This document shows, piece by piece, positions 1-64,000 of a stretch of DNA of 64,000 bases. The DNA lies in NCBI RefSeq assembly GCF_006345805.1, contig NC_043004.1:77066001-77130000 (forward strand), given 5' to 3'. Below the pieces are notes generated by a model. That model did not search any database. It saw nothing but the letters and a program-made list of their open reading frames with translations, and was not told the origin of the DNA. The position numbers and the translations under genes were made by a program. The first letter of the stretch is position 1; every line of letters starts with the position of its first letter. The DNA is from Octopus sinensis. Taxonomy: Eukaryota.

Positions 1-301
1 TACCTAACGCCAACAACTCTGTGAGTGTAGTGGGTGCTTTTTTCGTGCCGCCGGCACAGGTGCCAGGGGGGCTGGCAGCGGCAACGATCGGTTGGTGCTT
101 TTTTCGTGCCGCCGGCACAGGTGCCAGGGGGGCTGGCAGCGGCAACGATCGGTTGGTGATTTTTACGTGCCAACGGCACAGAAGCCAGTCAAGGCGGCGC
201 TGCAATCGGCCACGTTTTTTTTTTTTTACGTGCTGAAAGGAAGCAACAGAAAGTAACAACCACACTCTTACCCGCGCGTAGAGCGGGTCACCTTCAGCTA
301 G
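1..301 (+). mobile_element. 3' part of a non-autonomous Helitron (5' end outside the window)
   Basis: Ends in hairpin CCCGC-gcgtaga-GCGGG, then CTAG at 298-301 followed by T. The same ~60-nt terminus recurs at 21650-21710. Confidence 0.75.
34..180 (+). repeat. GC-rich 61-bp tandem repeat (~2.4 copies) inside the Helitron
   Basis: The GTGCTTTT...AACGATCGGTTG unit starts at 34, 95 and 156. Confidence 0.85.
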
Positions 302-813
302 TATATATATATTATTAATTACTGCTTATCGGTTACATAAATACATACAAACATACATACATACATATATACATACATGCATACATACATACATACCAGT
401 TGTGCTCCAGGTCATCAGCGTCATATGATACATGCCTGCTCGAAGAATTTCACGTTTTTCTGCAATATTTCTAACTCCAGGTGGCTTCTTTCTCCATTTC
501 TAAGTTAAGGGTAAAAATAATGCACTGAAGGTTTCGATCAAGCGAGCATTCAGTAAAATGGAAATGGAAGAAATAGTTAAGTCACGCGCGTCATTTCGTA
601 AACGCATTGAACTGGTAAAGAAAGCAAGTGGCGGCCAAATTGAAGTGAAATAAGTTGACATAAATATAAAATTTGCAATGTTTGATTTTTCCGAGTTATA
701 CCAATTATAATAAAGATATTTGAATGGTCCAGATTTACCCGTTACATTTTCCTTTAATATTTCAATCACGAAAATGTTTTTATCGTTGCTGTTGTTGTTG
801 TTGTTTCGAACAG

Positions 814-910
814 GCTGCTGAAATTTCGATGAGGAAACAGCGTATTTTGATTGGAAAGGCCAAAGAAGAATGCTTTGACAGTATCAATTCTGATCCTCCA
901 AAATACACAA
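814..910 (+). CDS. Class B1 GPCR, first exon visible in window (ECD N-terminal helix, Cys1): AAEISMRKQRILIGKAKEECFDSINSDPPKYT
   Basis: Acceptor gaacAG, donor GTGAGT, phase 0-1. Joins in frame to the 2602 exon (A|GT = Ser). Confidence 0.85.
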
Positions 911-2601
911 GTGAGTAACCTTAACTTCATAGAAATTGTATAGTTTCATTGTAATGTCGAGAACGACCGCTAGCTGAAAGTACTGAGCTATATATTGTTG
1001 AGTCAACAGTTTATACACTGTAATTGATTCTGCTCTTTAAATCTGGATAAGATTTAGTCTATCCAAATCACTTCTTCTAAGCAGCTACAATCGACAATAT
1101 AGTCTTCCGGTAAGAGTTCCGGGGTCAATAAAAGTATCAGTTGTTCTCGCTACTTCCCTGCGGACGATATCGACTATAAACAAAAGTAATAACAAACAGT
1201 CGCGTTTTCGTTATCCTATAAATTTGAACCCCTGTATGTCTCTGTAGCAATTATCTTGGTGAATTAAATGAATGTATTAGTCCGACATGAATACAAACCG
1301 CTTATTATTTTTTTTGTCCGTAGATGATAACTATATTTTGGTCTTTAGTTAGCCCTAATTAAGACTTATGAACAAAATTATTGCAAAAGTGACCATCTCA
1401 TTTTTGAGTATATGTTGGTCTACTTTGTTCAGTGGAGGCACAGTGTAACATTTCTTTAAAACTAAAGAATGGATTTTAAAGAGACTCGGCTGTTCTTTCT
1501 AGTAGGGCGAGCTACCATAAAGCTGCTCCATTGCCTAGCAGTTATTATTGTTGTTGATAAATATACTGAACTATTCATTTTGTTGCTGCACTAAAAATTA
1601 AATTGAAACATTTTCTTTTTAACAGTGCCACCTTCAGATATATGTATTTATTTTATTTTATTTTATTTTTTTTCTTGTTTATTTTTGCCTATTGTAATTC
1701 ATCAATATGATATTAAACTTACTGTATTCATTATCTGAAATATATTTTACGTTATTTAAGTTGTTTTTTTTTGGGGGGGGGGGTCTTACGTTGATGAAAT
1801 TAATGTGTTATGAACACACTAACTTCATCAACCATCAACGTACGAAACCACTAAAGCCTCTTAAATAATGCAAAATGTATTTCAGACATGAACAGAATAA
1901 GTTCAGAAGATACAGTCTAATGTGTCTAGAAAAACTACCAGTTTAATTGACCTTACTTCGTTATATAAATGTCTTTATAGAATTGACTTATTCATGAAAA
2001 CTCATTATGAAAGCTTTTGGAATTCATACCATATATACTCTCCATAATTTTATTTCATTTATTAATATTTCTTTCATATTTTCACGGCAAAACTATTGAA
2101 CAAATCTAATGAGAAACAAATCTCAGTTACTTCTTGCAACTTGAAATTATCTTGGAAAAATATATTAATCTTAAGAATCTAAGGCCAGGCTCTTCAACAT
2201 TGACCTATATTGACTTGGTTCTTATTGTTCCTTAAACTGTATTTATTAAATTATGAATCAATTTTTATTAACTATTCAAAATTATCTATAGATATATGTT
2301 CATGTATATTCCATTGATATTAAGGAGTATCTTTAATCTGAATTGAGTTTGCGTTTTTGTAACTAAAAACGACAACTAGACATTAGTGATTCAGAATCAA
2401 AGTAATACCTTTAAATGTTAATACGTTAATATATTTTTAATGCGTTCTACTAGTAAACAGCTCAATTTATAATGGCTTATTCGTTGATTTAAAAAGGGTG
2501 ACTAAATATCGAATTACATTGTAGCAGTAAATTTCTGCGTTTAAAACGTTTTTAATCAACAAATTTTAAACAAATTTTAATGATACTTAATTCTTTTTAA
2601 G

Positions 2602-2715
2602 GTGGTCTGTGGTGCAACCGGACATGGGATGGCGTTGCATGTTGGACCGATACACGCGCTTCAAGCACAGCTACACAAATTTGCCCTTCATATATAATAG
2701 GGTTTAACAGATTCG
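2602..2715 (+). CDS. Class B1 GPCR exon, hormone-binding domain: GLWCNRTWDGVACWTDTRASSTATQICPSYIIGFNRF
   Basis: CxxxWDGxxCW...CP signature; ttttaAG / GTAGGT; phase 1-1, 114 nt. Confidence 0.95.
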
Positions 2716-3229
2716 GTAGGTCTATATATTACCTTTATTCATTTGTATTTTATGATAAATTAACGAACTAATTGTAAAAAGACAGTTATACTTGCATTAT
2801 ATGTAATCATTTATCACTATCAAATATTGTTTGTCGCTTTATATTAAATATTCACACAAGAATAGCTATACACATATAATTATCGAGAAGTAGAAAGCAA
2901 GCCTTCTTCATTTTCTTGATGGAATAGTTCGAAGTGTAACTTACATTACTCTATGTTTTCTTGGGATGAGATCAGACTGGTTATCTTACTAGAAACTAAA
3001 AGTAAGATCTAGACAAAAGAGATTGATTCCAACTTCGCCAGTGCTAAATGAGAGTCAGCAACTTGAAACTAGTCATCTATCTGTTGTTAGATTTGCATAT
3101 TGCATCTGTTCCCTAACGACTTGTAACTGTAGCATTACTATAAATGCCATCTTTTAAAGAAAATTCATAATGTCTTCAGATTAAAATCACCTTGCTAGTC
3201 TATTATCTATATTAAATAACCAACATTAA

Positions 3230-3390
3230 GGTGGCGAGTTAGCTGAATCGTTAGCACGCCGGGCAAAATTCTTAGTAGCATTTCGTCTGTCTTTACATTC
3301 TATGTTCAAATTCCGCCGAACACTGGGGTTCATGTAATCGATCTGCCCTTGCCTCGAAATTGCTGGCCTTGTGCAAAATTTGAAACTATA
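3230..3390 (+). mobile_element. tRNA-derived SINE, abundant octopus OK-like family (internally deleted)
   Basis: Head GGTGGCGAGTTAGCTGAATCGTTAGC...GTTCAAATTCCGCCG shared with 6 or more copies in the window. Confidence 0.8.
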
Positions 3391-3553
3391 TTAAATTACC
3401 AACAAATATTGTGTGATAATCTGAGAGTTGAACCGATGTCAATAGCAGCTTAGGTATTAATAATTTGGATTAATTATAAAAAAAAAAAAAAATTACAGAT
3501 CTTTCAGAAAATAGAAAAGTTTTCTTACCTGGGATATGATTTTAATTTTTCAG

Positions 3554-3657
3554 AATATGCTTCTCGCAGGTGCACAGAAACGGGCGAATGGTTCCGTAGC
3601 CCGAAAACAAACAAGAGCTGGACGGATTACTCTCGTTGTATAACTCCAGTTGAAACA
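3554..3657 (+). CDS. Class B1 GPCR exon, ECD end: EYASRRCTETGEWFRSPKTNKSWTDYSRCITPVET
   Basis: RxCxxxGxW...WTDYSxC signature; tttcAG / GTGAGT; phase 1-0. Confidence 0.95.
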
Positions 3658-4198
3658 GTGAGTTATTGTTTATTGATGTTCTAATGAATAAAAAAAACAC
3701 AGGTAGAGCACAGCCTTATAAATTGAACGAAGAAACAGTTAATAGCAGAAAGAACGTTTCTTCTATCAGATACACTCACAAGGTTTTAGTCGGCCTGGAG
3801 ATAACAGCTAATTTACCCAGGGGCCACGCAGTCGGACTGAACCCAGAACCATGTGGATGGAAACAAACTTTTCTCCTGAACGGAGCGCCAGTCCGTCGCA
3901 GGGTTGCCCATTTGCAGATGAGTGGACTGGGGCAACATGAAATGGAGTGTTTTGCTCAATAACACAACGCACAATCGGCCTGGAAATTAAAACCACGGTC
4001 TCGTGATCACGAGTGAAACACTCTAAAACCGTGTCTGTGTGTGTGTGCGCGCGCGCGCGCGCGTGTGTGTGTGCACGCGCGTGCACACACACACACTTTT
4101 CACATCAAATTCAATTTTTAATAGGTTTATTTAATTTGAATTTCTGGAATTCAAAACTTACGAGTCCTTCAATAATAGTCCACTATCAACGAGGCCGA

Positions 4199-4500
4199 GG
4201 GTGACGAGCTGACAGAATCATTAGCGTGCCGAGAAAAATGCTGAGCGGTATTTCGTCTGCTGCTACGTTCTGACTTCAAATACCGCCGAGATCGACTTTG
4301 CCTTTCATCCTTTCGGGGTCGATTAAATAAGTACCAGTTACACACTGGGGTCGATGTAATCGACTTAATCCCTTTGTCTGTCCTTGTTTGTCCTCTCTGT
4401 GTTTAGCCCCTTGTGGGTAGTAAAGAAACAGGTATTTCATCCACAGTTATGTTCTGAGTTCAAATCCCTCCGAGGTCGACTTTGCCTTTCAACCTTTCGA
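4199..4500 (+). mobile_element. OK-like SINE followed by a partial second internal unit
   Basis: Full head and body, then AAAGAAACA|GGTATTTC restart. Confidence 0.85.
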
Positions 4501-4685
4501 TGTTAATCAAATAATATACACGGTACGATATAGATACATAAAAACACAAAAACATCTCAAAAGGAATACATTAGGGAATTAATAAGAAACGTAAAATCAA
4601 AGGAGTACGCTCTTACCACAAAAGAGGTTGATAAGTGTGTAAGGGGTGGTGGTGGAATGAACGTTAGTAGGAGAATGAGGGACAA

Positions 4686-5208
4686 TCTATATATATAAAA
4701 CTGTAGTTGTGTGAGTGTCTGTCTCCTACGATTTAGATTCCTAATTACTCCCACATTTTGCGGTGCAGTTTAACCAAATTCGGGTATCTTATAGTCGTGA
4801 TTCATATCAAGCCCGTCTGGGTATTAGCGCGCGTCTACGATGAGTCTACGATTTAAAAAATAATTTAACATCATTTTTTTCCATTTTAACGCATATTTTT
4901 TCGTGTGTCGATGGCGGCGGAGTTGGCGTCCATGATCACACCTGCACCTGTGTTGCTTCTCCCCCTTCTTCCCTCCCTCGTGAAGCTGTGGGGAAGGGAG
5001 TGTAAGGAAATCAACGTCGTAAAGCATTGTCAAGGAGACCAGCGTTCTTTTAGAACAACGACTTCATGGCTTGAAGACACCAAAATTACCATCATTTTTT
5101 ATTCCATTTTTAATGCATTTTTTTGCTATTTTTTTGCTATAACTCACTAAAAATGCTTATATAGTTATTTCCCTTACAAACCCGAGCAACGCCGGGCGAT
5201 ACTGCTAG
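4686..5208 (+). mobile_element. Non-autonomous Helitron (523 bp)
   Basis: A|TCTATATATATAAAA 5' end; 3' hairpin CCCG-agcaacgc-CGGG then CTAG|T; AT target site. Confidence 0.8.
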
Positions 5209-5299
5209 TACCTTATAATTCATGAACATCGCCTCGAGGGATGAAGAAGTTGTTTGTTGTTTATGATGCATTAACTCTTTCCATAGCTCAGTGTAGGAA

Positions 5300-6560
5300 C
5301 TGAGCTTATTTACGCCCCTCATGTAGCTTTTATGTTACGTTCATGATTAGGATCATCAGCAGCAAAAAACTGCCAACCTTCTTCTATAAGTATCAACCCA
5401 TTAGCAGTATTTTTTGTTTGTTAAGGTTAAGTGGCTAATCTGTTCTCTCAGCTTGTCCTTTATTCTAAAAGCATCAGCTCCTTGTTAGATAAATTTTCTT
5501 CCTGGGTCTCTCGCAACTCGATCACATCATCCTCTATGACTTCTTCAAATCCTTTGCAAGACTTACAATATATTTCCAAATTTGATATAAAATTTCTGCT
5601 TGAGAAAAACTTGCAATATCACAGATACAGTCTGACTATATACTTTTCTAAGCACTATTTAAATTTGAAGGTTTCACTTCATCCCATGATTCAGCAATAT
5701 TATCCACAGCATCCGCTATGTTGAATTTCTTCCACAAATCCCTAACTAGATTTATTTCCCCTGTCAATAGCTTTCGTAAGTTATTTTACAAGTTCTTCTC
5801 ATGTAATATGCATTGAAGTTAGCTATCACACTTTAATCCATTAGTTGGAGCAACGAAGTTGTATTCTCGGGAATATATTCTACTCTTACATTATCATAAA
5901 GATTATTTATGTTCGCAAAGTGATTTGATGCATTCTCTAACTGAAACAATGCTTTGTTGGAAATACTGTGTCTGTCACTGTACCTACCACCCTTTGAAAA
6001 GGTTCTCAGCCATTCATGCTTTCTTATTCGAACGCCAAACCAGAGCTAGATTAAACTTAGTGAAATCCTTGAAAGTCCTTGAATTTTTGGAGTGATGACG
6101 GGTAGGGGCTTTAATTTCATATCACCAGCGGGAATTCCTCCAATAATAAGTGTCAAATGATTTTTGGAAGCTTTAAATTTTGGTGGTGAATTTTCTTCTT
6201 GAGAAATAAAATTTCTAATAGGCACGCACTTCCACAAAAGTGGTTTCATCAACGTTGTATACTTGTCCTGGTGTGTACCTTCCCCCCCCACACACACTCA
6301 ACAATAATTTTCTACAACTGCTCAAGATAATTAGTTGAAGCCTCTGTATCAGCGCTCCCAGTCTCACCACTCATTTTTATGTGGTACAAATTCAAGCGCT
6401 CCTTAAACCTTTTAAACCAACCTTTACTAGTGAAAAAGGGTTTTCGTTAGAAGTTTCACTTTTTTCATTTATTTATTTATTCATCTGTTTATTTATTGCA
6501 AATCATCGTATTGGCAATTCGCTCCTTGCACTTCTGGCATAAGACATAAATACACACACA
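5300..6560 (-). pseudogene. Decayed Tigger/pogo transposase fragment
   Basis: Peptides FKASKNHLTLIIGGIPAGDMKLKPL and HIKMSGETGSADTEAS match Tigger DDE transposases; multiple stops. Confidence 0.8.
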
Positions 6561-7170
6561 GACATAATTACACAGTATCACACACGCTCGTACGCGCGCA
6601 CACGTACACTCATACACAAACACTCATACGCACAAACACTTACACACAGACACACACACTCATGCACACATATGTGTTGGCGTAACATGCTGATATCTGT
6701 TGTAGCCAGTTAGATTCAAAAGTTGGTGGGTTGATGGTGGAAATGACGTGGGGTGCACTAGTTAGTGGTTGTGGGCAGGTAGTGTTAATGTTGCAGTGGT
6801 TGTATTGTTCTTGTCAATTGTATTGTTGTGGCAGTTAAGTCTCAAGTCAATCCTCATAGACCTAGGATCAATGACATTAGAATACTACATTACATGTTTT
6901 TATTTGAAATGGATTTGCATAGTTTTAAATTATGCAATACAAGTTTCCGTAAGACCGAATTTACAGACCATATCCCGAAATTAATGGTCACACTTTACAA
7001 TTTTCGTAAGTGTGAAATCCTGTAGCCTGAGGTAGCTGTAACGCGGGGAATACTTGTACTTTATTTTATACTAGAAAAATGGTTTCCAGTGCATGTAATT
7101 GTTGTATTTTACGTACTCAGAGTTTCATTCTAATATTCATTTTATAATTTTTTTCTTTTCAAATCTATAG

Positions 7171-7277
7171 GTATTGGCGCAGAATCATATCCACAATATT
7201 CTTGGCTTAACAAACTTTGGATATGTTGTGTCGTTGATCTCTCTTTTGGTTGCGATTGTGATAATGGTCTTTTGCAG
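7171..7277 (+). CDS. Class B1 GPCR exon, TM1: VLAQNHIHNILGLTNFGYVVSLISLLVAIVIMVFCR
   Basis: GYxxSLxSLxxA TM1 motif; ctatAG / GTGAAA; phase 0-2. Confidence 0.95.
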
Positions 7278-7388
7278 GTGAAAATTTTTCTCATATTTTA
7301 CTTGATGTTTTATAATTCATAAACTGTAATAACATACGCTGTAAATGTTACCTCTTTCGAGGGGTCTCACATCTCATTTTTTGGTTAA

Positions 7389-7845
7389 TGGGGCTACAAG
7401 ATACAATAGCATCAACCCTTAAGGGTTAGCCACATTTAGGTGGCAAATATACTTCACGATGTCGTGCGGCTACTGTTTATACCTAGCTCAGTGATTTATT
7501 ATTGCTTGTTTCCACTTTTTCGAGATAGTGACTTTTCGTCACTGGAAAAAGTATATATATTTGCATTGCGAACCACTTCACATCGCCAGCCGGTTGTTGT
7601 CACATGCTGATGATGGGTCAATACCCAGAAACTCGGGTCCATGTGTATCACGTCAGGCTGGACATGGGAACGATGACTTCCCTTTGCAAATACTGATTGG
7701 CACAGACAGTGTGTCAATAGCCAGCTGGAAGAGATGCCTTCTTGGGGCTACAAGTGACAGTAGCATCAGCTCTTAAGGGTTAGCCACATTTAGGTGGTAA
7801 ATATACTTCACGATCTCGTACGGCTACTGTTTATACCTCGCTCAG
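7389..7845 (+). repeat. 354-bp-period direct repeat (~1.3 units; 7389-7491 matches 7743-7845) containing a hammerhead; retrozyme/pLTR-like
   Basis: Three anchor motifs are each offset by exactly 354 nt. Confidence 0.85.
7601..7645 (+). ncRNA. Minimal type I hammerhead ribozyme with complete canonical core
   Basis: CACAUG-CUGAUGA-UGGG-ucaaua-CCCA-GAAA-C-ucgg-G-UC-CAUGUG: 6-bp stem I, 4-bp stem II, short stem III. Predicted GUC cleavage after 7639. Confidence 0.92.
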
Positions 7846-7850
7846 CGGAA

Positions 7851-7942
7851 GTTACATAGTAACTCAAGGTTTCCTGCGTTAGCACTTATTAAGTGATAAG
7901 TGCCGATTCGCAAAACTCTCGGCCCTTGAGTTACTATGTAAC
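7851..7942. mobile_element. 92-bp MITE
   Basis: Perfect 19-bp TIR GTTACATAGTAACTCAAGG / CCTTGAGTTACTATGTAAC. Confidence 0.75.
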
Positions 7943-7964
7943 ATCTGCCAATTATTAATAATGT

Positions 7965-8492
7965 GTGTCTGAATGTGTATGTGTGTGATGTGTATGTACG
8001 TACGTACGTACGTACGTACGTATGTATGTATGTATGTATGTATGTATGTATGTATGTATGTATGTATGTATGAATGTATGTACGTACGTACGCATGTATG
8101 TATGTATGTATGTATGTGTGTATGTATGTGTGTATGTATGTATGTATGTATGAATGTATGTATGTATGAATGTATGTATGTATGTATATATGTATGTATG
8201 TACGTATGTATGTATGGATGTATGTATGTATGCATGCATGTATGTATGTATGTTTGTATGTAGGTATGTATGTAAGTATGTACGTATGTATGAATGTATG
8301 TATGTATGTATGTAAGTATGTATGTATGTATGTATGAATGTATGTATGTATGTTTGTATGTATGTATGTATGTTTGTATATATGTATATGTATGTATGTA
8401 TGTATGTATGAATGTATGTATGTATATATGTATGTATGTATCTATGTATGTATGTTTGTATGAATGTATGTATGTATGCATGCATGCATGCA
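7965..8492. repeat. Long imperfect (TATG)n microsatellite
   Basis: Seen directly; explains the HTYI/MYVC ORFs. Confidence 0.95.
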
Positions 8493-9714
8493 TTCTTAAA
8501 GCATCCAGTTACAATATCTAATTTTCATTAGATAATGATTTCCCTTGCAGTTGAAAAGTTCATTATTTAATTGCACAGCAGTTATTCATTATTGTAACAA
8601 AACAAATCTGATGTCAAAATAAGACATTATAATGATAAATAAGGTCATATATTCTATACTTAATTTGTCAGTTTAATAAGTCATGACTGAAAGACAGGAA
8701 TTCAATTGACCACATGGCATTTGTTAAGTGCATAATATCATGTTACACACAAGCAACACACTGGGGATTAATGAATCAACTATACACACAGTACTAAAAC
8801 TATGATTTTAGCAGAGTCTAAGGGAATTATATTTAATAGTTGTTACCGAGTAACAATAAGCTATTGTCTCCACCTAGAGTCGAAAATTCTCCTTATGATG
8901 TGATTCATCATTATTTTTAATTAACCTATTCCTTTCTCCATGAATGTTTCATCACATCAGTTTCTGATCGTTAGAATATTTATTCAGTTGTTTCCAATCA
9001 GTTCCTGGCGGAAAATTATAAGCTGAATATAATCTAAATTTATTTCATGTAAAGGCATGGATGGAAGTAAAACCTCTAGCAAGAATGGCGAGTTTTAGAA
9101 ACACCAAGAAACTAAATCATAGAAAGTCTCTCGGCATAATGTTTATTTATGCTATACGCTACTGACTGGGCAGAATCGAGATAAGTCCTGGAAGAGAAAA
9201 TCAGATAACAATAATATAAGAATAACAAATTCTGAAATCCAGAAGACATGCACTGTGCGTTAATAGGGAATATAGCAAAATAAGAGAATTAAGTTACACC
9301 TTTAACATACTGCAATGGAAACAATATCTAGTTAATCTATAAATAGAGACTGGATATTTTTTCCTGTTTGCTTAGTTAACCGAGTTGCATTGATAACCTA
9401 AAGCTCTTTAACATAATGAAACAAATTAATAAAGAATATCAAAAATTACTAGAGATAAACGAAGTGACTGCAATAGTATAACTTTGGAATGTTAAAAAAA
9501 CGTTCATCTTTTGAAATGGATGTTCTACTGATTTCAGCGCTTATCGCTAAGCGATAACAGTTGAAATATCAAATGAACAATTGTAGATTATATCTGATTT
9601 TAACGATTTACAAAGCTCCATTTTATATTAGTTAATACAATTTATGAAAGACCCCACATTACTTTTACTTTATAAAACAAAGGAAAAGATTTTAACATAA
9701 TATTTTAAATTACA

Positions 9715-10076
9715 CTAGCACTATGACCCGGCAACGCCGGGTCATACTGCTAGTGCATGCATATACAGCTGCGTGCGTGCGCACATACACGTGAGTACTG
9801 TCCAAATCTCCGACCAATCACATACAGCTAGCTGGCATTCAATTGGCGTCTCAAGTTTCGGGCATTTTGATTGGGTTTTGGATAGAAAATTCACAAAAAG
9901 TCACTTCTATTGATTTTTTAATGACTTTGCAGGGTGACTGCGGAAATTTAAAGATGTGCATGACCACCCTTCGACGGTTTTGAATTACCATAGAAAGTGC
10001 GAACCTTCTAACTGAAAAATTGTGGATTTGTATAAAGGACACACACACAGACAGACATTTTGCCGTTTATATATAA
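9715..10076 (-). mobile_element. Non-autonomous Helitron-like element
   Basis: Minus-strand 5' end A|TTATATATAAACGG...GTCTGTCTGTGTG resembles the 4686 element; 3' palindrome ends CTAG|T. Confidence 0.6.
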
Positions 10077-10320
10077 TGTGATTCTTATATTGACAGATCA
10101 ACATGCATTTTCAAATCCATATTCGATTTGTGTTACCATGGTCACTTTCAGATTTTCTATGGACGCCAACAGTGCATTCCACGATTAGTAAGGAACAGGT
10201 TGATTTTCTAATACGAAAAATGTATTTTGGGGTTCTGCCTCTAGAATTGCTTAACTCAGAAAAAAAGTTCAATGGCAAGGATGCAGTTTTAGCAAAGCTA
10301 TGAATATACGGCGGTCGTTA

Positions 10321-10484
10321 GGTTCTGAGTTCAAATTCCGTCGAGGTCGACTTTGCTTTTCATCCTTTTGGGGTCGATAAATAAAGTACCAGTTTCGCAC
10401 TGGAGTCGATGTAATCGACTTAATCCCTTTGTCTGTCCTTGTTTGTCCCCTCTATGTTTAGCCCCTTGTGGGCAATAAAGAAAT
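10321..10484 (+). mobile_element. 5'-truncated OK-like SINE
   Basis: GTTCTGAGTTCAAATTCCG...AATAAAGAAATA. Confidence 0.85.
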
Positions 10485-10988
10485 ATATAAATATATGGCG
10501 GTTTAACAATATCATCAGTGTCTACGGAGACAGATTAACTGTAGTGACATTGAGGATTTAACTATATGTTCTCCATTGAGACTTAGTAATATTTCAATAT
10601 TATTATTTTGTTTATAATTTACTACTATTGAAAGGTAGGTGAAATATAGCTGATTGGCTAAGAGTTCGCTTTGCATCCAAACTTGGCATCTTGGGTAAAT
10701 GTCAGTTTCTGTTATATAGCTTCAGGTCAAGCCATATCTAACTAGTTATGTTGGGTAGATAGAAACAATATTGAAGCATAGCGAATGAATTGCATTCAGA
10801 ATGTCAGATCTCTGAAATTCTATCTTAGTTCATATCTGTACCGTAGGTATTAACTTTCAAAAGTACATGAGTAACATTCACATCATAAGTTCTCAGAATC
10901 GTTCGGAGTTTACAGATATTTAATGTATTTCAAAATGTAATCTATATCTATAAAATATTTAATAAATTGCGTTTTTTTCCTTTTCCAG

Positions 10989-11151
10989 GAGATTCCATTA
11001 CAAAAGTAATATTCTTCATATCAATCTATTCCTGGCATTTTCTTGTCGGTCATTGTTTTCCCTTCTCAGACAGAACCTTTTCACTTATGGATTTGCCATG
11101 TCCATTGACTTTCAGAAGAAAGGAGACAAGATAATTTTCAAAGACGGACCG
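10989..11151 (+). CDS. Class B1 GPCR exon, ICL1-TM2-ECL1: RFHYKSNILHINLFLAFSCRSLFSLLRQNLFTYGFAMSIDFQKKGDKIIFKDGP
   Basis: NxxHxNLFxxFxxR motif; ttccAG / GTAAGG; phase 2-0. Confidence 0.95.
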
Positions 11152-11737
11152 GTAAGGAAACATTCTTTCCTATTCAGAAAAACGAATGCTTACTGCCCAG
11201 AAATAAGATACAAAATAAACTAGAGGTTATAGCTGGTTTGTGTCGGTAAAAATCAGATGAGAGGTAGTTTGAGAAAAAATATGACAGAGGAAAGAAAGGT
11301 AGGATAGACGTAGAAGAAACACTTGAAAATACATGGTTGAATGGTAATTTTCATTTTAATTGAAGAAATAAATGTTAATTATAAACTGATTTTTAAAAAA
11401 AACCTTGTTTAAAGTATCACTTAAAACCACCAGCAGTTTTCAATAACGTATATATTAAATAGATGTTTTAAAGTATTCGAATGCTTCCACGAAGAACAGA
11501 TCAACAGTACAAAGAAATCAAATATCAATACCTTTAAAACGGCAACCACTTTAACAGTAGCAGAATTACCATCCCACTACATCTAAACATTCAAAGCAGT
11601 TTGTCGGCGGTCCTTCAGCAACATTGCATCCAGATACCTATTAAATTCAGGCCCCACCAGACAGAGAGGATGTTCTTGAAGTCGAGAATTTTGAACTTAC
11701 GGAGACAATATTTACATATCACCTGGGGAAACACAAT

Positions 11738-11783
<46 letters not shown>

Positions 11784-11821
11784 GTGTGTATGTGTGTATG
11801 TATGTATGTATGTATGTATGT

Positions 11822-12228
11822 ATATCTCTTTTCTCTTTTACTTGTTTCAGTCATTTGACTGCGGCCATGCTGGAGCACCGCTTTTAGTCGAGCAACTCGA
11901 CCCCGGGACTTATTCTTTGTAAGCCCAGTACTTATTCTATCGGTCTCTTTTTTGCCGAACCGCTAAGTGACGGGGACGTAAACACACCAGCATCGGTTGT
12001 CAAGCGATGCTAGGGGGACAAACACAGACATACAACCACACGCATATATATATATACATATATACGACAGGCTTCTTTCAGTTTCCGTCTACCAAATCCA
12101 CTCACAAGGCATTGGTCGGCCCGGGGCTATAGCAGAAGACACTTGCCCAAGATGCCACGCAGTGGGACTGAACCCGGAACCATGTGGTTGGTTAGCAAGC
12201 TACTTACCACACAGCCACTCCTGCGCCT
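11822..12228 (-). mobile_element. Composite core-domain SINE (~400 bp) with internal microsatellite
   Basis: Close copy at 56918-57313; contains the GGGCAAGTGTCTTCTGCTATAGCC core on the minus strand. Confidence 0.8.
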
Positions 12229-12760
12229 ATGTATGTATGTATGTATCATCACTACGAAGCGTAAGGCCTGTAATTTTGGGTGCGGAGTAAGATCTGCGGA
12301 TCTTACGCATGTTGTAAAAAGAATTGAACGAAATGGTCCTATATTATTGTTTTTTAATCATTTTACGTTTCATCCATTGGACTGCGGGTATGATGAGGCA
12401 ATCTTTGAAGAATTATAGTCGAACAAACTCAGCACAGTGCCTGTATTTTTAAGCCTTGTACTTATTCCATCGTTCTCTTTTTGCTTAACCAAGTTACGGG
12501 GACGTATACAAACCAATACTGGTGAGGGACAAACACACGCACACATACACACATACACACACACACACACATATATATATACCGACATCGGTATGTTTAC
12601 GTCCCCGTAACTTAGCGGATCGTCCTAAGACACCGATAGAAAAAATACAAGGCTTTAGAAAAGTAAGTGCTGGGGTCGATTCTCTCGACTAAAATGATTC
12701 AAGGCGGTGTCCCAATATAACTTCAGTTTAATGACAAAAATAAGTAAGCAATATGAGAGG

Positions 12761-12806
<46 letters not shown>

Positions 12807-13118
12807 TGTGTGTGTGAGTGATTGTGACCATTTATTTGCAGTTTTAAAATTTGCTAGTGTTGCTGTTTACGATCAAGACGTTGTCCTACTTCCATGTTAC
12901 CCCTCCTTGCCTCTAACTCCCTTATTTTTCACTATTACCTCTCTCTCTCACTCCCTTTCACTCTCTCCCTAGCTCTCTCTTTCTCTTTCTCTCTCTCCCT
13001 CTCCCTCTTGCTTTTTTTTTATTTTGCCAGCAGTAATGTTAAATTTTACTTACTTTCATTAACGGAATTCCCTTCGAAACACTAGAATTTTATTTTTCAC
13101 TTCAAAATAATTTATTTC

Positions 13119-13496
13119 GAATGGTTGTATACTGTCAATCTAACACGAACGTGACGGCAGTAGGGGGGTACACCACCGCTGTATAGCCCTAGGAAGCATC
13201 GACGCCTCCTGATGGCTTTGACACATTTTTCCCTGTGTCCTTATATACATTTACGAAGGGGAGACAAACACCCCCGGCCGCCAGAGCTGCATCTAGGGAC
13301 ACGTGTTTCAGGATCGTGTCCCTAGATGCAGCTCTGGCGGCCGGGGGTGTTTGTCTCCCCTTCGTAAATGTATATAAGGACACAGGGAAAAATGTGTCAA
13401 AGCCATCAGGAGGCGTCGATGCTTCCTAGGGCTATACAGCGGTGGTGTACCCCACTACTGTCACGTTCATGTTAGATTGACAGTATACAACCATTC
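13119..13496. repeat. 378-bp near-perfect palindrome (arms ~185 bp, 11-nt loop 13304-13314)
   Basis: The arms are reverse complements with a few outer mismatches; the mirrored ORFs 13189- and 13235- confirm this. Confidence 0.97.
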
Positions 13497-13739
13497 TATC
13501 GCCCCACCACCGTACATGTCTCTACGAGAGATTTAGAAATTTAGTATTTCTTATAATTTATTTCATTTTGCAAATATTTTGGACTTATTACAGATTATTA
13601 CTAGTTTCATTTTTGAGTCTGCTATTTCAGTTTAATAAATATGTTCAAGCTTAAACATCAGTCACATCAGTCACATCAGTTTAAGAATGCCATCTTTTTT
13701 GTGACTAAATAAAAGAATAAAGCATACAACGCACGCACA

Positions 13740-13786
<47 letters not shown>

Positions 13787-13827
13787 ATTTTCTGGATTTA
13801 TATTAATATAATAATATTCTTTTGCAG

Positions 13828-13984
13828 CACTGGGAGTGTCGGCTTTTGTTCACTTTGTTTATATATGGTTTGTGTGCCAGCCAAGTGTGGATCCTCGTGG
13901 AAGGATTTTATCTACAAATGTTGATACACAAAACTCTTTTTACTCAACAACGTAGTGTCAAGTTTTACATTATTTTTGGCTGGT
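13828..13984 (+). CDS. Class B1 GPCR exon, TM3-ICL2-TM4 start: HWECRLLFTLFIYGLCASQVWILVEGFYLQMLIHKTLFTQQRSVKFYIIFGW
   Basis: WEC, WxxVEGxYL and GW motifs; ttgcAG / GTAAGT; phase 0-1. Confidence 0.95.
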
Positions 13985-14599
13985 GTAAGTATATTTCTGA
14001 TTCCAGTTAATGTTACTTTATGTTATTTTATTGACGATCTAAATATAAAACTAACGATAACTGTTCTCCTTACAAAAGTTTGGCTCAAACTAATTCAAAT
14101 CAAGCCAAGCGCTTTATCCGTGTGACCAGCTGTCATAACTTTCCAAACAATGTTCTGCTTATTTTCACTGGTCTCATCCCTTTCTAACTGTTGCTAGCTT
14201 TCAATTTAATACTTTTCTTTTTGCATTGATTGAGATTTAAATTGCTAAAATATTAATCTGAACAATGTACCAAATAAGTATTTCAGATAAATATCCGGAT
14301 ATTGGTCGATGTGTGATACTGTACTCTACTTCAGGATATATCGTAACTATATATATGTGTGTGTGTGTGTGTGTGCGTGTGCGTGTGTGTATGTGTGTGT
14401 GTGCGCGCGCGCGTGTGTGTATGTGTGTGCGTGTGTGTATGTGTGTGTGTGCGTGTGTGTATGTGTGTGCGTGCGTGTGTGTATGTGTGTGTGTGTGTGC
14501 GCGTGTGCGTATGTATGTGTGTGTTGTTTAATAACCACAGTGTAAATTGTTATGAGCTTGTAATAGTTTCATGCGATGAAAACGACTCAGACAGCATTT

Positions 14600-17100
14600 T
14601 ATAACACGTCTGGCGCCTTCACGCAGGTTATGCCCACATGGCATAAAAAGTTAAAACAACACGATTGAATAAGATAAAATATGGCAAAAGGCAAGAAAGA
14701 AGTAGATGTAAAAGGTGGAAAAATGGAAACATCGGAAAACAAATGGAAAAGGAAAAAGAAAACGGGGGAGAATTAGAGTTATGTCATCTTTGACCGTAAA
14801 GTCATAACAAGGCTGAATGGATAGGGTCGTGGAGGCTGCCCAATGCAGAGAGGATGGCATTTTCCAATTCACCAACAGGAATTTACCCTTATGTTTACAT
14901 CCGTTGAAAATTCCAGATCTCGAATTCAGCAGTACGGTGGAGTTCATAGATTTGAATAACGTCTGTAATCTTTCAGCTACGCGTAGCGTACATTTTCTTA
15001 TCCGTTGACATATAGTGTGAACTTTTCAACTATTTTCCACTGATATTTGTCTCCTCCTTGTTCACCGAGTAGATGCTGTGCATTTCAACAACCCAACTGC
15101 AGAAAATGAGACCGATACCTGCTATCGTGAGAATAGCCGCTAAGTGTTACTGGTCCACCCTATCGGAAGCTTTTCGTTGATCAGTGTCCATCCTCGCCAG
15201 GTCCTTTACCCACGCTCTCTATGGTATATCGCATGATGTCATGGTTGTCTCCTCAAAATTATTCTTTTTCAGATTTCTAGTGTTCTGACCGTACATGTAC
15301 TCATGTCTCATAAGTAGATAATACCGTGAGAACATACTCAGATAGCTACTTATGATGTGAGTGACATCCTCTGTGTTAATTCCATAAAGGCTGTATCGAT
15401 TATCGGATCTATGTGGTTTACCTACATCACTATTCCTTCTGTGCATCGCGGCTGTTTCCTGGTCCTGTATTGCAAACACGTATTCTTCAAAGTGAGAGCT
15501 AATATCCTGGTCGTTTGTCAAGGATAGACTATTCTGGTTGTCAACATTGCTGTCACGTTGAAAACTTCTGGTACTATTGCCTTGCATAATCTTTTAAGGG
15601 TATCTTCTGGTGACCTGCTGCAGTAGATTTGCGCAACTCTGGCTACACATTGGTCAGGGAATAGTTTTTGAAAAACATTTTTCCAACTTTCATGAACGCA
15701 AGCTTGATTCATGTCAAGACTTTACTGTTTGGTGTTTAATATGTATACTCTAAGGGACATGATCTGATATTCAAAAGCTTCTTGGATTGATGTTAAGCCT
15801 ATACGTCTTGAGAATACCTTTCTGACGTCTATACTCATTGTTCAGCCAACTAGTGGGATATACTTTATTGTTTTATAGATTCACTGGCATGCATTTTGAC
15901 TTTCGCGGCCTTATATTGAAAAGGCGTTTAGTTTTACTATTCTGCGACCTAGGTATGTTCGGATGAGGATCAGTTCGTCCCTTTTTAAGGTTATTACGGT
16001 GTGTTTCTGGGCTCATCCAGTCTCACATCTACTGTGCCATACTTTTTCCGATAATGTTTTAGTGCCTCAAATTCGTCTTAGGCACTTGTCTGCTGCTGAG
16101 TTGCCTGTTAGGTTTTCCAAATTTTTGTTGCAAATGTTTTGTATACCATAGTTCTGCTGAGGTTGGTTTGTTACTGGATGGATTTCGGAATGTTGAGTGT
16201 AACACTTCGTCCAGATCACGCAATAATGCTTACCGCATTTTTTGGCGTTGTGTTAGTGGCGTCGGCAGTGGAATGTGCTGGTGTATAGAAAGGACACTTT
16301 GATGTTTTGTTTTCTGTTCTACGTTCTCATTTTTGTTGTTTTAATGTGGGAAGGCAACATCAAAGCAGTTCTTCCAAACTCTTGTCTCACTCCCCTGATA
16401 GGTGTCATTGTCAAAGAATTAAGATTTACAAAGAACAGATCTGATAGATCTATCTGCCTTTTCAACGACCTTGGTCATTTAACTGCGCGGAGGATTTTCC
16501 TAGATATGTTAGCCAGTCACTATTTTTGTGTCGCATTTACAAACAGAACACTATCAAACTTCATCTCATAACAAGTGATACTCTCAGTTCTCCTACTGGT
16601 ATCTCAACCAGCCCTGCTAGGTTATGAATAGAATGATATTCTTTGGCACAAGAAATGGCTAGAAAGAGACCCAGATCGTTACTCTCATAGACAGCTTCAC
16701 ACATTTCTTAACAGTAAAATCTATATCAATTGATTGATACAGTGATACTATATCCATACTACTTTTGATGTAGTAGATCCAACTAAGCAGTTCATTGGTG
16801 CAATCACAGACATCCCATCGATAATTCAGTCTAGGGGGCTTAAGATCTATAAGAGAAAACATGATATTCCGTGACTGCTGCTATTGTTAGCAACACAGAT
16901 AGGGAGAGTAGGCGGCCCAGTCGGTATAGGTTTTGTGGTTTTGCCGAAAGCCATATACAGGTGGTATTTTATTGATGGTAGTTATAAAATTGTTATCTCT
17001 CTGCCAGTTAACTGTAGGACTTGTGCCACCTTCCCACATGATCATTAATGATCTTTTCATTCTCCTCATAGTCGAATGTGGTCAGCTCGCTCATATCTCT
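14600..17100 (-). mobile_element. Decayed R4/Dong-like non-LTR retrotransposon
   Basis: Peptide EEYVFAIQDQET...EDVTHIISS...RYYLLMRHEY matches the post-RT zinc-knuckle region of REL-endonuclease clades; many stops; boundaries approximate. Confidence 0.6.
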
Positions 17101-17263
17101 GACATGTAGTGGCATGCTCCTGATATAGTTTGTTAGATTATCAACATACAACTGGATTGAGCTATAGGGACGCTTGCAATTTCTTTTTCTTTGATATGTT
17201 TTTGTGTCATAATGTGATTTCCATCTCAGTAAAGTATTTTCCGTAATTTATTTTCTTTTCTGA

Positions 17264-17475
17264 AGCAGCGAGCTGACAGAATCGTTACTATGCCGGACAA
17301 AATGCTTAGCGGCATTTCTTATGGCTTTAGATTCTGGGCTCAAATTCCACCGAGGTCAACTTTACCTTTTATCATTTCGGGGCCGATAAAATAAGCTCCG
17401 GTTGACCACTGGGGTCGATGTAATCGATTTACCTCTCTCCACAAGATTTCTGGCTGTGTGCCTATAGTAGAGAGG
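17264..17475 (+). mobile_element. OK-like SINE (alternative tail)
   Basis: Shared head and body; the tail type is also seen in the 3230 and 32570 copies. Confidence 0.8.
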
Positions 17476-17547
17476 ATTAGTTGTAAAAAAATAACAGAAT
17501 TTCTGCCTTCAGAATTTATGGGCTTTTACTATATATACTGCTGTTGT

Positions 17548-17593
<46 letters not shown>

Positions 17594-18795
17594 GATGACA
17601 TAACTTCTGCTCCTACCCTTATACAGTTTGTGTCTACCTTTCTCCCAATTGTCTCTCATCTTCTTGGCCATGGACTGATAGTTTATCTTCGTTAAAATCA
17701 ATAATTCTTGACTTGCTGAAACTGTACAAGGTCGACAGAGTACTCCACCGAGAGAAGGAAGGAAGGAAGAAAGAAAGGGTATAAGAATTACAACCAAATG
17801 CCAAGTTAAGTGACCAACTATGAGCACTAGGCAATGACACATGAATGTCTGACCTATAATACATGAATTCGTTATATTTATAATACTGACGAAGATTTTG
17901 ACACCGAATAATAGCTGTTTAAGTGACGTGAACAGTTTTAGTGTGTTTTTGAATAGTTAATGTGTCTTACACGCTGTAATTGTTAAAATGAACGCAATTG
18001 CTTATAAACCATTATTTTTAAACAGGAAATTTGCAGATGTCTGTAGAGGATTTAAAAATCAAGAAACCTGCTATTTTTAAATTGGCAGAGAGCTAAGTGG
18101 GAATTATTAATTTCTGTCTCTTGCACAAAACCATAAATTTGTGGGAAAAACCATAATCAAATGTATAAGAAGTATATATATATATATATATATATATACA
18201 TGCTGCATATCTGATTCACCCAGGGAAGATGAATAGCAGATGCAACCACGGCAGAAATTTTAACTTATACTGTAAAAAAAAAAATTACATAGATTAAAAA
18301 AGAGTATAAATATGACTAGACATTGAGTATGGTTTGCTAGCAATAGATCCATCTCGTTGAAATTGTAAGTAGAAAAATATTGATTAGTTATTTATACACA
18401 AGCCACAAGTGTTTAGGGACTGTTAGGAATGAGACTCTGTACCGTTTCTATCACATTGGGGCTGCCAGATGTTTAAATGTAGCAGTTAACTGATAGCAAT
18501 TAGAACTGGTAACAGGGAAACTATTTTGAACATATTCTATGCCGAGTTTGCTTCTTCACTTGACTTTAGCCTAAAATTGGCATGCTGGTTTCAAAACTAC
18601 ACGCAGTTTTCTTCCATCACGTCAAGATTTTTGTTCTACTGTTTACTCTTTGAATAAGCACAATTGTATTATTTATCCATAAGTAATAGGGCTGGTCAGC
18701 TGCTTTTATAATTTTATTCATCACACTGGGGAACATTCTCGAAAATATCTTTCGTTGGCTTGCTTTCTACAATTAGTCCTGCTTAACCTGATGGC

Positions 18796-19980
18796 ACTGG
18801 GTTCAGAAATGCCCTCACAAATTTTCTATCATGCCAATTTGTTTGCTAAACATTAATTCATTTTTTACCAGAAAACGTAATTTTTGTCATTAAATGCAAC
18901 TAACACAAGCCCAAATTGTACTTTTATTGTTGAACAAAAATACACAAAATATTTAATTACACATCTTATGATAGATATTTCTGTCAAACTGGAGATTCAG
19001 CCACTCATGGAATGAGCTTTCTCTTTGCTGCTTTGCATGAATAACTTGCATCATGACATGTCTCTTTGCCGAGACCAGCAGTAATCAGTCATTATCTTGT
19101 GTCCCCCCCCCCGCCTTGATACCTAGTCTTCATAGTCTCGATATTTTTGGTGGAATCTTTCTCTTTGCTCCTCACTTATTGCAATATGATTTTCAAGGAG
19201 GTAATCGAGATGACTGTGCAGGGAATGCACTCTTACACTCATGTTGCGGCCCAGTGCTTGAAGACTGGATAACATAGTCTGCACATATTCGTTCTTTGAT
19301 GATTTCCTGTTTCCAAGGAAATCAGGCACAGCTGCAGCAAAAGCATCTCATGCTTCTTTTTCAACACCAGCCGTGGTCTTCAAAAACTACTCATCCTGCA
19401 ACAACCACCTAAACTGTGGCCCGTTAAACACACCAACATTAATTTGTTCACACCACAAAACTGGAAGCTTTCTGCTTAAGTATCTGAAACAGTCGCCGTC
19501 TCAGTGTTTCTACACGTGTCCCACACTGTCTGAGGTGCTCAGGTACTGTCTTGTCTCTTGTCTTGATCACCTAGTTTCATGTTAAAGTAAGTAAGGTAAG
19601 GTTTCTTCACAAAATCTGCGATTTCTTCCACTGCCTAGGTAAAGTGTAACATCCACAAATATAGCAGAAGACATTGGGAGCTATTTCCACATTTTCTTCT
19701 CTCAATAAAAACATATATTTAATCCTGTTGTCACCGGGGAAAAGCATTTTCAGATTTGTCAAGTTATAAAATAAGCAAATGCAGATTTGTGATGGCATAG
19801 TTCCATAAAGAACATACATACCATGAAGTTCTTTCTGCAGTTCTTTGACTATGCTTGACAAAAAGTGACTTTGACCCATGTGACCTCATAGTTAAAACAT
19901 TAAGGGCACATTCAAAATACTAATTTTCACAAGAAATAGTTAAAGGTTCAAATGATAGTGACATTACATCAAGTACAGCG
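18796..19980 (-). pseudogene. Internally deleted Chapaev3-like (CMC) DNA transposon
   Basis: N-terminal PNVFCYICGCYTLPRQ and C-terminal FLGN...MSVRVHSLHSHLDY...ISEEQRERFHQ motifs. The superfamily assignment is from memory of the family motif. Confidence 0.55.
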
Positions 19981-20042
19981 TGGGCATATCAAATTCCACA
20001 AATATGAGATATTTATGATAAGTGATATTACCATCATCAATA

Positions 20043-20323
20043 TCTATAAATCTGAAATGTGAAAAGTATGTTTGTTTGTAAAAAGAGACGTGGATGTGAG
20101 TGGGCTAGGTTAGAAATCCCGATCTCAAAAGCTGTGGTTACTAGGGCAAAAAACCCACACTTTGACAAGTGTTTGTCGTTTCTCTCTTTCTCTTATCTGC
20201 CTGTCTTCCTCCGTCTCTCTCTCTTTTTCCTCCCTTCCCTTCACTTACTCTCTATAACGACGTTTGGCAGCTTCTACTATCTTTCCCCCGCCGCCTTCAC
20301 CAGCGCTGTCACTCTTTCTCCCA

Positions 20324-20357
<34 letters not shown>

Positions 20358-20727
20358 GTCTGTCTGCATTCATAGAGAGAATTATTATCGCCACCACCAC
20401 CACACAATCATGAGAACAAATATTATAAATTGTCGTTTCTCTCTTTCGCATATCTGCCTCCCTTCATCCGTCTCTCTCTTTTTCCTCCTTTCCCTCCACA
20501 TTCGATCTATAACGATGTTTGACAGCTTCCACTCTCTTTCTTCCGCCACCTTCGCCAGCTCTGTCACTCTTTCTCCCACCCTCTCTCTCTCTCTCCCTCT
20601 CTCTCTCTCTCTTCTCTCTCTCTCTGTGTACTCTTTCAGCATTCATAGAGAGAATTATCATCGCCACCACCACCACCACACAATCATGAGAACAAATATT
20701 ATGATTTAGATATTTATTGGGTTAATG

Positions 20728-20777
<50 letters not shown>

Positions 20778-21710
20778 ATATATAATGCGTACACACACAT
20801 ATATAATGCGTATATATATATAATGTGTGCATTATGTGGTCGGTTGAGCTGAAAATATGCACACCTATGTTAAAAGTGCTGGCGAGTTTGCATGGTAACT
20901 ATTTTTTCCTCAAATGAAAGGCGTGACCTCTAGGACAAAATACCCCATCTTCTAAAATGTGGCCCAAGTAGACCCGAATGAAATCGGGTTATATTAACCA
21001 AAATGTGAAAAGTGGTCTAAATGGGGCTGGAAGGGGATTAAAATTTACAGGAGCGGGTGTTTAGGAATTCTCTGTTACATCAAGCTAAAAAATTTGCGCC
21101 AGCCTTCAAATCGTCAATGTGTTGCCGTCCGTCATGAAGAAGTTTTGAATGCCTGCCATGGTGAGTCTACTGTCGTGAGAAGGAATCACTTCAAAACTTG
21201 GTGTTCAGGAATTTTATTTTACATCAAGTTCAGCCAGCCATTAAACTGCCAGTACGTTGCTGTCCGTCGTTAAGAAATGCCAGCCATGGCGAGTCTACTA
21301 TCCTCAGATTCTATCCCTTCAAACTTCGGTTTCCAATATTTTAAAATTTTTATTCAGCTCGCAATTTCGTCTGTCCCTTTTAAATGTTAGTGTTTTGCTG
21401 TCCGCCTTGAAACAGACCTTTCCGTTGTCACTGCCTGATATTTATGATTGATCTTTCAAAATATTTTCTTTCTCAACTTACTCAAGATCTTTTGTTCTTT
21501 ATAAATGGGAGATAGATAGATAGAGAAAGATAGAGAGTAAGAGAAAGTGAGGGAGAATCCGAGAGAAAAGAAGAGTAAGATGGTGGGAAAGTGAGTGATA
21601 AAGGAGAGTGAAACAAATAGGGAGAATGTGGCGATAAGAAACAGAAAGGAAGCAACAGAAAGTAACAACCACACCCTCACCCGCGCGTAGAGCGGATCAC
21701 CTTCAGCTAG
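20043..21710 (+). mobile_element. Non-autonomous Helitron (1668 bp) with an internal ~255-bp duplication and microsatellites
   Basis: A|TCTATAAA 5' end; hairpin plus CTAG|T 3' end nearly identical to the terminus ending at 301. Confidence 0.75.
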
Positions 21711-22805
21711 TTTAATTGTATAAAGGGCGTTATGTTATCATTATGACATTTAAAACTGGTTAGACTGAAAATAGTGAAAGTTGCTCAAGTTTATTGCCCT
21801 TTATTTACTAAAGAGACTTAAATCATGAACTCTGTTTTCGCTTTTGTAGTTGCATTTGCTTTAAAATGATGTTGAAAAGTTATTTTCAAAGTTATGTCAA
21901 GCGCCATAAATGGGTCTGCATTTAATGGAGCAAAATCTATCCTTAGATACGGTGACAATACCGGAAATGTTGAAAAATAGACATTTGTGTTTGTGATAAA
22001 TTTTGAAATCATAGAGCAAAATGGATTTAACATTCAAAATTAGGGGCCCATAATTACTAGGAAACATGTCTCCAACACCAGACAATAAAAACCATGTTCC
22101 CTACTGTAATATATTAATTGTTGATGGTTTAGTTCAATCGAATAGCTTTACGAACATTTCATAATTTATGAACTACTTTTAAAAATAATGACTGAACTTG
22201 TTTTAATTGTTTTTGCTTTGCTTTTGAGTTTTGTTTACTGATAGAAAATCTTGAAAATTAAAGGCCAAGTTGGTACATTAGCACCCAAACTTGCCTGTCA
22301 AATTAGATCTGTTACATAGTTAGCAGCATGAACGAATCAAACAAAATCTTTTAATTCCTTAAGGCCTGTATGGAGTTTAACCCGACCCTGGTTACAAGAA
22401 TCAGATTTGGCTGAATAGATAGCAAACAAGACCGTCAGCCAATGGCTGTTCAGATCTTCTCTTTGATGCATTGCTATCACCTCCGGCTACAACTCTCAAT
22501 TTCTCTCTATAATGACGTTTGACAGCTTCTACTATCTTTCCCCCGCCGCCTTCGCCAGCGCTGTCACTCTTTCTCCCACATTCTCTCTCTCTCTCTCTCT
22601 CTCTCTATCCCTCTCTCTCTCTCTCTCTTGCACTCTTCTTCATTATAAGTCATTCGTGAGTGAAGTCACAGGTAATTGTTACAGGTTTGCAAGTCAACTA
22701 TAACCTTCACGAATACAACACTGCTTGTTCCTCTAAATAACGAAGTCAATGTCTTCAATGTTATCTCAAATACTGTATTACTGCGCTAAAAGGTCAGATC
22801 TCTAT

Positions 22806-23162
22806 TATTATCTCCGTCTTAGCGAAGGCGGAGGTGTTGTTTTCAGTCATATTTCTTTGTTTGTTTGTGGACAAGATATCTCAAGAACCGCTGGATGGAT
22901 TCGGATGAAACTTTCGGTGATGTTTGGCCTCATGATTGGCACGAACTGATTAGATTCTGATTCGATCCGGTACCGGACAAGGATTCTGGGTTTTTTTCAC
23001 TTAATTTTTGAGGGCAGTCGGGTTCATTTTTAGTATTTTCGTTTGTGAGAGCAGTCGAGTTTATTTAAGATATCCTCATTTTAAAAATCATCTCCGGCTA
23101 ATCGTTAAGGGGACGTTGGCGTTGCCTTGGCGTAGGTTTGCGCTCTCTGAATGCTCTTGTTT
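22806..23162 (+). mobile_element. Helentron/DINE-like (HINE) non-autonomous element
   Basis: 5' TTATCTCCGTC...GGCGGAGG hairpin, GTTT-rich segment, 3' CCTTGGCGTAGGTTTGCGCTCTCTGAATGCTC; second copy at 54203. Confidence 0.65.
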
Positions 23163-23819
23163 TCCATGTCACAACTTCAAATATACGAATCTTCGGTAAT
23201 AATCCGAAAACTCACTCAGAAATTTTAATCTCACAAAATGTTTTTAAGAGTTTCTATTTTCCAAAAATACCATTTCTAAAGAATCGGCGCCATTTATCTT
23301 TCTTTTTACATGAAGGAATTCTAACACTGTTATATAACACTCTGTTAAATAAGCACATACATTTATATAATATTGCTCTGTAATTATCAGCTGTTACTCT
23401 TATTATCTCTGTAGGAGATCTCAGCGTGAGCCGATGCCAACACACAAGACCTCACTGTATAAGCTACTAATGAAATACTTTTCGCGTATTTTTCTTCTTT
23501 TTTTTACATAAATTTGTAATACTTTTTAATGAATTTTTAAGATTGCTTGGAAGAATTTGGTTACAGTTTTTAAATACTAATTTAGAGAAGTAATTTACAT
23601 AAATTCTCCTTCTACATTTTTACTTTTCACATGTTTCAGTCACTGGACTGCGGCCGTGCTGGGGCAAAGCCTTGAAGAAGTTTTAGTCGAACTACTCGAC
23701 CCCAGCACTTTTTTAATACCTGGCATTATTCTATCGAGGTCTTTTGCCGAACTGATAAGTTACAGGGACGTAAACAAACCAAGCGGCCGTGTGGGACAAA
23801 CACACACACACATATCACC

Positions 23820-24545
23820 ATTGCTGAAAGAGAACTGAAGCCAGTATAGCAGTTCACTTACCTTGGATGTACCATTTTATCAGATGCGAAGACTGTATAA
23901 ATGTGTGTGGAACCAGAAGCATCTTAATATCAGCACAAATGTCATCATCTACGGGGCCGTCGCTCGCACGACGATCCTAGATGGCGCTGAGTCCTACTGC
24001 TGTCATACCAGGCTCCTTGGACGTTTTCACCAACACTGCAACATTTACTGGAACGACTACATCACCAACATTGAGGTCTCGAGCGAGCAAAGGTCACCAG
24101 CCTGGAAGCCATTTTACTTGAGACACGACTGTGTTGGGCAGGATGAAAGACTGCAACCTACCAAGATCATCATGTACGGTGAGCTCACCACTGGCCTCCG
24201 CAACAAGGGGGGCACCAAGGAAGTGTTACAAGGACTGTCTGAAGCAGTTCCTTAGCGTTTGTGACATTGATTATCGTGAGTGTTCCACTCTAACAACTGA
24301 CCGCATTACTTGGCGCCATACCATCAGTGATGTTGTTTCTTCCTTTAAGATTTCTAGCAGTGCCTCTCTTGAAGACAAACCTCAGTGGCGAAAAATAATG
24401 TAGCTGTATCATCAGACACTGAACAACCATACCCCTGTCATCAGTTCAATCATACCCCTGTCATCCCACATCGGCCTTATCAGCCACGAACCAGCGTGCA
24501 GTGGACGTGGACAACAGCCTTCCTAATCTTCGTCAGCGAAGCGAT
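23820..24545 (+). mobile_element. RTE (BovB-like) LINE 3' fragment
   Basis: LYKCVWNQKHLNISTNVIIYGAV...RFHQ...ITNIEV...IMYGELTTGLRNKGG matches the RTE RT C-terminus; frameshifted. Confidence 0.8.
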
Positions 24546-27417
24546 ACAAAGATATGTACACATACACTACTTTCAGTTTCCATCTGTCAAATCCACTGAC
24601 AAAGCTTTGGTTGCCCCGTGGCTACAATAGAAGACACCTTCCCAAGGTGTCTGGAACTGAAACCGGAACTATGTGGTTGGGAAGCAAACTTCTTGCCACA
24701 CAGCTATACCCGAACCTTATAGAGAAAGAATAAGGAAATATCGATGTAGGTTTTAAAAACACATTTTAATGTAATTTTAATAAAACGACATGATTCTCAT
24801 GGACTTTCGTTAACGCATGGCCGGAGCAATGTGTTCATGACCAGACTACAGTTTATTCGTATGTGCGAACATAAGTGTTCCAATTGCTACTTGACAAACA
24901 TTGCGTGTTCAATGTCAACAACGTCTATTATAGTCTATGTTTCATTCTCTATTTTGTTCTTTCTCTTTTGTTTTGTTTTTTTTTAGTTATTATTCTTCAT
25001 TTTTTTTTCATCATTTAATATTAAATGCGCGTTCTTTTAACAACCGCTTTGCACTATTTCATCTTATAGCTGTCTGCTTTAAATTTTTTTCCGTGAGTTG
25101 GAAAAACATGAAGCGCCTTTGTTTCCTCATAACTTTGAGAAAAATGTATATTTCTTGATGAAATTTTCAGAGTGTGTAGATTACGATTATATGGGAATTT
25201 AAGATGGAAGAAATTGGTGGGCTAGCACATATACATGCTGACACACATCACATATATCTACAAAATGAAACTTGAAATTTCGAAGAAAATTCGTGAAGTG
25301 TGTCAGTATGTATGTGTGCGTACTCATCATTTTCCTTTTCACATCAAATTCCACTATAATTGTAATTTAAACAAAATGAAGAGTATTTGTAGAAAAAGCT
25401 TCCCATTTTCCCGAAAGTTATCAGGAAACAAAACCGATGCGCGTAAATTTTCTGAAACTCCCCTCCAGCAACCGGAAAGTTATTTCATTCCGATATAATC
25501 GGAATCTTCACCGTTTGAAGCGTATTTGTAGAAAATTTCATTTTAAAATACCCATTTTTCTAGAAGTTATGAGGAAACAAAATCGATGGGGTACATTTGT
25601 GTATAGACGCCCATTGCTTTAGCTTAAATAATGCTAAGATTACATTGTTATTATTTATCTTCGTACCGGTTTGCATCACTTCTCTCTCATTTTCTATGTA
25701 AAGATCTTTCATTATATAACTCAATGTTTTATATAAGCAAACAATACACTTCTTTCGTTCTGTATGCATCAAATGGGTGTCTATAATGTGTACGTGATGT
25801 GCTCAGTTTTTCTCAGCACGCAAACGTAGATAGGATGACATACCTACACAATTGTGCCCCACTGACTTTCTTTCTTCACAACTTCCAGAAAAAATGGTTA
25901 TTTTTTAATGAAATTTTCCACAAATATACTTCAGATGGTATAAATTCCGAATTTGCTGTAATAAAGAAAACCCAATTGGGTTTTTTTTTCATATTGAATT
26001 CCAACATAATTAGAATCTTTACACTCTGAAAGATATTTGTTGAAAATTTCTATAACAAATACACATTTTTCTCAGAGTTATGAGGAAACAAAAGCTGACA
26101 TGTGAATTTTCCAAAACACCAACAAACACCCCCACCTCACTCCCACTCACGGAAAAATTTCTTTCACAACAAATTCCAATATAATCAGAATCTACGTCAC
26201 TTGAAGCGTATTTGTTGAAAATTTGCTGAAAAGTCGCAGAGTGGGCACACTTGTATAGATATACCAATAGCATAGTGGTATTCATGATGATAGTGTTTTT
26301 AAAAAGAAATACTAACTGTATTAAACATGCATCGAAGCGTGAATATAAATATATTAAAATTTATTTGCAGCATTTAGGTAGTGATTTTTCATTGCTTTAT
26401 AAATGCACTTTCTTTTAATATAACGGCATTGCATCTTGTAGCTCTTTTTTACGCTTTTCATTATTGACGTTCGAGTTTGCTTCATTGTCGCATGTCTTGC
26501 CTGCATTCTTCCCACACGCATGTCATATGTATACTTATGCATATACACTATTGGAATATATGATACAATAATGTCAAATCAATGTAAAATATGCTATCTT
26601 AAAGATAGCGTGTTCGCACTATTTCCATATATTAATACAACGTTACCAATTATATACCATGAAGAATAATATTTCTGTTGGTGAATTATAAACCTGGAAG
26701 TGCATGTAATTAGAACAGAACAGGATTGAACTCCACAACATCTTACCATGTCAGTTAGCTTCTTTTCTTTTTTTTTTCATGTTTCTGTAACCACTGCACA
26801 ATGATACATAATTTAAAGAAGAAACTCATCTTCTAAATCAATATTACATCACTCCAAAATCATATTAATGTAAGAGAATGGGAATTTTTTTTTTTTTGGG
26901 GGGGGGTCAGGTAGTTGAAATTTGAATGACAATTTTGTGAGTTACGAGGTTGTCGTCTAGATGCTACCAAAAGGATATAGAACTTATATATTGTCCTGTG
27001 TTCCAGGCAAAGGCACAAACCTATTAACAGCTCAGTCAATCTAACGATCTAGTTGTGGCCCATAAATATATTTTGCAGACAGAGTAAACGAGAACTACGT
27101 AACGGACAACTTTTTTGCTTATCTGTAATTGCTAGATAAAATATCCCATAATCAGAAGTGGAATATTCTGGAAATCAATCAAAGCTAAGCTGGGATATAT
27201 TCCAACATATTTCGCTCAGTGCACAGCCCTGTTCTAGATCAAATGTGTCACATTAATAATTATGATGAATAAATATTGAAATGAAATTTAAGCAACAGTC
27301 TTACTCCTATTCCCCGCCCACACACACTCGCACGCACACACACACACACACACACACAAATAAATACAATCAAATAACATTTATCTTATTTATTTACTTA
27401 TTTATTTTTCATAATAG

Positions 27418-27478
27418 GTTTTCCATTCACATTTCTTATTCCCTGGATTTTTGCACGTATATATTATGACAACACACT
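27418..27478 (+). CDS. Class B1 GPCR exon, TM4-ECL2: CFPFTFLIPWIFARIYYDNTL
   Basis: Completes GWxxP...W; aatAG / GTAAGT; phase 1-2, 61 nt. Confidence 0.92.
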
Positions 27479-28762
27479 GTAAGTAGCATTTCATATTTCA
27501 TTTCTTGTATCATTGTACTAACCAAATAGTTTTCAGCAGTGACCATCCCTTCTTTTTTGAAATCAGAGAATACATTATCCAATATATCCTTTCGTTTAAG
27601 AAAACAAGATATGACTTGAGGACGGTTTTGCTGCTATTTCTACGAGGTCGAGTACGGTGGTCTTACATGAGTGATCTTACATGGTCTAATTCTGTTAGTA
27701 GACGATAAATGAAATAGTGTTACATAATTTTGTCAAAATTATTAGCAGTATAAGTGAAATGGTTTCAACTTAGCCGTATCTTAATGCCACAAGTCATAAC
27801 TTAACAGGCAAGTGCATAGGAATACTGCGTTCCTTTTTGTTCATTGACAAACAACTGACAAAAGGAGTATTGCCGGGTCAACGCTGTTGTTACACACAGA
27901 CACGCCAAAAAAAAAAAGAGACTAATTGATATCTAGTGACTCACAAAGGTCTAAGGTTCTGGCCCACAGACGTGACGACCCCTATGTCTTGTCTAGGATT
28001 GCCCTCTGCTTCTCATCACCTGCATTAACCGCTATACCAACTCCTTTCTTCCCAGAATGCCAACTCACTGGGGCTCCTTTCCTTTCCTCTTCAAGCCTCT
28101 TCTGCCAGTACCGAATTGCAACACTTTAAATTGAACGTTAACAGCATGTCTCATCTGTCAGCGATGGACTGCGAAGATTATAAGCACTGCCCCTTCCTTC
28201 AGATCCAGCAAGAAAAAAAGAAATGTGAAGTGATAATTTATGCCCAAATTCCTTGACTATATTGTTGATATCCATGTTTTCTCTGTTTCAATATAATAAT
28301 AATGAGAAGAAGAAGAAGAAGAAGAAGAAGAAGAAGAAGAAGAAGAAGAAGAAGAAGAAGAAGAAGAAGAAGAAGAAGATTCACATAGATTCTTGCCAAG
28401 TGAATAGAATGCGCTTCACTAAAGAGGATTAATAAGCCACCATTTGGCTTTAAAGAGCAGATCAAGTTTAATCTACATTGGACATATCCAACAATTTCGA
28501 TCAATTATTCTTGTTGCTGGAATTATCTCCCTTGTTTTGTTTTTTTTTTGTAATTTGATTCTAAACACACGCTGGAGTTTTTGTCTACGAATTGCTTTGA
28601 TAATATTAGTTGATCGAAATTTTTGGGATTCGCTGTATTATTTATATGGAGTCAAACCGTATTTTTCGTTTGTGGTCGATAAAATATACACCAGTAAAAG
28701 CAATTGATAAATTTAATCAATTCTCATCCACTACTCAACCCATATTTATCTTTTATTGATAG

Positions 28763-28832
28763 ATGCTGGAGTGTGAATATGCACTGGAGTTATTTATGGA
28801 TTATACGCGGTCCTATTACATTGACCATCATT
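28763..28832 (+). CDS. Class B1 GPCR exon, ECL2-TM5: CWSVNMHWSYLWIIRGPITLTII
   Basis: ECL2 CW and WIIxxP motifs; gatAG / GTGAGT; phase 2-0. Confidence 0.95.
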
Positions 28833-28854
28833 GTGAGTAGCGTTAAAGTTTCAG

Positions 28855-29272
28855 AGATCTTTTCGGTTTGAACGGCAGTTTTTAAAAATAATTTCCACGT
28901 AACTAAACACTTTTAAACTTCGTATACTGGTAGAATGTGTTTATAAAACATCTTTTTCTCTTGGCTTTATTGAGAAAATTCTATGGTTTGTAAGATATTT
29001 GTTGTTTTTGTTCTCATCAATTTCTGCAATTTCAACAAATCAATGACGTCTATTGAGGTGAAAACATTCTGTGCCGTATGAAAATGTCCCTTGTTTAAGA
29101 AACAGATTGGGTTTATTTACATTTGTGAAGAAAAAAAGATACCCCTCTCCCACCCCTAACCCTAACCCTAAAATAGATTGAAATGCAATAGATCGATACT
29201 AGGGTCATAATTATGGGTGACAATTTCATATGACACCGCTAGAAAAAACTGCCGTTCAAACCGAAAAGATCT
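28855..29272. mobile_element. MITE with ~28-bp TIR and internal (CCCTAA)n, 22 nt downstream of a GPCR donor site
   Basis: TIR AGATCTTTTCGGTTTGAACGGCAGTTTT at both ends; related copy at 54552. Confidence 0.85.
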
Positions 29273-29737
29273 AGTTTAAGTTTTTCTAGACACAAAGTTT
29301 TGTATTTTTAACGAAACAAGGAAGAAACTGTACCCTTCCAAAACAAAGGTTGCAGTGAATAGATGACAATAAGGGGACACGATGCTTTTCTCACTGTATC
29401 ATGATTTCTGCAATCATAAAACTCAATTTCATAACCCAATTAATCGTTGGATCACCACTAAACACTTCTTTTGTTCTTGTTGTTATGATAAAGTCGGCTC
29501 CTGTATCAATATCGAATTTACTTTTAGAAATAGGAATATGAAAGTAAACGTTAAAGTTTGATCAATATATAGATTTTAAAGTCTTGAAAACATGAACTAT
29601 GGGTAACTGAAATTTGATGTAAGCATGCAATTGGTTAAACTGTACATTAATACAAACTACAACTAAATGTTTACTAAAATTATGATTAATCATCTATTCT
29701 ACTAGCGTATTTACTGAATCTTTTCTCTGTTTTTCAG

Positions 29738-29817
29738 ATAAATTTTCTATTTTTCCTTGACAACATTCGGGTTTTACGAGATAGGACTCGAGCCCGAGGC
29801 AACAGCCGTACTTTCAG
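29738..29817 (+). CDS. Class B1 GPCR exon, TM5-ICL3: INFLFFLDNIRVLRDRTRARGNSRTFR
   Basis: INFxFFxxxxRVL motif; tttcAG / GTAAAT; phase 0-2. Confidence 0.93.
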
Positions 29818-31249
29818 GTAAATGTAAGTAGTTCGTTCCGTATCAAAACTGCGTCATAGTCATCATCATTGCCATCATCTGTATCATTATGAAGTGGAGC
29901 ATCATCATCATCATCATTGCCATCATCAGCATCATAATGACTCTTAAAATCTTCACGTGTAATCATTGTTGGAAAACAGTGAGATCATTTCAGAGATCAT
30001 GTGTATAACTTGTGATAATCTGTTGCTTTATCCTTGTCTCAGTCATTGGACAGCGGCTGGGGCACTGCTTCGAAAGGTTTAGTCGAACAAATCGATCCTA
30101 GAACATATTTTTTCTAAAGCCTGGTACTTAATCTATCTCACCCTTTTGCCGAATGCAGTGATCAGTAAAGCCATAGTAGTGCTACGGCAATTTCAGTCAA
30201 TTAAAGCTGGCTGCGGATAAATACACGGCAGCTTTCACCCAGCTGTATTGTGAGCCATTTTCAATTTAGTCAGCGTAAGGACTTGGGACGACCAACACAG
30301 AATTTTCATCATTGTGAACGGCTCCTAGTTTCTCACTTCAACTTAGCGTCCTGGACACCTTTTACCATCCACTTCTCTCAACACAATACCATGAATAATT
30401 CTTTCTCATTCCAGCTAGCACAGACCAACTTATCACTGCTTACGACTTCTCATTCATGCCTACGTAAGTTATTTCGGCTTCCCGGACTCACATGCATACG
30501 CATACCTACATACCCAACATAGACATACAGGCCTCAACTCTCACTACTTGTCTGCAGTTGGACACTTATCATTGTTATAATTTGCCAGTACACATTGGGT
30601 TTGTAGTGGGAATATATATTCAGTACGAGGTGTTGATATGGCTGCGTGTATATTATTACAAGAGTTTATAGAGATGAAGAATAAATTCAAGACCTATATA
30701 TTTTCTATATAAAAATATGTTTTATTTACTGGTCGATGAGGATACTTAATCAAAATGTAGAATCTAGTTGAACGAAGAAATCTATGCAAGAAAGTTCAGA
30801 ATTAGAAAATGTAGAAATAACAGCCAAATGGTGGTTTTCAGTCATGTGGCGTAGAGAAATAGACAGACATAGCAATGACGTGAATGGCTCTAAGTCTAAT
30901 CAACTAAGAAGCGAAGAGCAGGGTTAGCAAACTGTTTTTTATTAATGAAATGCTAGACATTCTAGAAACTTCCAAGAGAAACGCTAAGTTTCTTGAATAA
31001 TTACGAATCACGTCTCATGACACAGATGCTTCGAGAAACTTAGAAAAGGGAGATCATTCAGCTATTTAGCCACCGCTACACATCCATCACCAACGCTCTG
31101 GACTATTACTGATAAATCTATTTTGTATATCTATAAATGGGTACAAGAGAACGCGCACACGCACACATACACAAACACACGTGCACGCACGCACACATAT
31201 ACGCGCATACACATATATATATACATACATATATGTGTGTGTGAATGTA

Positions 31250-31506
<257 letters not shown>

Positions 31507-31539
31507 TGAAAATTTCCGCATACATAACCATCCCATAAG

Positions 31540-32520
31540 ATTACTCCGGAAGATGGGAATAATAAGCGGTAGCCAACAAGTAGCAGAGGAGCCTTTATGA
31601 AAGCACTCTGAGCCATCTGCTCTAAACAAATTAAAAGTGGTTGTGTAGTAAGATGCTTTGCAGCCGAGTGTTTTCGATGAATAACACTGTGAACTTCAAA
31701 TATATATGGAGTTGCTTCCTCGAAATATGCCGTAATACCTTCTCGATTACGGCCTATCATAACTGGTGCGCCATCTGTTGCGCATTCAATAATATTTGTG
31801 AGAGGAATGTTCAAGAAAATTTCATTAAGAAAATTTTCAAGAATCTTAAAAATTGTAGAAACATTTGCGTCAAGTACCATTTTTTTCATCAATATTTCCA
31901 GTTTGAATGTACATAACGGATGTAGGCCATCAGCAAAGATTCATTGTCACATTAAGTCAACTTGTAAAGAAAATTTTCGTTTTATAAAGCATCACATAGT
32001 TTACTCTCTACAGCTTCAGTCATATCATCTATGCTTGCTGCTACTGTACTATTGCTGAGATGAATTGGCGCTGTTATTGCCCTTTTAATCGGGCAAATCA
32101 TAGTACGCAAAACTTTATTTATAGCTAGTAAGAGAAGAGTTTCGCCAATAGTATGCGTTTTTACACATTGCGCAATTAATTTTGAAAGCTTATAATACAT
32201 AACCAGCCCCTTCTGTAGTTGCCTAGTTTGTTTCGTAAACAACACTTTGAGAGTAAGAGGGGTTTTAAAATCATTTTTCATTTGATGAAAGTAGTCCTTT
32301 TCTCACTTAATCAGGATGCAATTTTTGTAAATGTTCCATCATTCTTGAAGACGTCATTGCTTCATTTTGAAAACGTATTTTTTTCTTTGTTTGTTTTTTT
32401 CACATATTACACATAGTGGCAATTGCTCATTATTCATAGATGGAATAGGTCCATATTTCAAATATTCACTCGAGTATTGATGACTTTGTTTTCCCACACA
32501 TTCTAAAGTTTTAAAAGGGT
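31540..32520 (-). pseudogene. Decayed hAT (Buster/ZBED5-like) transposase
   Basis: HQYSSEYLKYG...PLCVICEK, LSNSTVAASIDDM and CATDGAPVMIG...VHSVIHRKH motifs. Confidence 0.85.
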
Positions 32521-32569
32521 TATGTATACAGTAACTGTATACAATTACATCACTAAACAAAATACAATA

Positions 32570-32760
32570 GCACGCCGAGCAAAATGTTTTGCGGCATTTC
32601 ATCCGTCTTAATATTTTGAGTTCAAATTCCGCCGAGGTCACCTTCGTCTTCTAACTTTTCAGGTCGAAAAAGTAAGTACCAGTTGATCGCTGGAGTCGAT
32701 GTAATCAACTTACCTTCTCCTACGAATTCACTGGCCTTTTGTCAAAATTTGAAACTAATA
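32570..32760 (+). mobile_element. OK-like SINE
   Basis: TAGCACGCCGAGCAAAATG...GAGTTCAAATTCCGCCGAGGTC. Confidence 0.8.
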
Positions 32761-32827
32761 TTACTGTCTTCTTCAAGTCTTCGGGAAATATACGCATGTA
32801 TGGTCCTCTTTTTGATATGCTGAGCGT

Positions 32828-33675
32828 TTCACACAACGAGAGATTACTACGGGACAAAATACCAAAAGAAGTCTAATCCCTCCTCAGTTGTCGACTGTGA
32901 TATTACTCCCTGTTAGTCCAGTTGTTATGGTGGTTGTATAGGACATCATCAGGAAGAGAATGCTTCCTGAGGAGCTCGCTGTCGACACACAGGGCACTGT
33001 TTTCTTCAATTTTCAACATTAAGTTTTGTCTGAGTGAGAATATACGACATTCGATGGTTGTATGTAAGTAAGTATGTAATAAAATAAAGGAAAAACACAC
33101 ATTAAGAACACAACATCGCCAACGAGTGCAAAATACGTAAACACACAACCCGAGATAACTACGGGGCAAAATACCAAATGAAGCCTAACCCCTCCTCAGT
33201 TGTCGACAAGAAAACTTCATAAGACGGCAGCACCCAGAAATTTTTAAAATCTAAAATTTGTGGAGGGTTAGGGCTTCGAACGAACAAACGATACAAGAGT
33301 AGACATATGGAAGTAAACGATCGACGACGACAGACATTTAGGGCCGTTAGGCCAAGACTAATTGTAATGGGTAACGCCTGGGAGAAATTTCATAAAAGGA
33401 TATGGAATAAATAGTAGAAGAAAAAAGATCGAGAGGCGAGGGAAATGACGTCCGGCTAGCTGGCCGTCGAATCCTGAAAAGACAGAGAGACAAGAAAAAT
33501 GACCCTGTAGTCACGTGTGAGCAATAGGCAGAGGGGAAGGAGGACAAGAGAGAGGATGAGGGAAAGAAACAAAGGGAGTGAAAAATTTTAGATACTGCTG
33601 TCGACAGTCGACAACTGAGGAGTATCTAGACTTCTTTTGGTATTTTGTCCCGTCCTTATCTCTCGTTGTGTGTTT
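32828..33675. repeat. Unclassified element with a ~65-bp unit in two direct copies (32828, 33143) and one inverted copy (33611)
   Basis: The unit ends CCTCCTCAGTTGTCGAC; its interior is similar to 47620-48055 in the opposite orientation. Confidence 0.6.
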
Positions 33676-33801
33676 CTGTATTTTTCACTCGTTGGTGATG
33701 CCCTGTTCTTAATGTGTATTTTTCATTTATTCTATTTAATGACTTCAGCCTTTGTTAACTATATGCATGTATGTATACATAATAATAACGATGGATAAAT
33801 T

Positions 33802-33850
<49 letters not shown>

Positions 33851-33878
33851 GTAGATAGATAGATAGATAGATAGATAG

Positions 33879-33956
<78 letters not shown>

Positions 33957-33995
33957 GTGTTGACACAAATACATACAAACATATATGCATGAATA

Positions 33996-34294
33996 TCACC
34001 GTGATCACCGCGATCGACCAGGCTATCAGATGTTGCTACACATCGCTGGTCACAATGCGCTTCGCATTGTTTTAGCCTTCAAATGACGCCACCCCGCTGG
34101 CTAAGCGAGCAGGCCAACAGAAGAAAGAGTGAGAGAAAGTTGTGGCGAAAGAGTACAGCAGGGATCGCCACCCACCCCCCTGCCGGAGCCTCGTGGAGCT
34201 TTAGGTGTTTTCGCTCAATAAACACTCACAACGCCCGGTTTGGGAATCGAAACCGCGAGTCCGCTGCCCTAACCACTAGGCCATAGCGCCTCCA
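33996..34294 (-). mobile_element. tRNA-derived SINE, head shared with the 39593 element, tail type B
   Basis: The minus strand begins TGGAGGCGCTATGGCCTAGTGGTTAGGGCAGCGGACTC. Confidence 0.85.
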
Positions 34295-34302
34295 GCATGC
34301 AT

Positions 34303-34362
<60 letters not shown>

Positions 34363-34405
34363 ATATATGCACACACACATGCACATAAACATGTCATTTA
34401 GTATA

Positions 34406-35681
34406 TGTGGTGTGTTCATTAAAGATTTCCTCTGACCCACTTTCGGCTATTGTAGGACACAGAACTTGTACAGGTATCATTATACATGTCTCAACATGCC
34501 ACATTGTAAATTGTAGCTTTCCACTAGAATTCGTTTGTCATTTACGGCTGTTGAAGTGGACTTGGGTGTTATAATAGAGGAAGTTGAATGCAGATCAGTG
34601 ATCAAGTTATTATACTTGAAAGCTCGTACACCGTAATATAACTTTCTATGGGATGAAAAAGGTTTATGGTGAGGATGCACCATCATACGACGTAGTCAAG
34701 CACTGGCATCGCCAGTTCAAAATGGTCGGACATCAGTGGAAACTGTTCCTATTCCTGGACGACCACATTCCGCCGTTGATGACGACACCATCCATAAAGT
34801 GGAAGCCACTATGTTAGAGGATCGCCGCATAACTATTCGGCAGCTAGCCTAAGAAGTAAAGATAAGTGTAGGGTCCGTGGAACAAATCATTCACGACCAT
34901 TTGCACATGCGGAAGTTGTCTGCACGATGGATTCCTCGGATGCTCACACCTTTCAGGAGCAGGAACGAGTCAATTGCTCCTCCCAGGCTCTATTGACAAT
35001 GTGCCAAGAAAACGAGGAATTTTTCGGCAGACTTATCACACAGGCCATTACTATGATCCTGAGACTAGAGTCCAGTTGAAGCAATGGAAACATAAAATCT
35101 CACCACCTCCAAAGAAGGCTCGTATCCAACCTTCAGCAGGCAAGGTGAAGCTCACAGTTTTGGGGGACCAGCGCAGAGTAGTGAGGATGGATTTTCTGGC
35201 AAAGGGCACCACAATTAACAGAGCATACTATGCTTCTCTGGTGCAGAAATTATCGGATGCCATTAAAGCAGAAAGGCGTGTTATGCTGACGAAAGGAGTT
35301 TGCTTCCACCAAGACAATGGCCCAGTTCACAATGCGCATGTTGCCCAGATGAAAGCTCTCTCCTGCGACTATGAAATCCTTCCTCAACCCCCCTTACTCT
35401 CTCGATCTTGCACCATCTGACTTCTACCACTTTCCAACCATGAAGTCTTTTTCGAAGGGGAAGCACTTTTCGGATGATGATGAACTTATTTCTGAGGTAA
35501 AGTCTTGGCTCAAGACACAACCTACCAAGTTCTAGAGATGAGGTCTTCACAGCTTCATAAAGCAAAGGGAGAATTGTGTCACCCTTGGTGGTGGCTATGT
35601 AGAGAAGAACTAATAATTATGCCAAGTTTCGTTTATCCCAGTCCTTGTGGGTCAGGGGAAATCTTTAATGAACACCCCTCG
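34406..35681 (+). mobile_element. Full-length decayed mariner (D,D34D-type) element, 1276 bp
   Basis: ~30-bp TIRs (GTGTTCATTAAAGATTTCC), TA at both flanks; WIPRML, YDPET, FHQDNGPVH and SxDLAPSDF motifs; frameshifts. Confidence 0.92.
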
Positions 35682-37333
35682 TATATATGCGTATGTGAGT
35701 GAGTATGTGTACTGAATGAGTTACGCAAAACATATTAATGAAGTGAAACGTTCCTTTTAGTTAGAGAAAGAAAACGAAAACACATTTGCGACTCGGAGGG
35801 AAAGGAAAAGTAATTTCAATTAATTAAGAATTTTTGCAAAAATAATTCATTCTCGTCCTTAGGGGAAATACAAGTATTTTTAGAAGGAATATTACTAAGA
35901 AATTTATTCTATTCTAATGCATTTAGATTTGTGTTGCAATACAGCAACTATATTTAATAATAATATTTACGTGTATACTGCATTTTTGTGTATGTGGATC
36001 AATCTACGTATGCATGGGTGCATGCATGTATTTATACGTATATATATATATGTGTTCTCAAGTACAATGCGATCTCACATATAACGCTTTGGGCATTATA
36101 CTCTAAGACACCAGCGTAAGATCGCTGTAAATTTAAAGCACATAAAACATTTGATTCTTTAAATACCTGCATCCACTTTTCTTGATTAGCTTCTCCTCTG
36201 AGTCCTATTCTATCCACTTTTAACAAAGAGTTAAAGAATGCTTTCTGCAAAGTCTCCGGATACTACTCGTGAAAATCTGAAAGCTTGTCTAACGTATTAT
36301 TTCTCATCTTTTCACACTATCTGCTGGTGAAACTTTATACCAAGAGTTGTTACAATACAGAAGTCATCTCACTTGTCTTCTCGACATTCAGTTAATTCCT
36401 TTGCCAGGTATGAATAGTGAGCTTGTCTTCCCATTAGAGATATTTATATTGTTTGACATTTTCTATAGTTGGGTTTTGTTCTTTGTTCATAAAAACATCA
36501 AAGTTTCTTGAAGCTGCAGAGCTTCAATTAATTTTGCCCTGTGATCAATGTTTCTTTTATCCAAACTTTGATTGTAAAAGTGTACTGAATATGAATTTCG
36601 CTAGTAATATACGTTAGAAATGTAACTTTCGTGCTCTAAACTATAACCATTTAAATTAAATAGTAGTGTGTGAAACCACACGTTATTAATGTGCTAATGG
36701 AATTAGCATTTACTATTGGATCTATTCCCTATGCATGCGTTTTCCGGTTGTCGCTGGCAATGAAGTGCATGAATCTAGTCGTTACTTGTCCCGGGGCTAC
36801 CGTCTACGGTAGTTCTTTTCACAGATTTGTTGAATTTTCAGGTTCGAGTATGATGCTGTATTAATTTTCAATATAATTTCTTTTTATCAAAATTCTTGCA
36901 TGATCCACGAGTAAATATTATATCTGTGGTTAAATGCCAATTCAGAAATAGAACCGGAATGCTAATCTGGACACTGAGTCGAAAATGTCTCGCAATGTGT
37001 ACTACACAAGGCATATTACTGAGTATAATCACGTATGTATACATCTGCACGCACGCACACACATGCGCACACACAAACACATATACACACATTCGTTTAT
37101 ATATGTGTGTGTGTATGTGTGTGTGTGTGTTTGTGCGTGCGTATGCGTGTGTGTGATTAATAAAGAATCTCGTGAATTCCATTTTCTCTTTCTCTCATTT
37201 GTTAAATACTCTATGGTCTCTGAGAAATTCCTGAAGTAGATCCAGTGACATTTATATCCTTACTGTTGATAACATCGGGTAGCCGTAGACAGGGAAAGCT
37301 CTTTAATTGGCATACTACCTAGTGTATACTCAA

Positions 37334-37376
<43 letters not shown>

Positions 37377-37420
37377 ATATACACACACAAGCACATTGAT
37401 GCACACATATGTATGTATGC

Positions 37421-37453
<33 letters not shown>

Positions 37454-38554
37454 TGTATGTATGTATGTATGTATGTATGTATGTATGTATGCATGTTTGT
37501 ATACTCATCCGTGTTTTAGCCCAGCATCAATTAATTAATAGAATTATATCCTTTATCCGTTTTCTTTTCCAGATATTTTCTATGGATTCGGAAGTGTCAA
37601 ATTTGAATGCAAACCATGGCCTTGAGTTAAGTTAAGTTAAATAGCATATTTTTCATTATCTCCCTTCGATCGTAAGTATTGATTTACAGCATAAAATATA
37701 AGGATGGGTACACTTGATTAAATCGTTCCTCCTACTTTGCTGGTAAATATTTTATTGACGCCAGAAGGAAGAACGTCTAAGACATTGAAGAAATTGGAAG
37801 AGAATTGCAGAAAGGCTGGGTGCGTTTTGTTACTTGTTCTCTTTATTCTGCTGAATCTATATAAGTATTGTTAAGAGTGCCTGAAGGAATGTGTTCTTTG
37901 ATTTGATATTGTCTCTTAAATACAAACCAGTTTGAACATATATGTACAATTTCCTGCTTTCCAGAATATTCCTCAGTTCGTATAAACTATTTATATAAAT
38001 GTTATCATTTCTCGTCTTATACTGAAATTTCATCAGTATTCAATGATGCTTTTGAAACATTAGCTGCTCATGTGCAGCCTTCAGTAGAACATAATTATTA
38101 ATACAAAGACATGTTTTCCTTTTTTTACGGTTTAAAACAGTGTCTTAGGGCAAAAAATTGCAGATTAAATAAATATAACTTTTTGTATTTATATGCACCT
38201 CCTACCGAGATCGATCTTTCAGGACCAGTCATATATTGATCGACTAAATAGTTCCCCAAGATTTGTTAATAATCGTTATCATGCAGAGGGCTAAGATGAT
38301 GAAAAGCAGATTCGATCAAGTGTCGGACAAAATACCTCAAGTTAATTAGTCTGTTAGTTTAGGTTCTGTATTGGCTTTTCTTTAGTCCTTCACTGATAGA
38401 AAGAAATTTCTATCTGTCAAGTATCGGAGCCAATTGAATTGAGTATTCACTCCGTAATTTTTAGTATTGTCTTAAATGTTAGAAATTGTTATTTTGAGGT
38501 TGACTGGATTGTAAAACAGGAGAGCATCGGACTAACTGCCTCGTGATATTTTAT

Positions 38555-38787
38555 ACCTATTTCTTTACTACCCACAAGGGGCTAAACACAGGGAGGACAA
38601 AAAAGGACAGACAAACGGATTAAGTCGATTATATCGACCCCAGTGCGAACTGGTACTTAATTTATCGATCCCGAAAGGATGAAAGGCAAAGTCGACCTCG
38701 GCGGAATTTGAACTCAGAACGTAGCGACAGACGAAATACTGCTGAGCATTTCGTTCGGCGTGCTAATGTTTCTGCCAGCTCGCCGCC
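38555..38787 (-). mobile_element. OK-like SINE, full length
   Basis: Reverse complement of the 4199 copy. Confidence 0.88.
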
Positions 38788-39592
38788 TTATTTTATATTT
38801 TATACCATCTCACTGGTGTGAACTTTGTTCTTTTCTCTATTAAAGTCAACAAAATATATGCCTTGCATGCACTGTAGTCAGCTTAATCAATAACACCCTT
38901 CCTCTGAAGACAAAAAGGAATTACTTTATTCAACTTTCTAAATAGGCCTCTCGACTGATCAGCATATATATGTATCTTACTCAGATACTCAAACTTCTGG
39001 CTCATAGATTCACTTCACAATCTATTGCTATAATGCTGCAATATTGTCGCAACACAGCTTTCTGCTCCTATGAACAGCTATTTGCTTTCATGACACCGAA
39101 ACATTCCAGGCTCACTTGCTTTTCTTCCTGTCATAACTTGTATTATGTCCCATCTTCACATCCCATAGTAACCATTATGCAGTGCTCCGCGAACAATGGT
39201 CGCCTAAAAACCATCCTTGCACACATTGTTCCCTGCAGCCGCCAAATTCTAACTGTTCAAAAGAAACGTTAACTACGTGAATCCCATTGGTGTGGAAAGG
39301 CCTCCAAAAGCCTTTGGTACAGACTTCCCTCTCAAACAGTCTAATATGGAAATTAGCATGAAATAAGCTCCCGGCAATCTACAATCTACTTTCAGTTCCC
39401 GGTTAAAATAAAATGTTTTTACGTACATTATTAATGAAGTTGAGAAAGACAACGGCATAATTTCTTTCGTTTTTTAATGTAATTTATGATTTTATCCACT
39501 AAATAAGAAAATATTATAAACTGAATATGTGAATAGTGATGGGGGTCTCCATGATATCGTTTCCATTCTAAGCAAGAACTACTTCATTTGAG

Positions 39593-39974
39593 TGGAGGCG
39601 CAATGGCCTAGTGGTTAGGGCAGCGGACTCGCGGTCGTAGGATCGCGGTTTCGATTCCCAGACCGGGCGTTGTGAGTGTTTATTGAGCGAAAACACCTAA
39701 AGCTCCACGAGACTCCGGCAGGGATGGTGGTGATCCCTGCTGTACTCTTTCACCACAACTTTCTCTCACTCTTACTTCCTGTTTCTGTTGTACCTGTATT
39801 TCAAAGGGCCGGCCTTGTCACTCTCTGTGTCACGCTGAATATCCCCGAGAACTACGTTAAGGGTTCACGTGTCTATGGAGTGCTCAGCCACTTACACGTT
39901 AATTTCACGAGCAGGCTGTTCCGTTGATTGGATCAACCGGAACCCTCGTCGTCGTAACCGACGGAGTGCTTCCC
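39593..39974 (+). mobile_element. Full-length tRNA-derived SINE (tail type A) with a 12-bp TSD
   Basis: A-box TGGCCTAGTGG and B-box-like GTTTCGATTCC; TSD ACTTCATTTGAG at 39581-39592 and 39975-39986. Confidence 0.92.
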
Positions 39975-40419
39975 ACTTCATTTGAGAAAAGAACGGATTT
40001 CCCCTCCAATGCATCATGATTATGTAACTGACGATTATAAATCAAGCCAAAGAATTTCACATAGAAGATCGAATAGGTGCAAACAATAAACTGCTTGTTC
40101 TACAATTCCGTTAACTCTTGTTCAAAGTTCAATTGCCACGTGAAACGGGATTAATATGTGTCCTTCGAAAGTGATTTTGCTCTATCTTCTTAAACTGTGA
40201 TACAGGTGAAATTATCCTGTTGACCGAACAGATAAGATATTCGGCTCACCATTCCTTAGTCAAGATATACAAAATAAATAGAAATCCTTTCCCTTAAAAG
40301 TGTCAAGGACAAATAACTAGAAAAATATATTTTTCACTCTTTCACATAAGAGAAACGGGTATTAGGCACATGTCTCATTAAATTAATCAAATTATTGACA
40401 ATCCTAAATGTCTTTTCAG

Positions 40420-40558
40420 AAAATTAGCTAAGTTCACAGTCATGCTGGTACCGTTGTTTGGAGTTCCTAATCTGTTATTCATGATGCTACCACCAGAGAT
40501 GAACGTAGCTGTTGACGTGCCATTTCTTTATGTATCAATGTTATACAGTTCGTTCCAG
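40420..40558 (+). CDS. Class B1 GPCR exon, TM6-ECL3-TM7: KLAKFTVMLVPLFGVPNLLFMMLPPEMNVAVDVPFLYVSMLYSSFQ
   Basis: KLAKxT, PLFG and SFQ motifs; tttcAG / GTTAGT; phase 2-0. Confidence 0.95.
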
Positions 40559-41474
40559 GTTAGTAAAAAATCACTCTAATATCTATGTTGAAAGATATTA
40601 GACTTTAATGCTTTATACTGTCAGTTCATAATATTTGAAAACGGTTCACCAATTACAATTCAAGATGTATGAAATTTTTCTAAAGCTGCATGCATAATAA
40701 AAAAAAAAGGTAAATAACAGAACAAAATTTCTTGTGATGTTTAATTGTATTTCTTTCTATTGTTGGTTGAAACCCCGCAGGTGTAATTCTGCCATTTATA
40801 CACTGCTTAAGTTCAATCACTCCTCGGGTGAATTAGTAACGCAACAAAATAGCAAATGGCGACTATGAGGAGCGAAACACCACTTCTAGTAATTTAAGTA
40901 AAACCAAACCCACAGTTTACGGTGGTGTCACAATGCTAGTTAACTCAGCAAGTGACATCGTTAAACTTCGGGGCTTTTCGGTAAGAATAACTTAGAGTTA
41001 TTCTTAGCGGGAAGAGTTTCTAACAGATCTGTCACCAGTTCTCTCAATTCAGTTAGACTCCTTAGTGGTCTGGTCAATGTATTTTTCCAGTTTCTGGAAA
41101 GTAGACACTGCTGTTGTTTAAGTCTCATTTCTAGTTCAAAGCCCAAAAATATTGTTAAAAAAAGTCTACATTTAAATAGGCACTATCTCTTGTTAATCCC
41201 TTACCCCACAAATATATTTCATTATCCAGAAATAACATTTAACTTACAAACACGGCATCGTTCTTTGTTACAAACATTGAAAATGTTTCTTCTTTTCTTA
41301 TGGAACATTTTGAAAGTCTTCACCTATCTCACTGTAACGTCTTACGTGATATAACTCTAGCTAAGCTATATCATGTGAATCTAAATTGTCGGTTAAAACT
41401 AAAAATGAATTAATATCCTAACATCATAAGCAAATATTTTGAGCAAATCACTTTTTTCTGTTTTTGCCTTTCAG

Positions 41475-41516
41475 GGACTAATTTTATCACTGCTATTCTG
41501 CTTTCTCCATGAACAG
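41475..41516 (+). CDS. Class B1 GPCR 42-nt exon, TM7 end: GLILSLLFCFLHEQ
   Basis: Matches the family's 14-codon GxxVAxxYCFxNxE exon; tttcAG / GTAAAT; phase 0-0. Confidence 0.93.
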
Positions 41517-43399
41517 GTAAATATTTAATTTTTTAAACTTTTGAAATAGACAGGTAGACTTGATGTTTTGCGTAACCTTCTTCGTTTTTCATCTCGATTA
41601 TCTTGTCTATTTTGTTCATCCATTTATGACCAACGAAATAAGTTCCAGTAATATACCATCAATTCAATTCTTTCAGACTTCCAAAAATTTTCAATTCTTA
41701 TTGTATGTACCACGTTACTGCACAATGTATAGAAATTGAGCCAGTGAGAGAGAGCCTCTATGTAGTCGTTCGGTTTAGACATAGCATCTGCATCTCCCTT
41801 GAATCACATCCTATTGTCTGAAAATGAGGGATATGTCGGACAATGTAGTCTTGAATATATAAAAGCCAAAAAATATATAATGATCAAAACCTGGACGCTT
41901 TTCATCATAGGATTACTCAATCGCAAATTAAGCAGGCCTCTGATCAAATGAGAATGTAATGTTCAAATTGACCTGGTTCTCAGTTAAAAGTAATTAATTA
42001 GTTGTTAGAGAATGTTTTCCAGAAGGTTCCTTACTAATCCCATATATAAACATATATTAACCTGTTTTCGCATCATTTATTGTTATTGAATTGCTATTTT
42101 AGCGTATTCAATCGCCTTGATTTTATTTTAACGTAATTTCTAGTCTATGGAATCAAAAGCGTCACCGATACGTGAATAGGATATGCTTGTGTTTGTATGT
42201 GTATATATGTATATGTATTTTTCTCTAATCAATATTATGGGTCTGGGTATTTTAAAGAGCGTCTGTCCTTGGTATGCAATGTTCAATTGATACATCAATA
42301 TAGACTTTTTGTGTTTAGTATTGTGCTAAATACACTACCGACTCTGGTAGTTCTTAAGTAGAATGTTTTACTGCCCAGAAAGTTTGTCTTTTTTATTATT
42401 ATTGTATATCTACAATAAGATGAATTGAAAACTTTCTCTGTTTTTATTGTGCGGTATGATTTGATGTGTTTTCTTATATTCTTTAGCCTTTCATTTTATA
42501 ATATGTGATAAAGTTTAGTTTCTATTGTGTTTTTGAGCATACAACGCCGATGGAAGAGGTGCGTGAACTAAAAGTTGCACTATGTTGAAAAATAAGCTTT
42601 ATTTGGTCACATTCTATGAGAGTACCTTGATCAGTCTATGAACTTTTCAGCCGGCCCCTGTATATGTGAGCGCACGCGGTTGCGTATTTGCACGCGCGTA
42701 CGTTTGTCTGTATTAGTGTGTGAAACTACCATTTTATTTTCCATTATTTTAATTTCATTTAAATTCTATGAGACTTTTAGATACGATGGAATATTCCTGA
42801 TTGCGAATATAAAAATCTAACAGATTCCAAATATTTCTTTTGTTCTTTTGTACGAAAAACGAACTAAAAAATTTTAACGTCTACTTTCCCATGATTGCTT
42901 AGATCGAACAAATTTCATTGAGGCAGATTTTCTATAGCCGAATGCCCTTCCAGTTACTGTTTTCTGAGCAGTTTTGATAATGGGTTTAATGCGCAGACGA
43001 AGAGCAACACCAACAGGTTATCACCCTGAAAATGCCTTTTTTGTTAGTGAATGCGATTCGACTCAATTTGCTCTTTATCACTCCTACGGAACAAAGTGGT
43101 TCGATAAAGTACAAAGTAGTTGTGGGGCTTTTGCTAACTGTAAAGCCTTGATAATCCAACTACGTGGTATACTTCCAAAAGCCTTCTGGTAATCCAGTCA
43201 CACTACGGCTAAGTTCCTGCAATTTTTTCCGTTTTTCTTTTTGTTTATTTCATGCATCATTTTGTTAATTACTAGCTGCTGTATACAGTTCCACATCTTC
43301 TTTCCTCCAATTTGCTTGAGTTATAATATTGTCGGTGGCACAATGATCCTGCAATAACAGATTGAGGCAGCCAGTGTATAATTTATACATGATGTTCCG

Positions 43400-44000
43400 G
43401 ACGCAGGGCCGTAGCATGACTTTTAGAGGTTCTGCACCTTTTTATTTTGAGGCCCCCATCTCTTCAATCAAAATTCATAATCTACGCACCTTTTATTCAT
43501 AGCTGTATTTTACTTTATTCAATCTGAAGCTCAATATTTCACGTTATCCTGAAGAACATCTTTAAAAGTACAAGTTAATTTTATTTAGGGCTGGAAATAT
43601 CATATTAGTTTATGTTTAGGAAGGCCAACATTTAACAGGGTTGAATAGTTATTCAATGGACTCGTAAATATCAGAAGACAAGCATTTCAAAATAACAACT
43701 GTGAAGTATAGTTGTCTCAGCTTTTGTATGCGAAGAAGTTTATTCAAGAACATTAAAATACAAACAATTTCCAGTCCAAAACAAAAGCAATATATTTCAA
43801 ATAAGATATTTTTGAAAAACAGACGTGAAGACTTGATAACAGTCGAAAAAGCTTTTTGTAAAATTCTATATTTCACTGTTAGCTGTTGCAATATTTCGAT
43901 TGGATAGACAATTCTACAATTCAAACTGTAAAGACAAAATACCAAAGATGCAAAATATGAAGAATTACTTGCCTTTCTATGAAATCACAAATTCAAGGAA
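43400..44000 (+). mobile_element. Possible decayed hAT (ZMYM1/Tip100-like) fragment
   Basis: CAGGGCCGTAGC...GGCCCCC terminus-like motif and a weak EKAFxxxYF peptide. Confidence 0.3.
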
Positions 44001-44264
44001 AAATAGTACTTTGCAAAATAAATAGCTGAAATACATATCAAAAAGTTAATCGCAGGTTGTTTTCATACCTCTGGGCTGTGTTGTCTTCTGATATTTGTTT
44101 GATCTTTCGTTCACTGTCTCTAATTCTTATTTACTGTCGCCCAAATTATAGTTGTGGACCTGTTGAAACATGTCATCCCAGATTATTGGTAAAGCGTCCA
44201 CAAGTTTTAGATATGAATTTCAGCTAAATTGTTAGTATGTTGAGTGGTTGTATAAAGTCAACAT

Positions 44265-44435
44265 AACGTGACAGTCCCGTAAAGGGAATTACACCACCGC
44301 TATATAGCCCTAGGAAGCATCGACGCTTCCTGTCGGCTTTGACACATTTCCAGTGTCCTTATATTCGCAAAGGGGAGGCAAGCACCCCCACCAGCTAGGA
44401 CTAGCAACCTGAATATTCTCGTTGAGACATTTAGA
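44265..44435 (+). repeat. Diverged single-arm copy of the 13119 palindrome
   Basis: ACACCACCGCTATATAGCCCTAGGAAGCATCGACGC...GGCTTTGACACATTT. Confidence 0.85.
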
Positions 44436-45614
44436 AATTCAATATTTCTAATGTTAGTATGTTGTTTTCTGCTATATTTAGCTGATCGTTCTGTCTGTCC
44501 ATCAGTGGAAGTGAGAGGATTATCTTCACTGGCTGGTTTTATAGTGCCAGCCTGCTTTCAATCAGACATTTCCATTTGATGTGTCAATTTACATTTAATG
44601 ATACGCTTTGCTTAAATGTTTTCCGGATAAATCTAATTCTGGATGTTGGGAGTTCCAAAATGTTTTTTAGCTTTTGCGTAAAACCGAACTATTGAAGGTC
44701 AAATTGTAAAGATATTTCACATAAATCTTTGTTTAAAATCATAAATTCATTGTATACAGTGACTGTAATCACGATTTGGTTGTAGAACACATACATTTAG
44801 CTATGATGCTTTTGGCTATTCATTGATATTTGTATTTGCCTTTGAAAATGGTCTTCTTTAAGTTTCGAAAATGTTTTGTCAGAATTATATTAAATTTTTT
44901 TCACAGTTTGTGTAACCTTTTCTTTCAGAATATTTTTAATTCTACATATTGTATTTAAAATTGTGTGCGCGTGTGTGTGTGTGCGTGCGTGTAACAGCGA
45001 ATATATGCGTATTAGATACAGTGATATATTGATACAGTGTTAAAGTAAGCTTTTACAAGAATGAAAGTAAGATGTGTATGACTCTACTGTGTGCATGTAT
45101 ACAATTTCCGTCCTAAACCTGAAGAGTCTAACAGCTCCTGATGACACAAAGTCTTATCAGCGATACCTATTCATCTCGCATATCGCTAACAAAATGTAAT
45201 CTGTTTTTAGGCGAATTCTTATCGACTGAACGTACATTATCAATACCTTTTTTGTATTGAGGATTGTTGATTTAAGTCTTAGTTTACTCCCACTACACTG
45301 AAGCATTTAGAATCACAAATAATTTGTGTGTATGGCTCAGAGGAATAATAACCTTCCTATATTCATCAACATTTCTAGGCATTCTGAAAATTGCATTTAC
45401 ATGTAACAGACACTGAAGGATTATCGGTAGGATTGTGAATTTCATATATCATTGTCATTATGCGTTGAATTAATACGCTGTTAACTCCCGGGTACTCACT
45501 CATTTTTTTCCACTCGTGGGGTATTTCAGTGATCACTTTTGCTTATATTTTGCAATTATGATTTTTCTGTGGCTAAACTAGGGAGAGAGAAAGAAAGAAA
45601 GAAAGAAAGAAGGA

Positions 45615-45650
<36 letters not shown>

Positions 45651-45703
45651 GAAAATAGAGACATGGTTTGTGAGTGTGTGTGTTTGTGTGTGTGTGTGTT
45701 TAT

Positions 45704-45734
<31 letters not shown>

Positions 45735-46045
45735 CGTGTGTACGTGTGTGTGCGTATGTGCGCACGGGCGTGATTCTACACGGGACACCCAATGCCGTTC
45801 GTTCTGTAGTTGTACTTGGTATTCTGTCTACTGTGATGGCCCTTGTACATTACATGGAGAATGAGCAAGAAAACATCAAAGTTGCATATTCATTGTAAGA
45901 GTTTGAGTCATGAAATATATATCTTCATGTCTAAATTAGTTGTCTGAAATTCGTTCTCTGGCTTCCAGATTTGTGGTTTACTGATGGAAAATTGTTTTAC
46001 TTCTGGCGTTTAAATCGCCTATTTTTACTGTTAATCTGTGGTTAG

Positions 46046-46316
46046 GTATGATACAGGATTAATGTATGATACAGGATTAATGTATGATACAGGATTAATG
46101 TATGATACAGGATTAATGTATGATACAGATTAATGTATGATACAGGATTAATGTATGATACAGGATTAATGTATGATACAGGATTAATGTATGATACAGG
46201 ATTAATGTATGATACAGGATTAATGTATGATACAGGATTAATGTATGATACAGGATTAATGTATGATACAGGATTAATGTATGATACAGGATTAATGTAT
46301 GATACAGGATTAATGT
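46046..46316 (+). repeat. 18-bp minisatellite GTATGATACAGGATTAAT (~15 copies)
   Basis: Seen directly; one copy has a 1-nt deletion. Confidence 0.95.
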
Positions 46317-46383
46317 TGTATTTATCTATAATGGGTACAAGTAGATCATGCAATATATTATATGTTTGTGTAATATGGATGAC

Positions 46384-46936
46384 TGTAATATGAGGAACAA
46401 AGTGCATTTAACCTACCCGTCTGTGTCGCCTACCCGTCTGACCTGTCGTCAGAACCTAGAGCTAATGCCATTCCTAGATCGCACGTCTACACGCGTCCGT
46501 CCACTCCCGCTCCTGGGGCCAAAAGGCTCACACTGGTCTTACTTCCGCCCACTTACTCACTCCCTCTTCCTCTTCCGCTAGAGCCTCTCAGACATTGACG
46601 TCACTGACCCTTTCCTTCCGGTTCATATCATCCCTATACGTCTCCTGATCTCAAAGATCACCTCATCACTTCACTCCTTGTTGAAATTTTTCAATCACTT
46701 GGGCAGACGTCTCACTCACTGTGATCTCTGCAGGGATGGAGCACCGCTCGCTTCCTTTCCTCCACCTTCATCGTCCGACGAGGCAACAATTATGCGAACA
46801 TCCAAGATGTGACGCGGCATTCTATTCACAGACATTATTTCAGGAAATAACAGCCGTTACTGTCTCTCTGTTCTACTGAGATGTACAGCATGCCTTTGGG
46901 GAATTGACCCAGACTTCATCTACCTTCACGGAGGCA

Positions 46937-46998
<62 letters not shown>

Positions 46999-47620
46999 TG
47001 CACAGAGCTTTGTGATGCTGTACGTGGGAGTCGCCATTCATACCTGAATATCGCTCTGTATTGCACGGACTCGTCGGCCTGTCCTGATTTGGGTGGTATA
47101 TTGTATCAAAATACTACTTCCAGTAGTGAGATGCGCTCTGCCCTTGATTGTGCGATGGTGTCTTTCCACGATTCCATTTCCACTCTGAAAAAGTGATGCA
47201 CATTCCACTTATCGAACATCTCCTTCAGCATTTCCGAACGAAATGCAGTGCCATCATCCATCAGCAGTTCGTCTACAGGGCCCCGCTCCAGGAATACCTT
47301 GTTCTGGATACGTGCAACCTCATCCGCAGTACCCGTCTTAATTTCCCTCCATATCGCGATCCGACCCGGTCTTCAGTCGACTATCGAGAGATATGTCCCC
47401 AGCTGATAGTGTGTCACATCCACCGCCAATCGCCTCCAGTTGTGCTCCACCGAGATGTTTCCCGGCTAATGCACACCCGGAGCAGGGTCGATGGATTAAC
47501 ACCTACCACAGCTCCCAACCACCTTTTGAATATTCTGCCTAATAAAGTCGGAGACTATTTTCTTGGCAAAATACGGGGTTCTATCGACATCCATATCATA
47601 CATAGATCTTTCTTTTCCTC
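46384..47620 (-). mobile_element. Gypsy-type LTR retrotransposon 3' fragment (integrase, putative PPT and 3' LTR 46384-46559)
   Basis: The minus strand encodes MDVDRTPYF...CGRC, LAVDVTHY, LLMDDGTAF and NGIVERHHRTIK (HHCC plus DDE). A purine tract precedes a TG...CA segment; the element is interrupted by (CT)n. Confidence 0.8.
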
Positions 47621-48057
47621 ACGTGACCATCTCACTTTTCCTGCACAGACGTTCAAAGGACTGGACTTTTTTTCTCTCTATCTTTTATCTTTTCTCTTTT
47701 CAAAGAAAATATTTCTCCCAGAGTTCACTATTTTCCTCTCGTTTTGGTCTAACGACGCTCCATGTTTCGGCTTCCTTGTATGTCTCCACTGTCCTATTTT
47801 TGTTTCCAACTTTGGCCCTCCATAAATCCTAAATTTTATTTTAGAATTTATGAAAGCAACTGTCTTTGAAGACTCATAATGTCGTTGAATCCTCGAAATG
47901 AGAAGTAGACAGGCAGCCGGCAACTGATGAAGAGTCCTTTCTTTGTGTTTATTTGTCCTGTTTTTCAGTTTTTTTTCTCTCGTTCTTTACGTATCTTACT
48001 CGTTGTTTACGAATTTCATGTTTGCACATTTGATGACGTCCTGTACCCATATATGCA

Positions 48058-48061
48058 TATA

Positions 48062-48117
<56 letters not shown>

Positions 48118-48180
48118 TATAATATAAATATATATATATATAATATATTCTATATATATATATAATAATATATATATATA

Positions 48181-48211
<31 letters not shown>

Positions 48212-48216
48212 CTATA

Positions 48217-48305
<89 letters not shown>

Positions 48306-48328
48306 TTATATAATATATATATAATATC

Positions 48329-48359
<31 letters not shown>

Positions 48360-48441
48360 TATATATAATTATATATATATAATAATATATTAATATATAG
48401 ATATATATAATATAATATAGATTAATATATATTATATTATA

Positions 48442-48480
<39 letters not shown>

Positions 48481-48731
48481 TATATATATAATATATATAT
48501 ATAATATATATATATATAATATATATATATATAATATATATATATATAATATATATATATAATATAATAATATATATATATATAATATATATTATATAAT
48601 ATATAGATATACTATAATTATAATATATATATATATATTAATATATATATTATAATATATATATATAAATATATATATATATGATAATATATGATATATA
48701 TAATATATTATATATAATATATATTATATAT

Positions 48732-48795
<64 letters not shown>

Positions 48796-48876
48796 TATAA
48801 TATATAATAATATATATATATAAATATATATATATAATATATATATAATATATTATATATATATATATATATTATA

Positions 48877-48915
<39 letters not shown>

Positions 48916-49069
48916 ATATTCTAATATATATATATATATATAAATATATATATATAATATATATATATATAATATATAATATATATAATATATATATATA
49001 ATATATAATATATATATATATATATAATATATCTATATATATATATATATAATATATAATTATATATAT

Positions 49070-49100
<31 letters not shown>

Positions 49101-49114
49101 GATATATATATTAT

Positions 49115-49157
<43 letters not shown>

Positions 49158-49166
49158 TAATATATA

Positions 49167-49197
<31 letters not shown>

Positions 49198-49216
49198 ATA
49201 ATATTATATATATATG
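48058..49216. repeat. ~1.15-kb degenerate (TA)n array
   Basis: Seen directly. Confidence 0.95.
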
Positions 49217-50239
49217 CCCTCAGCCACGCAGAGAGCCACGATCACAAGTTATGCAGATGATACAAATTTCACAGGCAATACAGACCCTCTGACACTAAAC
49301 ACCTGCAATGTGAGCTGGACGAATATACAAGTGGGCTGAAAAGAATAGCATGCAGTTCAATGCTGGAAAGTTCAAGCTTTATACTATCAGCATGCAAAAC
49401 TGAATGCAATACCCAATGAATACACTGGACCCGGAGGGATTGCAATCCCAGAGGCACAATCAGTGCGTGACCTGGGTATTCACATGAGTGATGACGCGAC
49501 CTTTCATGTACATGTTGCTAAACTGACACTGAAATGTAGACGGCTGCTGGATGGATTCTTAGAACCTTAGAACAGAGACACAAGAAACCATGATGGTCCT
49601 CTCTGGAAGACACTTGTCTAAGCACTTTGACTATTGCTCTCAGCTATGGTCACCATCCAGTGTCAAGTTGATCACAGACTTGAGGCGACCCAACGAAGCT
49701 ACAACAAAGAAGATAGCCTCTATGCAGAATGTAAGCTACTGGGAACGACTCAAGATTAAATTATATTCCCTGGAGCGTAGCGGAAAGATATGCCATAATA
49801 TACATCTGGAAGATCCTGGAGGGAAGTGTCCTGAACTTTGGCATCGAGAGTTACGCAAATGCCAGAACTGGGCGCCACTGCGTGGTGCCTAGGACTCCAA
49901 ACCTGCCATCAAGATGGTAGGACAAGATTCTGTGATAGCCTGGGCTTCGAGGCCCACAGCTCTTCAATATCCTCCCGAAGAACCTGAGAGACCTGCATGG
50001 GGTGGATACAGATGTCTTTAAAATGAAGCTGGATCTCTTCCTGTCAGGTGTCCCAGATGAACCAACTTCACGGCAGGAGGGGCAGATGAGGGCAGCTGCA
50101 TCGAACTCTCTCATGCACCAAATAGCAGTTGCTAGAAAGCCTCCATGAAGTGAAACCAAATAGCAACACCAAATGCGGTGCCCCAGCATGGCCACAGCTC
50201 ATAAGCTGAAACTAGAATCAATCAATCAATCAATCATCA

Positions 50240-50240
<1 letters not shown>
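49217..50240 (+). mobile_element. CR1/L2-like LINE 3' fragment with (ATCA)n tail
   Basis: FDYCSQLWSP...SYWERL...LYSLER motif; frameshifted. Confidence 0.8.
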
Positions 50241-50270
<30 letters not shown>

Positions 50271-50296
50271 CTATATATATATATATATATATATAT

Positions 50297-50690
50297 ACTT
50301 TGATACTTTGATACTTTGATAGGTTTCGGCATTATTGGCCCAGGCCATGTCTAACTTAATAGCACCACCTGGTGAAGTCTTTCAAGTCAGAATTTGGGCA
50401 CTATGGCCCACTCACTAGTAGAGTTATTGTTTACGAGACATATCCGGGTGTAGGGGGTTATCCGGGATTTCTTGAAGGAATCTGTCCAAAGACTTCTTGA
50501 ACCTATGGGGGTCAGTTTCTCTTTTAATGTGTTTTGGTGTAATGTTAAAGAGAGCGGGCCCATTGAGGTGAATAATTGTGCCGTATTGTTGTTATGAGAT
50601 GAGAGTGCGATTTTTGTTTTGGGCGGATGGCACGGGGCCCAAGCCTTGATGTACCTTAAGGTGATGCCAACATCATTTGGGCAATGCTGA
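50297..50690 (-). mobile_element. CR1-like LINE 3' fragment with (CAAAGTAT)n tail, tail-to-tail with the 49217 element
   Basis: GPALFNITPKHIK...FKKSLDRFLQEIPD on the minus strand. Confidence 0.75.
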
Positions 50691-50750
50691 TGGAATATTT
50701 TTATATATATAATATGATATATATATATATATATATATCTATATATATAA

Positions 50751-51076
50751 GGGTAAAGACCCTTCGGTCATGAATGACCATGGGATTGCACCTAGAAAGT
50801 TACCCTCCTAGACACAAGTCCGGGCAAGGTTGTCTATGGAAGACCACAGTCGCCCATGCATACCGGCCTCCCCTCTCCACGCCACCAGTGTATCCAGGGA
50901 AAGACAAAGGTCGATACAGCTTGGAACCAGTGACGTCGCAACTCATTTCTACAGCTGAGTGAACTGGAGCAACGTGAAATAAAGTGCCTTGCTCGAGAAC
51001 ACAACACGCAGCCCGTTCCGGGATTCGAGCTCCAACAACTCACGATCGTAAGCTCGACGCTCTAACCACTGAGCCA
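50751..51076 (-). mobile_element. tRNA-derived core-domain SINE
   Basis: Head ATGGCTCAGTGGTTAGAGCGTC; core GAGCAAGGCACTTTATTTCACGTTGCTCCAG. Confidence 0.8.
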
Positions 51077-51079
51077 TAT

Positions 51080-51157
<78 letters not shown>

Positions 51158-51364
51158 GGGAGTATAACTCCAAACTACAGGAAAAATTCAATTTACTATT
51201 AAATCAAATTTCATAATATAAATATATAATATATATAATTAGAGAAAAAACACTATGTGATCTAGTTATATGTTTTAAAAAATACTTTTTCATTTTTTTT
51301 GATTTGGTTTATGTCTATCATTGTTTGAATTGCATATAGTAGTTTTTTCTAATTTATATTATAT

Positions 51365-51461
<97 letters not shown>

Positions 51462-51510
51462 GTATGTATGTACGTATGTATGTATGTTTATAAAGTTCTT
51501 TCTAAATATC

Positions 51511-51713
51511 AACAAGTAATGTGTTCGTAGCCACTTCAACACGGCTGTCCCTTCGAACAGACTTTGCTGTGAACTTTTAACCCCAAGAGGAATCTCCTCT
51601 AGCTGGTTAACAATGCACAGCTGCATCCGATATACTGCGTGGAGCGGAACGAACTTCTACCACCTTCAAGCGAACGGACAGCCATGTTGAAGTGGCTACG
51701 AACATTACTTGTT
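51511..51713. mobile_element. 203-bp MITE with ~40-bp TIRs
   Basis: AACAAGTAATGTGTTCGTAGCCACTTCAACACGGCTGTCC has a near-perfect inverse at 51676-51713. Confidence 0.85.
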
Positions 51714-51886
51714 AGTACAAACACTGCGTTGATCTCTTAGAGAGATTTTAGAACTAGCATTTTTGCTTGTTTCTACATACTTTTATGCGTAAAATATTTC
51801 TTATTCTGAGAAAATTTACTCCATTAATTTTATACGTGTTTGTGTAAGAGTGAGAGCGACAAGGGAAATTGTGTGCGTGCGTGTTG

Positions 51887-51951
<65 letters not shown>

Positions 51952-52639
51952 TGTGGTGTGTGTGTTTGTGTGTGTGTGTGTGAGTGTGTGTGTGTGTTTA
52001 CGTGTGTTCGTGTGTTTGTGTATGCCGTATGTGCAATGATATTCTTGCTTCGCTTCGAAAATCAAACGCGAGGAACAAGCAAGTTATTCTTGAAATGTGA
52101 TAAAGAAGTCGATATAACTATTCCTATGTTTAATGTTTGAAATGGTACAAGTCAAACCATTTAAGAAACAGCTTGTAATAAATGACTATATGTTCATTGA
52201 TAACGTTACAGAACACTGAACATCTCTCAGGCAGGCAGATGGAAGATAAGTTAAATGCAGTATGCGTTTCAGTTTCATTTTTATTTACGTCTGTTACATA
52301 CCTCTGGAATATTGTTCTATATTTGTCTTAATATTTTATTTTTGTCTTCACAATCTAAACTAAAGCAAATGCACAAATACGGCATTTTCATTAATTTATA
52401 TGTTAAAGATAATTCCTTAAGTATTTCAACTTGTAATCATTATAGATATATATTTTTTATATATTTTTTCTACTTGTGTTGGATACTGGTACATTTGACA
52501 TGGTGGTCACCATTGCTCTTAGCTTCATTAGACTTTATTGTGTAACACCGTGTAACAAATGTTTTAATTGTTTAGTTTTATGTTTATTTCTATTTTTATC
52601 TTGATTTATTTTTTTTGTCTTTGGTCAGTAAGTGTTGTT

Positions 52640-52920
52640 TCCAATTCAATTTCAATTCAATTCAATTTTTTTTTATTGGCACAAAAAGCAAAAGCAAGGC
52701 CATGTAGGGGGACAGGGAGTTATGTACAGGGAGGGTGGTCATACAAAGAGTTCAGGCCATTTCTGGTCAAGAGAGACTTTGAACCGAGCGGTCGTCGGCA
52801 TCTTCACTATCTCGTCCGGCAACTTATTCCACGGATCCGCAACCCGGACGGAGAAAGCCCCTCTCCTTCGATTGAGATGAAACCATCGTAGATAGAGCTT
52901 TTCGGAGTGACCCCGCAGCC
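52640..52920 (-). mobile_element. CR1 LINE 3' end with (AATTG)n-like tail
   Basis: LRGHSEKL...RRGAFSVRVADPWNKLPDEIV...FKVSLDQ* on the minus strand. Confidence 0.85.
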
Positions 52921-52923
52921 CAC

Positions 52924-53415
52924 GCCGAGGTCGACTTTGCTTTTATCCTTTCGGGGTCGATTAAATAAGTACCAGTTACGCACTGGGGTCGATATAGTCG
53001 ACTTAATCCGTTTGTCTGTCCTTGTTTGTCCTCTCTGTGTTTAGCCCCTTGTGGGTAATAAAGAAATAGGTATTTCGTCTGCCGCTACGTTCTGAGTTCA
53101 AATTCCGCCGAGGTCGATTTTGCCTTTCATCCTTTCGGGATCGATTAAATAAGTACCAGTTACGCACTGGGGTCGATGTAGTCGACTTAATCCGTTTGTC
53201 TGTCCTTGTTTCTCCTCTCTGTGTTTAGCCCCTTGTGGGTAATAAAGAAATAGGTATTTCGTCTGTCTTTACGTTTTGAGTTCAAATTCCGCCGAGGTCG
53301 ACTTTGCCTTTAATCCTTTCGAGGTCGATAAATTAAGTACCAATTGCGTACTGGGGTCGATCTAATCGATTGGCCTCCTCCTCCAAAATCTCGGGCTTTG
53401 TGCCTAGAGTAGAAA
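52924..53415 (+). repeat. Head-to-tail array of OK-like SINE bodies, 184-bp period
   Basis: The junction AAAGAAATA|GGTATTTCGTC occurs at 53069 and 53253. Confidence 0.9.
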
Positions 53416-54551
53416 ATAATATTTTCATGCGTCTAATTTATATTTCCTACGCATACATCACCTGTTGTCATTGTGTGATTATTAGAATAAGAATTATTTC
53501 TTTCATTATCGATAAACTTATCTATTATCAAAATGAATGTGAAGACTTTTATACAAACATTTGAAAGATATTTGAAGATCAATGTACTGATTTGTTTGTT
53601 TCCTCTTTTTATCTCGTAGAATCGATCTTGAAGCTGTCTTTCGCCTTGACATTCCAGCCATTCCATGTAGTGTGGTTTGTTAACCAGAATCTGCGAAGCA
53701 AGTTCGATTTCTGTTTGAGACATTTCTTTGTCTCCGTACGCTACATAAAAATAGAATACCTTTGGGGTTGACTCAGCGACGGATTAATTATGTCGCAATG
53801 TCTTTCTTTATATATCAGTACATCAAGTTTGCACATGATTTCTGTTTAGAAATTTCTAGTGCAAATGTATTCCGCTATTTTACTCCGGTGCATCAAAAAT
53901 AACACAAAGTATATGGTTTCAAATAAAGGCACGAAAAGAAGCTTCATGCTTAAAAATTACTAACACAAAATTTAGCATTTTTGATTAAGAGATTTGTATT
54001 GCTCAGGTCGTAGTTGGAACAATTGCATATAAGTAACTTCAAAATCTATTTATGAATCTTAAACGGCAATAAAATGTCCCCCTATTTTTATTCATTTATT
54101 TATTCTTTTGCACGAGTAAAAAATAGAATTTAAAAAATGATTTCATCTTTGGATACGCTCATGCTACGTTTCATGCAATGTCTGTCCATAGTCTTTGATC
54201 TCATTACCCCCGCCTTCGCGAAGGCAGAGTTATTGTTTTAAGTCGTGTGTTTCTTTGTTTGTCCGTGGACGAGATATATCAAGAACCGCTGGACGGATTC
54301 AGATGAAGCTTTCAGGGATGTTTGGCCTCGTGACTAGCACGGACTGATTAGATTTGGGGATCGATCCCGTACCGGACAAGGATACCGAATTTTTTTTCTG
54401 TTTGTTTTTTGCTTTATTTTTAAGAGCGGTCGGGTTCATTTTAAGTATTTTCGTTTGTGAAAGCAGTCAAGTGTATTTCAGATATTCTCATTTTAAAAAT
54501 CATCTCTGGCTAATCGTTGAGAGGACGTTGGTGTTGTAGTCGAGTCATTTG

Positions 54552-54995
54552 AGATATTTTCGGTTTGAACGGCAGTTTTTCTAGCGGTGTCATATGATAT
54601 TGTCACCCATAATTATAACCCTAGTATCGATCTATTGCATTTCAATCTGTTTAAGGTTAGGGTTAGGGTAGGGGTGTGGGGAAGGGTATCTTTTTTTTCT
54701 TCAGAAATGTAAATAAACCCAATCTGTTTCTTAAACGAGGGACATATTCATACGGCACAGAATGTTTTCACCTCAATAGATGTCATTGATTGGTTGAAAT
54801 TGCAGAAATTGAAGAAAAATAACAGATTGGGTTTATTTACATTTCTGAAGAAAAAATATACCCTCCCCCCACCCCTAACCCTAGCCCTAACCCTAACTCT
54901 AACCCTAACCCTAAAATAGATTGAAATGCAATAGATCGATACTAGGGTCATAATTATGGGTGATAATTTCATATGACACCGCTAGAAAAAACTGC
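54552..54995. mobile_element. Foldback copy of the CCCTAA-containing MITE (arms ~165 bp)
   Basis: 54566-54728 is the reverse complement of 54821-54995. Confidence 0.85.
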
Positions 54996-55371
54996 TGTTG
55001 TGCTGGAAAGAGAGAGAGAGAGAGAGAGGAGAAAGGTTAAAGGAATCGTTTGGGGAAAAGTTAGAAGTGACACCAGTAGAGTTTCGTTTTAATGAATTGC
55101 CGCCGGTAGTGGCATTCGAGGACTTAACGGAGTATTTGGTGTAAATGAGGGTGAGGAAATTTAAGAACTGAATAATTGGTGACTTTGTGTAAATTAAAAA
55201 GAAAAAGGAAAACCAACAGATACAAGACAGAATATTGAACTGTTAGTAAAACGTTATATAAAAACAGTAAAATGAGACTGCCTGTTTATGGGGTGGGCAG
55301 GTAAGTCATTCCATCCTCATTTTTCATTGTATCCATAATTTCATACGATATGTGTTTTTATGTACCCCATT

Positions 55372-55666
55372 CTCACCGTGGTCACCGTGACCGACCAGGC
55401 TATCAGATGTTGCTACACATCGCTGGTCACAATGCACTTCGCATTGTTTTAGCCTTCAAATGACGCCACCCCACTGACTAAGCGAGCAGGCCAACAGAAG
55501 AAAGAGAGAAAGTTGTGTCGAAAGAGTACTGCAGGGATCGCCACCGTCCCCTGCCGGAGCCACGTGGAGCTTTAGGTGTTTTCGCTCAATAAACACTCAC
55601 AACGCCCGGTCTGGGAATCGAAACCGCGATTACGCTGCCCTAACCACTGGATCATTGCACCTCTAC
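55372..55666 (-). mobile_element. tRNA-derived SINE (tail type B) with a 10-bp TSD
   Basis: GTACCCCATT at 55362-55371 and 55667-55676. Confidence 0.9.
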
Positions 55667-55938
55667 GTACCCCATTGTATTGTCTTCTATGTCCTTGTAC
55701 TGTCCCCTCTCTATAAGAGCCATGTGCTCAATAAAAGAAATAAGGACGTTGGTGTTGCCTTGGCGGAGGTTTGCGCTCTCTGAGTGCTCTTGTTATCTTA
55801 TAAATACAATAAGATATTGTTGCTCTTCCTAGAATAATGTTTCCTTTACATAAATTATATGTTTTACCTCTTTTAACCACATATAATAAAATACGTTTCG
55901 AAATATATAACTAATGCATTGTCAACATTTCTCTTCAG

Positions 55939-56247
55939 GTCCACATCAATATGAAACGAAAGATTAGCCGTTATGTAATGCGACGCGACACAGTGAGCCT
56001 ACGGTCGAGTACCGGACACTATTCTTGCCATCGCCAGAATTCGGCACCAACGCAACATGTTCAGTGTCCGACATCTGATTTAGAGGAGTCGCTTCAACTG
56101 CAGTTATCAGATATCACTTCACACAACCAAGATAAACAATCGGAACATTCTACTGAACCGATGAAACAGTTCAGTATAAACTCAGACATTTCACAACTGA
56201 AATCTAACCAGCAGTGTGTTATGGTAGAAACCACGTTTACAACATAA
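55939..56247 (+). CDS. Class B1 GPCR terminal coding exon, helix 8 and C-tail: VHINMKRKISRYVMRRDTVSLRSSTGHYS...VETTFTT*
   Basis: Acceptor cttcAG; phase 0 continues EQ|V; basic helix 8 then Ser/Thr-rich tail; TAA ends at 56247. The 12 exons total 1443 nt (480 aa plus stop). Confidence 0.85.
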   Translation, partial: VHINMKRKISRYVMRRDTVSLRSSTGHYSCHRQNSAPTQHVQCPTSDLEESLQLQLSDITSHNQDKQSEHSTEPMKQFSINSDISQLKSNQQCVMVETTFTT

Positions 56248-56548
56248 CGGATTTTGATTAATGTCTGCACGTGTGCATTATTTAGATACGTCACTATAAG
56301 CGTATAATTGTGTGCATAAGTTTTAAGAATTTATATTATTACATATTCATCCAACACACACACTTATATACATATAACATCATGTGTATCCGTGCGCGTG
56401 TGTGTGTGAGCGCATGCGTGTGTGTGTGTGTATTCCGCTTCGGCATTGCCATGCTAATGACCTAGTGTTCGAACTCAACATGCATATGCTTCAGTATGAA
56501 GCGTCAGTCGAGGACACAACTGTAATAAGAAATTGAGAAGACAATGGA

Positions 56549-56554
56549 AATAAA
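56549..56554 (+). promoter_or_regulatory. Candidate polyadenylation signal AATAAA for the GPCR mRNA
   Basis: First AATAAA I found after the stop codon (~300 nt downstream); use not verifiable from sequence. Confidence 0.3.
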
Positions 56555-56917
56555 AATAATTATGAACTTCATTAGCGTACATCTGTTTCTGCTATAAGAT
56601 TAATGCACTCATAGTTGGGTGCTTGAGTACCACCTTATAACTTCATCAGAGCTTCAAACCTGAAGTGCAATTTATTTGGGAAAACTTTTACATTTATGTT
56701 TATACATATCAAAAGCATTACCAATGAAAAAACATACATGTATGTAGGAAATGAAATTCAGGAGATTGAGGAAGAAGCCCTGCCCATAATTAGAATACCA
56801 TAAAGTTTTAAATGTGTACAAGCATAAGTATATGACACATTTCTATAAGATGTGAACACAGTAAAAATAAATATCTCTCAGTAAAATATATATTTCTCCC
56901 TATTTCCTTGTGTATAC

Positions 56918-57313
56918 TCTTTTTACTCTTTTTACTTGTTTCAGTCATTTGACTGCGGCCATGCTGGAGCACCGCCTTTAGTCGGGACTTATTCTTTTTT
57001 GTAAGCCCAGTACTTATTCTATCGGTCTCTTTTTGCCGAATCGCTAAGTGACGGGGACGTAAACACACCAGCATCGGTTGTCAAGCAATGCTAGGGGGAC
57101 AAACACAGACACACAAACACACACACATACACACACACATATATATATATACGACAGTCTTCTTTCAGTTTCCGTCTACCAAATCCACTCACAAGGCATT
57201 AGTCGGCCCGGGGCTATAGCAGAAGACACTTGCCCAAGATGCCACGCAGTGGGACTGAACCCGGAACCATGTGGTTGGTTAGCAAGCTACTTACCACACA
57301 TCCACTCCTGCGC
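56918..57313 (-). mobile_element. Composite core-domain SINE
   Basis: Close match to 11822-12228. Confidence 0.85.
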
Positions 57314-57361
57314 CAGTATATATATATATATATATATAATATATATATATATAATATATAT

Positions 57362-57404
<43 letters not shown>

Positions 57405-57514
57405 TGTAAATTTAAGGAGAATACTTGATAAGTGTAAGCACCTGTATATGCCAGATAGTGGCAGAGGTGAGAGAGAATATATCAAATAAAATTTAAAACA
57501 GAACACAAAGGATA

Positions 57515-57604
57515 TCGCGGTACACGTGTTTCAAGCTTTATAAACAATCCGTCCTTACATCAGTGTATTATTGATATATGGTTTAAAGCTCTCTTCAGCC
57601 GCAA
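57515..57604 (-). ncRNA. Type I hammerhead with intact core and long stem II insertion
   Basis: UUGCGG-CUGAAGA-GAGCUUUA...UAAAGCUU-GAAA-C-ACGU-G-UA-CCGCGA; palindromic ACGU loop typical of PLE hammerheads. Confidence 0.85.
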
Positions 57605-57649
57605 ACATTGTTTTTTATAGTGTGATGTAACTCTTTGGAATAACAATGT

Positions 57650-57744
57650 TTACGACTGAAGAGTGCGTTAAACCATCTTTTATATCAATAATACACTGAT
57701 GTAAGAACGGATTATTTATAAGGCTTGAAACACGTGTACCGCGA
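57650..57744 (+). ncRNA. Decayed twin of the 57515 hammerhead
   Basis: CUGAAGA and GAAACACGUGUA are intact; stems I and II have mismatches. Confidence 0.65.
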
Positions 57745-58003
57745 TATCCTTTGTGTTCTGTTTTTAATTTTATTTGATATATATATATATGAAGTAAACG
57801 GAAAATGGAGAAATCTCCATTTCTTCATTTTCTGTTTACTTTAAATTTGATTCCTGACAAACACTTGTTTATCTTTGTCATTACCTGTAATCTAAAAGCA
57901 TAATATGCTGGCACATGTACTTCCAGGGTTAACATAAGTAACCCAGTAGTATAACGGATACTTTTATCTCTTAGACCATTATTCCAGCCTCTAACTCTAC
58001 TAA

Positions 58004-58054
<51 letters not shown>

Positions 58055-58056
<2 letters not shown>

Positions 58057-58295
58057 TGGCACTCCGTCGGTTACGAGGACAAGGATTCCAGTTGATCCAA
58101 TCAACGGAACAGCCTACTCGTGAAATTAACGTAGAAGTGGCTGAGCACTCCACGGACACGTGTACTCTTAACGTAGTTCTCAGAGGGATTCAACGTGACA
58201 CAGTGTGTGACAAGGCTGGCCCTTTGAAATACAGGTACAACAGAAACAGGAAGAAAGAGTGGAAGAAAGTTGTAGTGAAAGAGTACAGAGTACAG
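58055..58295 (-). mobile_element. SINE tail type A fragment
   Basis: Reverse complement of 39740-39970. Confidence 0.8.
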
Positions 58296-58504
58296 TATAT
58301 ATAAAACTTATTGTTAAAAAAAGTCTTGAGTGTGTTGCATACATTTAACGTCCGGTTGTACACTCAGTATACGTATACGTTTTATTATCTGTCGTTGTTT
58401 ATTTACAATGCACTTTTTCATTTATTGTATATATATATATAATTTTTTCCGTAATGAGATAAATAAAACCAAGGCTGTGTAGATTTTAGAACATTTATAA
58501 ATAG

Positions 58505-58552
58505 GCCTTACACCTGTTTCTAGGATATTTATTATATTCCTTCATCGGAGAC
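58505..58552 (-). ncRNA. Variant hammerhead (CCGAUGA core, one extra nt before GAAA)
   Basis: GUCU-CCGAUGA-AGGA-auauaauaaaua-UCCU-a-GAAA-C-aggu-G-UA-AGGC. Confidence 0.6.
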
Positions 58553-58682
58553 AGTATGAGCAGATGGTTAAGCAATAGTTTATTTAGATAAGATACGAAA
58601 TAGAGAGTGAGGTGGAGAAATGAAAATAGATGTGAGATATGCAGGGATATTGTATTTGTAGATCTATTATTTAGGCCTAAAT

Positions 58683-58933
58683 AATAGTGTACATTTAAAC
58701 ACAAAGAGAAATTAACCTATAACAGGCAATTTCTACACGCTAGGAGACAATCACGACGACCGAAAACCACAAAATTTAAGCAATTTCAAAGGGAACATAT
58801 TTTAATTTTAATTTTTTTTTTCATTCCCTTTGAAATTGCTTAAATTTTGTGGTTTTCGGTCGCCGTGACTCTCCTAGCGTGTAGAAATTGCCTGTTATAG
58901 GTAATTTCTCTTTGTGTTTAAATGTACACTATT
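58683..58933. repeat. 251-bp inverted repeat (arms ~110 bp, 28-nt T-rich spacer)
   Basis: 58683-58795 versus 58824-58933, with few mismatches. Confidence 0.93.
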
Positions 58934-58960
58934 TTATATTGAAAAATATGCTACCCTATA

Positions 58961-59028
<68 letters not shown>

Positions 59029-59054
59029 GGGTAGCTGCCTTCTTTATGTGCATG

Positions 59055-59079
<25 letters not shown>

Positions 59080-59085
<6 letters not shown>

Positions 59086-60510
59086 TGATAAAACGGTAAG
59101 ATAACAAAAGAAAGAAAGAGACCTCAATATTATGTAAATAGAGGAAATTTATCTATACAATATGTTACATTACTCGGTAGTCAAGATAAAACTCTGAGTT
59201 TCAGATGCCGAAGTGGAAATCCACAACACCATCTCTTCGGTTATCTGGCTATTTGAAAACGTTATGAAAAAATACCGTTAAATAAAGGGAAATTACTCTG
59301 TTATAACTCTGCTTGCCTGCGTACTTATACATCGCTCGCATTTTTCGTCATAAAAATTATATAAAAATACATAAAAAATATATAAAAATATAAAAAATAT
59401 ATAAATTCTTCTTGGGACATAACATAGAAAGCACGTTCTATCTGTTTTCTTTAGGGAACCAAAAACGTAACAGAAACTTAGTCACATGTGGGCATGATCC
59501 GAAAAGCTCTGTCCTTGTATTTAGACATGTAGTAGGGTCTAAGCTGCTTTTCCAGATAAGCCATCTCTCCATGTCGCATAGACCGCACCTTCCGCTGCCG
59601 TTAGTATAGGGCTTACATCTGGCCAAAATCTTCCATTGTATGTTATAATCGACACCTTTATCTCTTAAAGACCAAATATGATTAGACAATTGTGTCGCTT
59701 TTCTTTTGTTCCAGTGCCTAAAGCTCAAAGTGTGGTTATTGAACCTGGCCTTGAAATTACCCTCTGTAAGGCCCACGTATTTCTTCGTCGAAACGGTGTC
59801 TTTAGTGGTTATAGAGTTTACGGTAGCTTCATATATGATGGTCTTGGACATGCAAGCTCCATTTAGCGGGCACAATTCTTTATTCCTGCATGAACAGTTG
59901 TTTTCTTCTTGTGTTTTTTGTATGTTATGTTTGATTATGTTACTAAAATTGGTAGTTGAACTAAAACTAATTTTTAAATTGTGTCTATTGAAGAGTTTCC
60001 TATAAGTATGGTTAACTGGAAAATGTCTATCTATCAGTGCTAGGAAATATTTACCTATATTGAAGGCCACCTCGGGTGAGTAAGGGGGCGTAAACCAGAT
60101 GACCTTCCTATTTCTATTATTCCTTTTCTTTACTGTTGGGCTAGTGATAGGTGTATATTTTATTTTATCGCTAAAACCACTATCTTTTAAAGCCTTATTA
60201 TAAACTGGGGCAACGCTATTGAAGATGTCCTCATCAGATGAGAGGCTAGAAATCCTCTTACTAATATTTTTAACTAAATTTTTGAATACTATAGGGGGAT
60301 GGCATGAACCTACATTAATATAACTTAGTCTATCATTGGGCTTCCTATAAGGCTTATAAATATTCTTATTAAGATCTAAGGAAACGTCTAAGAAATTGAC
60401 AACCGTCAAGTTAGTATCTGTAGTTATACTAAGTCCGAAGTGCTTCATTAACTGGATAATATCCTTCCTAAAACGATCTTGTGCTGGTCCATTTGTATTA
60501 GCTGTTAAGG
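59080..60510 (-). mobile_element. Penelope-like element, 5'-truncated; open ORF 60448-59438 (RT thumb, Cys-rich linker, GIY-YIG endonuclease) and 3' pLTR
   Basis: VNFLDVSLDL, HPPIVFKN, CSCRNKELCPLNGAC, IIYEATV...KYVGLTEGNFKARFNNH and CGLC motifs. Confidence 0.92.
59184..59246 (-). ncRNA. Variant hammerhead in the PLE pLTR
   Basis: AGAUAA-CCGAAGA-GAUG...CAUC-u-GAAA-C-ucaga-G-UU-UUAUCU. Confidence 0.65.
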
Positions 60511-61763
60511 TTTACACAATTCGATATTGTTGATTTTTATGCCTCTATCTCTAAAGAACTGCTAGATAAAGCCCTCATCTTCGCTAGTGACTTCATAGAA
60601 ATTAGTACCAATGATAAGGAAATAATCTTCCATGCTAGAAAGACCTTACTTTTCAGTGAGAACGCAAAGTGGGTAAAAAACACCGACACAGAGGGCGCTT
60701 TCGATGTGAGCATGGGTTCATATGATGGGGCAGGCATCTGTGATCTAATTGGACTTTTTCTCCTAGATACCTTAGGTAAGACATTCCCTAACGTACATTT
60801 CGCCATCTACAAAGATGATGCCCTCGCCTTAACAGCTAATACAAATGGACCAGCACAAGATCGTTTTAGGAAGGATATTATCCAGTTAATGAAGCACTTC
60901 GGACTTAGTATAACTATAGATACTAACTTGACGGTTGTCAATTTCTTAGACGTTTCCTTAGATCTTAATAAGAATATTTATAAGCCTTATAGGAAGCCCA
61001 ATGATAGACTAAGTTATATTAATGTAGGTTCATGCCATCCCCCTATAGTATTCAAAAATTTAGTTAAAAATATTAGTAAGAGGATTTCTAGCCTCTCATC
61101 TGATGAGGACATCTTCAATAGCGTTGCCCCAGTTTATAATAAGGCTTTAAAAGATAGTGGCTTTAGCGATAAAATAAAATATACACCTATCACTAGCCCA
61201 ACAGTAAAGAAAAGGAATAATAGAAATAGGAAGGTCATCTGGTTTACTCACCCGAGGTGGCCTTCAATATGGGTAAATATTTCCTAGCACTGATAGATAG
61301 CCCTATACTAACGGCAGCGGAAGGTGCGGTCTATGCGACATGGAGAGATGGCTTATCTGGAAAAGCAGCTTAGACCCTACTACATGTCTAAATACAAGGA
61401 CAGAGCTTTTCGGATCATGCCCACATGTGACTAAGTTTCTGTTACGTTTTTGGTCCCCTAAAGAAAACAGATAGAACATGCTTTCTATGTTATGTCCCAA
61501 GAAGAATTTATATATTTTTTATGTATTTTTATATATTTTTTATGTATTTTTATATAATTTTTATGACGAAAAATGCGAGCGATGTATAAGTACGCAGGCA
61601 AGCAGAGTTATAACAGAGTAATTTCCCTTTATTTAACGGTATTTTTTCATAACGTTTTCAAATAGCCAGATAACCGAAGAGATGGTGTTGTGGATTTCCA
61701 CTTCGGCATCTGAAACTCAGAGTTTTATCTTGACTACCGAGTAATGTAACATATTGTATAGAT
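60511..61763 (+). mobile_element. Inverted second copy of the same PLE (RT core, internal deletions, pLTR)
   Basis: Open frame FDIVDFYASIS...SMGSYDG...IYKDD from 60511; ~10-nt deletion near 61250 and a large deletion near 61300. Confidence 0.92.
61668..61730 (+). ncRNA. Variant hammerhead in the PLE pLTR (identical to the 59184 copy)
   Basis: Same sequence on the opposite strand. Confidence 0.65.
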
Positions 61764-61829
61764 ATATATATATATAGATATATAGATAGAGAGAGAGAGA
61801 GATGAGTAAAAAAGAGGTACATGTGTCCA

Positions 61830-61914
61830 TTGATTACGGTCGTTTCAATCGACTCATTTAATCGATTAATGAAAATATTACATCATTGCAAAGAAACCGT
61901 TTTCGTCAGATGAC
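61830..61914 (-). ncRNA. Decayed hammerhead, probably the pLTR of the 62-64 kb PLE
   Basis: GUCAU-CUGACGA-AAACGG...UCGAUU-GAAA-C-gacc-G-UA-AUCAA; core intact, stems partly mismatched. Confidence 0.5.
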
Positions 61915-63049
61915 TGCATAAACTTCAAACATAAAGGACCATTCAACTGATTTAACACAGTCACAGCTCCACAGAGCCAAAATGCATTGATTCTGCAGCT
62001 ATTCACTTGGCAGAATGATTTTACCAAATATTTATCTCAGAACAAAACAAATATAATTTAAAGGATAGTAGAGGTTATAGTAGGGGGGAAGAATTGAAAT
62101 CAGTTACCCAGTTGTCTATACTTCAAAACGAAAGAGGGAGGATTATCTCCAACCGGCTAGAATTAAGTCTTAGTGGGGTTGTATATGTATTCTGGTCGGT
62201 GGTGATAAATCAATTAATATCATGTCGGCCTACTAAACTATCCGGCTTTATTTACAAAGTGGGTAATGCGTTGGATAGTAATAAGGGAATGAATGATGGG
62301 GAGGGAATGATAAGAAAAACGGAAAAGGATGGGGAGAGCTGATACTACTTATTTTGATTATCGTATTAAAAAGGGGGAGACCTTGAAAACTACTGGAATA
62401 AGTATTAGGAAGTAGGGGCGGAAATCAAATTCAGAGAATAGGAAAAGGTGTTCACTACAGTTTAGCATATTTATGATATTATAGCAATAAATATAATATT
62501 AAATATATAGGCGAAGCATAAAATTATACATAAAATTATAATAAAGAGATACATTAAGATATAAGAGAAATAATAAAACTTTTTGTAAATGTAGTGTATA
62601 AAATATCCTGGTAAAAATAATATATATAGAATCTATTACGAAATAATGCTTTTAATATAAAGTGAGCTGATTTTAGAAACATTCAACATCATAACGGCTG
62701 GATAAGGATAGGGCAGAATAAAAAATTTGAGATATTTAATATATATATAAATTCAGATACAACATTTTAAAATTTAGGCCCACAATCAAATAATGAATAT
62801 AATGTGTATTAAAATATCAGAATATGCGATTAAAGTCTGCTGTGAGGCATGTAAAAATGTATAAGCTGTAAAACTGTAAAAATACATAAAAGGATAATAT
62901 AAAGGCATAAAAAAATTAAATATAAGATATAAAAATTATATAAAAGGATATAAAAGATATAAAAATGTAAAGAAGGACAAAAAATAAATATCAGATCACT
63001 AGAGAGTGCTATAAGTAGAAAGCGCTGCTAGCTATACATAAAGGATAGA

Positions 63050-64000
63050 GGGGCTAAGGGTCATTAGAATGCATTACTGAACAGGTTTCAATATCACGGA
63101 GAGTAAGCTAAGAATGAGCGCATTGAGTAACTTGTCATCAAAGATACAGTATGAGGTATTTATTATTAGCTGCTTCTAAACTATTTAAGGTGCGAGTAAT
63201 CCTATGAACACATGATACTCTATGATCTAATTTATTATTAATTAGTCTTTATCTCTATATTTAAATATTCCATATATCTCCATACAGCAGAAATCACACC
63301 CATATCAACTATTTGTGCATGGCTGAACTCTATGCACTATATCCCACTTCACACTGAATTTAATATCATTATCCTTGAATTCCCAAAATCTTCGTAGATA
63401 ATGACGAACTGCTGGCTTTATGTCTAAGTCTAAAGAATGGAAGATGCTTATTCAAGCGTTTTTTTTTTGTTTCATATTTAAAGAGCACTCTATATAAATA
63501 GAGTTATTAGTTTCCGTTATTATTGTACATTTATATAAACACTGACCTAATAGCGGGCAATGTGACCTTGCCCTACAATTGCAATCATTATTATTAGTTT
63601 TTCCTACCATATTATTAATAATTATAGAGTCATCATTTGAGGTACTGTTCAGATTCATAGAATTACTATCAAGGATTACTTCAATATTACTCCTGTTGTT
63701 ATAATTGGTATTGTTACTTATATTTATATTAGCCCTAATGTTATGGATTCTATCGCTAGATGTTATGCAATCAACTTATAATAGTTGCATATGTGAAACA
63801 TGGGGTACCGACTGTGGTTTATTGGCTCCGTTAATGTTCATTATCTCGTCTGCATTACTACTGGCTGAGGTTGAGCTATCGGTGCTATTCTTAGTATTAT
63901 TAGCATTTACATACTTAAAAGTCAGCTGGCTTGAAATAATGCCACAAAATGCAGTATATTTAAGAGACCAAAAAAGTAAGATGCAAAAGAGATATTTTCT
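63050..64000 (-). mobile_element. Older, decayed Penelope-like element
   Basis: NNNDCNCRARSHCPLLGQCLYK...SIYIEC resembles the linker and GIY-YIG start of the 59438 ORF. Confidence 0.6.

What the first reader, a model, noticed from the sequence alone, without database searches (positions are those of the whole stretch)
7601..7645. Textbook hammerhead ribozyme on the sense strand of a GPCR intron
Seen: every core nucleotide is present (CUGAUGA, GAAA, GUC), with a perfect 6-bp stem I and 4-bp stem II. It is on the GPCR's transcribed strand, 324 nt after the TM1 exon donor site. The stem III segment CUCGGG is self-complementary if G-U pairs are allowed. Known: minimal hammerheads of PLEs and metazoan retrozymes have this short, palindromic stem III and are proposed to cleave as dimers; intronic self-cleaving ribozymes are known in vertebrates (CPEB3 HDV-like, RECK hammerhead). 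Inference: nascent receptor pre-mRNA could be cut at 7639/7640, competing with splicing and tuning receptor output or yielding an ECD+TM1 truncated RNA.
Basis: partly seen in the sequence, partly recalled or inferred. Interest (0 to 1): 0.85.

Follow-up and report, generated by a model that had tools for sequence, protein, structure and literature searches.

The report
Transposon-borne hammerhead ribozyme in receptor intron
The hammerhead ribozyme motif is real, but it sits inside an old, solitary copy of a small retrotransposon of a well-known ribozyme-carrying kind that landed in a receptor gene's intron, so it is most likely an ordinary passenger and not a gene regulator.

Summary
The motif at 7601-7645 (+) is exactly as described: helix I 6 bp, CUGAUGA, helix II 4 bp, GAAA, a 2-bp helix III with a 4-nt loop, and GUC, with predicted cleavage at 7639|7640. 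It lies 324 nt into a 3,711-nt intron (7278-10988) of a secretin-type (class B) GPCR, on the sense strand.

It is not a chance match. A descriptor requiring a self-complementary helix III hit 0 of 2,800 shuffled windows. A covariance model built only from four experimentally tested retrozyme hammerheads (coral, mussel, two axolotl) puts this site first in the window (23.4 bits; next 14.1). Rfam's hammerhead models do not report it.

The motif sits in a 459-bp, GC-richer, highly structured insert (7389-7847). The insert is 1.3 copies of a 354-nt unit, and the ribozyme is in the unduplicated middle, so there is one ribozyme and no partner in cis. Unit size, GC content and ribozyme architecture match animal non-LTR retrozymes, especially the mussel ones. 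The window also holds a Penelope-like element with its own hammerhead variant, and a further minimal hammerhead.

Best reading: a retrotransposon passenger, at most a slow cleaver. Regulation of the receptor is unsupported but not excluded. No other copies and no orthologous introns could be retrieved.

The parts
7601..7645 (+). Type I hammerhead ribozyme motif. Helix I 7601-7606/7640-7645; core CUGAUGA 7607-7613; helix II 7614-7617/7624-7627 with loop 7618-7623; GAAA 7628-7631; helix III 7631-7632/7637-7638 with loop UCGG 7633-7636; C17 at 7639. Predicted cleavage between 7639 and 7640.
   Evidence: Read directly. Own descriptor. Covariance model R1 built from validated retrozyme hammerheads: 23.4 bits, E about 2e-4, full length, best hit in the window.
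7586..7664 (+). Long imperfect hairpin that extends helix I into the flanks (GCCAGCC...GGCUGG, UGU/ACG, GU/AU, with bulges). The hammerhead sits at its tip.
   Evidence: RNAfold with 10-80 nt flanks gives the same extension each time. It is also present in the fold of the whole insert.
7389..7493 (+). Direct repeat R, the first copy of the duplicated part of the 354-nt unit.
   Evidence: the repeat finder D2 (91% identity, spacing 354), blastn, alignment.
7494..7742 (+). Unduplicated middle of the unit. It contains the only hammerhead.
   Evidence: No second copy of the ribozyme anywhere in the window, with up to 3 mismatches.
7743..7847 (+). Direct repeat R', the second copy. It has about 9-10 mismatches to R, several at CpG sites.
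7389..7847 (+). Whole insert: 1.29 copies of a 354-nt unit. GC is 45%, against 36% for the window and about 30% for the flanks. It is strongly structured.
   Evidence: GC profile. Unit GC and circular fold -103 kcal/mol, z -2.4. Insert fold z -3.2 (+ strand) and -4.7 (- strand).
7171..7277 (+). TM1 exon of a class B (secretin-type) GPCR, immediately upstream of the host intron.
   Evidence: Translation, splice sites, Pfam HRM and 7tm_2 on the joined exons.
7278..10988 (+). Host intron (3,711 nt, phase 2). The cleavage site lies 3,349 nt upstream of the acceptor.
   Evidence: Donor at 7278. Acceptor ttttccag|G at 10988/10989 with in-frame ICL1/TM2 sequence.

Best explanation
The motif is a genuine type I hammerhead. 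It belongs to a roughly 354-nt non-coding retroelement of the animal 'non-LTR retrozyme' kind, that is, a non-autonomous element mobilised by Penelope-like elements (PLEs).

In the life cycle of such elements (established for coral, mussel and axolotl; inferred here), tandem transcripts are cut by the hammerheads, often acting as dimers through an extended helix III. The unit-length RNA is circularised by a tRNA ligase. It is then copied by a PLE reverse transcriptase and integrated as partial tandems.

At this locus a 1.3-unit copy was inserted, long ago, in sense orientation into the TM1-TM2 intron of a class B GPCR. Only one ribozyme is present, so it cannot release a unit-length RNA and has no partner in cis for the dimeric form. 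It may still cut a fraction of the nascent pre-mRNA slowly at 7639|7640. I put the chance of detectable self-cleavage in vitro at about 50%. That would be a by-product, with little or no effect on receptor mRNA output.

Shown here: the motif, its significance, the partial-tandem insert, the composition and structure of the insert, the sense intronic position, and the presence of PLE-type elements with hammerheads in the same window. Inferred: family membership, the mobilisation route, low activity, and absence of a host function.
For: 1. Architecture. Helix I of 6 bp, helix II of 4 bp and helix III of 1-2 bp with a small palindromic loop is the published description of canonical metazoan type I hammerheads (PMC4209133).

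2. Validated relatives. The tested mussel retrozyme hammerhead (GCGUCA/CUGAUGA/GUCU-UUUGU-AGAC/GAAA/CGCGCG/UC) has the same layout, including a 6-nt palindrome between A15.1 and U16.1. It sits in 350-390-bp repeats.

3. Independent model. R1, built only from the coral, mussel and two axolotl hammerheads, ranks 7601-7645 first in the window, at 23.4 bits against 14.1 for the next hit.

4. Insert anatomy. It is 1.29 copies of a 354-nt unit, with GC 45% against 36% and z-scores of -2.4 to -4.7. Retrozymes are described as 170-400-nt units with GC below 45-50% that are highly self-paired. PLE-type integration typically gives partial tandems (PMC8557442).

5. PLE machinery in the same window. ORFs at 59438-60448 (-) and 60706-61287 (+) belong to a family of about 700-aa proteins (397 homologues). 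An AlphaFold model of a homologue (pLDDT 88.8) has telomerase RT as its best structural match, followed by other reverse transcriptases. The family carries invariant GIY...YIG...R...H...E...N residues.
 - The two copies lie head to head next to (TA)n. Each carries a hammerhead with one core change (CCGAAGA) about 190 nt after the stop codon.
 - Homologous elements in other organisms carry hammerheads 67-125 nt after the stop codon.

6. Another minimal hammerhead, with the helix III palindrome CACGUG, lies at 57515-57604 (-).

7. Intronic copies are commonplace. About 44% of Xenopus retrozyme copies overlap introns, and monomers are dispersed (bioRxiv 10.64898/2026.07.22.740005).
Against: - No other copy of the 354-nt unit is in the window, and none could be retrieved elsewhere. 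That it is a repeated family is therefore inferred and not shown.
- No target-site duplication was found.
- There is no sequence similarity to the PLE-like element in the window.
- Rfam's hammerhead models do not score the motif.
- The hammerhead is fully intact although the two repeat arms differ by about 9%. This is compatible with luck (about 0.11-0.16) but also with constraint.
- The mussel hammerhead of the same design cleaves at about 0.1 per min as a single repeat, so appreciable cleavage of the pre-mRNA cannot be dismissed.
Confidence: 0.72

Rival explanations
1. Exapted regulatory ribozyme. The hammerhead cuts the nascent receptor pre-mRNA at 7639|7640 in competition with splicing, and this has been selected to tune receptor output, as proposed for the CPEB3 and RECK intronic ribozymes.
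For: - Sense strand, intact core and intact helices.
- The cleavage site is 3.3 kb upstream of the next exon. With a mussel-like rate of about 0.1 per min, a fraction of transcripts would be cut before the acceptor is made.
- There is a precedent: inhibiting the CPEB3 intronic ribozyme raises its host protein (PMC10919898).
- Retrozyme-like hammerheads were domesticated in amniote introns (PMC6155905).
Against: - The transposon context and solitary copy.
- Weak helix III, and no partner in cis for the dimeric form.
- No conservation data.
- Slow hammerhead cleavage inside an intron did not impair splicing in vivo (Dye 2006 and Fong 2009, via PMC2995048).
- The 5' fragment would end in a cyclic phosphate without a poly(A) tail, so a stable 'ECD+TM1' mRNA is unlikely (established RNA biology, my inference).
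Confidence: 0.06
2. Active retrozyme locus. The insert is transcribed and processed into a unit-length circular RNA that can transpose.
For: Unit size, GC content, strong folding and a type I hammerhead all match retrozymes.
Against: Release of a unit-length RNA needs two cleavage sites. This locus has one hammerhead, because the duplicated 105 nt do not include it. The roughly 9% divergence between the arms suggests an old copy.
Confidence: 0.03
3. Chance motif in ordinary intron sequence that happened to undergo a local partial tandem duplication. No transposon and no ribozyme biology are involved.
For: No other copies, no target-site duplication and no Rfam hit. At genome scale a strict descriptor without the helix III rule would give hundreds of chance hits (0.010 per 64 kb).
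Against: With the palindromic helix III rule there were 0 hits in 2,800 shuffles, against 2 observed in this window. The independent model R1 picks the site. There is a GC and structure island exactly over the insert. PLE-type hammerheads lie nearby.
Confidence: 0.03

Closest known systems
Non-LTR retrozymes of animals, especially the Mytilus galloprovincialis retrozyme (Mg353) (Cervera and de la Pena 2020, PMC7229834)
   Same: A type I hammerhead with helix I of 6 bp, helix II of 4 bp and a 6-nt (near-)palindrome between A15.1 and U16.1. The unit is about 350 nt (354 here; 350-390 in mussel). GC is low, the RNA is highly self-paired, the host is a mollusc-type genome, and PLEs co-occur.
   Different: Here there are only 1.3 units and a single ribozyme, not an array. 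The 10.1-11.1 pair is U-A and not G-C. The helix III dimer would contain two G.U pairs. There is no sequence similarity outside the ribozyme core. Copy number and circular RNA are unknown.
Amphibian satellite 2 / axolotl retrozyme hammerheads (Ax353, Ax330), which cleave as dimers (Forster et al. 1988; PMC7229834)
   Same: A very short helix III with a palindromic loop. The 10.1-11.1 position is not G-C (Ax353 has U.U). Units are 330-353 nt. Activity as a monomer is weak.
   Different: The amphibian copies sit in long tandem arrays, so a partner for the dimer is always present. Here there is none within 64 kb.
Minimal hammerheads in pseudo-LTRs of Penelope-like elements (Cervera and de la Pena 2014, PMC4209133)
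   Same: A short palindromic helix III, partial-tandem insertion architecture, and co-occurrence with RT/GIY-YIG elements in the same region.
   Different: The motif at 7601 is not adjacent to any RT ORF (the nearest is 51 kb away). It has a canonical 6/4-bp helix I/II layout, not the reduced PLE form.
Sm-alpha SINE-like element of Schistosoma mansoni, with an active type I hammerhead
   Same: A small (about 330 nt) non-coding retroelement carrying a type I hammerhead, found both dispersed and in tandem (own knowledge; mentioned in PMC6155905).
   Different: The Schistosoma ribozyme has a longer helix III and defined loop-loop contacts, and it is fast as a monomer.
Conserved intronic ribozymes of vertebrates (RECK/CTCL/DTNB hammerheads; CPEB3 HDV-like)
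   Same: A self-cleaving motif on the sense strand of an intron. The vertebrate intronic hammerheads are thought to derive from retroelement hammerheads.
   Different: Those are defined by deep conservation at orthologous positions and, for CPEB3, by a measured effect on the host gene. Neither is shown here, and Rfam's HH9/HH10 models do not match.

Membership tests
Hammerhead ribozyme (type I) | Conserved catalytic core: C3 U4 G5 A6 N7 G8 A9, G12 A13 A14, A15.1-U16.1, H17 | tested here: met
   All are present with no deviation, and C17 is the cleavage nucleotide.
Hammerhead ribozyme (type I) | Three helices around the core, with helix I open-ended and helices II and III capped | tested here: met
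   Helix I 6 bp, helix II 4 (5) bp, helix III 2 bp with a 4-nt loop. Helix III is minimal.
Hammerhead ribozyme (type I) | Recognised by the curated Rfam hammerhead covariance models | tested here: not met
   No hammerhead family was reported at gathering score, or at E<=10 on 701 nt or 78 nt.
Hammerhead ribozyme (type I) | Recognised by a model built from experimentally validated animal retrozyme hammerheads | tested here: met
   R1 (four sequences from the PMC7229834 supplement) gives 7601-7645 at 23.4 bits, E about 2e-4, full length, top hit among 128 kb searched.
Hammerhead ribozyme (type I) | Mg2+-dependent self-cleavage 3' of H17, giving 2',3'-cyclic-phosphate and 5'-OH ends | not testable with these tools
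   This needs in vitro transcription. Nearest-neighbour folding is uninformative: the validated mussel ribozyme also has an MFE (-13.1) well below its hammerhead fold (-5.7), like ours (-13.7 against -6.2).
Animal non-LTR retrozyme | Tandem repeats of a 170-400-nt unit, each with a type I hammerhead | tested here: inconclusive
   The unit is 354 nt, but only 1.29 copies and one hammerhead are present. Dispersed monomers are described for such families.
Animal non-LTR retrozyme | Low GC (below 45-50%) and a highly self-paired unit RNA | tested here: met
   GC 44.9%. Circular MFE -103 kcal/mol, z -2.4. Insert z -3.2 and -4.7.
Animal non-LTR retrozyme | Multi-copy family in the genome | tested here: inconclusive
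   No second copy in the 64-kb window. The source genome is not searchable here. Metagenome, viral and protein-space searches found no relative of the unit.
Animal non-LTR retrozyme | Expression as linear and circular unit-length RNA | not testable with these tools
   No transcriptome is available.
Animal non-LTR retrozyme | Co-occurrence with autonomous Penelope-like elements | tested here: met
   RT/GIY-YIG-type ORFs lie at 59147-61767, with a hammerhead variant in the 3' region.
PLE pseudo-LTR hammerhead | Located in the terminal repeat of an element that encodes RT plus a GIY-YIG endonuclease | tested here: not met
   No RT ORF lies next to 7389-7847, and there is no similarity to the PLE-like copies at 59-62 kb.
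Domesticated intronic ribozyme (RECK-type hammerhead, CPEB3-type) | Sense strand of an intron of a protein-coding gene | tested here: met
   Intron 7278-10988 of a class B GPCR, + strand.
Domesticated intronic ribozyme (RECK-type hammerhead, CPEB3-type) | Conservation at the orthologous position across species | not testable with these tools
   A protein search with the GPCR exons found no orthologue from which to fetch loci.

The most novel reading that the evidence does not exclude
A retrozyme-derived hammerhead has been co-opted in a mollusc (reportedly an octopus) to cut the nascent pre-mRNA of a secretin-type neuropeptide receptor just after the TM1 exon, setting receptor levels by kinetic competition with splicing. 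This would be an invertebrate counterpart of the CPEB3 and RECK intronic ribozymes.
Probability: 0.05. Interest if true: 0.6.

Novelty: new member of a known kind. Interest (0 to 1): 0.2.

Why it matters
As it stands, this is one more dispersed copy of a known class, the type I hammerheads of animal retrozymes and PLEs. Such motifs number thousands per genome in many invertebrates and often lie in introns.

It is useful mainly as annotation. It shows that this genome carries retrozyme-like units and hammerhead-bearing Penelope-like elements. It also shows that Rfam's hammerhead models miss motifs with a minimal helix III, such as this one.

It would matter more only if comparative or RNA-end data showed conservation or a measurable effect on the receptor transcript. 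That would extend domesticated intronic ribozymes beyond vertebrates.

Tried and rejected
- **Rfam.** Gathering threshold on the whole window, then E<=10 on 701-nt and 78-nt slices: no hammerhead family. The same held for the second motif.
- **Orthologous loci.** A protein search with the joined GPCR exons found nothing.
- **Other copies of the element.**
  - A search with the 93-aa open frame across the insert found nothing.
  - A viral-contig scan found nothing.
  - A metagenome scan for CTGATGAN{12,16}GAAACTCGGGTC gave 21 hits, of which 20 have no helices (chance).
  - The remaining hit (L002 6925-6971) is a real hammerhead with the same helix III but different helices I and II. It lies on a eukaryotic contig with no other similarity.
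- **Exact look-up of the window's 336-aa ORF:** not on record.
- **Target-site duplication:** none of 7 nt or more.
- **tRNA-derived SINE head:** none.
- **An argument I dropped.** The 45-mer's MFE is not the hammerhead fold, because CUGA pairs with the UCGG loop (-13.7 against -6.2 kcal/mol). The validated mussel, coral and axolotl ribozymes show the same gap, so this says nothing about activity.
- **The U-A pair at 10.1-11.1 as evidence against membership:** weakened, because validated Ax353 and the PLE-associated hammerheads in L023 and L025 have U.U there.
- **Second-best R1 hit (13286-13332, -):** rejected as a hammerhead. It is the tip of a 378-bp foldback and lacks GAUG of the core.
- **Pfam and PDB sequence searches of the PLE-like protein family:** no hits. 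Only the structure prediction plus Foldseek identified the RT fold. The GIY-YIG domain rests on conserved motifs alone.

Full report
**1. Observation**

The 45 nt at 7601-7645 (+) read CACAUG-CUGAUGA-UGGG-UCAAUA-CCCA-GAAA-C-UCGG-G-UC|CAUGUG.
- Every invariant hammerhead position is present.
- Helix I is six Watson-Crick pairs and helix II four (five if U-A closes a 4-nt loop).
- Helix III is only A15.1-U16.1 plus C-G around a UCGG loop.
- The segment ACUCGGGU can pair with itself, with two G.U pairs (-8.9 kcal/mol).
- Cleavage would fall between 7639 and 7640.

**2. Host gene**

Exons of a secretin-type (class B) GPCR lie on the + strand.
- Two hormone-receptor-domain exons lie near 2.6 and 3.5 kb.
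- The TM1 exon is 7171-7277.
- A TM2 exon starts at 10989.
- A TM3 exon lies near 13.8-14.0 kb.
- Joined, they hit Pfam HRM (9e-17) and 7tm_2 (1e-9).

The motif is therefore 324 nt into a 3,711-nt phase-2 intron (7278-10988), on the transcribed strand. It is 3,349 nt upstream of the acceptor.

**3. Is it more than chance?**

I wrote a descriptor requiring CUGANGA, GAAA, UH and paired helices I and II.
- With relaxed stems it finds 0.15 sites per dinucleotide-shuffled window.
- With stems as good as here it finds 0.010.
- Requiring also a self-complementary 4-8-nt segment between A15.1 and U16.1 gives none in 2,800 shuffles.
- The real window has two such sites.

Rfam's hammerhead models report nothing, even at E<=10 on a 78-nt slice.

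I therefore built an independent model from four experimentally tested retrozyme hammerheads given in the supplement of PMC7229834: coral Amil224, mussel Mg353, and axolotl Ax353 and Ax330.
- Run without filters over both strands of the window, it puts 7601-7645 first: 23.4 bits, E about 2e-4, full length.
- The next hit scores 14.1 bits and is the tip of an unrelated foldback.

So the motif is a member of the animal type I hammerhead class by core, by topology and by a model of validated members. It is not a member by Rfam's curated models.

**4. What surrounds it**

The motif lies in a 459-bp insert (7389-7847).
- The insert consists of a 105-nt segment, a 249-nt middle that holds the ribozyme, and the 105-nt segment again. 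That is 1.29 copies of a 354-nt unit.
- The two arms differ at 9-10 positions.
- The insert is a GC island: 45% against 36% for the window and about 30% for the flanks.
- It folds far better than shuffles (z -3.2 and -4.7 for the two strands; -2.4 for the circularised unit).
- Helix I continues into a long imperfect hairpin (7586-7664).
- There is no tRNA-like head, no target-site duplication and no other copy in the window.

**5. Comparison with known elements**

- Canonical metazoan type I hammerheads are described as helix I 6 bp, helix II 4 bp, and helix III 1-2 bp capped by a small palindromic loop. They are inefficient alone and active as dimers when a second copy is nearby (PMC4209133).
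- Animal non-LTR retrozymes are tandem units of 170-400 nt with GC below 45-50%. They are expressed as highly paired linear and circular RNAs.
- The mussel units are 350-390 bp. Their hammerhead has a 6-nt palindrome (CGCGCG) in exactly the position of CUCGGG here.
- PLE-type integration typically produces partial tandems and head-to-head inverted copies, with a bias for microsatellites (PMC8557442).
- A 2026 preprint derives animal retrozymes from PLE terminal repeats. It finds about 44% of Xenopus copies in introns, with monomers dispersed along chromosomes.

The insert fits this picture in size, composition, structure, ribozyme design and partial-tandem form.

**6. PLE-type elements in the same window**

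Two nearly identical 5'-truncated ORF-bearing copies lie head to head at 59147-61767, beside (TA)n tracts.
- Their product has 397 homologues, typically about 700 aa on contigs of about 2.5 kb.
- Pfam and PDB sequence searches are blank.
- An AlphaFold model of a homologue (pLDDT 88.8) has Tribolium telomerase RT as its best structural match, followed by other reverse transcriptases.
- Each window copy has a hammerhead with one core change (CCGAAGA) about 190 nt after the stop codon, at 59184-59246 (-) and 61668-61730 (+).
- Homologous elements from other organisms carry hammerheads 67-125 nt after the stop codon, in one case followed by (TA)n.

A further intact minimal hammerhead, with the helix III palindrome CACGUG (the same as axolotl Ax353), lies at 57515-57604 (-). 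It sits in a head-to-head pair (57477-57782) between (TA)n tracts.

None of these shares sequence with the 354-nt unit, so no specific autonomous partner is identified.

**7. How it most likely works**

The ribozyme's role belongs to the element, not to the host gene. It processes multimeric transcripts into unit-length RNA for circularisation and reverse transcription. This is established for coral, mussel and axolotl, and inferred here.

This locus has one ribozyme, so it cannot release a unit, and there is no partner in cis for the dimeric form.

Whether it cuts the pre-mRNA is open.
- Axolotl-type monomers are weak, but the mussel ribozyme of the same design reaches about 0.1 per min as a single repeat.
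- Folding energies do not discriminate: validated ribozymes show the same gap between MFE and hammerhead fold.
- Even with cleavage, published work shows efficient splicing when an intron is cut by a slow hammerhead. Only a fast ribozyme aborts splicing (summarised in PMC2995048).
- With 3.3 kb to the acceptor and a half-life of minutes, only a minority of transcripts would be cut before exon definition (my inference).
- The 5' fragment would lack a poly(A) tail.

**8. Selection**

If the two arms were identical at insertion, each has changed by about 4.5-5%. The chance that 45 nt stayed untouched is then about 0.11-0.16. Intactness is thus no evidence of constraint, especially since the site was picked because it is intact.

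**9. Verdict**

- The structural interpretation is right.
- The regulatory inference is unsupported, but it cannot be excluded without the genome, related species or RNA data.
- It is a new member of a known kind.

**10. Limits**

No second copy of the unit and no orthologous intron could be retrieved. The claim that the unit is a repeated family is therefore an inference from its anatomy.

Noticed in passing
window 57515-57604 (-), within 57477-57782: A second intact minimal hammerhead: UUGCGG/CUGAAGA/8-bp helix II with a loop of about 40 nt/GAAA/CACGUG/UA|CCGCGA. Its helix III palindrome is identical to that of axolotl Ax353. It lies in a head-to-head inverted pair (102-nt arms, 96% complementary) between (TA)n tracts. 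The mirror copy on the + strand has a degenerate helix I.
   Followed up: partly
window 59147-61767 (ORFs 59438-60448 - and 60706-61287 +): Two 98-99% identical, 5'-truncated copies of a Penelope-like element, joined head to head and flanked by (TA)n. One has a 413-nt internal deletion. The protein family (about 700 aa) gets no hit in the local Pfam copy (a precomputed weak HTH_animal hit is on record for one homologue). A predicted structure matches telomerase RT best, and the C-terminus has a GIY-YIG-like motif.
   Followed up: partly
window 59184-59246 (-) and 61668-61730 (+): A hammerhead-like motif in the 3' region of each PLE-like copy, with a single core deviation (C instead of U4: CCGAAGA). 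Helix I is 6 bp, and the helix III segment is the 7-nt near-palindrome CUCAGAG.
   Followed up: partly
window 13119-13496: A 378-bp near-perfect foldback (146-nt arms, 99% complementary, 11 nt apart) in the next intron. Its tip mimics part of a hammerhead (GAAACACGUGUC) but lacks the CUGAUGA box. Related arms lie at 44236-44389. Other foldbacks lie at 25867-26092, 54568-54999 and 58683-58933.
   Followed up: partly
window 7848-7948 and 7991-8490: Directly after the insert there is a 104-nt palindromic segment (25-nt arms, 92% complementary). It is followed by a 500-bp (TGTA)n/(TACG)n microsatellite in the same intron. Whether either belongs to the insertion event (PLE 'tail', microsatellite targeting) is unknown.
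   Followed up: no
window 10989-11100: The GPCR's first intracellular loop reads RFHYKSNILHINLF. From memory, class B receptors usually have a K-L-H-C-T-R-N-x-I-H motif here (not checked), so this receptor would be divergent at a normally conserved site.
   Followed up: no
window 4205-4514, 10314-10496, 38546-38782, 52923-53369; also 11819-12246 / 56911-57335: Several short interspersed repeat families, with 89-94% identical copies in both orientations. The window is dense with repeats, yet the 354-nt hammerhead unit has no second copy.
   Followed up: no
L002 6925-6971 (-) (metagenome contig Ga0126336_10004877): A solitary type I hammerhead with the same helix III (CUCGGG) but different, compensating helices I and II (GAGCAA/UUGCUU; GGUUC/GAACC). 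It lies on a eukaryotic contig that also carries gypsy-type RT fragments. There is no other similarity to the window.
   Followed up: partly
L022 (ENA contig k141_605641, 2577 bp): A contig encoding a full 728-aa homologue of the PLE-like protein has identical 141-nt ends. The assembly is therefore circular or tandem, with a unit of about 2.4 kb. My descriptor finds no canonical hammerhead there (R1 gives only a weak 12-bit hit).
   Followed up: no
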